From a virus (lineage: Duplodnaviria; Caudoviricetes), in IMG/VR virus record IMGVR_UViG_3300044577_000018, positions 1 through 54,517 of that record: a DNA stretch of 54,517 bases, one strand, 5' to 3'. The notes beneath the pieces are model-generated. The model had not been told where the DNA came from, did not search any database, and saw only the letters and a list, made by a program, of their open reading frames with translations. This document shows, piece by piece, positions 1 through 54,517 of the stretch; position 1 is the stretch's first letter; each line of letters opens with the position of its first letter. The translations under genes and the position numbers were made by a program.

Positions 1-34
1 GTCAAGGAGGGGTGTAAGGAGAAAGTAGCTGTAT

Positions 35-757
35 ATGCCTAAGAAGGCCGCACCGCGACGCAGGGCTGCCGTCAAGCCTCGTAAGAAGCCTGACAGTAAA
101 CTGCCCAAAACTGACGGTAAACTGCCTGAAGTTGCTGCCCCGCCGCCAAAACGTGGTGATGATCTGCTGTCTAATGCCGAGACGGCGCGACTCCTAGGTC
201 TCAACAGCAACTCGCTCGAGCGGTTACGGATGAAGGGCAACGGAGCGGGACCGCCCTACACCAAGGACTCGAGCGGGCGCATTTGGTACAAGCGATCCGA
301 CGTCACGGCTTACGTTGCGCCAGCACAGGAGTCTACGCGCTTCAACACGCTTGCGCCGTCTCACCTGCCCGAGCCCGAGCCGATACGTAAGGGTAAGCTC
401 TCGAAGCGTAACCTAGCTATCTGCGAAGCGATGGCGCGGACGGGTAATGACTTGGAGCTCATACTCGATCGCTTAGGCGCATCTCGCACGGCGATCGATA
501 CGGATGTACTCGAGCGTCTTATGAAAAGCATAGCTATGTGGCGCGCCGACTCTATCTATCTAACACGGAGGGCGGTCATCTCGAATGCTATAACGTCTAA
601 GCAAATAGCCGATCGGCAAATGGCTGAGAAAATACTAACCGATACAAACGACATTGTAGGCTGGGCTGAGATAGGGGAGAGTACAAGAGATCGGATCATG
701 GCTCTGATCGAGAAGGCAAGGCGGATCGAAAAGCTTAAACGAGAGGGGAAACACTAG
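35..757 (+). CDS. HTH DNA-binding protein, possible terminase small subunit
   Basis: LLSNAETARLLGL...GPPYTK...IWYKRSDV resembles an excisionase/MerR-type HTH; basic N-terminus; AAGGAG upstream; lies upstream of the terminase large subunit. Confidence 0.5.
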   Translation: MPKKAAPRRRAAVKPRKKPDSKLPKTDGKLPEVAAPPPKRGDDLLSNAETARLLGLNSNSLERLRMKGNGAGPPYTKDSSGRIWYKRSDVTAYVAPAQESTRFNTLAPSHLPEPEPIRKGKLSKRNLAICEAMARTGNDLELILDRLGASRTAIDTDVLERLMKSIAMWRADSIYLTRRAVISNAITSKQIADRQMAEKILTDTNDIVGWAEIGESTRDRIMALIEKARRIEKLKREGKH

Positions 758-774
758 AAGCCGAGAGGTGAATT

Positions 775-1164
775 ATGGGTTTGTTAAATACCAGTTTTTA
801 CGTTGAGATGGTTTCGATGGGTGAATGTATCAACTGCGGTGTGCCGATCTGCGCTCCGAGTCCATTCAAAGAGAAGCGCCTTAAGGATCACTCTAAGATG
901 TTCTATTGTATTAACGGGCACGCACAGCACTACATCGGCAAAACCGAAGCCGAAAAGCTTAACGATGTGATCAGAATAGAGCGCTCTAGAAACGAGTTTA
1001 CGCGCGCCCGCCTAGAGCGCGAGCAAAACTCTCACCGCGCCACCCGCGGGCACCTAACTCGAGTCAAGAAGCGGATAGCGTCTGGCGTTTGTCCGTGCTG
1101 CAACCGGACCTTTCAAAACGTAGCGCGTCATATGAAGACGCAGCACCCGGGTTACGGCACGTGA
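775..1164 (+). CDS. Zinc-finger phage protein
   Basis: CxxC, YCxNGH and C-terminal CPCCNRTF..VARHMKTQHP (C2H2-like); GAGGTG RBS. Confidence 0.6.
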   Translation: MGLLNTSFYVEMVSMGECINCGVPICAPSPFKEKRLKDHSKMFYCINGHAQHYIGKTEAEKLNDVIRIERSRNEFTRARLEREQNSHRATRGHLTRVKKRIASGVCPCCNRTFQNVARHMKTQHPGYGT

Positions 1165-1198
1165 GAGCTAATAAGAAGTTTGGGAAAGGGGTCTAACG

Positions 1199-1420
1199 GT
1201 GGCGTGGATCTGGTTTTGCACATACGACAAGGGGCACGGGGTCGATAGAGAGGTTTGCGGTGCCAAGTATCGGAAGCGCCATAAGACTAGAAAGTCGGCT
1301 TACGCAAACGGTCTCCGACACGCACGGCATCCTGTCGGTTGGGTGCGATCCCATGAGGGTTACGTAGTTGTTCGTGAGGTAGATCGTGAGGTAGACGGTA
1401 GCGAGGATATAAGAATATGA
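1199..1420 (+). CDS. Hypothetical protein
   Basis: Fills the gap in the + strand operon; its stop overlaps the next start (ATGA). Confidence 0.4.
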   Translation: MAWIWFCTYDKGHGVDREVCGAKYRKRHKTRKSAYANGLRHARHPVGWVRSHEGYVVVREVDREVDGSEDIRI

Positions 1421-1788
1421 GCGTGTATAGCGCATTTCAACTTCTACGCCTTCGTGTAAAGGGTTGGTTTGTCCGTTGGCTGGTGAAGCGTGCAGGCGGC
1501 TACCCTCGTGTTGACCAGCGCGATCGCGTTGTGGACGTTACCTCTGGCTGGGCCGTACCCAAGGAGTATGGCTCCGATCTAATCAAAGGTAGGTGCTTTC
1601 TCGACGGTGTTGAGGTTACCAACGATACCTATTTCGCGAACGAGACGCTAGGTATTGTAGATCGCTACGCGCGTGATGAGAAGGGTAAACGCTACATTGT
1701 CGACGTCGACGGGGATAAGGAGGTAGCTAGGCAGCCGCGCGCTTATGGGCACGTGCGCATTTATACCCGAGACGAGATACCCGAATGA
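1417..1788 (+). CDS. Hypothetical protein
   Basis: 123-aa ORF coupled to the upstream gene. Confidence 0.5.
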   Translation: MSVYSAFQLLRLRVKGWFVRWLVKRAGGYPRVDQRDRVVDVTSGWAVPKEYGSDLIKGRCFLDGVEVTNDTYFANETLGIVDRYARDEKGKRYIVDVDGDKEVARQPRAYGHVRIYTRDEIPE

Positions 1789-1798
1789 TGATGAGCAG

Positions 1799-2026
1799 AT
1801 GAATAGACGAGAGTTTTTTGCAAAGGCTTTAGCAGTAACGGCAACCGGCATCTTTGCGCCTGAGTACCTAGTACGCGGCCGCTCTATGGTTTCGCTTTGC
1901 AGTGCCAGATACGACCTTGTACCGTCAGAAGTGACCGCTGAGTTTGTAGAGCTGCTTCGACGATATCGGCGATTATACCCGCGTGTATGGGTTGCAAAGT
2001 TTGGACCCGTGTCAGCTCTCCAATGA
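1799..2026 (+). CDS. Small protein with twin-arginine-like N-terminus
   Basis: MNRREFFAKALAVTATG from the ATG at 1799; stop overlaps the terminase start. Confidence 0.45.
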   Translation: MNRREFFAKALAVTATGIFAPEYLVRGRSMVSLCSARYDLVPSEVTAEFVELLRRYRRLYPRVWVAKFGPVSALQ

Positions 2027-3423
2027 TGAACGAGTCTCTCTATGTCGCCGCTCGAGCTCTAACAGCTCAGTCTCCTGCCGTCACACGGCGTGTAATATCC
2101 GATCTATCAGACACAGACGCAAAGGTACTAGCTCTAGCCCTTACGTACGACTGGCACGCCATACGGCGCAAAAAGCAAGTACTGCCACCGGGCGACTGGC
2201 TTTGGTGTTTGTTCTCATGCGGCAGAGGGTGGGGGAAAACCCGAGTCTCTATGGAGTTACTACGTGAGTTCGCGGAAAACGGAGAGGACGAATACGTAGC
2301 CGTTATAGCCGCGACGCACCTAACCCTGCGGCGAGATCTCATATACGGTCCGTCTGGTATTATGCGTATATCGCCGCCGTGGTTTCGCCCGACCCTCACA
2401 AAAGACGTACTATGGTGGCCTACTCATCCTGTAACAGGTGTCCGCATGCGAGCTAACCTTATGTCGGGCGAAAAGCCGGATCGTATCCGTGGTGACGAGG
2501 TGTCCAAGGCACTACTAGACGAAATGACCACTTGGCAAAACCCGTACGATGCGTGGACTCAGGTGGAGTTGATACTACGGCGTGGGAGCGACCGACAAGG
2601 TATTATCACCTGCACTCAAAAGCGCAGCGGTGCCGGCTCTCTATTCTCGCGCGATCTTCTGTGGGGTCCGCGCAGCAAAGAGGATAACGTGCGTCGTCAG
2701 CGCCCTGATATGATCGTTGTCCAAGGCAGTACCTACGAGAATGATGCGCTCGATCAGAAGACTCGAGACGGTTTCATGAGGCGCTTCGAGGGAACAGCTG
2801 ATGCGGTTACCGAGCTCGAGGGTGGGCTACCTAAGGAAGCTGAGGGCGCCTTGTGGACGCCGGAAAGCATACAGGAATTCCGCGTCCCAGCCATACCGGC
2901 CGGCGTTACGCTCGAACGGATAGTTACAGCCGTCGACCCGACTAGACAACGCGTGGGCGCGGGTGACTTAGCAGGCATCATGACCGGTGCTCTGGGTAGC
3001 GATAAGCATGCTTATGTTTACGCGGACAATACTCTAGCTGCCGGCCCCGAAAGGTGGATGGATGAAGCGGTAGCCGCGTACGAGATCAACCGATCCGACT
3101 ACGGCGTCTATGAGCAGAACCGGTTGCCGCCCGACTATGTAACACTCCTACGTGAGCGCGCCAACCGGCACGGTCAACATTGGAAGCCTGTAACAGCACG
3201 TAAACAGAAGGTAGAGCGCGCAGAGCCGGTAGCCGCCTTGTGCCGGTCGGGGCGCGTGCATCATGTCGGGTATCTGCCAGAGCTAGAGGAGGAACAATGC
3301 GGTTGGGATCCTCATGAGAACGAAAGGCAAAGCAGCCCGAATAGGATAGACGCTTTCGTGCATCTGGTACGGGAGCTGCTACTATCTGAGCAGGCGCAGA
3401 GGAAGCCGCTGATAGTGCGGTAG
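2023..3423 (+). CDS. terL: Terminase large subunit
   Basis: Walker A GRGWGKT, Walker B LLDE, nuclease motifs AVDP and SPNRIDA; start placed at the ATGA overlap at 2023. Confidence 0.93.
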   Translation: MMNESLYVAARALTAQSPAVTRRVISDLSDTDAKVLALALTYDWHAIRRKKQVLPPGDWLWCLFSCGRGWGKTRVSMELLREFAENGEDEYVAVIAATHLTLRRDLIYGPSGIMRISPPWFRPTLTKDVLWWPTHPVTGVRMRANLMSGEKPDRIRGDEVSKALLDEMTTWQNPYDAWTQVELILRRGSDRQGIITCTQKRSGAGSLFSRDLLWGPRSKEDNVRRQRPDMIVVQGSTYENDALDQKTRDGFMRRFEGTADAVTELEGGLPKEAEGALWTPESIQEFRVPAIPAGVTLERIVTAVDPTRQRVGAGDLAGIMTGALGSDKHAYVYADNTLAAGPERWMDEAVAAYEINRSDYGVYEQNRLPPDYVTLLRERANRHGQHWKPVTARKQKVERAEPVAALCRSGRVHHVGYLPELEEEQCGWDPHENERQSSPNRIDAFVHLVRELLLSEQAQRKPLIVR

Positions 3424-3434
3424 GTGCAGGAGAA

Positions 3435-3653
3435 ATGGACGAAAAAGAAGAAGAAACTAAGGCCTGGAATGCGTGGTTGTGCTGGCTTCAAGATAATGTT
3501 CCAGAGTCCGAGCCGCTCTTAGAGGCGATAATGAATCAAGACGAGGTCGGTTTTCGGTATGCTCTTGCTTTGTTGCCTGCGGCGTTGAAGCGTGTTCCAG
3601 ATGGGATCATGGTAAAGATGCCGATGCCGCCTGTGGATCTGAAGTTGAGGTAG
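3435..3653 (+). CDS. Hypothetical protein
   Basis: AGGAG RBS, 72 aa. Confidence 0.45.
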   Translation: MDEKEEETKAWNAWLCWLQDNVPESEPLLEAIMNQDEVGFRYALALLPAALKRVPDGIMVKMPMPPVDLKLR

Positions 3654-3656
3654 AGA

Positions 3657-3878
3657 ATGGCGATCTTTATTTGGGTTGTCACGAGTGTGCTCTTGGGCGT
3701 GCTCTTGGGTTGTTACCTACGACGGCAAAGGCAGCGATACGAGTACGCGCAATACCTCAAAGCTTGCGAAGACGCTGCCCGTGAACTCTACTTTTTTGGT
3801 CCCGATCGTAGTCAAGAAGAAATACGCCGAGCTAGGCTACATCTAGATATGGTTATTCAAGGGCGCCCAAGGGGTTAG
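3657..3878 (+). CDS. Small membrane protein
   Basis: N-terminal hydrophobic helix followed by basic residues. Confidence 0.45.
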   Translation: MAIFIWVVTSVLLGVLLGCYLRRQRQRYEYAQYLKACEDAARELYFFGPDRSQEEIRRARLHLDMVIQGRPRG

Positions 3879-3882
3879 GGTG

Positions 3883-4011
3883 ATGGGGTGCAGAGGGTAT
3901 AAGCGCATACAACACATCTTCGAAGACTGGAACGTGGAAGATGTGTTGTACGTGCTGTGGTGGGTGGCCGTGATGCTTGGTTTTGTAGGTTATGTTGCTT
4001 TGGGCTGTTAG
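3883..4011 (+). CDS. Possible 42-aa membrane peptide (not in ORF track)
   Basis: Manual translation MGCRGYKRIQHIFEDWNVEDVLYVLWWVAVMLGFVGYVALGC; fills the gap between genes. Confidence 0.3.
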   Translation: MGCRGYKRIQHIFEDWNVEDVLYVLWWVAVMLGFVGYVALGC

Positions 4012-4023
4012 CTCTTTTATATT

Positions 4024-4746
4024 GTGTTGCACATGATAGTAGCCGTCATCCCCTTCCGAGCCAACTCGAAAGGCGTACCCGGTAAAAACACCCGCCTCGT
4101 GGCTGGTAAGCCCCTTTGGGTGTGGTCTCTAGAAGCTGCCGAGCGCGCCCGCTGCGTCGATCGCATTATCATTACAACGGACATTGATAGAGTCTCTCTT
4201 TTCAACCGGACGGGAATTGGTGCACTCGATCAACTCTACACCTCTGCCGGTATCTCGCTTCGGACTGAGTACATACAGCGTCCCGCCGAGCTGGCAACCG
4301 ATACCGCCACTCTAGACGAAGTCTTAATACACGCTGCCGACGCCTCTGTACCTCGTCTACCCGACGACGCAATAATAATGCTACTCCAGCCTACAGTTCC
4401 CGTCCGCCGGCCAGGTCTTCTAGACGACTGCTCTATTCTGTTTTCGCGTTTCCCCGCGGCTAAGTCCCTGCTAACCGCCAACCCGCTACACTACATCTGG
4501 CACGGCGACTCGGGGCGTCTTCTAAACCCGCCGCGCCGGAACCGCCAGGACATGAGCGGAGAGCAGCGCTACTTCCACGAGGACGGATCGGTATTCATGG
4601 TGCGCGCTGGCGACTTACGCGCTACCGGTAGCCGGGTTGTGGAGCCTGTTGTGCTGTTTGAGACTGAGCAGACAGTAGATATAGACACCGAAGCGGATAT
4701 GCGTTTAGCTGCTAGTCTACTCTCGTGCAACGATGGTACGAAGTAG
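4024..4746 (+). CDS. Acylneuraminate (nonulosonate) cytidylyltransferase, NeuA/PseF-like
   Basis: AVIPFRANSKGVPGKN, RPAELATD, LQPTVPVR, EDGSVF and VDIDTEAD are CMP-sugar synthetase motifs. Confidence 0.9.
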   Translation: MLHMIVAVIPFRANSKGVPGKNTRLVAGKPLWVWSLEAAERARCVDRIIITTDIDRVSLFNRTGIGALDQLYTSAGISLRTEYIQRPAELATDTATLDEVLIHAADASVPRLPDDAIIMLLQPTVPVRRPGLLDDCSILFSRFPAAKSLLTANPLHYIWHGDSGRLLNPPRRNRQDMSGEQRYFHEDGSVFMVRAGDLRATGSRVVEPVVLFETEQTVDIDTEADMRLAASLLSCNDGTK

Positions 4747-4859
4747 GGCCGCAACGCATCGATGACGACGTGAAGAGGAGGATCGTTGAGTAGCGATTCC
4801 GCTGCATACTTTCTACTGCACTGCACACCCTCTACCGCACCCCAACATCTAGTTGTCAT

Positions 4860-4889
4860 TTGACATAGCCACCTATAACCGCGCATAAT
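4860..4889 (+). promoter_or_regulatory. Putative sigma70-type promoter for the head operon
   Basis: TTGACA (4860-4865), 18-nt spacer, CATAAT (4884-4889); the -35 overlaps the palindrome TGTCA-TT-TGACA. Confidence 0.5.
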
Positions 4890-5055
4890 TCTCTGGTGAG
4901 GGCAGTGCGATCGCCTGCGTTGTTTAGTCGCCTCTGGCTGTCACCGACGCGGCTCTTTTGCTCCGACGCAGGTTTCCGCTGTAAGGAGCCTGTAGCTCGA
5001 AGCCCATCGGCGGGTTACCGGGTTACAGGCTCCGGCTCAAGAGGGCCTATATTAG

Positions 5056-5961
5056 ATGACGAAGGCTAAGATGGCTAAAACGCCCGCTAACCCCTGCTTC
5101 AAAACCCTCTCAGCGACACTCAAGCAAGACGAGAACGGCGACGGCCGGGAGTTCACCTTTACGTTTTCGTCTGAGGAGCCCGATCGCGACAACGATATTA
5201 TCGTTCAAAGCGGCATCGATCTAACCCGCTTCCGCGAAAACCCTGTAGTGTTGTGGGCGCATAATCAAGGTTTCACAACTCCTCCGCCGCCCGTCGCAAG
5301 GGTTCTGCGTACGTGGCTTCGCGACAACAGGCTCATGGGTACGCTCGAGTTTCCGGTCGCAGGTATACACGCTCTAGCGGACACCTTGCGCGGCCTCGTG
5401 AGCACCGGCTTTCTCAACGCGGTTAGCATCGGCTTTCGGGTGCTGAAGTGGACCTTTGACGAGGATCGAGACGGCTTTGACTTCCTAGAAACTGAGCTAT
5501 TCGAGCTGTCTCTTGTGCCCGTGCCGGCTAACGCCGATGCGCTGATAGAAGCGACTCTAGCAGAAGGAACCTCGTTGAAGCCTCTGGCTGAGTGGGTAGA
5601 GCAGACGAAGAGTATGCTAGATAAGCTAGATGCGGCTGGCAATGCGGAGCTTGTAGCCGAGTCGCCTGATCTGGTTCCCGCGCTCGCGTCTCCGGTAGTC
5701 GAGCCCGTTCTCGATTTTGCGGCTAGCGTGAACACTAGAATGGATGAGGTGTTTGACTCGTTTGAGAAAAAGCTAGCTCAGTACCAACCGTCTCAACAAC
5801 CCAGCCCTATCCAAGCTTCTACTTCTGTATTACCAGTTACTACCACTTCCCGATCCATGACGGATCAAGAGCGCGACACTCTCAAAGGAGTTGTAAAGGC
5901 CGCGCTTCGCGATACGGCCGTTAGTGAGGTGCGTAACCACACAGGGCGGCTGGAAGACTAA
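5056..5961 (+). CDS. HK97-family prohead protease with C-terminal extension
   Basis: DRDNDII, NPVVLWAH, AVSIGF, ELSLVPVPANADA. Confidence 0.93.
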   Translation: MTKAKMAKTPANPCFKTLSATLKQDENGDGREFTFTFSSEEPDRDNDIIVQSGIDLTRFRENPVVLWAHNQGFTTPPPPVARVLRTWLRDNRLMGTLEFPVAGIHALADTLRGLVSTGFLNAVSIGFRVLKWTFDEDRDGFDFLETELFELSLVPVPANADALIEATLAEGTSLKPLAEWVEQTKSMLDKLDAAGNAELVAESPDLVPALASPVVEPVLDFAASVNTRMDEVFDSFEKKLAQYQPSQQPSPIQASTSVLPVTTTSRSMTDQERDTLKGVVKAALRDTAVSEVRNHTGRLED

Positions 5962-5994
5962 ACATCGGACACCTTTAAAAAGGAGTAAAGCCCG

Positions 5995-7290
5995 ATGACA
6001 GAACCGCAAGTTATACCGGCTCTGGACCCCAACAAGGCGGCACCGACACCGGTAGAAACCAAGTTCGATATGGCGGACGTCGCCGATATCGTCAAGCAGG
6101 CTATTGAGGAACATGCGCCCGTTGCGATGAAGGAAGCGATTGCGCCTTATGTCGAAAAGTCTGCAACTCTTGAGAAGTACGCCGACGCTATCGTAGAGTT
6201 AGAGCGTAAAAAGCAAGAGCTAAATACGCCCCCTGGAATGAAGGGTTGCGCTTTTGTTCGTTACGCTCGCCTAAATGCGTTAGGCAAAGGCAACTGGGAG
6301 CTGGGCATTCGCGAAGCCAAGCAACGTAGCGCTTGGGGTCCAGACGATCCAACCGCTATAGCTGCTGAAAAGGCGCTAACGGCTTCCGATCCCAGCGCGG
6401 CCGGTAGCATCATACCTGCTGTGATGGCTGCTGAGTTCATTGAGCTCTTGCGTGGTCGTACTACCGTGCGATCTATCGCGCGTATTATTCCCATGCCTCA
6501 AGGTAATCTCACCTTGCGCAAACAGACGGCGGCCGCAACTGCCACCTACACGGGTGAATCTACAGTAGTCAACGCATCCCAGCAAACAGTGGGCGATGTT
6601 GTTCTCGCCTTCAAGAAGTTGGTCACGATCACTGCTGTATCGAATTCGCTTCTGCGGTTTTCATCTGGTGTAGCGGATGAAATGGTGCGTGACGACCTTC
6701 TAATGGTGATGGCACTCAAGGAGGACCTTGAGTTCATTACCGGAAATGCTGCTTCTAGTACTCCGCAGGGCATACTCAATCGTGTGGCGGATGCCAACAA
6801 GTTCGACGACACGGGCACGACGTACGCGCAACAAATAGCGGACTACGCCAAAGCTATTCGTTTGCTCGAAGACGCTAACATTCCGTTAACGTCTACTACC
6901 GGTTGGTGGATCATGCATCCCCAGATATTCTGGGGTATTTTTGCAACGACCGGGACAACCGAAGACGCTACGTCACCGTTCCAAGCTGGGCTTAATCTCA
7001 ATCCGCCTCAGCTTCTAGGCTACCCGGTACTGAAGACCACTCAGACCGGAGCGTCAGGTGCGTCTACCGGACGTATCTACTTTTGTCACGGCCCTACGCT
7101 ACTGATCGGTGACTCTCTGAATATGGAGGTCACGTCATTCGACGGTGCCTCTTATGTCGACTCTACCGGTACTCTCGTCTCGGGTGCGTCTCGTGACGAG
7201 TCGATCATCAGAGTCGTTAGCGAGCATGACTTCAACATGCGTCATGATCTCGGAGCCTCTATTATTGAAACCGTTACGGTGGGTTCGTAA
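5995..7290 (+). CDS. HK97-fold major capsid protein
   Basis: Follows the protease; coiled N-terminal delta-like region, AGSIIP..FIELLR, YTGE, P.GI, LLGYPV; AGGAG RBS. Confidence 0.92.
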   Translation: MTEPQVIPALDPNKAAPTPVETKFDMADVADIVKQAIEEHAPVAMKEAIAPYVEKSATLEKYADAIVELERKKQELNTPPGMKGCAFVRYARLNALGKGNWELGIREAKQRSAWGPDDPTAIAAEKALTASDPSAAGSIIPAVMAAEFIELLRGRTTVRSIARIIPMPQGNLTLRKQTAAATATYTGESTVVNASQQTVGDVVLAFKKLVTITAVSNSLLRFSSGVADEMVRDDLLMVMALKEDLEFITGNAASSTPQGILNRVADANKFDDTGTTYAQQIADYAKAIRLLEDANIPLTSTTGWWIMHPQIFWGIFATTGTTEDATSPFQAGLNLNPPQLLGYPVLKTTQTGASGASTGRIYFCHGPTLLIGDSLNMEVTSFDGASYVDSTGTLVSGASRDESIIRVVSEHDFNMRHDLGASIIETVTVGS

Positions 7291-7318
7291 TCTGGTTTGA
7301 GATAGAAAGGAGTTTAGA

Positions 7319-7795
7319 ATGTCAAGTGCTCTCATGTTTCGCAAACCGGACTACTTCACTAAGCCCGTACACGGTGGCATAGTTGCGCTCAGAGCGCTGC
7401 TTTCTACAGGTGCGGCGTCCGCTACAGGTTTGACTGTCGACAAGTTGGCCGTGGTAGCTGGAAAACACTTTCAGGGTGTGCTACTCGAGCTGCCCGTGCA
7501 GGTGCTTCTCGATAGCGGGCAGTCACAGACGGTAGCTCTTACGCTAAACGACTCGTCGGCTAGCGGCGGCACTTATGCTTCATTCGCAACCGGCAGCACG
7601 GTGTTTACTAACTCGACTACGGTGACGGGTGTAACAGTTCGAGGCGTGGCTGCGTTGGCGGTAAATCTGATAGGTGCAAAGCAGTGGGTACGCGCTAATG
7701 TGGTATTCACCGGATCGGCTTCTGACACGGGAGGAGATCAGGACGCGAGCAACTTTACGCTCAACTTCGTGGGTCCGAACGAGAGTCCGGCTTAG
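7319..7795 (+). CDS. Putative capsid decoration/structural protein
   Basis: Directly after the capsid gene and before the terminator; beta-rich; strong RBS. Confidence 0.55.
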   Translation: MSSALMFRKPDYFTKPVHGGIVALRALLSTGAASATGLTVDKLAVVAGKHFQGVLLELPVQVLLDSGQSQTVALTLNDSSASGGTYASFATGSTVFTNSTTVTGVTVRGVAALAVNLIGAKQWVRANVVFTGSASDTGGDQDASNFTLNFVGPNESPA

Positions 7796-7812
7796 TTGAA
7801 GGGGGTTTATCG

Positions 7813-7862
7813 GCTAGAGCGCCTTGTACTAGTTGGGTGTGAGGGCGCTCTAGCTTTTTTTT
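7813..7862 (+). terminator. Intrinsic terminator after the capsid genes
   Basis: Stem GCTAGAGCGCC/GGCGCTCTAGC followed by T8. Confidence 0.85.
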
Positions 7863-7877
7863 GAGAAAGGCTGCTTC

Positions 7878-8783
7878 GTGGAACAGACACCGAGAACCGA
7901 ACCGGCTCTGACGAATGCCGACATAGCGGGCAACGGGGAGGGCTTGCCGGCATACGAGCCAAATACCCGTGACACCAGCCCCTTGCGCTCCCTGCGCAGT
8001 AACACGCTAGCGATTGTCGGCTTCTCAGAGAGCACGCGCCACCTGGCACCTTTCGAAGACGTATCCGACGACGCACCCGAGATATGGATATGCAACCGTC
8101 TCGGCTTACAACCGGGTATAACTCGTTGGGATCGCCACTTCGATCCACACCCGCTATCGTGGTCCAAGATAAACCACCATCCCGAGAACTGGCGCACTTA
8201 CTCCGAGTGGTTGGTTAACGACTTCGGCGAGTCTCTGGTTTATTTGCCGTCTTCCGATCCCGAAACTCTAGAAGTGCCTAACGTAGTAGCCTTTCCCACC
8301 GACGAAGTACTAGAGGAAGTAAAACGTAAATACTTCGCCTCGGCTATCGGTTGGCAACTCGGCCTGGCTCTGCTACTACATACCCGCTACGGTGCTCCTA
8401 CTCGTATAGAGCTCTACGGCATTGATCTAAGATCCGCTGCCGAGTATGAGTACCAGCGGCCTAATGTAGAGTGGTTGTGCGGTATAGCTGAGGGTCGCGG
8501 CATAGAAGTTGTTATACCCGACGAGTCGGCACTACTCAACCAAGACGGCCGTAGCCCGCTTTACGGCTTCGAGATCTACTCCGGTCACTCGGGTAACTTG
8601 GGCATGGGTTCTATGGAAAAGGCTTTAGAGGAGCGCATTACGGAAATAGTCGCTAAAACGAAAGAGCTTAGGGCCCACCACGACGCTACTTTACGCGAAA
8701 TGAGCACATGGGACGGTGCGCTACAGGATAGCAAGGCATGGCACGAAAGAGTCGTACAGTATCGAAGGGGCGGAAAGCTTTAA
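7878..8783 (+). CDS. Putative Maf/GT42 (sialyltransferase-like) fold protein
   Basis: AIVGF...IWICN...YFASAIGWQLGLA...RIELYGID..EY resembles the Cst-II/Maf signature (EIYLxGxD). Confidence 0.5.
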   Translation: MEQTPRTEPALTNADIAGNGEGLPAYEPNTRDTSPLRSLRSNTLAIVGFSESTRHLAPFEDVSDDAPEIWICNRLGLQPGITRWDRHFDPHPLSWSKINHHPENWRTYSEWLVNDFGESLVYLPSSDPETLEVPNVVAFPTDEVLEEVKRKYFASAIGWQLGLALLLHTRYGAPTRIELYGIDLRSAAEYEYQRPNVEWLCGIAEGRGIEVVIPDESALLNQDGRSPLYGFEIYSGHSGNLGMGSMEKALEERITEIVAKTKELRAHHDATLREMSTWDGALQDSKAWHERVVQYRRGGKL

Positions 8784-8986
8784 AATCCGTCAACCAAGTC
8801 AAAGTACGCATGCTGCGTACGGTTGGCAAATGTAAGGTAGGTGGGGTATATAGCTTTGCGCACTACCGTGCTATCGAGCTAGTGGAGTCCGGTTTAGCCA
8901 CGCTCAATCTTAACCTACCGCTACCTGCTAAGTCCTATGAGTCACCTGTGGATCGGATGTTGCGTAGCTATGGGACCAAGGGGTAG
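8738..8986 (+). CDS. Small head-tail region protein
   Basis: VKVRMLR...G.VY....AIELVESGLA pattern is typical of small neck-region proteins; true start uncertain. Confidence 0.4.
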   Translation: MARKSRTVSKGRKALKSVNQVKVRMLRTVGKCKVGGVYSFAHYRAIELVESGLATLNLNLPLPAKSYESPVDRMLRSYGTKG

Positions 8987-8989
8987 CGT

Positions 8990-9883
8990 ATGGGTCTAGC
9001 CGTTACTACGCCTACCAACACGGTACTACTTACCACAATAGAGCAGGCTAAAACCGAGATAGGCGTTAGTGTCGCTACTCACGATCCTATTTTCGACACG
9101 TTCGTACGTCAGGCCGGCGACATGGCTGACAAGTATTGCCGCCGCGTTTTCATGCGCCAAAAGTACACGGAGACGGTAGGCGCTTTTGGTACGCCCTACT
9201 TCTCACTTAGCCAAGCTCCTGTCTTGGTACTACATTCGTCAACCTACAAAGGGGATACGCTAACCGACGTCTCTATAGCCGATGCGGGCGAAGGTTTACT
9301 GTACAGGCGAGGCGGCTTCTTTTGGACGGCTCAGGGATTCGGCGCCGGCGGTTTAGGGTCCGGTTTGTTTCTTAGCCGCGGTATACCCATACCGCTAACC
9401 GAGGAGCCTGACTACGTATTCGTTCACACGTCCGGATACCTAACCCGAGCTCACGATCTATGTGCCAAGTCCACGCTATCCGCTTCCGTCACCGACGACT
9501 CCTTCAATGATTCGGCTTCCGGCTTCCCTCCTTTGATTCAATCAGGCGACATTGTAGAGGCTTCCGGCTTTACCAACGCAGCAAACAACGGTCGGCACGT
9601 GGTATCGGGTACGCCTACGATAGCCAAGATAGTAGTAGGCACGACTTTGGTAACCGAGTCAGCAGCAAAGGGGCGTACAATATTGTTCTCTACTCTGCCG
9701 GGTGACGTAGAGCGGAGCATTCTCGAGATCGTTAAGTCGCTATACGCGCAAAGAGCCACAGACTCAATGCTGATTGAAAAACAACTTGGGCCTGCACGCG
9801 TTAGGTACTCCGAGAATCGGGGATCGGGTGCTATAGGGCTACCGCCTACAGCGGCGGCTTTACTCAAACCGTGGATTAGATAG
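8990..9883 (+). CDS. Head-tail adaptor (gp6/gp15-like) with inserted domain
   Basis: LTTIEQAKTEIG...DKYCRR N-terminus and LPGDVERSILEIV...LLKPW C-terminus. Confidence 0.7.
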   Translation: MGLAVTTPTNTVLLTTIEQAKTEIGVSVATHDPIFDTFVRQAGDMADKYCRRVFMRQKYTETVGAFGTPYFSLSQAPVLVLHSSTYKGDTLTDVSIADAGEGLLYRRGGFFWTAQGFGAGGLGSGLFLSRGIPIPLTEEPDYVFVHTSGYLTRAHDLCAKSTLSASVTDDSFNDSASGFPPLIQSGDIVEASGFTNAANNGRHVVSGTPTIAKIVVGTTLVTESAAKGRTILFSTLPGDVERSILEIVKSLYAQRATDSMLIEKQLGPARVRYSENRGSGAIGLPPTAAALLKPWIR

Positions 9884-9892
9884 GAGACTACA

Positions 9893-10114
9893 GTGCATTT
9901 GGGAGTTTGCAGGGATTGTCAAGAGGTTACTAGCGGCGACTGTGGGAAGCACGACGGCTTACTGCATTTCGGTACTCTAGATACTCTACGTACTCTAGAT
10001 ACTCCACATATTGTGGACGGCAGTCGCATAGCTACTGACGCAGAGGTACGCGAGCTACTCGAAAGACACATACGCGAGTCCAAAGAGTTGTACGAGAAGT
10101 TAGCGAAACTGTAA
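9893..10114 (+). CDS. Hypothetical protein
   Basis: AGGAG RBS, CxxC; abuts the next gene. Confidence 0.4.
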   Translation: MHLGVCRDCQEVTSGDCGKHDGLLHFGTLDTLRTLDTPHIVDGSRIATDAEVRELLERHIRESKELYEKLAKL

Positions 10115-10447
10115 ATGCCTCTCGATCCCTCACTACTAGAGTTCATGCCCGATGAAATAACGATCGAACCCTTCGAGTCTACAACCGTGACACAAGCTCA
10201 CGTCTACGGTCCGGCTGTTACTCATGCGGCTCAAGTCGTCAATGAGTACGAGCGTGTTATCGATCGCAATGGGCGTGACGTAAAGTCAATAGCCCGCGCT
10301 ATCGTAGCGGAGCGCTTACATATAGATCCGCGCTCGAGGATAACGCTCCCCACAGGTTGGGTGCCGAACCAACCAGCTATCATCGCCGTGCGCCCTAAAG
10401 GTGGGATAGCTACTATTGGCATGGATACCACGGAGATACTTTTCTAG
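10115..10447 (+). CDS. Putative head closure/stopper protein
   Basis: Size and position; YGPAV, GRDVKS and RITLP patterns. Confidence 0.55.
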   Translation: MPLDPSLLEFMPDEITIEPFESTTVTQAHVYGPAVTHAAQVVNEYERVIDRNGRDVKSIARAIVAERLHIDPRSRITLPTGWVPNQPAIIAVRPKGGIATIGMDTTEILF

Positions 10448-10448
10448 C

Positions 10449-10691
10449 GTGGTCTACGTAGATGACGCTCGCAACTCTTACGGTCGGATGCTTATGTGCC
10501 ACATGATGGCGGATCGCGATAGACAGTTGCACGAAATGGCGGACAGCATAGGCGTTGCGCGTAGGCATCATCAAGGCGATCATTACGACATCTGTCAGTC
10601 GAAACGCGCTCTAGCTGTGTCGTTAGGTGCTGTAGAGATATCTCAGCGTCAGATGGTTACCGTTAGACGTCGTCACAGGAGTCGGCACTAG
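10449..10691 (+). CDS. DUF4031-family protein
   Basis: VYVDD...MCHMMAD...LHEMADSIG..R...HYDI...KRALAVSLGA. Confidence 0.8.
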   Translation: MVYVDDARNSYGRMLMCHMMADRDRQLHEMADSIGVARRHHQGDHYDICQSKRALAVSLGAVEISQRQMVTVRRRHRSRH

Positions 10692-11974
10692 TGGGTTTTC
10701 TAGCTAACGCTCGTACGCGCTTCAAACAGCTATTCCCGCGCACCCGAGCCAACCCACGCGCCGAGGTCTTCGGGCATCGCTCCGAGCCTCCTGTACGCGG
10801 TACGCAGGATTATCTAGAGTCGTATAACGAATCTCCTTGGGTGCGCGGTGTCTCGAGTCGGGTAGCTCAAGTAGTAGGTGAAACTGTTTGGACGGCCGCA
10901 CGTACTGATCGCACCGATCGACCGGTACCGTCTAATCATTTAATGCTTCAAACGCTACGTCGTCCTAACGAGCTGCTATCCGGTACGTCCTTAATGCGAG
11001 TAACGCAGCTGTGTTTGGATCTCACCGGAGACGCCTTCTGGTTGCTCGAGCGCAACAGCGTCGATGCGCCGGTTAAGTATTGGCCTATACCGCCGCATTG
11101 GGTCGCTGACCTACCGCGTCAGGATAGACCCACGTACAGAATATCCTGGCAAACGTGGCAGGCGGAGATACCCGAGCGTGAAGTATTTTGGGCGCACGAC
11201 CCCTCGCCAGTCAACCCATACGGACGCGGGCACGGGATCATACAAGCGCTAGCGGATGAGGTGACTACGGACGAATTCGCGGCCAAGCATACGGGTACCA
11301 TGTTCTTTAACAAGGCTACGCCTGAGTTTGTAGTCATGGATCCGGATGCCGGTTCAGGGGAAATGGATACGCATGAGCGCCATTGGAATGAGCGCCTACG
11401 AGGGTTGTACCGTGCTTTTAAGCCGTACTTTACCAACCGTGCGCTTACATTCTGGCAGCCTCAGCAAATGAATTTAGAAAACCTCACGCTCGTACCCTTG
11501 CGTAAATTCGAGCGCGACATCCAGCTACAGTGCTGGGGTATGCCGCCTGAGCAGCTCGGTATTGTCGAAAAGTCTAACCGCGCGACGGTAGACGCTTCTA
11601 GCTTCATATTCGAATCCCGTCTTATACGCCCGCGTAGATCATTTCTAGCGGATGAGTTGACACTGAAGCTAGCTCCCGAATATGACAAACGGCTGGCGAT
11701 CGGCTTCATAGATACAACGCCTCAGGATAAGGTGCATACGCTTAATGTTATGAAGGCTAACCCGGCAGCCTTTACCTTCGATGCGTGGCGTAAGCTAGCC
11801 GATATGCCGCCTGAGGAAGATAAGGATCTAGGTAACGCTCGTACGATACCCCTCAACCTGTACGTTACTAGCGATCCGCTGGATAATACCCAACGTCCGA
11901 ATCAACCGGGTGCAGCAGCTAACACGGACGGTGATCCTGATCCTCCTGATCCTGATCCTGAGGACGATGACTAA
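10691..11974 (+). CDS. HK97-type portal protein
   Basis: PNELLSG, LTGDAFW, WPIPPHWV, PYGRGHG, FFNKATP, GMPPEQLG. Confidence 0.9.
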   Translation: MGFLANARTRFKQLFPRTRANPRAEVFGHRSEPPVRGTQDYLESYNESPWVRGVSSRVAQVVGETVWTAARTDRTDRPVPSNHLMLQTLRRPNELLSGTSLMRVTQLCLDLTGDAFWLLERNSVDAPVKYWPIPPHWVADLPRQDRPTYRISWQTWQAEIPEREVFWAHDPSPVNPYGRGHGIIQALADEVTTDEFAAKHTGTMFFNKATPEFVVMDPDAGSGEMDTHERHWNERLRGLYRAFKPYFTNRALTFWQPQQMNLENLTLVPLRKFERDIQLQCWGMPPEQLGIVEKSNRATVDASSFIFESRLIRPRRSFLADELTLKLAPEYDKRLAIGFIDTTPQDKVHTLNVMKANPAAFTFDAWRKLADMPPEEDKDLGNARTIPLNLYVTSDPLDNTQRPNQPGAAANTDGDPDPPDPDPEDDD

Positions 11975-12414
11975 TGGCTGGCGACACTAGGATCCGCTTC
12001 GGCAAAGCACGTATAGAGCTCAGGGGTTTTACTAAGCTATTTACGCGCGTTGATCGTATAGGTCTAGATACTGTGGATGTGTCTAAGGACGTGTACGCCG
12101 CTGCGATTAAGCGGGTGCTTGCGCGTAGCCAGTCCCAAGTCCCGGTAGACAAGGGTAACTTACGTGCTTCCGGTCGCGTATCGAAACCTCGAGTCAACAA
12201 ACGTACCCGCGTAGTCACCGCCTCAGTCAACTATGGCGGTACGGTGCTCAAGCGTCTAGCTCCTGGGGAGCCTATGATCTACGGTATCGTTGTACACGAG
12301 GATCCGACCGGAAGCGGTTTCAAATTTCTAGAGCGCCCTATGGTAGCCGAGAAGGCGGCCGTAATGGGTGATCTCCAAAGGCGTATCAAGGCTAGGCTAG
12401 AGCGCGGGAGGTGA
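11974..12414 (+). CDS. HK97 gp10-like tail completion protein
   Basis: VPVDKGNLRAS, YGIVVHE, KFLERP. Confidence 0.75.
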   Translation: MAGDTRIRFGKARIELRGFTKLFTRVDRIGLDTVDVSKDVYAAAIKRVLARSQSQVPVDKGNLRASGRVSKPRVNKRTRVVTASVNYGGTVLKRLAPGEPMIYGIVVHEDPTGSGFKFLERPMVAEKAAVMGDLQRRIKARLERGR

Positions 12415-12415
12415 C

Positions 12416-12574
12416 ATGCGCGTAAGATTCACAGTAACCGATACTCCCTATCAGGCGGGTAGCGAATACGACTTGCCGGCGGGTGAGGCTAAGAAGTTCA
12501 TACGGCACAAGGTAGCTGTACAGGTCGGCAAGGAATCGAAGCCGGTCACGCGGAAGGTAACCAAGAAGAGGTAA
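12416..12574 (+). CDS. Small 52-aa neck-region protein (not in ORF track)
   Basis: GGAGGT RBS; MRVRFTVTDTPYQAGSEYDLPAGEAKKFIRHKVAV... Confidence 0.5.
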   Translation: MRVRFTVTDTPYQAGSEYDLPAGEAKKFIRHKVAVQVGKESKPVTRKVTKKR

Positions 12575-12585
12575 AAGGAGCTGAT

Positions 12586-12777
12586 ATGAGATGGCAAATC
12601 AAGATGTGGGGTAGACAGAAGAAGGAAGCTATTCTCCGCTGGCTAGCGATGCGAGTGCCGCGCTCGCTCCGCTATTACGCCTTTATTCAGGCTACGGCGG
12701 ATTATTCGATCGAGGTCGAGCCCAACACGGAAGCGGGCGCTATCAGAGCTATAGACGTAGTGAAAGTGTTGAGGTGA
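12586..12777 (+). CDS. Hypothetical protein
   Basis: AAGGAG RBS, 63 aa. Confidence 0.45.
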   Translation: MRWQIKMWGRQKKEAILRWLAMRVPRSLRYYAFIQATADYSIEVEPNTEAGAIRAIDVVKVLR

Positions 12778-12787
12778 GCGGGTAAGG

Positions 12788-13198
12788 ATGGCGTCCGTAC
12801 CAGAAGATCTCATAACGCAGCTCGTCACCGACACGGGTATAGCTGAAATAGCGGGTACGGATATCTTTAAGGGTCCGCCTCCCGAGATGCCCGAGAATGT
12901 AGTTGCTATCACCCACTACGCCGGCGAGGCTGCCGATGACCGTACTATGGGTCCGTCCCTTACTGCGCCCGGCCTAGAGATAGCTCTCGTACAACTATTC
13001 GTACGGCATTCATTAGAAGCTACCGCCAAGACTAAAGCCGACGTCTACCATGCGCTTTTGGACGGCCTAGATGGTACACTGAGCGGACGCAAATACTTTA
13101 ACGTAGAGAGCATCGACTCTATGCCTTACTCAATAGGGCAGGACTCGAGGCACCTGTATCGTATTGTTTGCAACTTCAGGGTGGAACATGCACGCTAA
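12788..13198 (+). CDS. Putative tail terminator
   Basis: Precedes the tail tube genes; GTDIF..P..P, VQLFVR and CNF motifs. Confidence 0.65.
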   Translation: MASVPEDLITQLVTDTGIAEIAGTDIFKGPPPEMPENVVAITHYAGEAADDRTMGPSLTAPGLEIALVQLFVRHSLEATAKTKADVYHALLDGLDGTLSGRKYFNVESIDSMPYSIGQDSRHLYRIVCNFRVEHAR

Positions 13199-13502
13199 CG
13201 TGGACGTGGTAGAACGGTTACGTAAGTTACGGCTACTTGTTGAAACGCAAGCCGAGTTGTGCATAGGCATGCTGGATGGTGCGATAGCTGAGATCGAGAA
13301 TGCCGGTCTACACGATCCGGTTGAGGTTGATCCGGTTTTGTGCGTAGCTTGCAAAGAGAGAGATCCCGAGAAGATAGAAGACACCACCTACTACGAAGGT
13401 GACAAGCGAATAAAGCGTATGACGTGCCTCACGTGTGGTCTGAGCCGGTACCCTACGTCAAACGACGACAGCTTACATTTGGAGGTTCCTGCTAATGGCT
13501 GA
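13188..13502 (+). CDS. Hypothetical protein with two CxxC motifs
   Basis: CVAC and CLTC; overlaps both neighbours; start uncertain. Confidence 0.4.
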   Translation: MHANVDVVERLRKLRLLVETQAELCIGMLDGAIAEIENAGLHDPVEVDPVLCVACKERDPEKIEDTTYYEGDKRIKRMTCLTCGLSRYPTSNDDSLHLEVPANG

Positions 13503-14271
13503 GCCTACACTACTAAAAAACGTAGCGTGCTGGTTAGGTGGGTATGACTTCTCGAGTCACTTAACCGCTATCAACCTGACTGCGGCAAAGGCGGAACTAG
13601 CTAACGCGCGGTTTAGTGACGAGGACGTATTCTTTCCTGGACTGCATCAGATATCCGCTGAGGTTAGCGGCTTCTATGCGTCTTCGGTTGCTGCCGATCC
13701 CGATCCGGTGATATGGGTTCGGCTAGACCCGTCACTTACGCCGGCGTCGTGGCCGCTGCTTATGTTCCCTCCCTTTTCCCCCGCTGGTGCGCCTAATACA
13801 TTCGGCAACCGGGGCTACTTAGTCGTAGGGAATCAATTCAACTACAACCTAGGCGGCACTCATGGGGAACTCCAGCAGTTCGCTCTGGGCACAAAGCTAG
13901 GTACTACCTACGCTCTTACCCGCCAACGGCTCATGGCGGCTAAGGCAGCTGTATCTGGTACAACTACCGGCACGGGGCTGCAACTCGGCGCCTTGTCGGC
14001 TACCCAGCGTATGGTTATCAGCTACCACGTTTTTCTGATCACGGGCACTGGCTCCTGGACACTCACCATTGAGAGCGATGACAACTCCGGGTTTACATCC
14101 GCCACAGTACGCGCTACCGCTACCGTTGTGTCCGATGCCGACGATCCGGCTACCGAAGTACTAACCGTAGCCGGAGCTGTCACCGATGATTGGTGGCGTG
14201 CAGTGTTAACCGAGACCTCAGGTACTTCAACCGTCACCTATGCCGTTAGCATGGGCATAGATCCCACGTAA
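13495..14271 (+). CDS. Tail tube-like protein 1 with C-terminal extra domain
   Basis: GGYDFSSHL, FFPGL and GEL motifs; paralog of the next gene. Confidence 0.6.
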   Translation: MAEPTLLKNVACWLGGYDFSSHLTAINLTAAKAELANARFSDEDVFFPGLHQISAEVSGFYASSVAADPDPVIWVRLDPSLTPASWPLLMFPPFSPAGAPNTFGNRGYLVVGNQFNYNLGGTHGELQQFALGTKLGTTYALTRQRLMAAKAAVSGTTTGTGLQLGALSATQRMVISYHVFLITGTGSWTLTIESDDNSGFTSATVRATATVVSDADDPATEVLTVAGAVTDDWWRAVLTETSGTSTVTYAVSMGIDPT

Positions 14272-14286
14272 AAGGAGAGCTAACAA

Positions 14287-14739
14287 ATGGCTGAGCCTAC
14301 ATTATTCAAAAACGCGAAAGCTGCATGGGCTACCGGCACTGCTACCGGTGCAACGCTTACTCAGATATCAGACGTCAAGAGTGTTGCTCTACCTCTAACC
14401 AAGGCAGAGCTAGCTAACAGCGTCATGAGCGACGATGGGGAGACGTTTTTTCCTGGTCTGATCTCCGCGCCTATTACCGTCGTCGCTCGACAGTCGTTTG
14501 CGACAGGATCGACAGCGGTAGATCAGCAAGCGTACGACCGTTGGAATGGCGGTGACAAATTCCGCTTCGAGTTCGCGCCTGTCAATGCTGCTCTATCGGC
14601 TACTAACCCCGCGTACCACTTCTCGCGTGTAGGTGTATTTAGCTTTACGCCTATCAACGGTGCGCACGGTGAGTTGCTAGAGAACTCAATCGAGATGCGC
14701 ATGCTCTCCGGGTGCGTACTCTCGCGCAAGACTGCGTAA
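14287..14739 (+). CDS. Major tail tube-like protein 2
   Basis: Upstream of chaperone and tape measure; FPGL, SATNP.Y, PING.HGEL. Confidence 0.7.
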   Translation: MAEPTLFKNAKAAWATGTATGATLTQISDVKSVALPLTKAELANSVMSDDGETFFPGLISAPITVVARQSFATGSTAVDQQAYDRWNGGDKFRFEFAPVNAALSATNPAYHFSRVGVFSFTPINGAHGELLENSIEMRMLSGCVLSRKTA

Positions 14740-14767
14740 ATTGTAAACGTTGTAAAGGAGGAACGAC

Positions 14768-15172
14768 GTGTCTACTACTAAGACGGTGAGCCCGATTACA
14801 TTTGACTTTGGAGAGGGCAAGACTCGTGAGCTCAAGTTCACGCTCTCAGCTCTTCGCTTCTTCAAAGAGAATTTTGGCAAACCTCTCTGGCGCGTAAGGC
14901 TCATAGGACCCGGCGAGATCATGCCCGAGATGGCTGTCGATCACGTTTGTATGACGTTCGTTGTACAGGCGGCTTTGCTTGTAAGCGATTCCGAAATAAC
15001 CTTCGAGGCTACCGAAGAGCTGATGCAGTCCTACATTTCGTCTGGTGGCGATATACAAAAGATAGGTACTGCACTTCGTAACGCTTTCGAGGCTTCGGGT
15101 TTATTTGGTGAGCGCAAGGGCAAGGGCAAGGGCAAGGACCCAAACGAAAAGGGGGCTACTCCTTTGAATTAG
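14768..15172 (+). CDS. Tail assembly chaperone (gpG-like)
   Basis: Position before the tape measure; RELKFT; slippery site near the 3' end. Confidence 0.75.
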   Translation: MSTTKTVSPITFDFGEGKTRELKFTLSALRFFKENFGKPLWRVRLIGPGEIMPEMAVDHVCMTFVVQAALLVSDSEITFEATEELMQSYISSGGDIQKIGTALRNAFEASGLFGERKGKGKGKDPNEKGATPLN

Positions 15173-15432
15173 ATAAGGAGGATCCCTCAGAGAAGTTATT
15201 AGATCTCTGGGAGCTAATCGGTTACCGATTAGGTCTTACGCCGGCTGAGATCGCTATCAGTACAGGTGCAGAGATCATGCAAATGTGGGAAGGCTACCAG
15301 TGGCGTGCTGGGGAGTCGTCTCGCTTGTTTGCTCTACAAACCTTCTACACGCTATCCATGTTTTCTAAAGACGTAACACCTGAGCTGCTGCTAGAGAGCT
15401 TCGGTGTTTACGATCCCGGCGACGAGGACTAG
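15139..15432 (+). CDS. gpGT-like extension reached by -1 frameshift at C CCA AAC
   Basis: Heptamer CCCAAAC at 15139-15145 in the correct phase; -1 frame is open to TAG 15430-15432, abutting the tape measure ATG; encodes LGLTPAEI...EIMQMWEGY. Confidence 0.8.
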   Translation, partial: PKRKGGYSFELDKEDPSEKLLDLWELIGYRLGLTPAEIAISTGAEIMQMWEGYQWRAGESSRLFALQTFYTLSMFSKDVTPELLLESFGVYDPGDED

Positions 15433-18400
15433 ATGGCTGTAGTTGGCGTTTTAACCGCGCTCTTTAAGTTCGATACCAAGGACGCTGAGAGGGGCGCTAA
15501 GAAGCTCAAGCGCACGCTTGGTTCGGAGCTGGCAAACTCTTTACGGGGTATGGGGGGTGCTGCCGGGGTTGCAGGTAAAGCACTCTCGGGTCTTGGTTCA
15601 GGCGGCGTTAAGAGTATGGCCCTTTTGGCGGGTGCGGTCGGAGCAGGCGCAGTTGGGATCACCAAGCTGATCGGCGTTGTCTCTAGCGGCGTCAGATCCT
15701 TTGCTTCCTTTGAATCCTCCATGACTCGCATCGAGACGCTTGTAGGTGTTAGCCGCAAGGAAGTCGACAGAATGTCGGACGCTGTCCGAGGGATCTCCAT
15801 TGCTACCGGACGAGGTCCCCAAGAACTAGCCGAAGGTTTGTTCCAGATCACATCGGCAGGTCTTAGGGGCGCTGAGGCGATGGAGACCCTAGAAGCCGCT
15901 GCTCGAGCTAGCGCGGTCGGGCTTGGTAGCGTTACAACTATAGCCGGGGTCGCTACTAGTGCGGTGAATGCTTACGGCAGCGCGAACATTACCGCCGAGA
16001 CAGCCGTAGGCGTTCTGCTGAAAACTGTACGAGAAGGCAAGGCATCGCCTGAAGAGTTGGCCGGGGCCTTAGGCAGAATCATTCCTGTCGCCGCTGCGAT
16101 GGGTGTTGAATTCTCAGAGGTGTCAGGCATCGTTGCCAGCATGACGCGGATCGGTTTATCGGGTTCGGAAAGCGTTAATGCGTTGCGCGGTGCAATGTTG
16201 GCGATTCTATCTCCAACGGAGCAAGCTAGGAAGGCGTTAAAAGAGGCCGAACTATCGATGGCTACCGTAGAGGCGGTGCTAAAAGAAGATGGCCTGATAG
16301 CTGCACTTCAACTTTTGCGCAAGAACCTAACGACGGATCAGCTGAAAAAGTTCTTAGGGAGATCGGAAGCTTTGGCCGGCGTTTTGGCCATTACTGGTAA
16401 TCGCTTTAAGGAGACAGCCGAGATCGTAGCGAGTACAGCCGATACGATGGGTGTCGTTGATGATGCGTTTGCGCGCACAAGTGAGACGGCTGCACAGAAA
16501 GCGGCAATCGTAACTCAAGCGTGGCAGGTTACTAAAGACAAAATCGGCGAAGCCTTTACTGATATGGCGTTTTCTACGCTAGAACTAGGAGACGCTGTCG
16601 GGCTTACCTCAATTCAAACAGCCGCAGCTACAACAGCACTGGCGCCTTATGTTTTTGCGTGGGAAGCGTTAGGTAGTGTACTTGAGTCTTTGGGGCTTAA
16701 AGAGACGAAAAAGAATATCGAAGAGCTGAGCGAGGCTGTAGATGCGTCAACCCTAAGTCTTGAGTTTGCACAAGAGCAGCAAGCAGCTACATTCGCCAGG
16801 CTGGACAAGGAAGTCGAGAGCAGAGCTAAGCGCGCTGCCGAGGCCGCCGCGAAGCTCGCTAAAGAGGCGAGAACGCTAGCTGAGATAGAGAAGACTCGTC
16901 TTACTGTTCTAGCGCCACTCGTAGAGATGCAACTCGAGTTTGCAGAGTCGGCAGAAGAGGCGGCATTTCAAGCGGAAGCTCTGAGTGACGCTCTAGATGA
17001 GTTTCCCGATGATACGGGCTTCGTAGAGTTACCCTTATTCCTAGACGAGACTGTAGGTGGTTTAGAGGACATAGGCAAAGCGATCCTAGGCAGTGTCGTA
17101 CCCGGTGTAGGCGATATAGAGGGAGCCACAAAAAAGGCTAAAGAGGGAGCCGACGCGTTCTCTAGATCTATAGCCGACTTGTCTAACCTCTTTAACGTAC
17201 TAGGGCTCGACGCTACCTCGTCTCTTGGGTCCGTCTTGAGTTCTGTAAGCGCGCTGTCCTCCGCCATCCAATCCGACAAAATAGACGTAAGCAAGATATT
17301 CGGCGATCCGGCTGAAGCTCAGAAAGCGGCTCAAGCTGTTATAGGTGGCATAGGTGCTATAGCTCAAGCTACCAGTTCAGGCTCTACCAAGTCGCGCGCG
17401 GGCAAGGGAGCTCTAGCGGGTGCTGCTGCTGGTGCTCAGTTCGGTCTAGTAGGTGCAGGTGTCGGTGCCGCTGCCGGCGCTATCACGGGTCTCTTACGCG
17501 GACGTAGTGCCGAGAAGGCTATGAAGACCATCGAGCGCGAGGTAGGTATCCGCGTCTCGGAAGGACTTCTAAAGGGTATCCGCGACTCGGGCCGACCTGC
17601 TGCTTTATTCATTGGAGACATATTCGCAGAGGGCATAGCAGCGGGTACAGCCAATGTCGACGATCTAGCGCGCGAAATGGGCGATGTATTCTCAGCCTTA
17701 CAGCAAGGCGGGATAACGGAATTCGAAGCCATCAAATCTCTTGAGGAGGCTACACCTCTACTACTTCAAAACCTACGAGACCTAGGTCCCGCAGGCGAGG
17801 AACAGATACAACGTATCATCGGCGCTGCTCAAGAGATGGGTCTAGAATTCAATGGCTTGGCTGAGATCATAGCTACCACCTTTGCGCCGGCCACAGTTGA
17901 AACCTTTAAGTCTCAGTTCGGGCTCACTAACGACGAGATCCGAGCCATGAGCAAGCTTCTAGGGATCGATATACAAACCGATCTACAACGTCTCGCTGCC
18001 TCAGTCGGACTCACAGCTAAGGAATTCAATGAATTAGGTGCAGCACTTGAGTCTAAGGTAGGTGTACCTGCAGAGCAGCTAGCGGAATTCCTAGAGGCTA
18101 GCGGGTTGTCAGCTGCCGAGTTGGCTCAGTCTCTTGGCGTAGACGTCGGCAAGGGGGCCGAGCTACTGGCAGGCGCACAGGGTAGAGCTAACGATCGCCT
18201 ACAAGAAGGTGCGCGTCTTGCCGATAGGTTGGCCGGTTCGCTACAAGCGGCTGCTAGGGCCTCGGGTAACATACGTGTACCGAGTGGCGGCAACATACAA
18301 GGGGCACAGCATGGAGAGATCGTTACCAGTCCAGCGCTGCGTGTTGTTGGAGAAGGAAGCGGAGCAGAGGTTATAGCACCTGTCAAAGCGCTACTGGATG

Positions 18401-18513
18401 CGGCTGCGCGGGTGGCGGCTGGCGGGGATCCTGAACTCCGACGCGCTATCAAGGACTTGCCGGCGGCTGTACAACGTGCTGTGATTGGCGGCATGCAAAG
18501 GAGCCTCACCTAA
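15433..18513 (+). CDS. Tape measure protein (TP901-like core)
   Basis: 1026 aa, Ala/Gly-rich and helical; FESSMTRI, ELAEGLFQITSAG; C-terminal GE..AEVIAP. Confidence 0.92.
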   Translation: MAVVGVLTALFKFDTKDAERGAKKLKRTLGSELANSLRGMGGAAGVAGKALSGLGSGGVKSMALLAGAVGAGAVGITKLIGVVSSGVRSFASFESSMTRIETLVGVSRKEVDRMSDAVRGISIATGRGPQELAEGLFQITSAGLRGAEAMETLEAAARASAVGLGSVTTIAGVATSAVNAYGSANITAETAVGVLLKTVREGKASPEELAGALGRIIPVAAAMGVEFSEVSGIVASMTRIGLSGSESVNALRGAMLAILSPTEQARKALKEAELSMATVEAVLKEDGLIAALQLLRKNLTTDQLKKFLGRSEALAGVLAITGNRFKETAEIVASTADTMGVVDDAFARTSETAAQKAAIVTQAWQVTKDKIGEAFTDMAFSTLELGDAVGLTSIQTAAATTALAPYVFAWEALGSVLESLGLKETKKNIEELSEAVDASTLSLEFAQEQQAATFARLDKEVESRAKRAAEAAAKLAKEARTLAEIEKTRLTVLAPLVEMQLEFAESAEEAAFQAEALSDALDEFPDDTGFVELPLFLDETVGGLEDIGKAILGSVVPGVGDIEGATKKAKEGADAFSRSIADLSNLFNVLGLDATSSLGSVLSSVSALSSAIQSDKIDVSKIFGDPAEAQKAAQAVIGGIGAIAQATSSGSTKSRAGKGALAGAAAGAQFGLVGAGVGAAAGAITGLLRGRSAEKAMKTIEREVGIRVSEGLLKGIRDSGRPAALFIGDIFAEGIAAGTANVDDLAREMGDVFSALQQGGITEFEAIKSLEEATPLLLQNLRDLGPAGEEQIQRIIGAAQEMGLEFNGLAEIIATTFAPATVETFKSQFGLTNDEIRAMSKLLGIDIQTDLQRLAASVGLTAKEFNELGAALESKVGVPAEQLAEFLEASGLSAAELAQSLGVDVGKGAELLAGAQGRANDRLQEGARLADRLAGSLQAAARASGNIRVPSGGNIQGAQHGEIVTSPALRVVGEGSGAEVIAPVKALLDAAARVAAGGDPELRRAIKDLPAAVQRAVIGGMQRSLT

Positions 18514-18514
18514 A

Positions 18515-21500
18515 ATGGCTGAAGCCTTCCCGACTAGCGTCAAGCTCGAGATCAATCGATCCGAGCCTGTGGTGGTCGACGCCAATGAACTCGTACTTGC
18601 CGCTAACGGCGACCGTACGGCTATCATCCGCGAGGTTACTTCAGAGGCCTTGTACGCGATAACGCACACTCCGGACGAGGGAGATAGCGGTACTATTGCT
18701 GAAGCGGGGAATTCTATTTCGACCACCTTTACAACGACTAGTCCTTTTACCTTCACGTTCACACCTTCGTCTACACCTAAAGGTATACTCCTCTGGATAG
18801 CCAACAATACGGACTCGACGAACAGGGTTACTAAAGTGACCTACGGCGGCGTGCTCATGGCATTCGGCGGCGGCGGGTCTCGATCCGGTACAGGTTTTAT
18901 GGGGCTCTACTACCTTCTTAGCGGTGTACCTAGCGGCCTGCAGACGGTTAGCATAACGCACGACGGAAATGCCGCGGTTAAAATTGCTTTAATAGTAGGG
19001 GTTACAGGAGAAAGAGATCTCCAGATATCCGAGAGTTTAAACAAGGCAGGTCTTTTGGCCGATCCGGCTACCGGCTTGTTTTCTACACGCTTGGCTGTGC
19101 GCTACGGTTGTGTGCTATCGGAGCACAATACCGTTGCCGGTATACCTGTACTGTCCACTAGCACTAGTCTAGAAAGTAATGATTTTGGCACAGAAGTAGT
19201 ACACCTCTGTAGACGGACAGCTATAGATCTAGGTACTACAGAAGTAGGGTTCTCGTTCGCAACTAGCATAGAACAGGCGATATTTATTAGTGTTGCCTTG
19301 GAAGAGGTGCCTTTTGTTAGCAAGCTGGAAGAGTACGACGTTCCTATCTCGTCCGCCCCGACTCTTACTAGAATAGTTACCGTTGTAGATGATCTCGTAT
19401 CTAACACGTCCGAGCACTCTATGGTTTTCAACAGTACGTCGAGTCATCTGTACGTGCTCGGCTCAGCTGGCACCCTTTACACGTTAGATATCGGGGTGTC
19501 GCCTCCCACTTTGGTAGACACACAAGCGGGATTCGGGGGTAGGCCGTCTGACGGGGGGCACTACGGGCACACGATACACCGCGTAGGATCCAACCTCTAC
19601 GTCGCGTCAGCTTACCCGGCAACGCTTCAAAACGGACAAATTCACAAATTCGATATTTCTACTCCTGCTGCTCCTTCGTCAACTCAAATACTATCTACTA
19701 CTACGCTACAGTCGGGTACGGCTACGCCTTTGAGCGTAGGGTACGTGACGCCAGACGAGAAGTGGATCCTCTATCCCGTGTTTGCCAGTGAGTCGGTAGG
19801 GGGCGTTATAGCTAGGATAGATATCGACGGCACCATGACCGAGGGTGCTGCAGTCGTGGCATCGGCTGTTAGCACTGGCGGGCCTAAGATTCAACCTCGA
19901 GCGCTAGCCTTTCTCCCTAACGTCTTGCGTACCCCACCACCCAGCGCGGCTGTAGGTGAGAGTCGCGGTGTAGCTGTTGCCATAGGGATCGGTACTACAA
20001 CTATCAGTCCCTCCGTAGGGCGTAGTGCCGGCACCGCAACCGTAGTAGGTCAAAGCCTACAGAATAAATTTCTAATACTGCAGGCACGGTACACAGATAC
20101 TAATTCGCTAGGGGGCGGCGTAAGTGCCTCTGTACATCACTACTTCTGGATGACTTACCGCACGGATGTAGACACCTCTTGGGACACCATAGTGCCCCAC
20201 TCCCATGATGATGACGGTGGTATAGCGGACGCCAGCAGGGCAAACCTGTCGCTCTTAGGACTAGGTGACGCCGCCGGTAGGTTTCGCATATCGACTACAC
20301 CGGAAAATGCGCGACTAGTCCGAGCGGAAAGAGACGAGAGCTATGTCTACGTGTTTATCAGCGACGACGACATTACGCTCCCTGGTCGACTCGCTGTTTA
20401 TGAATTCACGGATTTAAATCTGGCTATAGACGGCAGAGTGGGGCGCACAGTACCCAGGCTGTTGACGAGTATAGAGATCGGCAGCTTGCGTGATCTAGGC
20501 GCACTAATAAAAGTGTCAACCGCCTTGGTCGGCATAGGGGGCAACGAGTCTCTAGACGATCGATCCTTGATAGAGTTCACCGAGCCTACAGGCTGGGTGG
20601 AGCTCCCTGCGGCGGTCAATAGCCCAGGCATCAGTATCGATTACGGTTTGGCGGGCAGCGGGCCTATGGATCGGATCGCCGATACCGGCGTTATGACTTT
20701 CGAGCTCGATAACTCGCAGTTTGCTCCTGGTGGCGCTCTTGGGCGGTTCTCCCCTGACAATACAGATCTGTTTACAGGGCTCCGAGTCGGGCGTGAGATA
20801 CGGTTAGCTGTGGTTCTAGATGCGGTTACTTATTACCCGTGGTGGGGTGCGATCAATACTATTACACCCAGCCCCGGAAAGAATCTAGATCGTAGATCGT
20901 CCGTTACCTGCGTCGACTTTATGGACTATCTATCTAGGTCGCGCACACGGTTACTGGCAATGCGTTTCGACGACAGCGCAGCGCAAGGTGTGCATCTAAT
21001 ACTCAATAGAGTTGATAACGATCCCGTTGGGATCTACCACCTCAACGAACCGGGCGACTCGGATATATACCCCGTGCTATTCGACAAGGCTCGAGATGAG
21101 TCGACTTCGATCATTACCGAGCTGCAGAGGGTATGTCAGTCTGAACGCTCATTAGTTTATGTCGTAGGCGGTGTGCTCTACGTCGAAGGGCGTAACGTAC
21201 GATCGGATGCCGTCGAAGGTGCAGCAGACTTGGTGTTAACCGACAGCAACCTACAAGCGTTGGAGACAGATCATACCGCCGAGAACGTGATAAACGATAT
21301 CGAGGCAAAGGTACACCCTCGTAGACGAGATACTGTTGCCGTTACTCTGTTCACTTATCAGAACACACCTGAGATAGCGCCTTTAGGAGAGTTGAAGTTT
21401 GTTGCGCCTTACAGCGATCCCGAGCAAATAGCGCAACGTGTCGGCGGGTTTGATCTAGTACAGCCTGTACTAACAACGGACTACACCTTTAACACCGCTG

Positions 21501-22096
21501 AAGACGGATCCGGGGACGACATCGTCGGATATATATTTGTTAACGTCAAGTTCGGTAGCAACTCAGCCGAAGTGCGTGTCTTGAATGTAGGCGCGTCGTC
21601 GGGGTTTCTAACCCTATTCAAGATTCGTGGAAAAGGTGTTTATACCTACGAGGCTGTCACGGCTCGAGGACAGAACAGGCAGATCGAATCTCAGTTCGGC
21701 CCCCTACAGTCCCTTTACGACATGCCTTACCACGATCAACCGGGAGTGGCTGAGGACGCAGTCGGGTACATTCTGCACAAGTACGGGACGCCCGCTACGT
21801 TTGTGCGAGCTATTACTATTTGGGCTAACCAGAGCTCTACGTTGCTAGACTTTGTGGTCAAGTCGCGAGTCATAAGCACGCTAATCGATCTTACGGAAAC
21901 GGTTACCGGCTTAACGGGTGTCGACTACTTCGTACAAAATGCGCGTGTCATCTACAGAGAGAAGCAGCTGATTTATGCTACTCTTGGTCTAGCACCAGCT
22001 GATACAGACGTTATCTTTAAGTTCGGAGAGGGACCAAGTACCGGCTCCGAGTTTGACGGTACAGATGTACTAGGGTCCGCTTTCATAGAAGCGTAG
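18515..22096 (+). CDS. Large tail tip/baseplate protein
   Basis: Follows the tape measure; beta-rich N-terminal part; C-terminal hub-like region (FELDN..GRFSPDN, INDIEA). Confidence 0.7.
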   Translation: MAEAFPTSVKLEINRSEPVVVDANELVLAANGDRTAIIREVTSEALYAITHTPDEGDSGTIAEAGNSISTTFTTTSPFTFTFTPSSTPKGILLWIANNTDSTNRVTKVTYGGVLMAFGGGGSRSGTGFMGLYYLLSGVPSGLQTVSITHDGNAAVKIALIVGVTGERDLQISESLNKAGLLADPATGLFSTRLAVRYGCVLSEHNTVAGIPVLSTSTSLESNDFGTEVVHLCRRTAIDLGTTEVGFSFATSIEQAIFISVALEEVPFVSKLEEYDVPISSAPTLTRIVTVVDDLVSNTSEHSMVFNSTSSHLYVLGSAGTLYTLDIGVSPPTLVDTQAGFGGRPSDGGHYGHTIHRVGSNLYVASAYPATLQNGQIHKFDISTPAAPSSTQILSTTTLQSGTATPLSVGYVTPDEKWILYPVFASESVGGVIARIDIDGTMTEGAAVVASAVSTGGPKIQPRALAFLPNVLRTPPPSAAVGESRGVAVAIGIGTTTISPSVGRSAGTATVVGQSLQNKFLILQARYTDTNSLGGGVSASVHHYFWMTYRTDVDTSWDTIVPHSHDDDGGIADASRANLSLLGLGDAAGRFRISTTPENARLVRAERDESYVYVFISDDDITLPGRLAVYEFTDLNLAIDGRVGRTVPRLLTSIEIGSLRDLGALIKVSTALVGIGGNESLDDRSLIEFTEPTGWVELPAAVNSPGISIDYGLAGSGPMDRIADTGVMTFELDNSQFAPGGALGRFSPDNTDLFTGLRVGREIRLAVVLDAVTYYPWWGAINTITPSPGKNLDRRSSVTCVDFMDYLSRSRTRLLAMRFDDSAAQGVHLILNRVDNDPVGIYHLNEPGDSDIYPVLFDKARDESTSIITELQRVCQSERSLVYVVGGVLYVEGRNVRSDAVEGAADLVLTDSNLQALETDHTAENVINDIEAKVHPRRRDTVAVTLFTYQNTPEIAPLGELKFVAPYSDPEQIAQRVGGFDLVQPVLTTDYTFNTAEDGSGDDIVGYIFVNVKFGSNSAEVRVLNVGASSGFLTLFKIRGKGVYTYEAVTARGQNRQIESQFGPLQSLYDMPYHDQPGVAEDAVGYILHKYGTPATFVRAITIWANQSSTLLDFVVKSRVISTLIDLTETVTGLTGVDYFVQNARVIYREKQLIYATLGLAPADTDVIFKFGEGPSTGSEFDGTDVLGSAFIEA

Positions 22097-22105
22097 AAGA
22101 GGGTA

Positions 22106-22621
22106 ATGAGCTTTACTACACCTATCACGGTTTCGGCTTTCGATAAGTTTCTCGCTAGCTACTGGAACACGTACGTACGCGATAACCTCAACTTCCTGAA
22201 AACCGAAAAGCCCGACTGGGTGTCTGTAAACCGTACGACGTCTGACTTTATTAAAAATGCCAACACGACCTTGAGCGACGTTACAGGGCTTAGCTTCTCT
22301 ATAGCTGCAAGCGAGGCGTGGTTGTGGTGGGCATCCGTGTACTTTCTCTCTGATGTAACGGCTGATCTTAAAATCGGCATCACCTTTCCGTCTGGCGCTG
22401 CTGGTCGTTATGGCGGTATAGCTGAGGATTCCAGAAGTGTTGTGCTTAGCGCGTCGACGGCCTTTCCATCAAACGGAGCTGACGAGCTTCTTATAGTAGC
22501 TGGGTTGGTTGTCAACTCCACTACCGCTGGTACGCTTCAGATACAAGCGGCGCAAAATGCATCAGACGTCAGTAATACAACTATCTATACACACAGTAGC
22601 GTACTAGCTATACGTGTATAG
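22106..22621 (+). CDS. Tail fiber/structural protein
   Basis: WNTYVRDNLNFLK N-terminus; GTLQIQAAQ. Confidence 0.6.
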   Translation: MSFTTPITVSAFDKFLASYWNTYVRDNLNFLKTEKPDWVSVNRTTSDFIKNANTTLSDVTGLSFSIAASEAWLWWASVYFLSDVTADLKIGITFPSGAAGRYGGIAEDSRSVVLSASTAFPSNGADELLIVAGLVVNSTTAGTLQIQAAQNASDVSNTTIYTHSSVLAIRV

Positions 22622-22651
22622 GTGACCTAAAGAAAATGTTAGGAGGCTCCA

Positions 22652-23083
22652 ATGAGTAAAGGCAACACTTTCGAAAACGATTTACTGAAACTGATCTTTC
22701 AGGGTACGGATATCGCCTTACTAGCGGATAACGCTACGACAGGTGCGCTAACTAACCTGTTCGTAAGCCTGCACACCGCGGATCCGGGTGAGGCAGGCGA
22801 TCAAGGTACAAGTGAGTCGGCCTACACCGCCTATGCGCGGCAGTCGGTAGCACGCACAGCGACAGGTTGGGTGGTGGCTGCTAACGTAGCTAGCCCTAAT
22901 GCTAATATCGACTTTCCCGAAGCTACCAACACAGGTCCGAATATTACGCACTTCGGTATAGGGGATCTAACCGCTGCTACGAGCGGGAAGCTCATGTTCT
23001 CCGGTACTGTGACTCCAAACGTGAATGTACAATTGGGAGTGACCCCACGCTTAACTACTGGTTCTACTGTTACTGAGGACTAA
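22652..23083 (+). CDS. Virion structural protein
   Basis: MSKGNTFENDLL..LHTADPGEAG..YARQSV..IDFP..THFGI is a common tail-region pattern. Confidence 0.65.
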   Translation: MSKGNTFENDLLKLIFQGTDIALLADNATTGALTNLFVSLHTADPGEAGDQGTSESAYTAYARQSVARTATGWVVAANVASPNANIDFPEATNTGPNITHFGIGDLTAATSGKLMFSGTVTPNVNVQLGVTPRLTTGSTVTED

Positions 23084-23092
23084 AGGACTAGA

Positions 23093-23767
23093 ATGCTAAA
23101 GCCTAAAACCAAACAGAGGCTAGTTATCGGACTGTGTGCCGGTTTCGGAGGTACGGCTCCTAACTTGTTCCGCCTTGCAACCAGTATGACTGTGCCGGGC
23201 GCGAGCCTACCCAGTCCGTCGTACCTGCTGGGTATACTACTGTTTGCGTTTATGGGCGGTGTTACCGCGTTAGCATTCGATGAGGTAGACAAGCGTAAGG
23301 CTGTCTTGCTTGGTTTAGGCTTGCCGGCTATGTTCCAGTCTAGCGCACAGGATATGGTAGCCATCTCGAGTCGAGCTAACTTGATAATGCCTATCGCTTA
23401 CGCTATGGAATTCGAAGAGCCGAAAAGGCCGGTACAGATCCTATGGGAGGGGGAGGTAGAGCCCGCTAAATTCTCTCTGGTTTACAGGTTCGAGGACGAG
23501 ACTCGTAGACTTAAAGACGACTTTGCGCCTACGCTCAAGGCAGAGCACTATTGCCCGCCAGAGGCTACAGGTGTACAGGCTGTTGTAGGAGACATAGCTA
23601 CAGGTCCGCGTACTGGTTGGCTTGAGCTCGATCCGGGTCTTGAGCCGCTAAACCTCATTTTGACTGTACGGCCTAAGCTTTGGAGTGGCTTACAAAAGGC
23701 TGTAGGCATACGGGACGCAGCTAGCGTCTCGGTTGAGTTGAGGATCAACAACCTGCTAGATAGGTAG
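23093..23767 (+). CDS. Membrane protein
   Basis: Two to three N-terminal hydrophobic helices. Confidence 0.5.
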   Translation: MLKPKTKQRLVIGLCAGFGGTAPNLFRLATSMTVPGASLPSPSYLLGILLFAFMGGVTALAFDEVDKRKAVLLGLGLPAMFQSSAQDMVAISSRANLIMPIAYAMEFEEPKRPVQILWEGEVEPAKFSLVYRFEDETRRLKDDFAPTLKAEHYCPPEATGVQAVVGDIATGPRTGWLELDPGLEPLNLILTVRPKLWSGLQKAVGIRDAASVSVELRINNLLDR

Positions 23768-23789
23768 GTGAAGTAGTAAGGAGAGTTAA

Positions 23790-24083
23790 ATGGAAGAGAC
23801 TAACGGATTGAAAGACATACTATTGTGGGTAGTAAGTGCTGGCGGGCTTACCGTCATAGGTCAGCTGCTCAGATTTGCAAACGTTACGCAAAGGATCCCA
23901 GCAGCCGTGAGGCCCTTTCTAGGGCCGGCCTTGGGTCTTCTTGCGTCGGTTCTGTCTAGCGCTTTGGGCATCCCCGTAGACTTGAGCCTGTTAGAGGGTG
24001 CGTTGTTAGGTACAACGTCAGCCATGCTATTCGACTTAGGTCGAGGCACTGGTGTTCTATCCGGCACGGGTACCGGCAAGTAA
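23790..24083 (+). CDS. Putative holin
   Basis: 97 aa with several hydrophobic helices, upstream of the endolysin. Confidence 0.5.
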   Translation: MEETNGLKDILLWVVSAGGLTVIGQLLRFANVTQRIPAAVRPFLGPALGLLASVLSSALGIPVDLSLLEGALLGTTSAMLFDLGRGTGVLSGTGTGK

Positions 24084-24230
24084 GATCAGCCAGAGGTTAC
24101 TGCTCTAACGTCCTCCTGTTGGAGCGGTACGAGGGGATGTCGGGCAGATGTACGGTGATTCCCGTAGCGGGTTATCGGGTGATTCCCGTGACGGTTACCG
24201 GCTTGTCCGGCACCCCTTTAGGAGTTAGTT

Positions 24231-24761
24231 ATGCAGATAGCTCTAGTAGTAGGTCACAAGTCAACCAGCACGGGCGCAGATAACACGACGCGCGTAGTAT
24301 CCGAGTGGGAATATAACGCTAAGCTCGCAATCGATGTATGGAAACGCATCAAGGTTATGGGTGTCCATGAAGCCTGCGTCGTTCACCGACGTACATACTC
24401 AACTCTACCCAAGGACATCAACCGCTTGAACCCAAAGCTCGTCATCTCAATGCACTGTAATGCCTTCAATACACAAGTCAGTGGTACAGAAACGCTCTAC
24501 TATCACAGGAGCGCGTCAGGCGAGGATATAGCTCGAGAGATGCAGAAGATATTCGTGCGCGAGCTGAAACTTCCAGACCGTGGTGCCAAGGCTCTAACGA
24601 AGGAAGATAAGGGCGGGAATGTGCTCGCCAAAACAAACGCTCCGGCTATTCTTTGTGAACCATTCTTCATCGATAACGATGATGACTTCGAGCGCGCCCA
24701 ATACGTGGAAATGGCTGAAATCTATTTCCGCGCAATCCTGGAGGCTTGTAAGTGGATTTAA
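24231..24761 (+). CDS. Endolysin, N-acetylmuramoyl-L-alanine amidase (Amidase_3)
   Basis: VGH, SEWEYN, ISMHCNA, GTETLY and PAILCEPFFIDN zinc-amidase motifs. Confidence 0.92.
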   Translation: MQIALVVGHKSTSTGADNTTRVVSEWEYNAKLAIDVWKRIKVMGVHEACVVHRRTYSTLPKDINRLNPKLVISMHCNAFNTQVSGTETLYYHRSASGEDIAREMQKIFVRELKLPDRGAKALTKEDKGGNVLAKTNAPAILCEPFFIDNDDDFERAQYVEMAEIYFRAILEACKWI

Positions 24762-25258
24762 AGCGAGTTCTGTTCGTCATCCTGTTGCTTGGTCTAGCGT
24801 GCAATGATATTACTAACGAATCGAATGGCCCATTAATATTTGACACACCGCCTGTCGCGGATCAGAAGCTTCACGTCATCGTCTCTGAACCTGACCGTAT
24901 ATTCGTGGAGCACCCGCCTGTGATGGTAGGTGGCGGAGGCGCGGAGTTCATCTACAGGGACACATTAGTACTTGAGATCGGTGGGCGTACAGTGCGCGAG
25001 GTGTTTGTATTTCATGGCTTAGACCGCGGCGACATCGTAGAAATGGATACGAATTTGGCCCTTGATGGTGTACCGATTTTTCTACGCTCGGAACATAAAG
25101 AGGATCTTAATGCCTTCAATTCGTGGACAAGTAAGCACGTAGACGTCCCTGGTTACGTCCTGAGAATCAATATCAAATGCGGTGTGACTGGAGTCAACAC
25201 GATCTTGAATCGCTTCGCAGCTCGCTCACATTGGGGTATTTGGATAACATTCGAGTGA
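24752..25258 (+). CDS. Putative lipoprotein
   Basis: Signal peptide ending LGLAC. Confidence 0.5.
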   Translation: MDLKRVLFVILLLGLACNDITNESNGPLIFDTPPVADQKLHVIVSEPDRIFVEHPPVMVGGGGAEFIYRDTLVLEIGGRTVREVFVFHGLDRGDIVEMDTNLALDGVPIFLRSEHKEDLNAFNSWTSKHVDVPGYVLRINIKCGVTGVNTILNRFAARSHWGIWITFE

Positions 25259-25290
25259 TACGCGGCTGACTGCTCGTGGGTAACTTTTGA

Positions 25291-25641
25291 ATGAGAGAGA
25301 TAAAGATAGATTGGCCTGAAGGTGTGGCAAGTGTCCTTGAACTGGACTGCTTTCACTGCTCTCGTAAAGTGTGCTTTGATTTTACAGTAGAGGACGAATT
25401 GTGGTTAAAGGTGGTGCCTGTAGAGCACAGGAGGAACGTGTGCTGCCTTCCGTGTTTCGATACTATTGCAACTAACAAGAGAATCAATATTTCGCAAAGT
25501 CTGCAACAGGTGCAGTTCACCGGGTTAGGAAAAACAATAGTGCTAACTCCTGAGTTTGTTCATCTGTACGGCAATGACGAAGACGACGCCGATGGTGAAG
25601 TTACTCCGTCGTCCGATCTGCCTGAGAATGTGTTTGAATGA
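25291..25641 (+). CDS. Hypothetical protein with CxxC motifs
   Basis: CFHC and CLPC. Confidence 0.5.
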   Translation: MREIKIDWPEGVASVLELDCFHCSRKVCFDFTVEDELWLKVVPVEHRRNVCCLPCFDTIATNKRINISQSLQQVQFTGLGKTIVLTPEFVHLYGNDEDDADGEVTPSSDLPENVFE

Positions 25642-26630
25642 GAAGGTTGTTGCTCATATGCGCGCTAGCTGTCGGGTGCGATAACCCGATAGACGTAGGC
25701 CCTCCTACAATGCCGAGCCCGACAACGGTACCACCTATCGCTCCGCCTATGCCGCGTGTGGATATACCGTTCAGCTTCGACGCCGGCACCGGGTCTACTC
25801 TGTTCGCAGGGGCTAGGGCAGATGAAGCCCAAATCTGGCAGGAGGTCACTCGGGCGCAGTCCCGTCTCGGCATGGGTACTTGGTTTCGCGTCTGTGCTGA
25901 AGTTCAGAGCTGGCCCGGTGGCGACAGACCGTGGCTTCCTCGCGGGGTAACGGCTAGGCCGTTCGACAGCACCGCGCCGGCATACACCCAGCTACACAAT
26001 TTCCTTGACGTCATGGCGACGATACCCGGAGCGCAAGTGTTGCTAATGCCGATCTGCAATCTGAAGGAGGACGGCACTAGCCCGGCGAATCGCAGGAAGT
26101 GGGTTGAGACAGTTGCGAGACTCGCCGACGGATACGAGAACACCGCGCTCGAAGTGGCGAACGAGTTCGTCCATCCAAACTCGAACATCAGCGAAGGCGA
26201 AATGGTGACGTTGATCTCGACAGCACGCCGAAACTTTCGCGGGCTCATCGGAACCGACGATGGAATTAGACGCGGAAACCTGCGGTACAACGGAGCACTG
26301 CGAGGGCTCGTCGACTTCGTTTCGTTTCATCCGTGTCGAACGGACAACAGCCATCCTGACGGGCTCGACTGCAACTGGCGCGGCGGTGGACAGAATCCAT
26401 CCCCGGCGGACTTACGAGAGATCGCCGAGAAGAACGGCCCGTACATCCTTACGGAGACGACAGGCTTCGACGACTTCAATCGACCAGGCGGCTGCTGCAC
26501 ATCAAATCGCGACAGCATTATAGAATATAAGAGAGCGTGCGGTGCCATCGCGGACTGTACTTTTCTGTATCACTGCGTCGGTAATCTCGGCTGGCCCGAG
26601 ACATCGTGCAGTTGGTACCCGGAGGGGTAG
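25638..26630 (+). CDS. Lipoprotein with possible clan GH-A glycoside hydrolase-like barrel
   Basis: Lipobox AVGC, Pro-rich linker, EVANE, DFVSFHP, PYILTE. Confidence 0.5.
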   Translation: MRRLLLICALAVGCDNPIDVGPPTMPSPTTVPPIAPPMPRVDIPFSFDAGTGSTLFAGARADEAQIWQEVTRAQSRLGMGTWFRVCAEVQSWPGGDRPWLPRGVTARPFDSTAPAYTQLHNFLDVMATIPGAQVLLMPICNLKEDGTSPANRRKWVETVARLADGYENTALEVANEFVHPNSNISEGEMVTLISTARRNFRGLIGTDDGIRRGNLRYNGALRGLVDFVSFHPCRTDNSHPDGLDCNWRGGGQNPSPADLREIAEKNGPYILTETTGFDDFNRPGGCCTSNRDSIIEYKRACGAIADCTFLYHCVGNLGWPETSCSWYPEG

Positions 26631-26639
26631 AGGTCACTC

Positions 26640-26903
26640 ATGAAATCACGGCGCGATAATCGTCCCGCTGCAATCCGCGATCTTTTGCCTCCGCTACCGC
26701 CTCCGGGCGTATTAACGGTTCCTTGGAATCGAGGGTATCGTGAACAATTCAAGGGTGATGAGCTGAGCTATTGGCGTGGACATCACGTAGGGATTCACGA
26801 TGCTTATAAATTCCTAGTCAAAATACATCCGCGAGTGGCGTACAAGCTACTTAAACATTTCGGAATGAACAAAGACGGGAGTTATGGGGGAGTGGGAGGT
26901 TAG
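26640..26903 (+). CDS. Hypothetical protein
   Basis: GAGG RBS; fills the operon. Confidence 0.35.
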   Translation: MKSRRDNRPAAIRDLLPPLPPPGVLTVPWNRGYREQFKGDELSYWRGHHVGIHDAYKFLVKIHPRVAYKLLKHFGMNKDGSYGGVGG

Positions 26904-26907
26904 TTTT

Positions 26908-27318
26908 ATGAACCCGTTCAAAATAATCTGGAAGGGCGTCAAGGTTAGCGGCAAGGGAATGAAGATCGCTTACCAGCAGGCGACACGTCCCGAAGTGATG
27001 GCGATGCTTCAAATCGGTGGCATGTTCTTTCCACCGCTCAACGCGCTCGGCATCTTGAAATTCATGACTTTCGCGAAGGACGCAGAGGCTAGATTCGTGG
27101 GGCCGGGCAGAGGTCGAGACAAATTGAAGTGGGTTGTAGATCGCGCAGTCACATTTGCTCCAGAGCTGAAACGGATGGGCGTACCACGAACGGAATGGGC
27201 AGAGTACATCGAGAGCGCGTTGTTGCTGATTGATGGCAAGGCGTCGCTCGTAAGTGACGACACCGGCGAAGAGCTTCTTGAGAAAGACCTTGAGCGGCTA
27301 TCCTCTCTATTCGAATAA
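26908..27318 (+). CDS. Hypothetical protein
   Basis: GGAGG RBS before the ATG at 26908. Confidence 0.5.
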   Translation: MNPFKIIWKGVKVSGKGMKIAYQQATRPEVMAMLQIGGMFFPPLNALGILKFMTFAKDAEARFVGPGRGRDKLKWVVDRAVTFAPELKRMGVPRTEWAEYIESALLLIDGKASLVSDDTGEELLEKDLERLSSLFE

Positions 27319-27330
27319 GGAGAATAAGAA

Positions 27331-28626
27331 ATGAAACGACTACTGCTAGTTTTGCTTTTGGTGACCACTACCGCGTCGGCTGAGTGGACGCGGGCAGCGA
27401 AGGATGAAGTGGGCGCGCAGCTCACTGCAATGTCTAAGGTTTCCGGCCTACTCAGCTACGCCTTTGCAGATATGCGGGCTAATCCAGAGCGGATATTGGA
27501 CTACCAGGGCGTCTTCCGGAAAGTGGGCCTAGCCTACGGCGGCACAAACGCCACAGAGCAGGGGTTCAACGCCCTCATCTACCTCATGGATGCTAGTGGG
27601 AATTCAAATAACGGATCCTTCGTGCGGGATTCGACACGCGCGGAGATCATAGCTAGGGGTTTGAGTTGGTTCTCCAGCGCCGGGGGGCAGTATGTAAGCG
27701 CTCTCGCAGCCTTGGATGCAATGATCGCGAGCTACCCAGAATGCTCTGGAGGGTGTAATGCGAAAACTGTTCGGAACTATATACAAACCGTTCTCAACGC
27801 CCACTCCACGTTCAACCCGAATCACGATTGGACCGAACCGCGTCTAGATGCGAACCTCGCATTCAGTGCCGCCGCAGGGTCGACAGACCTTAGAGATCTA
27901 ACTGCCATCGCTGGTCCACATGGGGATTACCGTCTTCTACTCCAGGGCATGAGCGGGCTTCAGTTATATAGCGCATTGACGCTCGAGGACTTAGTCGCGG
28001 CTGGCGCAATTGCATCTAGCGCCGATGCTAGAAATGCTGCCATTGGAGGCGATGCCGCCTTCTACTTCAATGTGGCGTTTCATCGGGCCTATTTAGTAGC
28101 GGGCCTTGCTATTGACTATGAGGATCCCGCAGTGGCTACTGACATAGAAACGGCGTTTGCTCAGGGTTCTACCGGTAGGGGGCGCGAGTTTTTTCAAGGG
28201 GCCATGATGTCTCAACTACTGCTCAATGTGAGCAATAGAACAAGTCGCCCAAACGGCTTCGGCCTCCTAGAGTTTAGGGGCGTCGCGGGCGCTTTCGGTT
28301 CCGTTCGCTACGTCTTCAGAGATACTCTGCTTGCGGCGAACGGTGATCAGGGTGTCGTGACTAGAGTTGCTCTAGCTCAAGAACATCTCCTTGATGCATG
28401 GACACGATTGGACCGAGCCGCTTGGGACGGCGCTATCAAGTTCACGCTGAAGAATCCACCCTTCATCGGTGGCGGTGATCCTGCACCGTGCCCGGACTGT
28501 CCTCCACCTGCACTGTGCCCGGACTGTCCGCCGCCGGTAGTGTGTCCGCCGACACCTACGTTCGATCCTGTTCTTTCCGTCGATTCACTCGGTGGAGTAT
28601 CCGTGGCGTGTGTAGAGGTGCCGTAG
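27331..28626 (+). CDS. Secreted protein with C-terminal Cys/Pro repeats
   Basis: Signal peptide MKRLLLVLLLVTTTASA; CPDCPPP twice. Confidence 0.6.
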   Translation: MKRLLLVLLLVTTTASAEWTRAAKDEVGAQLTAMSKVSGLLSYAFADMRANPERILDYQGVFRKVGLAYGGTNATEQGFNALIYLMDASGNSNNGSFVRDSTRAEIIARGLSWFSSAGGQYVSALAALDAMIASYPECSGGCNAKTVRNYIQTVLNAHSTFNPNHDWTEPRLDANLAFSAAAGSTDLRDLTAIAGPHGDYRLLLQGMSGLQLYSALTLEDLVAAGAIASSADARNAAIGGDAAFYFNVAFHRAYLVAGLAIDYEDPAVATDIETAFAQGSTGRGREFFQGAMMSQLLLNVSNRTSRPNGFGLLEFRGVAGAFGSVRYVFRDTLLAANGDQGVVTRVALAQEHLLDAWTRLDRAAWDGAIKFTLKNPPFIGGGDPAPCPDCPPPALCPDCPPPVVCPPTPTFDPVLSVDSLGGVSVACVEVP

Positions 28627-28675
28627 ATACCGAATCTCGATGTGCTAAAAGCAGAGTGAAGCAGGGAGGTTGTAG

Positions 28676-29257
28676 ATGGCGCTACCGGATAGTTTAGTTA
28701 TCCAAGTCGGCGCGCAAATTGTTCTTGGCGTCAGTGGATCGTTTAACCCCGTTGACGATGCGGTCAACTGGGCAGGCGCGAGCGGAAGCATTACAGATGT
28801 ACTAACGCTTGCCTCTCTGGCTGATGGATCTGGACGCCAGAGCGCCAAGGTGGATCTAGGTGCCTCGCGTGCTCCGACGTTTGGCTTATACGCGTGTGTG
28901 GATTTCACTGGCGAAACCCCTACACAGGGGGAAGTCATCGAATATTACTGGGCCCCTTCACCGGATGGAACTGATGCTGTAGCAAATGTTGGTGGCACTT
29001 CTGGTGTTGATGCTGCAGCCCCCGACAGCGGTCTCGGCTCGCTGACTTTGGCCGACATGGTCAAGCTCTGCATCTTCATAGGCAACCTCGTCGTTCACGA
29101 TGGAGTGTCGGTTCAAAACGGATTCGTGGGTATGTTTATCCCGCCAGCTCGCTATGGGCAGCTCATCGTGAAAAACGAAAGCGGAACCGCTTTCGAGGCG
29201 GATGATGTTGAGATGCACCACGTTATTGAGCCTATCAACGAAGTAGTGATCGACTGA
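28676..29257 (+). CDS. Putative virion structural protein
   Basis: GGAGG RBS; beta-rich; precedes the LamG-like gene. Confidence 0.55.
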   Translation: MALPDSLVIQVGAQIVLGVSGSFNPVDDAVNWAGASGSITDVLTLASLADGSGRQSAKVDLGASRAPTFGLYACVDFTGETPTQGEVIEYYWAPSPDGTDAVANVGGTSGVDAAAPDSGLGSLTLADMVKLCIFIGNLVVHDGVSVQNGFVGMFIPPARYGQLIVKNESGTAFEADDVEMHHVIEPINEVVID

Positions 29258-29264
29258 GGACGCC

Positions 29265-30311
29265 TTGCTGATTAAACGACGAAGGCCACAAACATCAGGG
29301 GGCATCCACCTTGAAAACAGGGCTGAGAGGTCCTTCGTCTTGAACTCTGAGTCTAGGCATGCAAAAGGACTCATCCTCTGGATCCCTCCCGTTTGGGGGC
29401 CGCACACAAGCACTGTTTACGATCTCAGTCACTACAAAGAGCACGGTGTCGGGAGCGGTTGGAATCCTGCAACTCAGCCAATGTATGTCACCTATGACCC
29501 TACTAATGTGACTCCCCATGTTCCCTTCATCGGCTTCGATGGGCTTACGGCCGGCGATACGGTTATAAATTGGAGTTCTCCTTCTGTACGTCTTCGCGAC
29601 CTACCTCTCACCTACAATTTTTCTGTAGCATCGTGGCTGTCACCCGAAAGCCGGACTCTCACGAACTCTTTGTGGGCTTGGAGTGGGACCGATGACATCG
29701 TCTATTACCCAAACGACTCCAGCGTCAGTGGGAGTAGATTATTTTGGCGAGATTTGGGCGGCAGTATTTTGGTTGACGCGAATGCCGACCCAACGGGCGG
29801 GGATCCTGTTTGGGATGTTTTTGTGTCCAGGGCTAGCGATAATCACGAGTTATACCGAAACGGCAAATCTATAGACACAGACGTCGCTACTGGGTCAGCC
29901 GGCCCATTTACAGCATTCCATTATGGGGCGTGGGTGTCCGGCTCGCAGCAATTTGCTGGATGGTACGGGGATTTGCGTGTCTATGCCAGGGCTCTTACAT
30001 CTGACGAAGTCCTGGATATGTACGAAGACCCGTGGGATCTCTACTACGAGATTGGCACGAAGAGTTATGTCTTCTTCGGGGCAGCGGGTATAACTATCGA
30101 GCAGGAGGGTTTTCGCTTTCGCAATGACGACGGCTCGGAGGCTGCTGCTACGTGGCGGCAAGCACAAGACGTTGACGATAGCGCAGCTAAAGACTTGTGT
30201 ATCCGTCTTCGTACGTTGGTTAACGCTACAGGAGATCCGGCGTCGTCTCAGTATCAACTGGAGCAAAGATTAGTCGGCGGCAGCGCGTGGACTAAGATCG
30301 ATGTTGAGTAA
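29265..30311 (+). CDS. LamG/concanavalin-A-like domain protein
   Basis: FSVASW, LYRNG, FAGWYGDLRVYARALTSDEVLDMY. Confidence 0.7.
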   Translation: MLIKRRRPQTSGGIHLENRAERSFVLNSESRHAKGLILWIPPVWGPHTSTVYDLSHYKEHGVGSGWNPATQPMYVTYDPTNVTPHVPFIGFDGLTAGDTVINWSSPSVRLRDLPLTYNFSVASWLSPESRTLTNSLWAWSGTDDIVYYPNDSSVSGSRLFWRDLGGSILVDANADPTGGDPVWDVFVSRASDNHELYRNGKSIDTDVATGSAGPFTAFHYGAWVSGSQQFAGWYGDLRVYARALTSDEVLDMYEDPWDLYYEIGTKSYVFFGAAGITIEQEGFRFRNDDGSEAAATWRQAQDVDDSAAKDLCIRLRTLVNATGDPASSQYQLEQRLVGGSAWTKIDVE

Positions 30312-30702
30312 GACGCTACAGGTTGCGGTGCTCTATTCTGATCTCGCTGTATGCAAGGTGGAGTGGTCGGGGAAAGAAACCCTAAAACGTGACGACGTTC
30401 TCGCAATCGCGATAGTTCACCCGAAGGAAGAAGCTCGTAGGAAGCGCCACCAGGCCGTCATCGAGCATGACTTTTACGTACTTGCATGGACGGATACCGA
30501 ATGCTACCTCGGTGGCTACGACGACGACTATTACTGGTTCAGCCTGACTGAACCATGGAAGCCGTACGGTGAAGGATTCACGCATCGGTTTCCGTTCACA
30601 CTTCCAGAGAACTCAATGCTGTTCGAAGGTGTCTTCGTTGACAAGGAAGTCTACGCACAGGCGAAGCTGATCTTCGGTGACCGTGAAGGGCCGATGTTCT
30701 AA
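30301..30702 (+). CDS. Hypothetical protein
   Basis: Overlaps both neighbours in operon fashion. Confidence 0.5.
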   Translation: MLSKTLQVAVLYSDLAVCKVEWSGKETLKRDDVLAIAIVHPKEEARRKRHQAVIEHDFYVLAWTDTECYLGGYDDDYYWFSLTEPWKPYGEGFTHRFPFTLPENSMLFEGVFVDKEVYAQAKLIFGDREGPMF

Positions 30703-33632
30703 TGGCATTCGTTAGTCCTGATCTTGCGGAAGGTGTCAACCTTACCAGCGCCGCTGCCGACGACGGATCGAAAAATACAGAAGCCAACCTGAACGACGGC
30801 AATACCGGCACCACAGCCTTGAACGAAATCCGGAAAGGGATGTCTGGGTACAAGATGACCCACGACATCGGCTTCGCCGTCGCGAACATCGATACTCTCA
30901 AGGTCCGTGCGTTCGACGGCGTGATGATGGCGACGGGCGACAGCCCGATCTACCCGTACTCGTCGGGCGACGTAGCAGTTGTCACTGGCAACGAGCAGAA
31001 CCTAACGATAAACGACAACGGCGCCTACGACGAGATCACTATGTCGGCGGCCTTTATCGCTGACCTTGGTGACGTCGGTACTAACCAGATCAGTATCCGC
31101 TTCTCGTATGACGGGTCTATTCGCGGTCGGTTCAATCAGATACAGCTTGAGGTGACGGAAGCCGCAAGCGGATCAGTTGGATCGTCCTCAGGGCTTGCTA
31201 CCGTTCTCGCTGTAGGACTGTCGCTATTCTCGGGAGTAGGGTCTAGTGCGGGCGCGGCTACTGTCTCAGGTGCGGGCGCGGCCATACATTCAGCTACAGG
31301 CGCTAGCGCAGGTACTACAACTGTCTTGGGTGCCGGAGCTGCTATCCACTCAGCCGTGGGGGCTAGCGCGGGTGTCGCTACCGTCTTAGGTGTAGGGCAA
31401 GCTGTAATCGGCGGCAGCGTCGGCGCTAGTGCGGGCGATTCAACTGTTCTAGGCGTTGGTGCTTCTATCCACTCTGGTGTTGCCTCAAGTGCCGGTACTT
31501 CAACCGTCCTAGGCGTCAGCGCTTCTACGAATGCGGTCACGGCTTCTAGTGCTGGGGTCGCTACTGTATCCGGGGTGGGGGTTGGCGTCCATTCGGCTAT
31601 AGCCTCGTCTGCCGGTACAACCGTTGTACTGGGTGTGGGGGCTGCTACAGGAGGTTCTATTGGCGCTAGTGCAGGCAGCTCAACTGTTGTAGGTGTAGGG
31701 GCTCCTCTTGTTTCAGTTGTTGGCGCGGCATCGGGTACGTCAACCGTTCTAGCCGTTAGCGCATCCACGAACGCGGTCACAGCTTCCAGTGCCGGTATAG
31801 CTACAGTAGTCGGGGTAGGGGTTGGTATTCACTCGACTGTAGCCTCGTCAGCTGGCGCTGCTACCGTCACAGGTCTAAGTGTTGATGAGATCGTATTGTG
31901 CTTGTCGGCCAACATAGCCGCAAGCGGTGAGAACACCACCGCACAACTCACAGCGCCATCCGGTAAAACTACCGGCGACTTTGATGCCGGTCGTATACAG
32001 GATGACGAAAACCCGGCCGATGCTGTAGACATTACCCTTGACGACTACACCGAGATGGAGTGGGCGATCAAGGGTAGCGTCACCGCCGCGCTTGCTCAGT
32101 ATGAATTCCGCGTCACGGTCAGCGGCACAGTACTAGATACCTACACCGTTACCCCTAAGCTGACCTTTACCGATGTAACCGGTTCCGTTGCTGCTAGCGC
32201 GGGTACTACAGCGGTCGTAGGCGTAGGTACTGGTATTGCGTCGGGGGTTGCGAGCTCGGCTGGCGTTGCAACTGTATCCGGGATAGGGGCCGGTGTTCAT
32301 TCAGGCGTTGGCGCTAGCGCGGGCGTAGCGACTGTTACGGGTGTTGGAGCCGCTATACATTCTGCCGTTGGCTCTGCAGCGGGCACCGCTACCGTACTAG
32401 GGGTTAGCGCCTCCACGAATGCCGTAACCGCGAGTGCAGCCGGTACGTCAACCGTATTAGCCATCAGCGCCTCTACCAACGCGGCTACGGCTTCGTCTGC
32501 TGGTGTCGCAACCGTCATCGGTGTAGGTGCGGCCACTCACTCAGCGGTAGGTGCGGCGTCAGGTACCACTACCGTCGTAGGCGTCGGCGCGGGTGTCGTG
32601 TCATCGGTTGGTAGCTCAGCCGGTACAACAACTGTAGTAGGTACTGGGGCTGCTATCCACTCAGCCGTAGCAAACGCGGCTGGCACTACGACTGTATTAG
32701 GTATTGGTCAAGCGGTAACAGCGGGATCGGTTGGCGCTAGTGCAGGCGCTTCAACCGTTCTAGGTATCGGAGCGGCTACCCACTCAGCTGTTGGATCGGC
32801 CGCCGGGACCACGGTCGCGTTAGGCGTTAGCGCCTCCACGAATGCCGTTACAGCATCTAGCGCGGGTGTCGCGACCGTCTTAGGGGTTGGGACGGGCGTA
32901 GCTTCAGGTGTCGGCTCAAGCGCAGGCGCTACAACAGTCACAGGTGTAGGCGTCGGATTAGCCTCTTCGGTGGCGGCCACCTCAGGCAGCTCTGTTGTCT
33001 TAGGAGTTGGAGCTGCTACCCACTTAGCCGCCGGCTCGAGTGCAGGCACCTCTACCGTACTAGGGGTTAGTGGAGCCGGTATTACGGCGGCTGTAGGATC
33101 GGCTGCCGGTACCTCGACTGTAGCGGGTATCGGCGCTGCGACAGCTTCTAGCACTGCTGCGGCTACGGGTACAACTGTTGTCTTAGGAGTTGGCGCTTCT
33201 ACCGCTACCGCTGTAGCATCCAGCGCTGGCGTCGCAACTGTTACGGGTGTTGGTACCGGTCTCGTTGTTTCTGTCGGCACCAGCGCAGGTGCTTCAACCA
33301 TCGTAGGTGTCGGTACTGGGGTTGCATCCAGTATCGCTTCCTCGGCAGGCGTTGCTACCGTAGCGGGTGTCGGTAGAGCTACCCACTCAGCTATTGCGAG
33401 TGCAGCCGGTACAACAACCGTAGCGGGTATCGGTGCCAGTACAGCTTCCAGCATTGCTTCCTCTGCTGGTGTCGCTACAGTGCTAGGCATTGGCACCGAT
33501 GTGTCCGCGCTTATAGGGGATGTTATCATTGCTACGGTTGTGGATCTCAACGCCACACGTACGGTAGCGGATCTAAATACCACACGTACCGTCGCAGCTC
33601 TGGTAACAAAACGTACGACGGTAAAATTGTAG
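30702..33632 (+). CDS. Ser/Thr/Ala/Gly/Val-rich repeat protein (likely virion fiber)
   Basis: Dozens of 18-20-aa repeats (SSAGVATVxGVGAAIHSAVG-like) in two blocks around a non-repeat domain. Confidence 0.75.
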   Translation: MAFVSPDLAEGVNLTSAAADDGSKNTEANLNDGNTGTTALNEIRKGMSGYKMTHDIGFAVANIDTLKVRAFDGVMMATGDSPIYPYSSGDVAVVTGNEQNLTINDNGAYDEITMSAAFIADLGDVGTNQISIRFSYDGSIRGRFNQIQLEVTEAASGSVGSSSGLATVLAVGLSLFSGVGSSAGAATVSGAGAAIHSATGASAGTTTVLGAGAAIHSAVGASAGVATVLGVGQAVIGGSVGASAGDSTVLGVGASIHSGVASSAGTSTVLGVSASTNAVTASSAGVATVSGVGVGVHSAIASSAGTTVVLGVGAATGGSIGASAGSSTVVGVGAPLVSVVGAASGTSTVLAVSASTNAVTASSAGIATVVGVGVGIHSTVASSAGAATVTGLSVDEIVLCLSANIAASGENTTAQLTAPSGKTTGDFDAGRIQDDENPADAVDITLDDYTEMEWAIKGSVTAALAQYEFRVTVSGTVLDTYTVTPKLTFTDVTGSVAASAGTTAVVGVGTGIASGVASSAGVATVSGIGAGVHSGVGASAGVATVTGVGAAIHSAVGSAAGTATVLGVSASTNAVTASAAGTSTVLAISASTNAATASSAGVATVIGVGAATHSAVGAASGTTTVVGVGAGVVSSVGSSAGTTTVVGTGAAIHSAVANAAGTTTVLGIGQAVTAGSVGASAGASTVLGIGAATHSAVGSAAGTTVALGVSASTNAVTASSAGVATVLGVGTGVASGVGSSAGATTVTGVGVGLASSVAATSGSSVVLGVGAATHLAAGSSAGTSTVLGVSGAGITAAVGSAAGTSTVAGIGAATASSTAAATGTTVVLGVGASTATAVASSAGVATVTGVGTGLVVSVGTSAGASTIVGVGTGVASSIASSAGVATVAGVGRATHSAIASAAGTTTVAGIGASTASSIASSAGVATVLGIGTDVSALIGDVIIATVVDLNATRTVADLNTTRTVAALVTKRTTVKL

Positions 33633-33643
33633 GGAGTTTGGGT

Positions 33644-33958
33644 ATGGCTATCACTATTAATGTAGTACAGGATTGGACGGGTCCTCTCGACTTCCGGCTC
33701 GAGGCTGACGGATCGGCTGTTGATCTCACAGGCACAACGCCGCTACTTATTCTCTCAGAAGAGAATGGGGCGTCTATAACACTAGCAGGTACGTCGGCTC
33801 TGTTAACGGCTACCGGCGGCACGGTGCGCTTTACGCCGGCTACGGGTGATCTTATCAAGGGCGGATATCGAGGACGTTGGAAGATCACAGACGGGAGCTC
33901 GAATGACGTGTACTTTCCTAACGAAGAAGCGGATACGTGGAAGGTGCGGTATCCGTAA
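33644..33958 (+). CDS. BppU-like baseplate/fiber adaptor
   Basis: DGSAVDLTG, GTVRFTP..GDL, YRGRWKIT, YFPN. Confidence 0.6.
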   Translation: MAITINVVQDWTGPLDFRLEADGSAVDLTGTTPLLILSEENGASITLAGTSALLTATGGTVRFTPATGDLIKGGYRGRWKITDGSSNDVYFPNEEADTWKVRYP

Positions 33959-34085
33959 AGCTATTCGCGCCAACTCGGTAAAAAGATTTACTCCATGGTG
34001 TTGGTACGTAATCAGACGCGAAACGTGCAATTCTGCACGCGCGGGTGTTGCCGGGTCGCCCGCACAGCTAAGCCGTAATTAGCAC

Positions 34086-34115
34086 TTGACAGCTAGTCAC
34101 GTAGGGTTTTATACT
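34086..34115 (+). promoter_or_regulatory. Sigma70-type promoter for the replication module
   Basis: TTGACA-N18-TATACT; within a 20-mer repeated at 45885. Confidence 0.7.
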
Positions 34116-34299
34116 TGCTCTCAAGGAGCAAAAGAGTGAGACAGCCGATAGCCGCAAGAAAGCACACGCGGATCGAGGTCGCTTGGATGCGAGCCGCGTT
34201 ACCGAAACTGCGCAAGCCCTATCCACGCGTTCGGATAACTCAGAGGCAGATCAATGCACAGGCGCGCAACTGGATTTTGTTTGGGGAAGGGGAAGACAA

Positions 34300-34515
34300 A
34301 TGAAAGGCTTGATATTAGGAAAAACCTACGATGTTGTGCACAGCCGCAAAGGTCATTTCTGTTTTCGTGTGGTGGCAGACGACGGTAAATGGGTAACCGG
34401 AGAGATTATCAGCGGTAGAGCAATAAACATCAGTCGCGATATCGCTGATAACGTCTCAGGCGAAGTAATAACTATTCGCAAAAACATGGCGTCGTTCGAC
34501 TTTGTAGAGAGTTGA
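34300..34515 (+). CDS. Hypothetical protein
   Basis: ATG at 34300 after a purine-rich RBS. Confidence 0.5.
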   Translation: MKGLILGKTYDVVHSRKGHFCFRVVADDGKWVTGEIISGRAINISRDIADNVSGEVITIRKNMASFDFVES

Positions 34516-34519
34516 CGCC

Positions 34520-36124
34520 ATGAAAGTCGCTAGCATGGATCTCTGGCCGGACGATCCGAACCCGACTCTAGAACCCGAGCCCGCGATATCCGATATAGTT
34601 CTCTCACCGCAACAAGCCGCGATCATGGACTGGGTTGACGACGGTAGCGGCTCCGCATTTGTCGAAGCGGTTGCCGGCTCTGGCAAGACGACTACATTAA
34701 TAGAAGCGTGCAAACGTATGTCTGGCTCCGTTGCCTTACTAGCCTTCAACAAGAAGATAGCCGACGAAATCAAGATGCGTATACGGGGTGTAGCTGACAA
34801 CGTACGCGCGGGCACCTTTCACAGCTTCGGGCTCGCTGCATGGAAGGGCCGCTATCCGAAAGTACGGGTAGACGCGCGCGCGAAGTCCAAGGCGATGATA
34901 GCGGAGTGTAAGGTGCCGTATCTTCTACAGCCGGCAGTCAAGAAGCTTGTGTCGTTAGCTAAGCAGGCAGGCGCAGAAGATACCCGACACAGGGAGACAG
35001 AAAAGACGTTTGTGCTTATAGACCACCTGATCGACCGTCATGACGTCATAGCTGATGTCGATACACGAGGCATGGATCAGGAAGCGATAGCGGATGTCGT
35101 TTTAGACTTAGGTAAGTATGCGGTGAGGTGCCTCGAATGGTCGCGCGAAGCCGGCTCACATACTATCGACTACGACGATATGATCTGGCTTCCTGTCACT
35201 ACTCAGGGTGCTAGCTTCACGTACTACGACTGGGTTCTAGTGGACGAAGCCCAGGACACGAATACCGTACGTCGCATGCTGTCCTCTCAAATATGTACAC
35301 TCGACGCGCGTACTATCTGGGTCGGTGACAGACACCAAGCGATTTACGGTTTCACTGGAGCGGACGCGAACGCGATCGATATCATTATTAAGAAGTTCGA
35401 TTGCACTTCGCTACCCCTTACCACCACGTACCGATGCCCGAAAGCTGTTGTACGGGTAGCCCAGCAGTGGGTTAGTCATATCGAAGCTCATGAGTCGGCA
35501 CCCGAGGGACTCGCGTACACTACGTCTGCCGCACTCGAAGAGTGCAATCTAGTTACCGGAGACGCCATATTGTGCCGCAATACCCGGCCGCTAGTGTCGC
35601 TTGCCCTTGCCCTTACACGACGCGGCAAGGGGTGTCATGTAGAGGGACACGACATAGGGCAAGGATTGATCCGCATGGCGACTCAGTGGAAGGTGCAATC
35701 GGTAGCCGGGCTTATTAAAAACCTCGAGGCGTACCGCATCCGAGAGACTGAGCGGCTACGAGCTCGGGAAGCTGACTACGCTATCGAAGCTCTCAACGAT
35801 CGTATTGATACCTTGTTAGTCATCACGGACGGATGCGACACGGTAGCCGAGTTGACGGCTAAGATAGACGGTATGTTCCAAAACACGACGAGCGAGGGCA
35901 AGGCTAGCACGATCATTCTTTCGACAGTTCACAAGGCGAAGGGGCGCGAGTGGGATCGGGTTTTTATTCTCGGCTTCGATATCTATATGCCGTCCAAGTG
36001 GGCTAAGAAGAGCTGGCAGAAGGATCAGGAGACTAACCTAATGTACGTAGCGGCAACGCGCGCCAGGAAAGAGCTAGTGATGCAGATAGGTGATTTGAAA
36101 GCGAGAGATGGGGTGGAGCGGTGA
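34520..36124 (+). CDS. UvrD/Rep-like SF1 helicase
   Basis: AVAGSGKTT, VDEAQD, VGDRHQAIYGFTGA, STVHKAKGRE, YVAATRA. Confidence 0.93.
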   Translation: MKVASMDLWPDDPNPTLEPEPAISDIVLSPQQAAIMDWVDDGSGSAFVEAVAGSGKTTTLIEACKRMSGSVALLAFNKKIADEIKMRIRGVADNVRAGTFHSFGLAAWKGRYPKVRVDARAKSKAMIAECKVPYLLQPAVKKLVSLAKQAGAEDTRHRETEKTFVLIDHLIDRHDVIADVDTRGMDQEAIADVVLDLGKYAVRCLEWSREAGSHTIDYDDMIWLPVTTQGASFTYYDWVLVDEAQDTNTVRRMLSSQICTLDARTIWVGDRHQAIYGFTGADANAIDIIIKKFDCTSLPLTTTYRCPKAVVRVAQQWVSHIEAHESAPEGLAYTTSAALEECNLVTGDAILCRNTRPLVSLALALTRRGKGCHVEGHDIGQGLIRMATQWKVQSVAGLIKNLEAYRIRETERLRAREADYAIEALNDRIDTLLVITDGCDTVAELTAKIDGMFQNTTSEGKASTIILSTVHKAKGREWDRVFILGFDIYMPSKWAKKSWQKDQETNLMYVAATRARKELVMQIGDLKARDGVER

Positions 36125-36384
36125 CAGCTACACGTTACCGGGTTTCGTTTTGGGGGTTTTGGCTGGGAGTTTTAGCAGGTGTACTGGTGGGAGCGTTAGT
36201 AATGGCCCACAATGCGTCACCGTGTGAGCCGTGCACTGCCGAGAGCGCAACCGTCGCGGGACCACACGGCAACGCAGCCGAGATCATAGAGGCGCAAGCT
36301 AAGCTCATCGTAGCGCAAGCCGATCTCATTCGTGGGCTAGAGGAAGTTACGCTAGTATCGCCGCATCTTATTTTGGGAAAGTGA
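36121..36384 (+). CDS. Small membrane protein
   Basis: Hydrophobic helix followed by a coiled segment. Confidence 0.4.
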   Translation: MTATRYRVSFWGFWLGVLAGVLVGALVMAHNASPCEPCTAESATVAGPHGNAAEIIEAQAKLIVAQADLIRGLEEVTLVSPHLILGK

Positions 36385-36402
36385 CCTCGCCGACCTAAGA
36401 GT

Positions 36403-37719
36403 ATGACGCCTGCCGATCTAGGTCTACCTGCAAAGTTTACCGCTTTCCGAACCGGCCAAGCCGACCTAGTCCACTCTCTAGCCGAGCGTGACTACCGCTT
36501 CGATCTTCTATCCGCTCCTACGGGTTCTGGAAAGTCCGTCATTTATGTAGCAGCCGCTATCCTGTTCGATGCAGGGCGCACAGTGATCGTCACTAAAACC
36601 AAAATGCTTCAAGAGCAGCTAGAGCGTGACTTCGGTGAAATGGGCTTCGAGGACATACGCGGTAAAGATAGCTACTGTGCTATCGGTGACGTTGTACAGC
36701 TAAAGTATTGGAGAAAGAGGAACGCAGCTAAACGCTCGAGCTTCGTGGTAACAAATTACGCCTACTGGCTAACGAGACACCCGAAGGACGATGTCGGTAC
36801 GTTCGATTTACTCATCCTGGACGAAGCGCATCAAGCGCCAGACGGACTGTTAGCGTCCCGCATCAAGCTCTTTAAACCATCGTCGTGTCGGTCGCGCAAG
36901 CACTACGAGGACGAGTCTCGGTATGTGATAGACGCTACAAGAGACGCTAAAGGCCGTATGCGTGCTATCCCTATATGGACGCGCGACGAGGTACAAGAGC
37001 AAGCGGAGCGCTACCTATTCCGAGATATCGATAAGGTGATTCTAGTATCCGGTGTACTGCATCGTCGGGTTATAGATTATCTAGGACTACCTGAGAACCG
37101 TACGCGCTTTCAAGAATACGCTTCGCACTTCGATCCCAAGCGCCGGCCGCTGATCTACCTGCCGACTGCTCGAGTCGATCACCGTATTAATGAAGGCGGC
37201 ATGCGCCAGCTGGTAAACCGTATCGATCGAATCATTGAGAAGCACGCGATCGGTCTAGGTCAAAAGGGCATCATACACGCGGTCAGCTTTGTACGCGCTT
37301 GGGAGATAGCAAATCGCAGCTCCAACAAAAGCCGGCTGCTAACTCATGAATCCAACAATACGAAAGAGACGGTGAATAAGTTTAAGCGCGCTAAGCCCGG
37401 TACCGTACTGTTGAGTCCATCTGTAGAAGAAGGATACGACTTCCCGCTAGACGAATGCCGGTTTCAGATCCTAGTGAAGGTGCCTTTTGTGTACTCCAAA
37501 ACCCCGATCATCCAAGCGCGCGCTAAGTCCGATAAGCGCTACCTCGATTACATAACCGCAATGCGTGTTGTTCAGCAGGTGGGGCGCGGTATGAGGTCAG
37601 TAGATGACGAATGTACGTCGTATATTCTGGACGACCATTGGTTTTGGTTTCGGCACAAGTCGCGGGATATGTTCCCAGAGTGGTTTCAAAAGGCGTGGAA
37701 AGATAGGGTAACCGTATGA
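36403..37719 (+). CDS. DinG/XPD-like SF2 helicase (compact)
   Basis: APTGSGKS, LDEAH, EGYDFP, KVPF, QQVGRGMRS..D. Confidence 0.88.
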   Translation: MTPADLGLPAKFTAFRTGQADLVHSLAERDYRFDLLSAPTGSGKSVIYVAAAILFDAGRTVIVTKTKMLQEQLERDFGEMGFEDIRGKDSYCAIGDVVQLKYWRKRNAAKRSSFVVTNYAYWLTRHPKDDVGTFDLLILDEAHQAPDGLLASRIKLFKPSSCRSRKHYEDESRYVIDATRDAKGRMRAIPIWTRDEVQEQAERYLFRDIDKVILVSGVLHRRVIDYLGLPENRTRFQEYASHFDPKRRPLIYLPTARVDHRINEGGMRQLVNRIDRIIEKHAIGLGQKGIIHAVSFVRAWEIANRSSNKSRLLTHESNNTKETVNKFKRAKPGTVLLSPSVEEGYDFPLDECRFQILVKVPFVYSKTPIIQARAKSDKRYLDYITAMRVVQQVGRGMRSVDDECTSYILDDHWFWFRHKSRDMFPEWFQKAWKDRVTV

Positions 37720-37886
37720 GAGTTAGCTTGACTAAAGATGTTCGCTGTTTGACGTGAGGGCTCAAGTATGGTATTCGTTAGCAGTAGCTAAAACCCGACA
37801 CCTAAAAACAAAAATGGTGACAGCCGAAAACGCACTCCCGCGTATTGACAGCCGTCCCCCTCTTACCCCATAAGGGAGTACCCACT

Positions 37887-38711
37887 ATGGCACCTAAAAG
37901 AAAAGACCCGCCCGGCGTAGCGTCAATGAACCCGGATAACATGGTTTCCGGCGGGCTGATGGACGATTTCGACGGGCTGGTAACCAGGGCCCGTTTGTGT
38001 TTTTTCGACTACGAGGGTAAGGGGCAGCGCACTCTAGCTGTAGCCCTTGCTATCAAGCCGGACGACGACGACGAGTTTACTCAACACTACTCGAGCGGCA
38101 ACCCGGAGCACTTCTCGCCTACCATGGACGGCGTCAACCCAGCCGAAGAGGGCGTGTACGCCTTGCCTACGGATAACAAGTCGCAAATGAATAACAATAC
38201 CAACTGGGCGCACTTCACGCTGGCGTGTCTAGATGCCGGCTTTGCGAAAAAGGATCTAGGCGCTTCGGTCGAGTGGGTCGAGGGGTTGTACGGACACTTC
38301 AACCGGGTGCCTCAACGCAAGCGTTCCGGCATTCAAGTCGAAGCCGTGGGATCGGACGGCCGACAGAGGAGCAACGACATCCTCGTTGTCACCGAGATCA
38401 AGACTGCGCCTGCGGGTGCTGGAGCGGGTAGAGTTGCAGCTGCTACGGGCAAGGGCAAGGCGCTACCGGGGCACGGCTCGGCCGGGCCAGCAGATAGCGA
38501 TCTGGATGCACGTCTCTCGGAAGTCTTGCTGGTAGCTTTGGCTGAGTCTGAGGAAGGGATACCGAAGACCAAGCTAGCGGGATCGGTTATCAAGTCATTT
38601 ACTGGTGCCGAAAAAGCAAAAGCTGTGAAGCGCGTTAACGACTTGGCTTTTCTTGAGGCGGTCGATGGCGCAACCTTTGACGCGGACTCGGCTACCCTGT
38701 TTCTAGGATAG
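37887..38711 (+). CDS. Hypothetical replication protein, possibly ssDNA-binding
   Basis: GGGAG RBS; sits among recombination genes; beta-rich core, flexible linker and C-terminal small domain. Confidence 0.45.
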   Translation: MAPKRKDPPGVASMNPDNMVSGGLMDDFDGLVTRARLCFFDYEGKGQRTLAVALAIKPDDDDEFTQHYSSGNPEHFSPTMDGVNPAEEGVYALPTDNKSQMNNNTNWAHFTLACLDAGFAKKDLGASVEWVEGLYGHFNRVPQRKRSGIQVEAVGSDGRQRSNDILVVTEIKTAPAGAGAGRVAAATGKGKALPGHGSAGPADSDLDARLSEVLLVALAESEEGIPKTKLAGSVIKSFTGAEKAKAVKRVNDLAFLEAVDGATFDADSATLFLG

Positions 38712-38723
38712 GGTGCCGGTAGG

Positions 38724-38844
38724 GTGGGGGATTACAAACACGGCGGCGAGAGTCGCTTGCCGGGGCTTGACGAAGCCGACAAGGTGGAGGGTCTTAATAC
38801 GCTCTCTGTTGCGTCTCTCAGGTACCGGCCGCCGTGGCCCCCAC
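38724..38844 (+). ncRNA. Candidate structured intergenic RNA
   Basis: Nested stems GTGGGGG/CCCCCAC, CACGGCGGC/GCCGCCGTG, GAGAGTCGC/GCGTCTCTC and GGCTT/AAGCC. Confidence 0.4.
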
Positions 38845-38863
38845 TTCCGAGGTTTGAAACGCT

Positions 38864-39442
38864 ATGACGCCTAAGCTAATAGCTTCCGGCCTATCCGAGC
38901 TCGTACCCATGCAGCGATCGGGCGACGAGACCCACCACGTCTCCTGGATCATTCGTGAGCTGTGCATCAAGCTTGGCCATTTTACTACGTCTTCTATGAC
39001 ACCCGAGCAGCAGACGCGAATGGAGCTCGGCTCGGTATTCGAGGACGCGGTTGTACATGCGCTAGCAGCTAGATACGCAAGCTCAGATGACAGCTTTGTG
39101 CAACCCGGTGAGTTCGAGCTAGACGGCTTGATAGGGACGCCTGATCTGCTAGATAACCAGGTAGGCGCGCTCACGGTTATCGAGATCAAGCTTACCTGGA
39201 TGTCCTCTCGCTGGGATCCCGAAGACGTCAAGTACTGGCGCTACTGGGTTCAGCTCATGGCTTACTGCAAGCTAGTGGGTACGCCACATGGCAGACTCCA
39301 CGTATGCCACATTAACGGCGACTACCGCGAGAACCGGCTACCCGACTACAAAGTTTATGAGGTAGAATTTAGTCGAGCCGAACTGGACGAGAATTGGCGC
39401 ATGCTGGTTACAAACGGGAAAGTCCTAAGGGGAAAACGGTGA
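38864..39442 (+). CDS. PD-(D/E)XK exonuclease (Cas4/lambda-exo-like)
   Basis: G..FE, GTPD, IEIK, QLMAY. Confidence 0.8.
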   Translation: MTPKLIASGLSELVPMQRSGDETHHVSWIIRELCIKLGHFTTSSMTPEQQTRMELGSVFEDAVVHALAARYASSDDSFVQPGEFELDGLIGTPDLLDNQVGALTVIEIKLTWMSSRWDPEDVKYWRYWVQLMAYCKLVGTPHGRLHVCHINGDYRENRLPDYKVYEVEFSRAELDENWRMLVTNGKVLRGKR

Positions 39443-39679
39443 GATACGAACCGCTCTCGTCTAAGCCGGTGATGGCTGAAGCAGCTGAGTACATCATAAC
39501 CGAAGGCGTAGCCGGCGTATGGCATTATCACCTCTCTACGCCTGACCTACCGTACCGCTCTCTATGCAACATGGTAGTCATGCGCACGTCTGCGCCTCTT
39601 GAGTACTGGAACAAGACACCGAAGGGCTACCATCTTCCTGAGACCTGGTGTAAGACGTGCGAAAGAAAACGGAGCAGCT

Positions 39680-40780
39680 ATGACAGCGACAATGACAGTA
39701 GCGAAGTCCCCGAAGCGCAAGCTAAGCCGCCGGGAAAAACAACGTAGATTAGACCTAAAGATCAAGCTTAGAAAAGCTCGCCGATCCAACCTGCCCGACT
39801 ACAAACAGCGCATTACCGACTACCTCACCCGCGATCCCAACGATCTAGAACCCCTGCGTTGCTGCAACTTTCAGCACTACGTCCGCTACTTTCTAGCTGC
39901 TCCCAATGTAGTAGAGAGGGCCTTTCGCCCCTGTAGAGCATGTGCCGACGACATGATCGAAACGGTGAAGATAGCGCGCGACGGCGACAAGGCCGTTACC
40001 GACAGCTGGGGCAACCGTTGCAGACTTGAGTTAGCGTCTACCAAAAACGAGTACAACGCCTTACGCAAGAAGATCACCCGCTCGGGCTGCAAACAGCATT
40101 TTATGATCAGGGCTGACGACGACCTCGTAGCCGTGCTCATACATCCGGACGCCGATATAGGCGTATTCTATGACGACGCCTTAGAGCTGCTCAATACCAT
40201 TTACGGGGAATGGACCGACCCGTCGATAGGAGGTACCTTGACGACTAGCGGACGGCACAGAAATAAGAAAAAGGGCAAGGGACGGGGCAGGGGACAGAAT
40301 GTCTCACCTGGGGGTAGGCAGAGTATACCCGCTAATGGGACACCCGAGACGTCTAACGAGCAGCCGGAGGTACAGCAAGTGACTAAAACGGGACAGCGCA
40401 CAGACGCCGTTCCCGCCTCTATGAATCCTGAAGACTTCGTAAGTGATGAAAACGAGAGGGTAGTCGCTTCTATGAATCCGGACGACATGACTGATGAGCC
40501 CGAAACCGAGCTGCTAACAGAGGAACAACGCTATACAGTCGCTATGTTGCCCAATGATACCCCTTATTCACAGCTACCCGAGGACGTCCGTAAAACCCTA
40601 CGTGATGGGCGTACTACCTCCTGGGGGCTTTCTCCTCCGGGTTTTATGGAATGTGCGGAAAAGAATGGGGCTCAGAATTTCCTCATACGCGGTCGACACA
40701 TTACGTGGATACCGCGTGAGAGCTATAAGAAGTTCAGGCATGAGGTAGAGAATTACAAGCCTGAGCTCGTTACCCCTTAG
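39680..40780 (+). CDS. Hypothetical protein with repeated ASMNP motif
   Basis: GGAG RBS before the ATG at 39680; long ORF. Confidence 0.5.
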   Translation: MTATMTVAKSPKRKLSRREKQRRLDLKIKLRKARRSNLPDYKQRITDYLTRDPNDLEPLRCCNFQHYVRYFLAAPNVVERAFRPCRACADDMIETVKIARDGDKAVTDSWGNRCRLELASTKNEYNALRKKITRSGCKQHFMIRADDDLVAVLIHPDADIGVFYDDALELLNTIYGEWTDPSIGGTLTTSGRHRNKKKGKGRGRGQNVSPGGRQSIPANGTPETSNEQPEVQQVTKTGQRTDAVPASMNPEDFVSDENERVVASMNPDDMTDEPETELLTEEQRYTVAMLPNDTPYSQLPEDVRKTLRDGRTTSWGLSPPGFMECAEKNGAQNFLIRGRHITWIPRESYKKFRHEVENYKPELVTP

Positions 40781-40802
40781 CGACTAAAGGAGCCCCCTCA
40801 CC

Positions 40803-41600
40803 GTGGCCAAGACGCCGGAGCACCTCAGACCCGACCCCTCTGTCATCTGGGAGGACGCCCCCACCGAGTTCGTCCGCCGCTTTACCCATATGGGTATTTA
40901 CGGTGATACCGGCACCGGGCGCACCTCTCTTGCTCTTACCGCACCTGGTCCTATCGGACTCGCCCACACGGCTGAGAAGATCGACGGCGTGGTACAGCAG
41001 CACTCAAAAGAGAAGGTGATCCGCGTCGTCAACTTCGGCGGCGTTTTCTCCGGCAGCCCCCAGCAGATAGCCGAGCAAGCAAACCCCAAATGGGAAGCGC
41101 TCAAGGTTGCTTGGAATGACGGCGTCGATAACTGGGCCAAGACTGTAGTCATGGATACCGACACCGAGGCGTGGGAGATATTACGCCTCGCACGCTTCGG
41201 CACTCTTGCACCTAAGGGGCGCATGGATAACCTCTACGGTCCCGTCAACGCAGAGTGGCGCGGCGTCATCAAACGGCATCGGCTAACCGAGCGCTGCAAC
41301 GTCATCACCATAGGGCAAGCCAAGGACGAGTACATAGAAAAGAAAACCGACAAAGGATCCATGGGCCAGCGTACGGGTCGCACTGTTCGAGCTGGGCAAA
41401 AGGAGATCCCCTACATGGCGGATGTCATCGTACGTACACATAAGACTTATGCCGATGACGGCGGAGTTGTGTTCTCGGCTGTGATCGAGAAGGGTTGGTT
41501 TAATGCTTTTATCGAAGGCATGGAAGTCTTCGGGGATGAGGTGCGGTTCAGTTACATTATGAGTTTGGTAACCGAGACAGACGAGGAAGAATGGTTGTGA
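40803..41600 (+). CDS. AAA_24/Sak4-like ATPase
   Basis: IYGDTGTGRT Walker A variant, TVVMDT Walker B, PYMADVIVR. Confidence 0.75.
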   Translation: MAKTPEHLRPDPSVIWEDAPTEFVRRFTHMGIYGDTGTGRTSLALTAPGPIGLAHTAEKIDGVVQQHSKEKVIRVVNFGGVFSGSPQQIAEQANPKWEALKVAWNDGVDNWAKTVVMDTDTEAWEILRLARFGTLAPKGRMDNLYGPVNAEWRGVIKRHRLTERCNVITIGQAKDEYIEKKTDKGSMGQRTGRTVRAGQKEIPYMADVIVRTHKTYADDGGVVFSAVIEKGWFNAFIEGMEVFGDEVRFSYIMSLVTETDEEEWL

Positions 41601-42376
41601 GGCGACATGGCGGGCGAGACCCGGTATGGTACGGCGCGGTCGGGTGCGGTCTGGTTAGGTCAGGCAGACGGGGCACGGAGAGACGGGGCGGGGCAAGACA
41701 CGGCCAGGCGTGGAATGGCTCGGTGGAGGTGAGGTCAGGTGAGGCAGGCGGGGCCGGGCGGGGCCGGGTATGGCCCAGTCAGGCGCGATGCGGCATGGTA
41801 AGACAAGGCAGGCGCGGTGGTGGCAGGGCTCGGTACGGTCAGGTCGGGCTGGATAAGGTTCGGTGAGGCAGGCATGGCATGGTCCGGAAAGGCTAGGTAC
41901 GGCAGGCGGGGCAGGTGTGGTCTGGCCGGGCTGGGCAGCATGAGGCACGGTTCGGTGTGGCATGGCTCGGTCGGATTCGGTACGGTTGGGTACGGCTGGT
42001 GAGGCTCGGCACGGCCCGGCGAGGTTAGGCGCGGCTCGGTGAGGTCGGGTCTGGTGGGGTTGGGTACGGTTCGGCGCGGCCTGGTCGGGTCAGGTCCGGC
42101 TGGGCAGGGCAGGCGAGGTGTGGTGACGTCAGGCAAGGCATGGTTGGGTGACGCCAGACAAGGTACGACGAGGCAGACAGAGCACGGCACGATTGGGTGT
42201 GGTGAGCCAAGGTGTGGTGGGGCAAGGCAGGCAGGTCGAGGTCCGGTTAGGTCGGGCGCGATCCGGCGTGGTAGAGCAAGGCAGGCAAGGCAGGCGCGAT
42301 ATGGCGCGGTCTGGTACGACCCGGCGTGGCTCGGTAAGGTTCGGTCTGGTCTGATAGGGCATGGCAGGCAAGGCAA
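41601..42376 (+). repeat. GGY-NN pentamer array 1 (candidate guide-RNA array)
   Basis: 5-nt periodicity; 22 consecutive perfect GGYNN units at 41998-42107; phase reset by GGCA 4-mers. Confidence 0.9.
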
Positions 42377-42502
42377 AGGAGGAAGAAAGGATGAGCAGAA
42401 AACGAATAAGGACAGCCCGTAAGGTTGGAAAGGTACGAGGAGATCAAAAGGGATCCTAATGGTGGGTTCTCTTTGAAGTACAACGAAAAGAAGGAGCAAA
42501 AA

Positions 42503-43387
42503 ATGGCAGTAGCAAAGAAGAAACCAAACGCGCAAGAAGAGATCCCAGTTCTAGAGATCACACAAGGTTGTATCGACTTCCATATAGTCGGTACCACGCC
42601 TCTGATCTGTAACTCTATGTCCGAGAAGGCTGCGCACGAGTTGCTTTTGCCCAAGGGCCGGAAGACGGACGCCGAGAAACGATCCACTTTAAAGCATAAT
42701 CCGCCTGAGGAGTACCGCGACAGCATCTACCGGGCTACCGAGAGTGATGCACCGACACGCATTACGATCTTAGCCACGTCGTTCAAGAGTGCTTTGCGCG
42801 ATGCGGCGATCGACATGCCGGATGTCAACAAGTCACAGATCGGACGCTTGACATACGTGGAGGGGGACTATCGCAACGGGAGCTATGTGCACATTTACGG
42901 TGTCCCTGAATTGCACATGTGTTTCGTACGTAGCGCCAATATGGCCCGTACTCCGGACGTCCGTACCCGTGCGATCATACCTGAATGGGCCTGCATCCTT
43001 CGCATCAAGTACACTATGCCTCTGCTACGCGAGAGATCGGTTAGTAATTTGTTGGCCGCTTCGGGACTCATTCGGGGTGTAGGAGACTGGCGCCCAGAGA
43101 AAGGTTCAGGCAGCTACGGACAATTCAAGCTTGTGCCCAAGAGCGACAGTCAATTCAAGCGGATCGTGAAAAACGGCGGACGCGAAGATCAGGATTCGGC
43201 TCTGCTGAACCCTTCTTGCTACGACGGCGAGACGGCTAAGCTACTTACGTGGTTCCATAGTGAGTTGTCGAATCGCGGCTTCGATGAAAAGGGTCGTCCT
43301 ATCGGTACCCTTGCCAAGTCGGATAGTAATGCCTTCGTAGACAACGGTGAAGATGAGACGCACGACGAGGCTCGTCTTCAGGGCTAA
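42503..43387 (+). CDS. RAMP/Cas7-like protein (candidate RNA-guided effector)
   Basis: AAGGAG RBS; HIVGTTPLI, ILATSFKSALRDAA, and C-terminal Gly-rich loop GVGDWRPEKGSGSYGQF. Confidence 0.65.
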   Translation: MAVAKKKPNAQEEIPVLEITQGCIDFHIVGTTPLICNSMSEKAAHELLLPKGRKTDAEKRSTLKHNPPEEYRDSIYRATESDAPTRITILATSFKSALRDAAIDMPDVNKSQIGRLTYVEGDYRNGSYVHIYGVPELHMCFVRSANMARTPDVRTRAIIPEWACILRIKYTMPLLRERSVSNLLAASGLIRGVGDWRPEKGSGSYGQFKLVPKSDSQFKRIVKNGGREDQDSALLNPSCYDGETAKLLTWFHSELSNRGFDEKGRPIGTLAKSDSNAFVDNGEDETHDEARLQG

Positions 43388-43395
43388 CCCATTTT

Positions 43396-43446
43396 GATTC
43401 AGAGCTGCCGCTTGAAAGTTAAAAGCGGCAGCTCTGAATCTTTTAT
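43396..43446 (+). terminator. 18-bp perfect hairpin, terminator-like
   Basis: GATTCAGAGCTGCCGCTT / AAGCGGCAGCTCTGAATC with 9-nt loop, followed by TTTTAT. Confidence 0.7.
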
Positions 43447-43460
43447 CAGGAGGTTTTCAA

Positions 43461-43970
43461 ATGAACATGCCCAACACCAAAAGACGCGCGTTAGTAGAAA
43501 ACGCCATACGTGCACTAGAAGATGATCAAGGTTGCATAACGCCTGAGAATGTTATCGACGTCGCAAGGGATCCCAGAAGCGCTTTGCACTCAGAGTTCGA
43601 ATGGGATGACGCCAAGGCCGGACACGCCCACCGTCTGGACCAAGCTCGGGTACTCATTCGCAGTGTCAAGGTGGTCGTCACAATTGAAAGACACACGATC
43701 GCCGCTCCCTACTATGTGCGTGACCCTAATGTGCAGCCGGCCGAACAGGGCTATGTCGCGCTCGAACGCATACAAAAGGATCCACAAGGTGCGTTAGCTA
43801 TGCTGAATTACGAATTTACGCGGGCTAACGCACACTTGACGAGAGCGGAAGAGATAGCGGAGGCGGTTGGTATGAAGGCTGATTTGGCAGCTGCTATACG
43901 TAACGCTCGAGCTGCTAGCAAGAAGATCGAGAAGACGGTTAAGCGTTTGAAGGACAAGGGCGAAGAGTGA
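43461..43970 (+). CDS. Conserved-looking phage protein, partner of the RAMP-like gene
   Basis: AGGAGG RBS; ITPENVIDVARDPRSALHSEFEWDD..A...RLDQAR.LI. Confidence 0.7.
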   Translation: MNMPNTKRRALVENAIRALEDDQGCITPENVIDVARDPRSALHSEFEWDDAKAGHAHRLDQARVLIRSVKVVVTIERHTIAAPYYVRDPNVQPAEQGYVALERIQKDPQGALAMLNYEFTRANAHLTRAEEIAEAVGMKADLAAAIRNARAASKKIEKTVKRLKDKGEE

Positions 43971-43971
43971 C

Positions 43972-44531
43972 GGCAGGGTTAGATGCGGCCCGGTTCGGTC
44001 GGGCGCGGCTTGGCGGGTATGGCGCGGCAGGGCGAGGTGAGGTTCAGTCTGGTGAGGCTGGGCGAGGCGGGGTGAGGTATGGTCTGGTAAGGCAGGTGCG
44101 GCCGGGTTAGGTCTGGTCGGGCGAGATCAGGCGAGATGTGGCTTGGTCTGGTGAGGCAGGCAAAGGCAAGGCGCGGTACGGCTTGGTGGGGTCGAGTGAG
44201 GCTTGACTCGGCAGTCGGGGTCCGGCCCGGTTTGGCGCGGCAAGGTTAGGTAAGGCAGGTACGGCCCGACGGGGCTTGGTACGATAGGGTTGGGCGAGGT
44301 TCGGTAAGGCGTGGCAGGTGCGGTAGGTTCGGCTGGGTATAGTCTGGTTGGTCAGGTTCGGTAGGGTATGGTGCGGTCGGGTCCGGCGTGGCAGGCGAGA
44401 CACGGACTGGCCAGGTGAGGCGAGGCTGGGTTGGGCCGGGCGTGGTTTGGTACGGCAGACGAGGTTAGGTCAGGTAGGGCACGGTATTGTATGACTCGGT
44501 TCGGTTCGGTGAGGCAGGCGGGACTCGGCTT
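43972..44531 (+). repeat. GGY-NN pentamer array 2 (candidate guide-RNA array)
   Basis: Same grammar as array 1; GGCA at 44091, 44155, 44210, 44254, 44313, 44390, 44454 and 44513. Confidence 0.9.
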
Positions 44532-44561
44532 AGATCGCGGGAGTAGGGGCAGAATGGTAAA

Positions 44562-45305
44562 GTGCTGATAGATGACCGTGCCGGCTCCCGTGATCTGATA
44601 GGCTACTCGCCCCTTACCTCAACTTCCGAACTCACTCGCCTGGACTCTGGCGATGCCCTTATAACCGGCAACGGTCCTAACGATTCGGTTCTACTCATAG
44701 GCGTCGAGCTGAAAACCATATCCGATCTACTCTCCTCCACCGCAACCGGACGCCTACAAGCAACCCAGCTCCCGGCTATGCTCAAGCACTACGATATCTC
44801 CTACCTTCTGTACTACGGTCATTACCGATCGGGGCGCAAGGGCGAGCTACAGACTTACCGCTACACCAAACGACGCAAGCGTTACGAGTGGCGATCCATA
44901 CCCATTAGCCGATCGCGTTTGATACCGTACTCGTATCTCGACAGCTTCCTACTGACTCTGAGCGCTGTAGGCGTACGCTTGAAGCACGTAGAGTCCATAA
45001 CCCATGCGGCTCTATGGCTTGGCATTCTCGAGAAGTGGTGGTCGAAGCCGTGGGACAAGCACAGGGCGCTACATACGTTTGACAACTCGAGTACGATAAG
45101 CCTTTTGCCGGGCTTAGATCCGGACGTGCTACAGCGCGCGCGGGTGGCCCAACAGTTGCCGGGAGTAGGCTTCGAGCGCGCGGTAGCTGCGGCAAGACAC
45201 TTCTCAAGCATACGAGACATGATGAATGCTACAGCCGAGCAGTGGGAAGAGATAGAGGGGATCGGTAAGGTGGTAGCGAAGGCGGTTGAAAGAGCTATTA
45301 GATGA
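44562..45305 (+). CDS. ERCC4/XPF-like nuclease with C-terminal HhH
   Basis: LIDDR, SGD, GVELK..SDL..S...GRL..Q, LPGVG, IEGIG. Confidence 0.8.
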   Translation: MLIDDRAGSRDLIGYSPLTSTSELTRLDSGDALITGNGPNDSVLLIGVELKTISDLLSSTATGRLQATQLPAMLKHYDISYLLYYGHYRSGRKGELQTYRYTKRRKRYEWRSIPISRSRLIPYSYLDSFLLTLSAVGVRLKHVESITHAALWLGILEKWWSKPWDKHRALHTFDNSSTISLLPGLDPDVLQRARVAQQLPGVGFERAVAAARHFSSIRDMMNATAEQWEEIEGIGKVVAKAVERAIR

Positions 45306-45624
45306 CTGCAACGATTCGCTGCTCCCGTTGCCCTAGGGAAGCTACGCACGAGTGCTATATATGCTCTTGTCTACAAAATAATGAGCCTGATTGAAAGGGG
45401 CTATTCGATGATCTCTGAACGCAAGGACAAGCGCTACCGCAGAGTTAGAAGACGGACGCAGATACCCGCTCACAGAAAGTACGCTGCCGAAGTTCACCGG
45501 GTCGCTACGGCTCATCTCGAAGTGTTGTCATGTTGCGCCACGATGACCGACGCTATTAGACACATCACCAGATCAGGCCGAGTACCCACTGTATGGAAAA
45601 AACCGTGACGTTGGGCGCAAGGAA

Positions 45625-45891
45625 GTGAAGCTCAAGGGCTGGGGTAAGGGCGTCTTGAATCTACGCACTGGACCCATTAGACCTGACACTCTTGAGCTCT
45701 GGATTCTTATCGACGGCCGCCCTAATATGTGGCACAAGCCCCGTGTCTCTACCCGATCGCACGGATCTCATGTTCTAACTCTCTGCGGCAGAAAAATGCG
45801 TAATACCGGCGTCTCCGCTGTCGACCATCTTAGAGACGAGCCTTGGCTGCAACCGCAACCCCGGTGCAAACGCTGCCGTATAGCCACTTGA
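45625..45891 (+). CDS. Hypothetical protein
   Basis: H...TLCG...CKRC possible zinc site. Confidence 0.4.
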   Translation: MKLKGWGKGVLNLRTGPIRPDTLELWILIDGRPNMWHKPRVSTRSHGSHVLTLCGRKMRNTGVSAVDHLRDEPWLQPQPRCKRCRIAT

Positions 45892-45917
45892 CAGCTAGTC
45901 ACGTCGTGTGTTAGCTT
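45888..45917 (+). promoter_or_regulatory. Putative promoter for the polymerase gene
   Basis: TTGACA-N18-TAGCTT; shares CACTTGACAGCTAGTCACGT with 34083-34102. Confidence 0.6.
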
Positions 45918-45927
45918 TCTAATTGCC

Positions 45928-48612
45928 GTGAAAGTGACAGCCGACACCCGCACACGCGATCGTGACGCGCACCTTGAACACGCTATCGAAGTACATGGGC
46001 GCGGCACTTCCCCGAACCGGGTCATGATCGTAGGCGAGCGCCCCGGACGCGAGGAAGTCGAGCAAGGCCGCCCCTTTGTAGGCCCATCCGGCAAAGCCCA
46101 AGAGCACTACCTACGCCTACACGGCTACTCATCTCATCAAGCGTACGTTACTAATCTTTGCAAGTCCTACGATGAGCACAACCTAGATCCCAACCCTGAA
46201 GACGTTGAGTACTGGTCGGCTACCTTGCAGCGGGAGGTGGACGATTGCAAGCCGGATATCATACTCACGATCGGCGCATACGCTACCCGCTGGTTTCTAG
46301 GTAAGCACGTCTACATGGCTGACGTACACGGAATACCGCATAAGTCGCCGAGAGCATCCAAGGCGATCGTTATGCCGTGCTTCCACCCAGCCGGCGGCTT
46401 CTACGACTCGAGCGCTAGGACCTTGATAGCGTGGGACTATGCGCAAGCGGTAGCGGCTATTAAAGGGCGGGTGGCGGAGCCGGCGGTTGATGAGTACGTC
46501 GGACGTGAGAAATACTTGGATGTCACGGGCGAGCAGTTGGCCGCCATAACTCTAGAGCGCTTTGGATCAAGCGACGTGCGGGCTCTCGGTCCGGTACCCT
46601 CGAAGTATCGTATCCCGTACTCCCTAGCTGTAGATACCGAGGGAACGCCAAGCAACCCGTGGTCCATTCAGGTGTCCGTCTACGCAGGTACCGGCTACGT
46701 CCTTCGCTGTACGCAACCCGACTTTGCAACCGGTATCCAAGCTCTACAACGTGTAGCCGACTCGGGCACCACCATTGCGATCCATAACGGCATGTACGAC
46801 CTAGAAATGTGTCGCGTCATGGGACTCGATCTATATGACGCGCACCTATGGGATTCCATGTACGCGGCTTACGTCTTACGCGTCGAGCCCCAAGGTCTAA
46901 AACCGCTAGCCTACCGTTGGTGTGGTATGGAGATGAAGTCTTATCAGGACGTAGTAGGTGACGTAGGACTAGAAAAGCAGATCGACTACCTGGTAGCTGT
47001 GTCGGATCTAGATACCCCGGACCCGGAGCCCCGCATCATCCAGGATAACGACGGCACGGCTAGACTCTACAAACCCCAACCGCTGCGCCGTAGGGCTGAA
47101 TCAATACTCGTCGACTACTACAGCGAGAAGCTCGATAAGGACGGCAACCGTACAGACCCTTACAAGCGGTGGACGAAGCAAACGCCGCGCGACCTCCGCG
47201 AGCCTGCGGAAGACATACTGGGTCCCATGCCCGAAGGTACACTAGGCGACTTACCTCTTGAGGACGCCGTACGCTACGCAGCCCGCGACCCCGACGCTAC
47301 CTTACGTCTCATGCGCGCGTTAGTACCTGCACTAGAAACGCATGATCTTACCGATCTCCATCGCGACGGCATGGACGTGCTACCCGTTTTCGAGGAAATG
47401 CAATCGAATGGCATACCCGCGCGTAAGACGCACTTCGAGGATCTATCCGAGCACGTACGCACGGAAATGGACAAGCGTCAAGTACACATAGCGGTTAAGT
47501 ACTACGAAAACCGCCCCTTCAACCCTGGGAGCCCTAAAGACGTCGCAACCTTATTACGTCGTCGCGGTCTCGTTCCCGAGAAGCATACTCCCACGGGTAA
47601 GATCTCAACCGGTAAAGAGTCAATAGAGCACTTCCGTTTCACCGACGACGCCATTAAAAACGTGATCGAATGGCGCGAATTGCAGAAGGTGGATACCGGC
47701 TTTTGTCGTCCTTTGATAGAGACCTTTCCCCTTGGCGTCGATCATCACCCGGTACGCACCAAGATCCTAACGACTCGTACCACGGCGCGTCGGATAGCTG
47801 CCAAGGGTATCAATTTTTTAGCTATCCCTATCCGACACGAACTAGGTAAGCGGCTGCGTAACGGCTTTGAAGCGGACGAGGGCTGTGTTTTCGGTGCATG
47901 GGATCTGAGTCAGATCGAGATGCGCTACACTGCTCACGTCTCGCGCGATCCGCTACTCGTTAAGCTGTTCCGCGACGGCCGCGACATTCACGCCGAAACC
48001 GCTGCCTCTGTATTCGGTATCCCTCTAGCCGACGTCGATGAGCTCGAGCACCGCTACCCATCCAAGCGTGCGGGGTTCGGCATCCTTTACGGCATTCAAG
48101 GGTACGGGTTGCTAGATCAGCTACGCATGTTTGGTTGCAAGGGGTGGACTGTCGACAAGTGCGACGAGCTCATAGCTGAATGGCTCAAGCTCTATAAGGG
48201 CGTTCCTGCGTACAGTGAGCTGTGTGTCAACGAAGCGCGCGAGAGTGGTGTGGTTCGAGATTGCTGGGGTATGCCTCGGTACGTACCTGAGATATGGTCG
48301 GACGACTCGTATACACGGGCAGAGGCGGAGCGCTTCATTATGTCGCACAAGGTCCAAGGCGGGGCACAAGGCATGATCCAAAAGTCCATGGCTTGGCTCA
48401 AACCCTACGTACGGTCTCTTAGGGCTGCGCATGTGCGCGTTGAGTGGTTACTACAGATACACGACGAGCTGATGTTTATGTTTGCCGAGCACTTGTGGGA
48501 AGTAATGGATCCGCTTGTTACTGAAGCGCTAACCAAGCACTCGCTTGAGCTGATCGTACCTGTAGAAGCTAAAGGCGGGATGGCTAAAAGGTGGGGCGGG
48601 TTGAAAGGATGA
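45928..48612 (+). CDS. polA: Family A DNA polymerase with N-terminal UDG-like and 3'-5' exonuclease domains
   Basis: UDG: VGERPG..E...GRPFVGPSG, HPA; exonuclease: DTE, HNGMYD, YAARD; polymerase motifs DLSQIEMR, KRAGFGILYG, QIHDEL. Confidence 0.92.
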   Translation: MKVTADTRTRDRDAHLEHAIEVHGRGTSPNRVMIVGERPGREEVEQGRPFVGPSGKAQEHYLRLHGYSSHQAYVTNLCKSYDEHNLDPNPEDVEYWSATLQREVDDCKPDIILTIGAYATRWFLGKHVYMADVHGIPHKSPRASKAIVMPCFHPAGGFYDSSARTLIAWDYAQAVAAIKGRVAEPAVDEYVGREKYLDVTGEQLAAITLERFGSSDVRALGPVPSKYRIPYSLAVDTEGTPSNPWSIQVSVYAGTGYVLRCTQPDFATGIQALQRVADSGTTIAIHNGMYDLEMCRVMGLDLYDAHLWDSMYAAYVLRVEPQGLKPLAYRWCGMEMKSYQDVVGDVGLEKQIDYLVAVSDLDTPDPEPRIIQDNDGTARLYKPQPLRRRAESILVDYYSEKLDKDGNRTDPYKRWTKQTPRDLREPAEDILGPMPEGTLGDLPLEDAVRYAARDPDATLRLMRALVPALETHDLTDLHRDGMDVLPVFEEMQSNGIPARKTHFEDLSEHVRTEMDKRQVHIAVKYYENRPFNPGSPKDVATLLRRRGLVPEKHTPTGKISTGKESIEHFRFTDDAIKNVIEWRELQKVDTGFCRPLIETFPLGVDHHPVRTKILTTRTTARRIAAKGINFLAIPIRHELGKRLRNGFEADEGCVFGAWDLSQIEMRYTAHVSRDPLLVKLFRDGRDIHAETAASVFGIPLADVDELEHRYPSKRAGFGILYGIQGYGLLDQLRMFGCKGWTVDKCDELIAEWLKLYKGVPAYSELCVNEARESGVVRDCWGMPRYVPEIWSDDSYTRAEAERFIMSHKVQGGAQGMIQKSMAWLKPYVRSLRAAHVRVEWLLQIHDELMFMFAEHLWEVMDPLVTEALTKHSLELIVPVEAKGGMAKRWGGLKG

Positions 48613-48792
48613 TAGCCAGCGAATATGTACCCAACTGTCCGTGTTGCGGTCGACCCTTCCGTACTGGCGATACATTCTACCTTACGTCCGCCCGTGGTAT
48701 CCATTGCGCCGCTTGCTTGTCGTGTACGGTAGAGTGCAGGGGGCCCAAGGTTTTGCAGTTCCCAAAACAAAAGGAAATCAGAAGGAGTAAAC

Positions 48793-49305
48793 GTGGCTAA
48801 GAAAAAAAGAGTCCTAAAGAAAATGAAAAAGAAGCCCGTACGTGCGAGTACGCGCAAGAAAGCCAAGACAGGTAAGAAGGTCAAGACAACAACCCGTAGC
48901 CGTAAACCCGCGGCCGAACCGGAGGCAAGGCCGGCTGTACCTCTCGAGGTTTACGCGGATCTAAACGATACCGGCTTCTCGGATTTATGTGGTCGGCATC
49001 TAGAGATACAAGCCGAGATCAAGACACTCAAAACCGAGAAGGGCGACCTATCCGATGCTATCCAAGGGCTCATGGAAGTCGTAGAGGCGGACTCTATCCT
49101 GGGCGATGAGTGGGTAGCTACACACGTGCGGACTAAGGGGCGAAGTACTATCTCTCGGGAGCTCCTGTTGAAAAACGGCGTCACTATCGATGTGGTCCAA
49201 AAGAGCACGAAACGCGGTGAGGGTTCGGAGTCCGTGCGCATTACCAAGAAACCTGTAGAGGGGGCCGCAATACTGCCTTTTCCAGTGGCGGATGAGGCGT
49301 CCTAG
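48793..49305 (+). CDS. Hypothetical protein with Lys-rich N-terminus
   Basis: AAGGAG RBS; coiled-coil core. Confidence 0.55.
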   Translation: MAKKKRVLKKMKKKPVRASTRKKAKTGKKVKTTTRSRKPAAEPEARPAVPLEVYADLNDTGFSDLCGRHLEIQAEIKTLKTEKGDLSDAIQGLMEVVEADSILGDEWVATHVRTKGRSTISRELLLKNGVTIDVVQKSTKRGEGSESVRITKKPVEGAAILPFPVADEAS

Positions 49306-49307
49306 CG

Positions 49308-49544
49308 GTGGCTATCCGGTGGTGTGCTACTCGAGGGTGCACCTCTAAGCCCATGCCGCCTTCCGAGACACGGTGTCAGACCTGCATAGCGCGTATATCT
49401 GGCTATGATCCTGCTCATATATCGAAAGTGCTGCGCGGCAAATCGCGCCCGAGCTTAGAAGCCGCTAACCGGATAGCTGGTGCTCTCGGTATGGAGCTCG
49501 GCGCGTTTAACCGCTACCTCGACAGAGTAAAGGGGAAACCGTGA
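49308..49544 (+). CDS. XRE-family HTH protein
   Basis: ARISGYDPAHISKVLRGKSRPSLEAANRIAGALG. Confidence 0.7.
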   Translation: MAIRWCATRGCTSKPMPPSETRCQTCIARISGYDPAHISKVLRGKSRPSLEAANRIAGALGMELGAFNRYLDRVKGKP

Positions 49545-49659
49545 GTGACTATTCGATCGACTTTCCTAGCGGAGCACGCATAGTGGCTAGCGTTCTCTTC
49601 GTGATCTTTACTGTGTTCGGTTTGGGGTTTCTATTCGGGTTCTGCTCGGCAGGCGTGAG

Positions 49660-49842
49660 GTGAGGTGCCCTGAGTGTGGAAACACTGTCGAATACCCGAC
49701 TGTCGATATAGGCATAGGAGAGGTGCAGTGTGGACCTGCATCCTGCCCCGAATGCAATTGGGCTGAAGAGGATCCTAAGGATAAGAGTGAGGCTGGTTTT
49801 GGTGAGATCCCTTGGGACGAAGGTGAGGACGAGTTTACATGA
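49660..49842 (+). CDS. Small zinc-ribbon protein
   Basis: CPECG...VDIGIG..QCGP..CPEC. Confidence 0.55.
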   Translation: MRCPECGNTVEYPTVDIGIGEVQCGPASCPECNWAEEDPKDKSEAGFGEIPWDEGEDEFT

Positions 49843-51224
49843 CCCCTTACGAGCTCCTAACCAAGCTGTTCCACATACCCCGATCTCTAACCGGTCCCGG
49901 CGTGCGTGAGGCGTTATTCGTCATCAACACCGAGCTCGACGACCTGCTAACTATTCAGGAGGTCCCATCCGGCACCCGCGCTTATGACTGGGTAGTACCC
50001 CCTGAGTGGCGATTTAAGCTAGCGCGCATGAAACGTAAGGATACGGGTGACGTGGTATTCGATACCTCGAAAGGCGATTCTCCGCTGCACGTCGTTGGCT
50101 ACAGTGCATGTACTGATACGGCGCTCTGGTTAGAAGACAACGATCCGCACATACACGTAGGTCCTCGCGAAATGCCTAACGCGATCCCTTACGTCACGAC
50201 CTACTACGCGGATCCGCCTATGTGGGGCATTTGTCTGTCGCACAACCAGTACGAAGCCCTCGATCCTAAAGCCGAATACGCGATAGAGATCGTCTCCGAA
50301 TTCCTAGGTCCCGGCGAATGGCCCGACAGCCTACGCGCTAACGGATCCCTCACTTACGCCGAAGCGGTTATACCCGGCGACACGACGGACGAGATAGTAC
50401 TCTCGAGCTACATCTGTCATACAGGCGGCATGGCTAATAACGAGTGCTCAGGTCCGGCAGTGCTGACGGAGATCGTCAAGTGGTGGCGTAGTCAGCCGCG
50501 CCGATACACCTTGCGAATATTACTCGCACCCGAGACGATAGGCCCGCTCGTTTGGATGAGTCAACAAAAGGGGCCGGAGTCGTGGACAGGGCTTGACTGG
50601 CTCAAGGCGCACGTTAAAGCTGGCTTTACTCTTACGTGCATGGGAGGTGGTGGTACCGGCTACGTCCAGCAAGGCCGACACCCAACGTACGCGAGTCGAA
50701 TAGCTAAGGCGGCACTCGCTATGGGAGACGCGTCTAAGCGCGTGCTGAAGTGGCGATCTCGTATGTCGGACGAGCGCCAATGGTGTGCGCCTGGTATCGA
50801 CTTACCCTGGGCAACGATCATGAAAACGCACCCCAAGGATCCGGAATACGAATACAGATACCATACGTCGGCGGACGATCTTACCTACGTGACCGAAAAG
50901 CAGATAACCGAATCTGTAATAGCTGTAAAGGGTGTACTCGAGGCGGTAGAGCTCGATCGCGTATGGCGTACACGGGTCCTAGGAGAGCCGCAGCTAGGTA
51001 AGCGCGGTTTGTACGATACGATTTCGAAAACCGGGTCCTCTGCACCGTCGCGTTCTTTACTGGACGTGTTGTCGTATTGCGACGGCTGCAGCATGTTAGA
51101 GATAGCGGAGACACTCAAGCGTTCGTTTTCGAGTGTGCAGGCTGATATAGATCGGCTGCGTGAATTCAAACTTATACCGGTATCACGCATTTTTCTACCG
51201 CAGAAGGGTGTGGTGAAGTCATGA
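49839..51224 (+). CDS. DUF4910-family (M28 peptidase-like plus wHTH) protein
   Basis: PRSLTGPGVRE, WVVPPEW, LHVVGYS, IPYVTTYY, YICH..MANNECSG, PETIG, SDERQ, YHTSADDL, GEPQLGKRGLY. Confidence 0.88.
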   Translation: MTPYELLTKLFHIPRSLTGPGVREALFVINTELDDLLTIQEVPSGTRAYDWVVPPEWRFKLARMKRKDTGDVVFDTSKGDSPLHVVGYSACTDTALWLEDNDPHIHVGPREMPNAIPYVTTYYADPPMWGICLSHNQYEALDPKAEYAIEIVSEFLGPGEWPDSLRANGSLTYAEAVIPGDTTDEIVLSSYICHTGGMANNECSGPAVLTEIVKWWRSQPRRYTLRILLAPETIGPLVWMSQQKGPESWTGLDWLKAHVKAGFTLTCMGGGGTGYVQQGRHPTYASRIAKAALAMGDASKRVLKWRSRMSDERQWCAPGIDLPWATIMKTHPKDPEYEYRYHTSADDLTYVTEKQITESVIAVKGVLEAVELDRVWRTRVLGEPQLGKRGLYDTISKTGSSAPSRSLLDVLSYCDGCSMLEIAETLKRSFSSVQADIDRLREFKLIPVSRIFLPQKGVVKS

Positions 51225-51475
51225 GTAGAAATAGCGAAAATAGGATCGTACTAGATCTTGTGAAGCGGATAACTCTGCTAGAGAGTCGGATAGCTCGTCT
51301 AGAGTCGGAGATAAGGGGGGCGGAGTGGGTTCCTGTACGTCAGATGACTAGCGCTGGCGGGTGCCGTTGGGTTCCGGCTTCGGCTTATCCTCACTACCCG
51401 CGTTACGATCTCATGCTCGAATATTGGCATGTAGGATATGACAGTGATAGCCGAGACAAGAGCCGAGACGTCTAA
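51221..51475 (+). CDS. Hypothetical protein
   Basis: ATGA-coupled to the DUF4910 gene; short coiled coil. Confidence 0.35.
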   Translation: MSRNSENRIVLDLVKRITLLESRIARLESEIRGAEWVPVRQMTSAGGCRWVPASAYPHYPRYDLMLEYWHVGYDSDSRDKSRDV

Positions 51476-52283
51476 AGCGGACCTAGTATCCGACTTGCAC
51501 GCTATGGGTGTAAGCAACCGCCACGTGATGGTGCATTCGTCCTACAAGCTGCTAGCGCCTGTCGAGGACGGTCCTAAGGGTGTTGTGGACGCGTTTGTGA
51601 AAGCTGTAGACGCGGGTACCTTGCTGTTCCCGACTTACGACTTTACGAGCTGGACGGAACGCGGATATTGGAGCCGAGACGATACGCCGTCTCAAATGGG
51701 CGTCATATCCGAGACAGCGCGCACAGATCCCCGGTTTTGGCGCACAACTCATCCGGTACTGAGCTACGCGGTCTATCACGATGCGAAAGGCGGGCGTGGG
51801 GGTAGGCGGGTGTGGGGGTACGGGGATGACGTCGTTAACGCGCACGGTCTCGGCTCTGTATTCGATCGGCTAGTTCGCAACCGGGGGCTTTTGATATCCA
51901 TAGGCGCTGAAAAGCAAACCGGGTTCCGTGCTAACGACACAGGCTTCACCATTTCAAACCACGCGGCTCTGTTAGCTGGTGCCCACTGGCGCAAGATAAA
52001 AGTGTTTGAAGGTCTTTATCAAGGCAAGGGCAGTATGCTACGCAGGTACGCGCTATCCGTTAACGCAGATCCGACCAAGTACGTAACGCAAGTAACACCC
52101 GCACACGTACAGGCCGAGAAAGAGGGCGTGATACAGCGTATGACGCTAGGTCGTACCGAGTGCTGGGTAGCGGATGCAGCCGAGTTCGTAGAGTGGGCTA
52201 TCCAAGCGCATAGGGATCGGCCTGAGTTGTGGTTTACGAGCTCGATGATGAGAGTCCCGGACTGGGATTGGAGCGACGTTTGA
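51438..52283 (+). CDS. AAC(3)/YokD-family N-acyltransferase
   Basis: VMVHSS, GTLLFPTYDF, TPSQMGVISE, RTTHP..S. Confidence 0.85.
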   Translation: MTVIAETRAETSKADLVSDLHAMGVSNRHVMVHSSYKLLAPVEDGPKGVVDAFVKAVDAGTLLFPTYDFTSWTERGYWSRDDTPSQMGVISETARTDPRFWRTTHPVLSYAVYHDAKGGRGGRRVWGYGDDVVNAHGLGSVFDRLVRNRGLLISIGAEKQTGFRANDTGFTISNHAALLAGAHWRKIKVFEGLYQGKGSMLRRYALSVNADPTKYVTQVTPAHVQAEKEGVIQRMTLGRTECWVADAAEFVEWAIQAHRDRPELWFTSSMMRVPDWDWSDV

Positions 52284-52338
52284 TAGTCCATACCTCAGAT
52301 AGCAAAACGAGGAGTAAAACAAAAGGAAGGGGAGTAAA

Positions 52339-52596
52339 ATGGAAACGGTTATTTCTGTAGGATCGGGTTTTGGCAGGGCAACAATTGCAAAAGGTACAAG
52401 GCTCAAGAACCTAGATCCCAGACACTCGGCTGTAGTTATTGTGACCTACGTCGGTAGCGAATACGTACATTATACGTCGCCTAAGAATGGTCGGGATTGC
52501 ATGATCTCTATCAATCGCTTGCGCAAAACATGGGGACACCGTAACGGCTACCGGCTAGCTGATGGGGAGACTCCTGCTACGGTCATTCTGCCATGA
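52339..52596 (+). CDS. Hypothetical protein
   Basis: GGAG RBS; stop overlaps the next start. Confidence 0.45.
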   Translation: METVISVGSGFGRATIAKGTRLKNLDPRHSAVVIVTYVGSEYVHYTSPKNGRDCMISINRLRKTWGHRNGYRLADGETPATVILP

Positions 52597-53393
52597 AAAC
52601 GCTATACATCAAGGGTTGCCTACCCTCACCTGAATTAGCCGACGCTGTCTTACTCGAGGGTGACGAGGTATGGACTATCAACGTGCAACCGCTACCGCTC
52701 GAGAAGCCCATTACACGTCACTTCTCACTGCATGGGCTAGAGCATGAGCTCGAGAGTCATGGACGCAAATACCTATTATGGCTCTCTAAGTCTGCGGCTC
52801 CTGTCTACTTATTCAGAGATCAGATCCCTTTGTGGGACGGTATTACCTACGAGAGCGGAGGATTGCTACCTAGACCTGCGGATGTAAGAGCCTTTCCACT
52901 AGCGTCGATAGAGGAGGCACTACTAACGCCGCGTCGCTACTTCACGGGTTCGTTTGCCTACCTGCTAGCCTATGCACTTTATTGCGATTTCGACGCGGTG
53001 CATATCGTAGGCGTTGCGTTTTCGGATAGCGGACTGTGGGACTCGCGTTTGCAAGCCGCTGAATGGGTAGAGGGGGGGTACCCTCTTGATTATGCTGGAA
53101 AAAAAAGATCCCCTCGGAGGTCTCCCGAGTACGAGCAGAAGCTTGAAACGTATCGCAAGGCAAATCACGTAATAGACGACTTACGTGGTATGGGTACGGG
53201 CGATGAGTCATGGGCGCGGGAGTGCATTATGTACTGGTGCGGCCGGCTCGAGCAGGCGGGCATACGAATCGCAGTAGGGCCTACCTCTCAGCTGTTCCAC
53301 AACAAGTGGATCAAGACACATTGCAAGTACCCTGATGATCCTAAAGCTGAGTGCGGGCTTTATGGGTTGTGCGAGTGCATAGGAGGCAAATGA
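52593..53393 (+). CDS. Second Maf/GT42-like fold protein (paralog of 7878-8783)
   Basis: EVWTIN, RHF, FP, YFTGSFAYLLAYAL, VHIVGVAF, R..IMYWCG..E..GI. Confidence 0.5.
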   Translation: MKTLYIKGCLPSPELADAVLLEGDEVWTINVQPLPLEKPITRHFSLHGLEHELESHGRKYLLWLSKSAAPVYLFRDQIPLWDGITYESGGLLPRPADVRAFPLASIEEALLTPRRYFTGSFAYLLAYALYCDFDAVHIVGVAFSDSGLWDSRLQAAEWVEGGYPLDYAGKKRSPRRSPEYEQKLETYRKANHVIDDLRGMGTGDESWARECIMYWCGRLEQAGIRIAVGPTSQLFHNKWIKTHCKYPDDPKAECGLYGLCECIGGK

Positions 53394-54481
53394 CTTACTC
53401 AAACGTCTGCATAGTCACTGAAGGCGGCGGCGACCGAGGGCTAGGACACGTGTACCGATCCATAACGCTGGCAGCTCAGCTACCCGGCTCATACATCAGC
53501 CTACCTTTGACGGTGGGTGCAGAGGCGCGTGCTCTTGTCACCAGCTCGGGGTTAGCTGATGGACCCAGAAACGCGTGGCCTAGTCCTGCCGATGTATTAA
53601 TACGTGACATTCCGATGGGCTACTCAGTAGGACGTGGCGCGCTCCTAACTGTAGACATATGCGACGACATAGCCGAGTCAAGCGGTACGGCTGACGTGAC
53701 GTTTGCTTTCCTCGGTACCAAGGAAGCGAATGCACACGTAAGCGATCATGCAGCCGGCAAGTACTACGGTCTACGGTACGCTATCCTACGTCAGGAATTT
53801 GCGGACCCCGTACCCTACGCCCAGCGTGACAAGGACACGATCACCATATGTTTGGGCGGTGTCGACCCATCACACGCCACGGATGCTATCGCCTCAGCCA
53901 TTCAACCGATAGTCGCTGAGTCGGCTGGATGTGAGCGCGTTCAAGTTATCAAGGGACCGGGCAACGAGCCTAGCACGGGAACGCTAGACAGGGATCGAGA
54001 ACCCGTCACCCCTACCCCTGTCAAACAACTCCCGGTATGGCAGGCCCTATCTCGGTCCCGCCTCGCTATCGTCTCACCCGGCTCGACCCTCCTCGAGTGC
54101 GCCGCCATGGGAGTACCAGCACTCGTGGTATCTCATAACGAGCGGGAACACAACCGAGTTATGAATATGATGCGAGCGGGGTGCGACTGGTTCGATTACT
54201 CTGGTGGCGCTTCTGACTTTCTCGGCTTCTATCTCGACAGGGTTACCGAGCTGGTAGCGTCTAATGTCGCGTACTATATAGACCCCCCCAATGTATGCGC
54301 CTTGAATGCTATGTCCACCGCCGGCTCCCGATCCCTAGACGGGTGCGGGGCATGGCGTGTAGGGGGGGCACTTCGCCGCAGGATTCACGAGCTCAACGCT
54401 TCCGCTCCCGCCCCCGCTGTGCAGTTTCATGGTAACGAAGATGAAGATACATCGTTAGGAGGGTGGGTAGGTAATGACTGA
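53390..54481 (+). CDS. PseG/SpsG-like UDP-sugar hydrolase (GT-B fold)
   Basis: GLGHVYRSITLA, YAILRQEF, CLGGVDP, GSTLLECAAMGVP, DGCGAWRV. Confidence 0.82.
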   Translation: MTYSNVCIVTEGGGDRGLGHVYRSITLAAQLPGSYISLPLTVGAEARALVTSSGLADGPRNAWPSPADVLIRDIPMGYSVGRGALLTVDICDDIAESSGTADVTFAFLGTKEANAHVSDHAAGKYYGLRYAILRQEFADPVPYAQRDKDTITICLGGVDPSHATDAIASAIQPIVAESAGCERVQVIKGPGNEPSTGTLDRDREPVTPTPVKQLPVWQALSRSRLAIVSPGSTLLECAAMGVPALVVSHNEREHNRVMNMMRAGCDWFDYSGGASDFLGFYLDRVTELVASNVAYYIDPPNVCALNAMSTAGSRSLDGCGAWRVGGALRRRIHELNASAPAPAVQFHGNEDEDTSLGGWVGND

Positions 54482-54517
54482 CCCTATAACCGGGTTCCGT
54501 TTCAAGAGGGGGTATAC
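54474..54517 (+). CDS. Start of a possible gene truncated by the window end
   Basis: ATG overlapping the PseG-like stop after GGAGG; MTDPITGFRFKRGY... Confidence 0.3.
   Translation, partial: MTDPITGFRFKRGY

Follow-up and report, generated by a model that had tools for sequence, protein, structure and literature searches.

The five-base repeat at positions 41601–42376 of the window, the whole 54,517-nt stretch of viral DNA that we analyzed, very probably belongs to a VIPR system carried by the phage, as one of its two vrRNA arrays, of the kind termed a "staggered array." The repeat is real and was read correctly in the first-pass annotation, which had been made from the DNA letters and their translations; published descriptions of its kind date back to April 2026, and the kind is thus known, so that the result is of value mainly because the VIPR grammar was recovered unaided from the DNA letters. 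The window spans an entire virus record whose estimated completeness is 84%; all long open reading frames (ORFs) lie on the + strand, and it encodes a terminase, portal, capsid, and prohead protease. Both arrays sit in its replication/recombination module: a UvrD-like helicase, a DEAD helicase, a PD-(D/E)XK nuclease, and a Sak4-like AAA_24 ATPase precede array 1, and the order continues with a phrog_4652 protein, a phrog_15946 protein, array 2, an ERCC4-HhH nuclease, and a UDG-PolA fusion. The features on which the argument turns are as follows.

41601..42376, + strand: putative vrRNA array 1, 141 GGYNN units plus 14 four-nt units that break the register (12 are GGCA)
42503..43387, + strand: vipr, predicted RAMP-fold Vipr protein of 294 aa (phrog_4652, E 2.3e-13)
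43461..43970, + strand: candidate vap, 169 aa (phrog_15946)
43971..44530, + strand: putative vrRNA array 2, 103 GGYNN units plus 11 four-nt units that break the register (7 are GGCA)

VIPR (Viral Interference Programmable Repeat) is described, in the available text of two 2026 preprints, as a CRISPR-related gene silencer (10.64898/2026.04.26.720920, 10.64898/2026.04.26.720927). According to the available text of the first, phages encode a minimal RAMP protein (Vipr), usually with one accessory gene (vap), and vrRNAs of 9–16 YNNGG repeats, whose NN pairs specify the DNA target with one base skipped per repeat; the targets are rival satellites and prophages, often within coding sequence and with the skip on the wobble base, and the guides have no self-targets (10.64898/2026.04.26.720920). 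For the system of Escherichia phage SUSP1, the second reports one Vipr protomer per repeat, with the GGY bases flipped out and held by a G-loop and a thumb: G1 is contacted by H17 and D177, G2 by R138 and W178, and Y3 by R179, the pocket of which excludes purines (10.64898/2026.04.26.720927). Left exposed, the NN pairs recognize double-stranded DNA, two bases at a time with one skipped, and the genes that the complex silences belong to rival phages or satellites (10.64898/2026.04.26.720920, 10.64898/2026.04.26.720927); plaquing of SUSP1 on a satellite lysogen is reported to need both vipr and vap1 (10.64898/2026.10.15.759431, available text).

To define the grammar of array 1, we measured periodicity and parsed the repeat into units. 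Self-identity at a lag of 5 nt reaches 0.41–0.61 in the array stretches, compared with 0.25–0.29 at other lags, and across the 54.5-kb window this signal is restricted to sub-windows starting at 41501–42301 and 43951–44451. A dynamic-programming parse resolves 41601–42376 into 158 units, comprising 141 of five nt, 14 of four nt, 2 of six nt (at 41722 and 41816), and 1 of three nt. Across the five-nt units, GGY hardly varies and NN is almost random: the entropies by unit position are 0.30, 0.67, 1.13, 1.95, and 1.97 bits, that is, three conserved positions followed by two free ones, and the third position is a pyrimidine in 138 of the 141 units. The 22 consecutive perfect GGYNN units that the first-pass annotation placed at 41998–42107 are recovered by both the parse and pattern matching, and of the 28 units that are not GGY, which it described as mostly GAY or AGY, 20 fit that description (17 GAY and 3 AGY). 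Its account of the phase breaks was right for all eleven GGCA units that it listed and for GGCT at 41994, but it missed a further GGCA at 41910, GGCG at 41609, and the two six-nt units. The gaps between successive four-nt breaks measure 80, 64, 60, 34, 9, 84, 114, 64, 54, 54, 9, and 74 nt, so that 7 of the 12 fall within the 54–80 nt given there for many segments. The Sak4-like gene lies upstream of array 1, which begins one base past its stop codon.

These properties bear directly on whether the region could be a satellite that arose neutrally by slippage or could code for a repetitive protein, a reading that we consider extremely improbable. In its favor, ORFs of up to 266 aa cross the array on both strands; however, the three array frames are equally open because of composition, and a five-nt period interrupted by four-nt slips cannot hold a reading frame across the array. 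Translation into a conserved protein had been named at the outset as an outcome that would speak against a guide array, and none of the five array-crossing ORFs contains a Pfam family. Conservation is confined to three of the five positions, with NN at 1.95–1.97 bits per base, and TRF yields short, weak sub-repeats only and no repeat-spacer array. The earlier argument against a slippage satellite, which would homogenize the whole unit, matches the published VIPR mechanism. A search of 41000–45000 against Rfam (E up to 1) returned no family and therefore no hammerhead ribozymes.

Array 2 lies beyond the coordinates covered by the first-pass annotation, has the same grammar and entropies as array 1, and begins one base past the stop codon of the candidate vap gene. 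All 64 matches to the pattern (GGYNN)4GGY lie within the two arrays on the + strand, and 100 dinucleotide shuffles gave none; an eight-unit GGYNN pattern gives 26 forward matches, none in reverse, and none with the backwards control. Together, the arrays (776 and 560 nt) contain ~19 guide segments. The recurrence of GG every 5 nt, the skewed composition of both lag-5 stretches (G 35–51% vs. C 16–24% on the + strand, which is the sense strand), and the location of the arrays among replication and recombination genes would also suit a G-rich structural element without guide function, either tandem two-tetrad G-quadruplexes or an R-loop-prone origin. Such an element leaves unexplained the pyrimidine at position 3, the near-random NN, the GGCA phasing, and the linkage to a RAMP gene, and in relatives the module sits in other contexts, from which five other window proteins that we tested are absent; we regard it as very unlikely. 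A G-quadruplex/R-loop origin, a TRAP-like periodic RNA-binding site, and Rho avoidance were early ideas that were dropped upon the link to Vipr.

That link comes from the gene that follows array 1. The listed ORF begins with TTG at 42425, and its probable start is the ATG at 42503, which stands behind AAGGAG. On the basis of sequence profiles and a structural model, we assign the 42503–43387 product to the Vipr family, with a predicted RAMP/Cas7-like fold; Vipr proteins are minimal RAMPs that have an RRM core, a glycine-rich loop, and a thumb. A 27-sequence profile, built from the window protein and 26 others (omitting the partial L043 and the weak L079), matched one solved structure, 36pp SUSP1 Vipr, at E 5e-46. 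Because this profile includes sequences close to SUSP1, we also ran an 11-sequence profile of the window protein's own clade, whose positions 19–200, nearly its full length, matched the PDB entry 36pp ("SUSP1 Vipr protein") with E 6.3e-10. As a single sequence, the window protein matches SUSP1 Vipr weakly (E 0.74), and the link between the two therefore rests on the profiles; its last ~85 aa reach beyond the family core. When its AF2 model (pLDDT 78) was searched with Foldseek against a structure library older than the Vipr entry 36pp, the top matches were Csm3, Cmr4, Cas7-11, and type VII Cas7, at E about 1e-5.

The residues that would hold GGY are largely retained. The 27-sequence alignment shows a C-terminal motif, G-x-G-D-x-R-P...F-G-R-F, and in a single-sequence alignment the G-loop of the window protein, GVGDWRP, falls on the same loop of SUSP1. 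Residues R156, D195, W196, and R197 align with SUSP1 R138, D177, W178, and R179, while H17 is replaced by Asn37, Asn being the clade consensus; thus, four of the five SUSP1 residues holding G1, G2, and Y3 are kept. The claim that the NN positions carry information is in keeping with the VIPR mechanism, with the adjoining Vipr gene and its GGY-binding residues, and with the lack of self-targets described below.

Taken feature by feature, the window resembles the SUSP1 type II VIPR system in being phage-borne, in pairing a Vipr RAMP with one small accessory gene (a candidate in the window), and in carrying GGY/NN repeat RNA genes on both sides; the D-W-R of the G-loop and the thumb Arg are kept, and neither targets itself. 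In the window, both arrays directly flank the gene pair and lie on the vipr strand. It differs from SUSP1 in having ~19 segments in two long arrays instead of four ~100-nt vrRNAs, in its distant protein with Asn at the H17 equivalent, and in its candidate accessory gene, a member of phrog_15946; unlike the tested type II systems, its segments have no 3' tail or pseudoknot, and their apparent boundaries are four-nt GGCA slips. The RAMP fold is that of the Class 1 CRISPR backbone (Cas7/Csm3/Cmr4), and in both Class 1 CRISPR and VIPR the protomers polymerize along the guide with periodic base flipping, although the period in VIPR is 5 nt with three bases sequestered, as opposed to 6 nt with one base flipped. 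Recognition in VIPR is also gapped. CRISPR-Cas membership is judged by a repeat-spacer array and a cas operon (Cas1/Cas2, large subunit or nuclease); TRF found no such array, and a scan of 35 window ORFs found no cas family other than the RAMP fold.

To place the arrays in their transcriptional setting, we scanned 39000–46000 for promoters and terminators. One promoter-like site (3.4 expected) and seven terminator-like sites (5.3 expected) were found, none of them at the arrays; because neither signal exceeds chance there, we infer that the arrays are co-transcribed with the + strand genes around them. A 22-codon Arg/Lys-rich ORF (42392–42460) follows array 1 and lies before vipr, and AAAGGAGG stands shortly ahead of its ATG. 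By homology with SUSP1, Vipr would coat the array RNA with one protomer per unit. Since neighboring protomers share each GGY, a four-nt unit would break this lattice: GGCA would shift the five-nt register by one base, such that one filament ends and the next begins, and the junction thus exposed would be the site at which the transcript is cut. The resulting guides in the window would be mostly 10–16 units long, and each, by analogy with the published system, would read a rival element at ~3 bp per unit and would block its transcription, assisted by the partner protein.

The linkage of such arrays to this protein family emerged from a survey of viral contigs for ten perfect GGYNN units, made on DNA without protein information. 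The survey returned at least 137 stretches, and the matches listed include 153 distinct arrays of about 50–1600 nt; the NN-pair entropy is mostly 2.6–3.96 of 4 bits (first 70 of the 153 arrays). The four-nt units among the matches listed are dominated by GGCA (187 occurrences), with CGCA next (20). From 68 de-duplicated loci with 2-kb flanks, we took 96 co-oriented ORFs beside arrays. Pfam identified mainly recombination and replication proteins, and 18 of the 96 were set aside as named; of the remaining 78, PHROGs placed 28, in 28 different loci, in phrog_4652 and 4 in phrog_15946. Among the matches listed, the directly adjacent co-oriented ORF is a phrog_4652 member in 28 of the 68 loci. In some arrays, such as those of L058 and L044, the four-nt unit that recurs is CGCA and not GGCA (6 and 10 copies), and therefore the break keeps -GCA and not the first G.

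In loci other than the window, the spacing of GGCA peaks at 8–13 units. In array 1, the numbers of units between successive GGCA are 15, 12, 11, 6, 1, 39 (16 + 22 when divided by GGCT), 12, 10, 10, 1, and 14, and in array 2 they are 23, 8, 11, 15, 12, and 11. In the other loci listed that have at least three GGCA units, 100 of 146 GGCA-bounded segments contain 8–13 units, with a mode of 10, compared with 20% expected from a geometric null of the same mean (binomial p 5e-36), a comparison made on loci found by ten perfect units and hence favoring long uninterrupted stretches. The bases beside the break are biased as well: the first variable base past GGCA is a purine at 19/19 window boundaries, vs. 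54–62% overall, and in 84% of 180 pooled contexts.

Punctuation also follows Vipr phylogeny. In a tree of 31 rows, from which L150 was omitted as it nearly duplicates L149, the 10 punctuated loci (one of them the window) all belong to a single 11-row clade with support 95/98, and none of the 20 rows outside it is punctuated; the label requires 2 changes, compared with 8.6 in shuffles, and none of 500 shuffles was as low. The eleventh row of the clade, L148, has 23 recognizable units and no GGCA, and its position inside the clade leads to the rejection of strict monophyly for the 10 punctuated rows (p-AU 0.015). GGCA or CGCA is kept across the clade at 23–62% protein identity to the window. Other Vipr clades hold other architectures: L067, L024, L070, and L010 form one clade with very long, almost unpunctuated arrays, and L009 and L064, from further clades, have tail-type arrays.

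The legend of fig. S18 in 10.64898/2026.04.26.720920 describes tail-less "staggered arrays" in which successive vrRNAs are "1 nt overlapping." The window arrays are likewise tail-less, and a four-nt unit in a five-nt lattice yields such a 1-nt overlap, so that identifying the four-nt unit with this overlap fits the legend. The proposal in the first-pass annotation that GGCA marks boundaries accordingly gains support from comparison: from the 8–13-unit peak, from the restriction to one clade, and from this legend. An alternative, which we hold to be rather improbable, is that these are VIPR vrRNA arrays in which GGCA is no guide boundary, the RNA being cut elsewhere or coated as one long filament that tolerates slips or hinges. 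Several observations favor it: staggered arrays are not among the architectures confirmed by sRNA-seq in the available text of 10.64898/2026.04.26.720920, the window segments range from 1 to 39 units between GGCA, and other Vipr clades manage long unpunctuated arrays, as in L067, whose ~1.6-kb array has 313 five-nt units and a single four-nt unit. It does not readily account for the sharpness of the spacing peak among the loci listed, the retention of GGCA/CGCA across so divergent a clade, or the biased bases beside GGCA, and the 1-nt overlap of the preprint legend fits a boundary.

If the segments are guides, they should spare their own genome and match others. We scanned the 19 guides against the rest of the window; the scores lie within the shuffled range or one base above it, the single excess being 20/28 against a shuffled maximum of 19. 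All are below 80% except for a six-unit guide at 10/12, which is inside its shuffled range. No guide matches its own phage genome. For external targets, we applied the 1-nt skip rule with exact IUPAC patterns and the published threshold of at least 80% NN identity. Among these exact-pattern scans, no natural target reached 80% NN over a full segment; two segments of array 1 gave the best candidates.

41914..41993, + strand: guide segment of 16 units, whose antisense NN code corresponds to the prohead-protease motif R-D-I-T-E-V-S-L-H-R of other phages (candidate target)
42293..42362, + strand: guide segment of 14 units, with units 3–12 matched in a gp6-like head-tail connector gene, at its 3' end (candidate target)

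An eight-unit seed of the 41914–41993 guide matched 12 viral loci, 10 of which are Peptidase_S78 (Caudovirus prohead protease) genes. The best full-length match, 25/32 NN (78%), occurs in three contigs, with units 3–12 perfect, and the site encodes the motif R-D-I-T-E-V-S-L, read in antisense with the skip on the wobble base. The window's own protease (5056–5961) is matched best at the homologous site, at 16/32. The ten-unit core of the 42293 guide has one perfect viral match, in a 24-kb contig (L151), where NN falls on codon positions 1 and 2; the four flanking units score 1/8, giving 21/28 overall (75%). A second eight-unit seed matched 10 loci, with a best full-guide match of 22/30, and the ten-unit cores of the guides at 42112, 42176, and 42230 had no viral matches. 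Four exact-pattern scans of genome and metagenome collections gave no matches. No second guide converges on L151, G002, or G005, and on G003 one other guide (44394–44453) is barely above shuffles (17/24 vs. a maximum of 16). The candidate target contigs have 63–70% G+C, vs. about 54% for the window.

From the 10–12 matches found per 16-base pattern, a 20-base pattern would be expected to give ~0.04 chance matches, so that two perfect, wobble-aligned, ten-unit matches to head-assembly genes are suggestive, not proof. These sites, which we present as candidates and do not claim as targets, point to head-morphogenesis genes of other phages as the aim of at least some guides. They further suggest that the guides spell conserved protein motifs, and escape of a rival by synonymous change would therefore be hard. 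That the matching is perfect over only 10 units inside segments of 14 and 16 units counts in favor of the alternative in which GGCA is no guide boundary.

Returning to GGCA as a guide boundary, we tentatively propose a fuller model, to which we give limited credence as a whole: in this clade, a one-base slip would be the sole signal delimiting guides, the filament would measure a long polycistronic transcript into tail-less guides of ~10 protomers with no ribozyme involved, and these would spell head-assembly motifs of rivals (the E-V-S-L box of the prohead protease, the head-tail connector) while sparing the phage's own homologue. If true, reading the GGCA slip in this way would define a mode of guide biogenesis that has yet to be demonstrated in VIPR or CRISPR. 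The main texts of 10.64898/2026.04.26.720920, 10.64898/2026.04.26.720927, and 10.64898/2026.10.15.759431 contain no occurrence of GGCA. Going beyond what we found in print, the present data indicate that tail-less arrays are punctuated by a specific four-nt unit (GGCA/CGCA) with a modal spacing of 10 units and that, among the loci listed, this punctuation marks one Vipr clade.

The candidate vap gene comes after vipr in all five relatives examined, L146–L150 (44–60% Vipr identity), and in Gordonia phage ODay. Five other window proteins that we tested, among them the Sak4-like, ERCC4, PolA, and a 393-aa protein, were found in none of the L146–L150 flanks; this pattern, seen by sequence comparison, fits a mobile two-gene module made up of vipr and candidate vap. 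The AF2 model of candidate vap (pLDDT 86.7) gave no Foldseek match at E ≤ 0.001, and the weak rows are mostly winged-helix proteins.

Both genes extend to cultured phages. By tblastn, Vipr homologues occur in 32 phage records (5 Gordonia and 27 Mycobacterium), and partner homologues in 33, namely those 32 and one cyanophage. In ODay, genes 19 and 20 (L155, 10343–11608), each recorded as a "hypothetical protein," represent the homologues of vipr and its partner, and the 213-nt gap between them is filled by a GGCA-punctuated GGYNN array; the 27 Mycobacterium smegmatis phage records carry both homologues as judged by protein homology. The clade thus reaches cultured Gordonia phages and, by that homology, M. 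smegmatis phages, which makes staggered-array processing directly testable.

The window also carries genes of note outside the VIPR module. The UDG-PolA fusion (45928–48612) joins an N-terminal uracil-DNA-glycosylase-like domain to a family A DNA polymerase (PF03167 + PF01612 + PF00476), and a cytidylyltransferase-like ORF (4024–4746; PF02348, E 6e-10) lies between the terminase and the prohead protease. Unusual phage cargo occupies 49839–52283, where a DUF4910/DUF2172/HTH_47 protein (E 8e-65) is followed by a gene for an aminoglycoside 3-N-acetyltransferase family protein (PF02522, E 2e-18).
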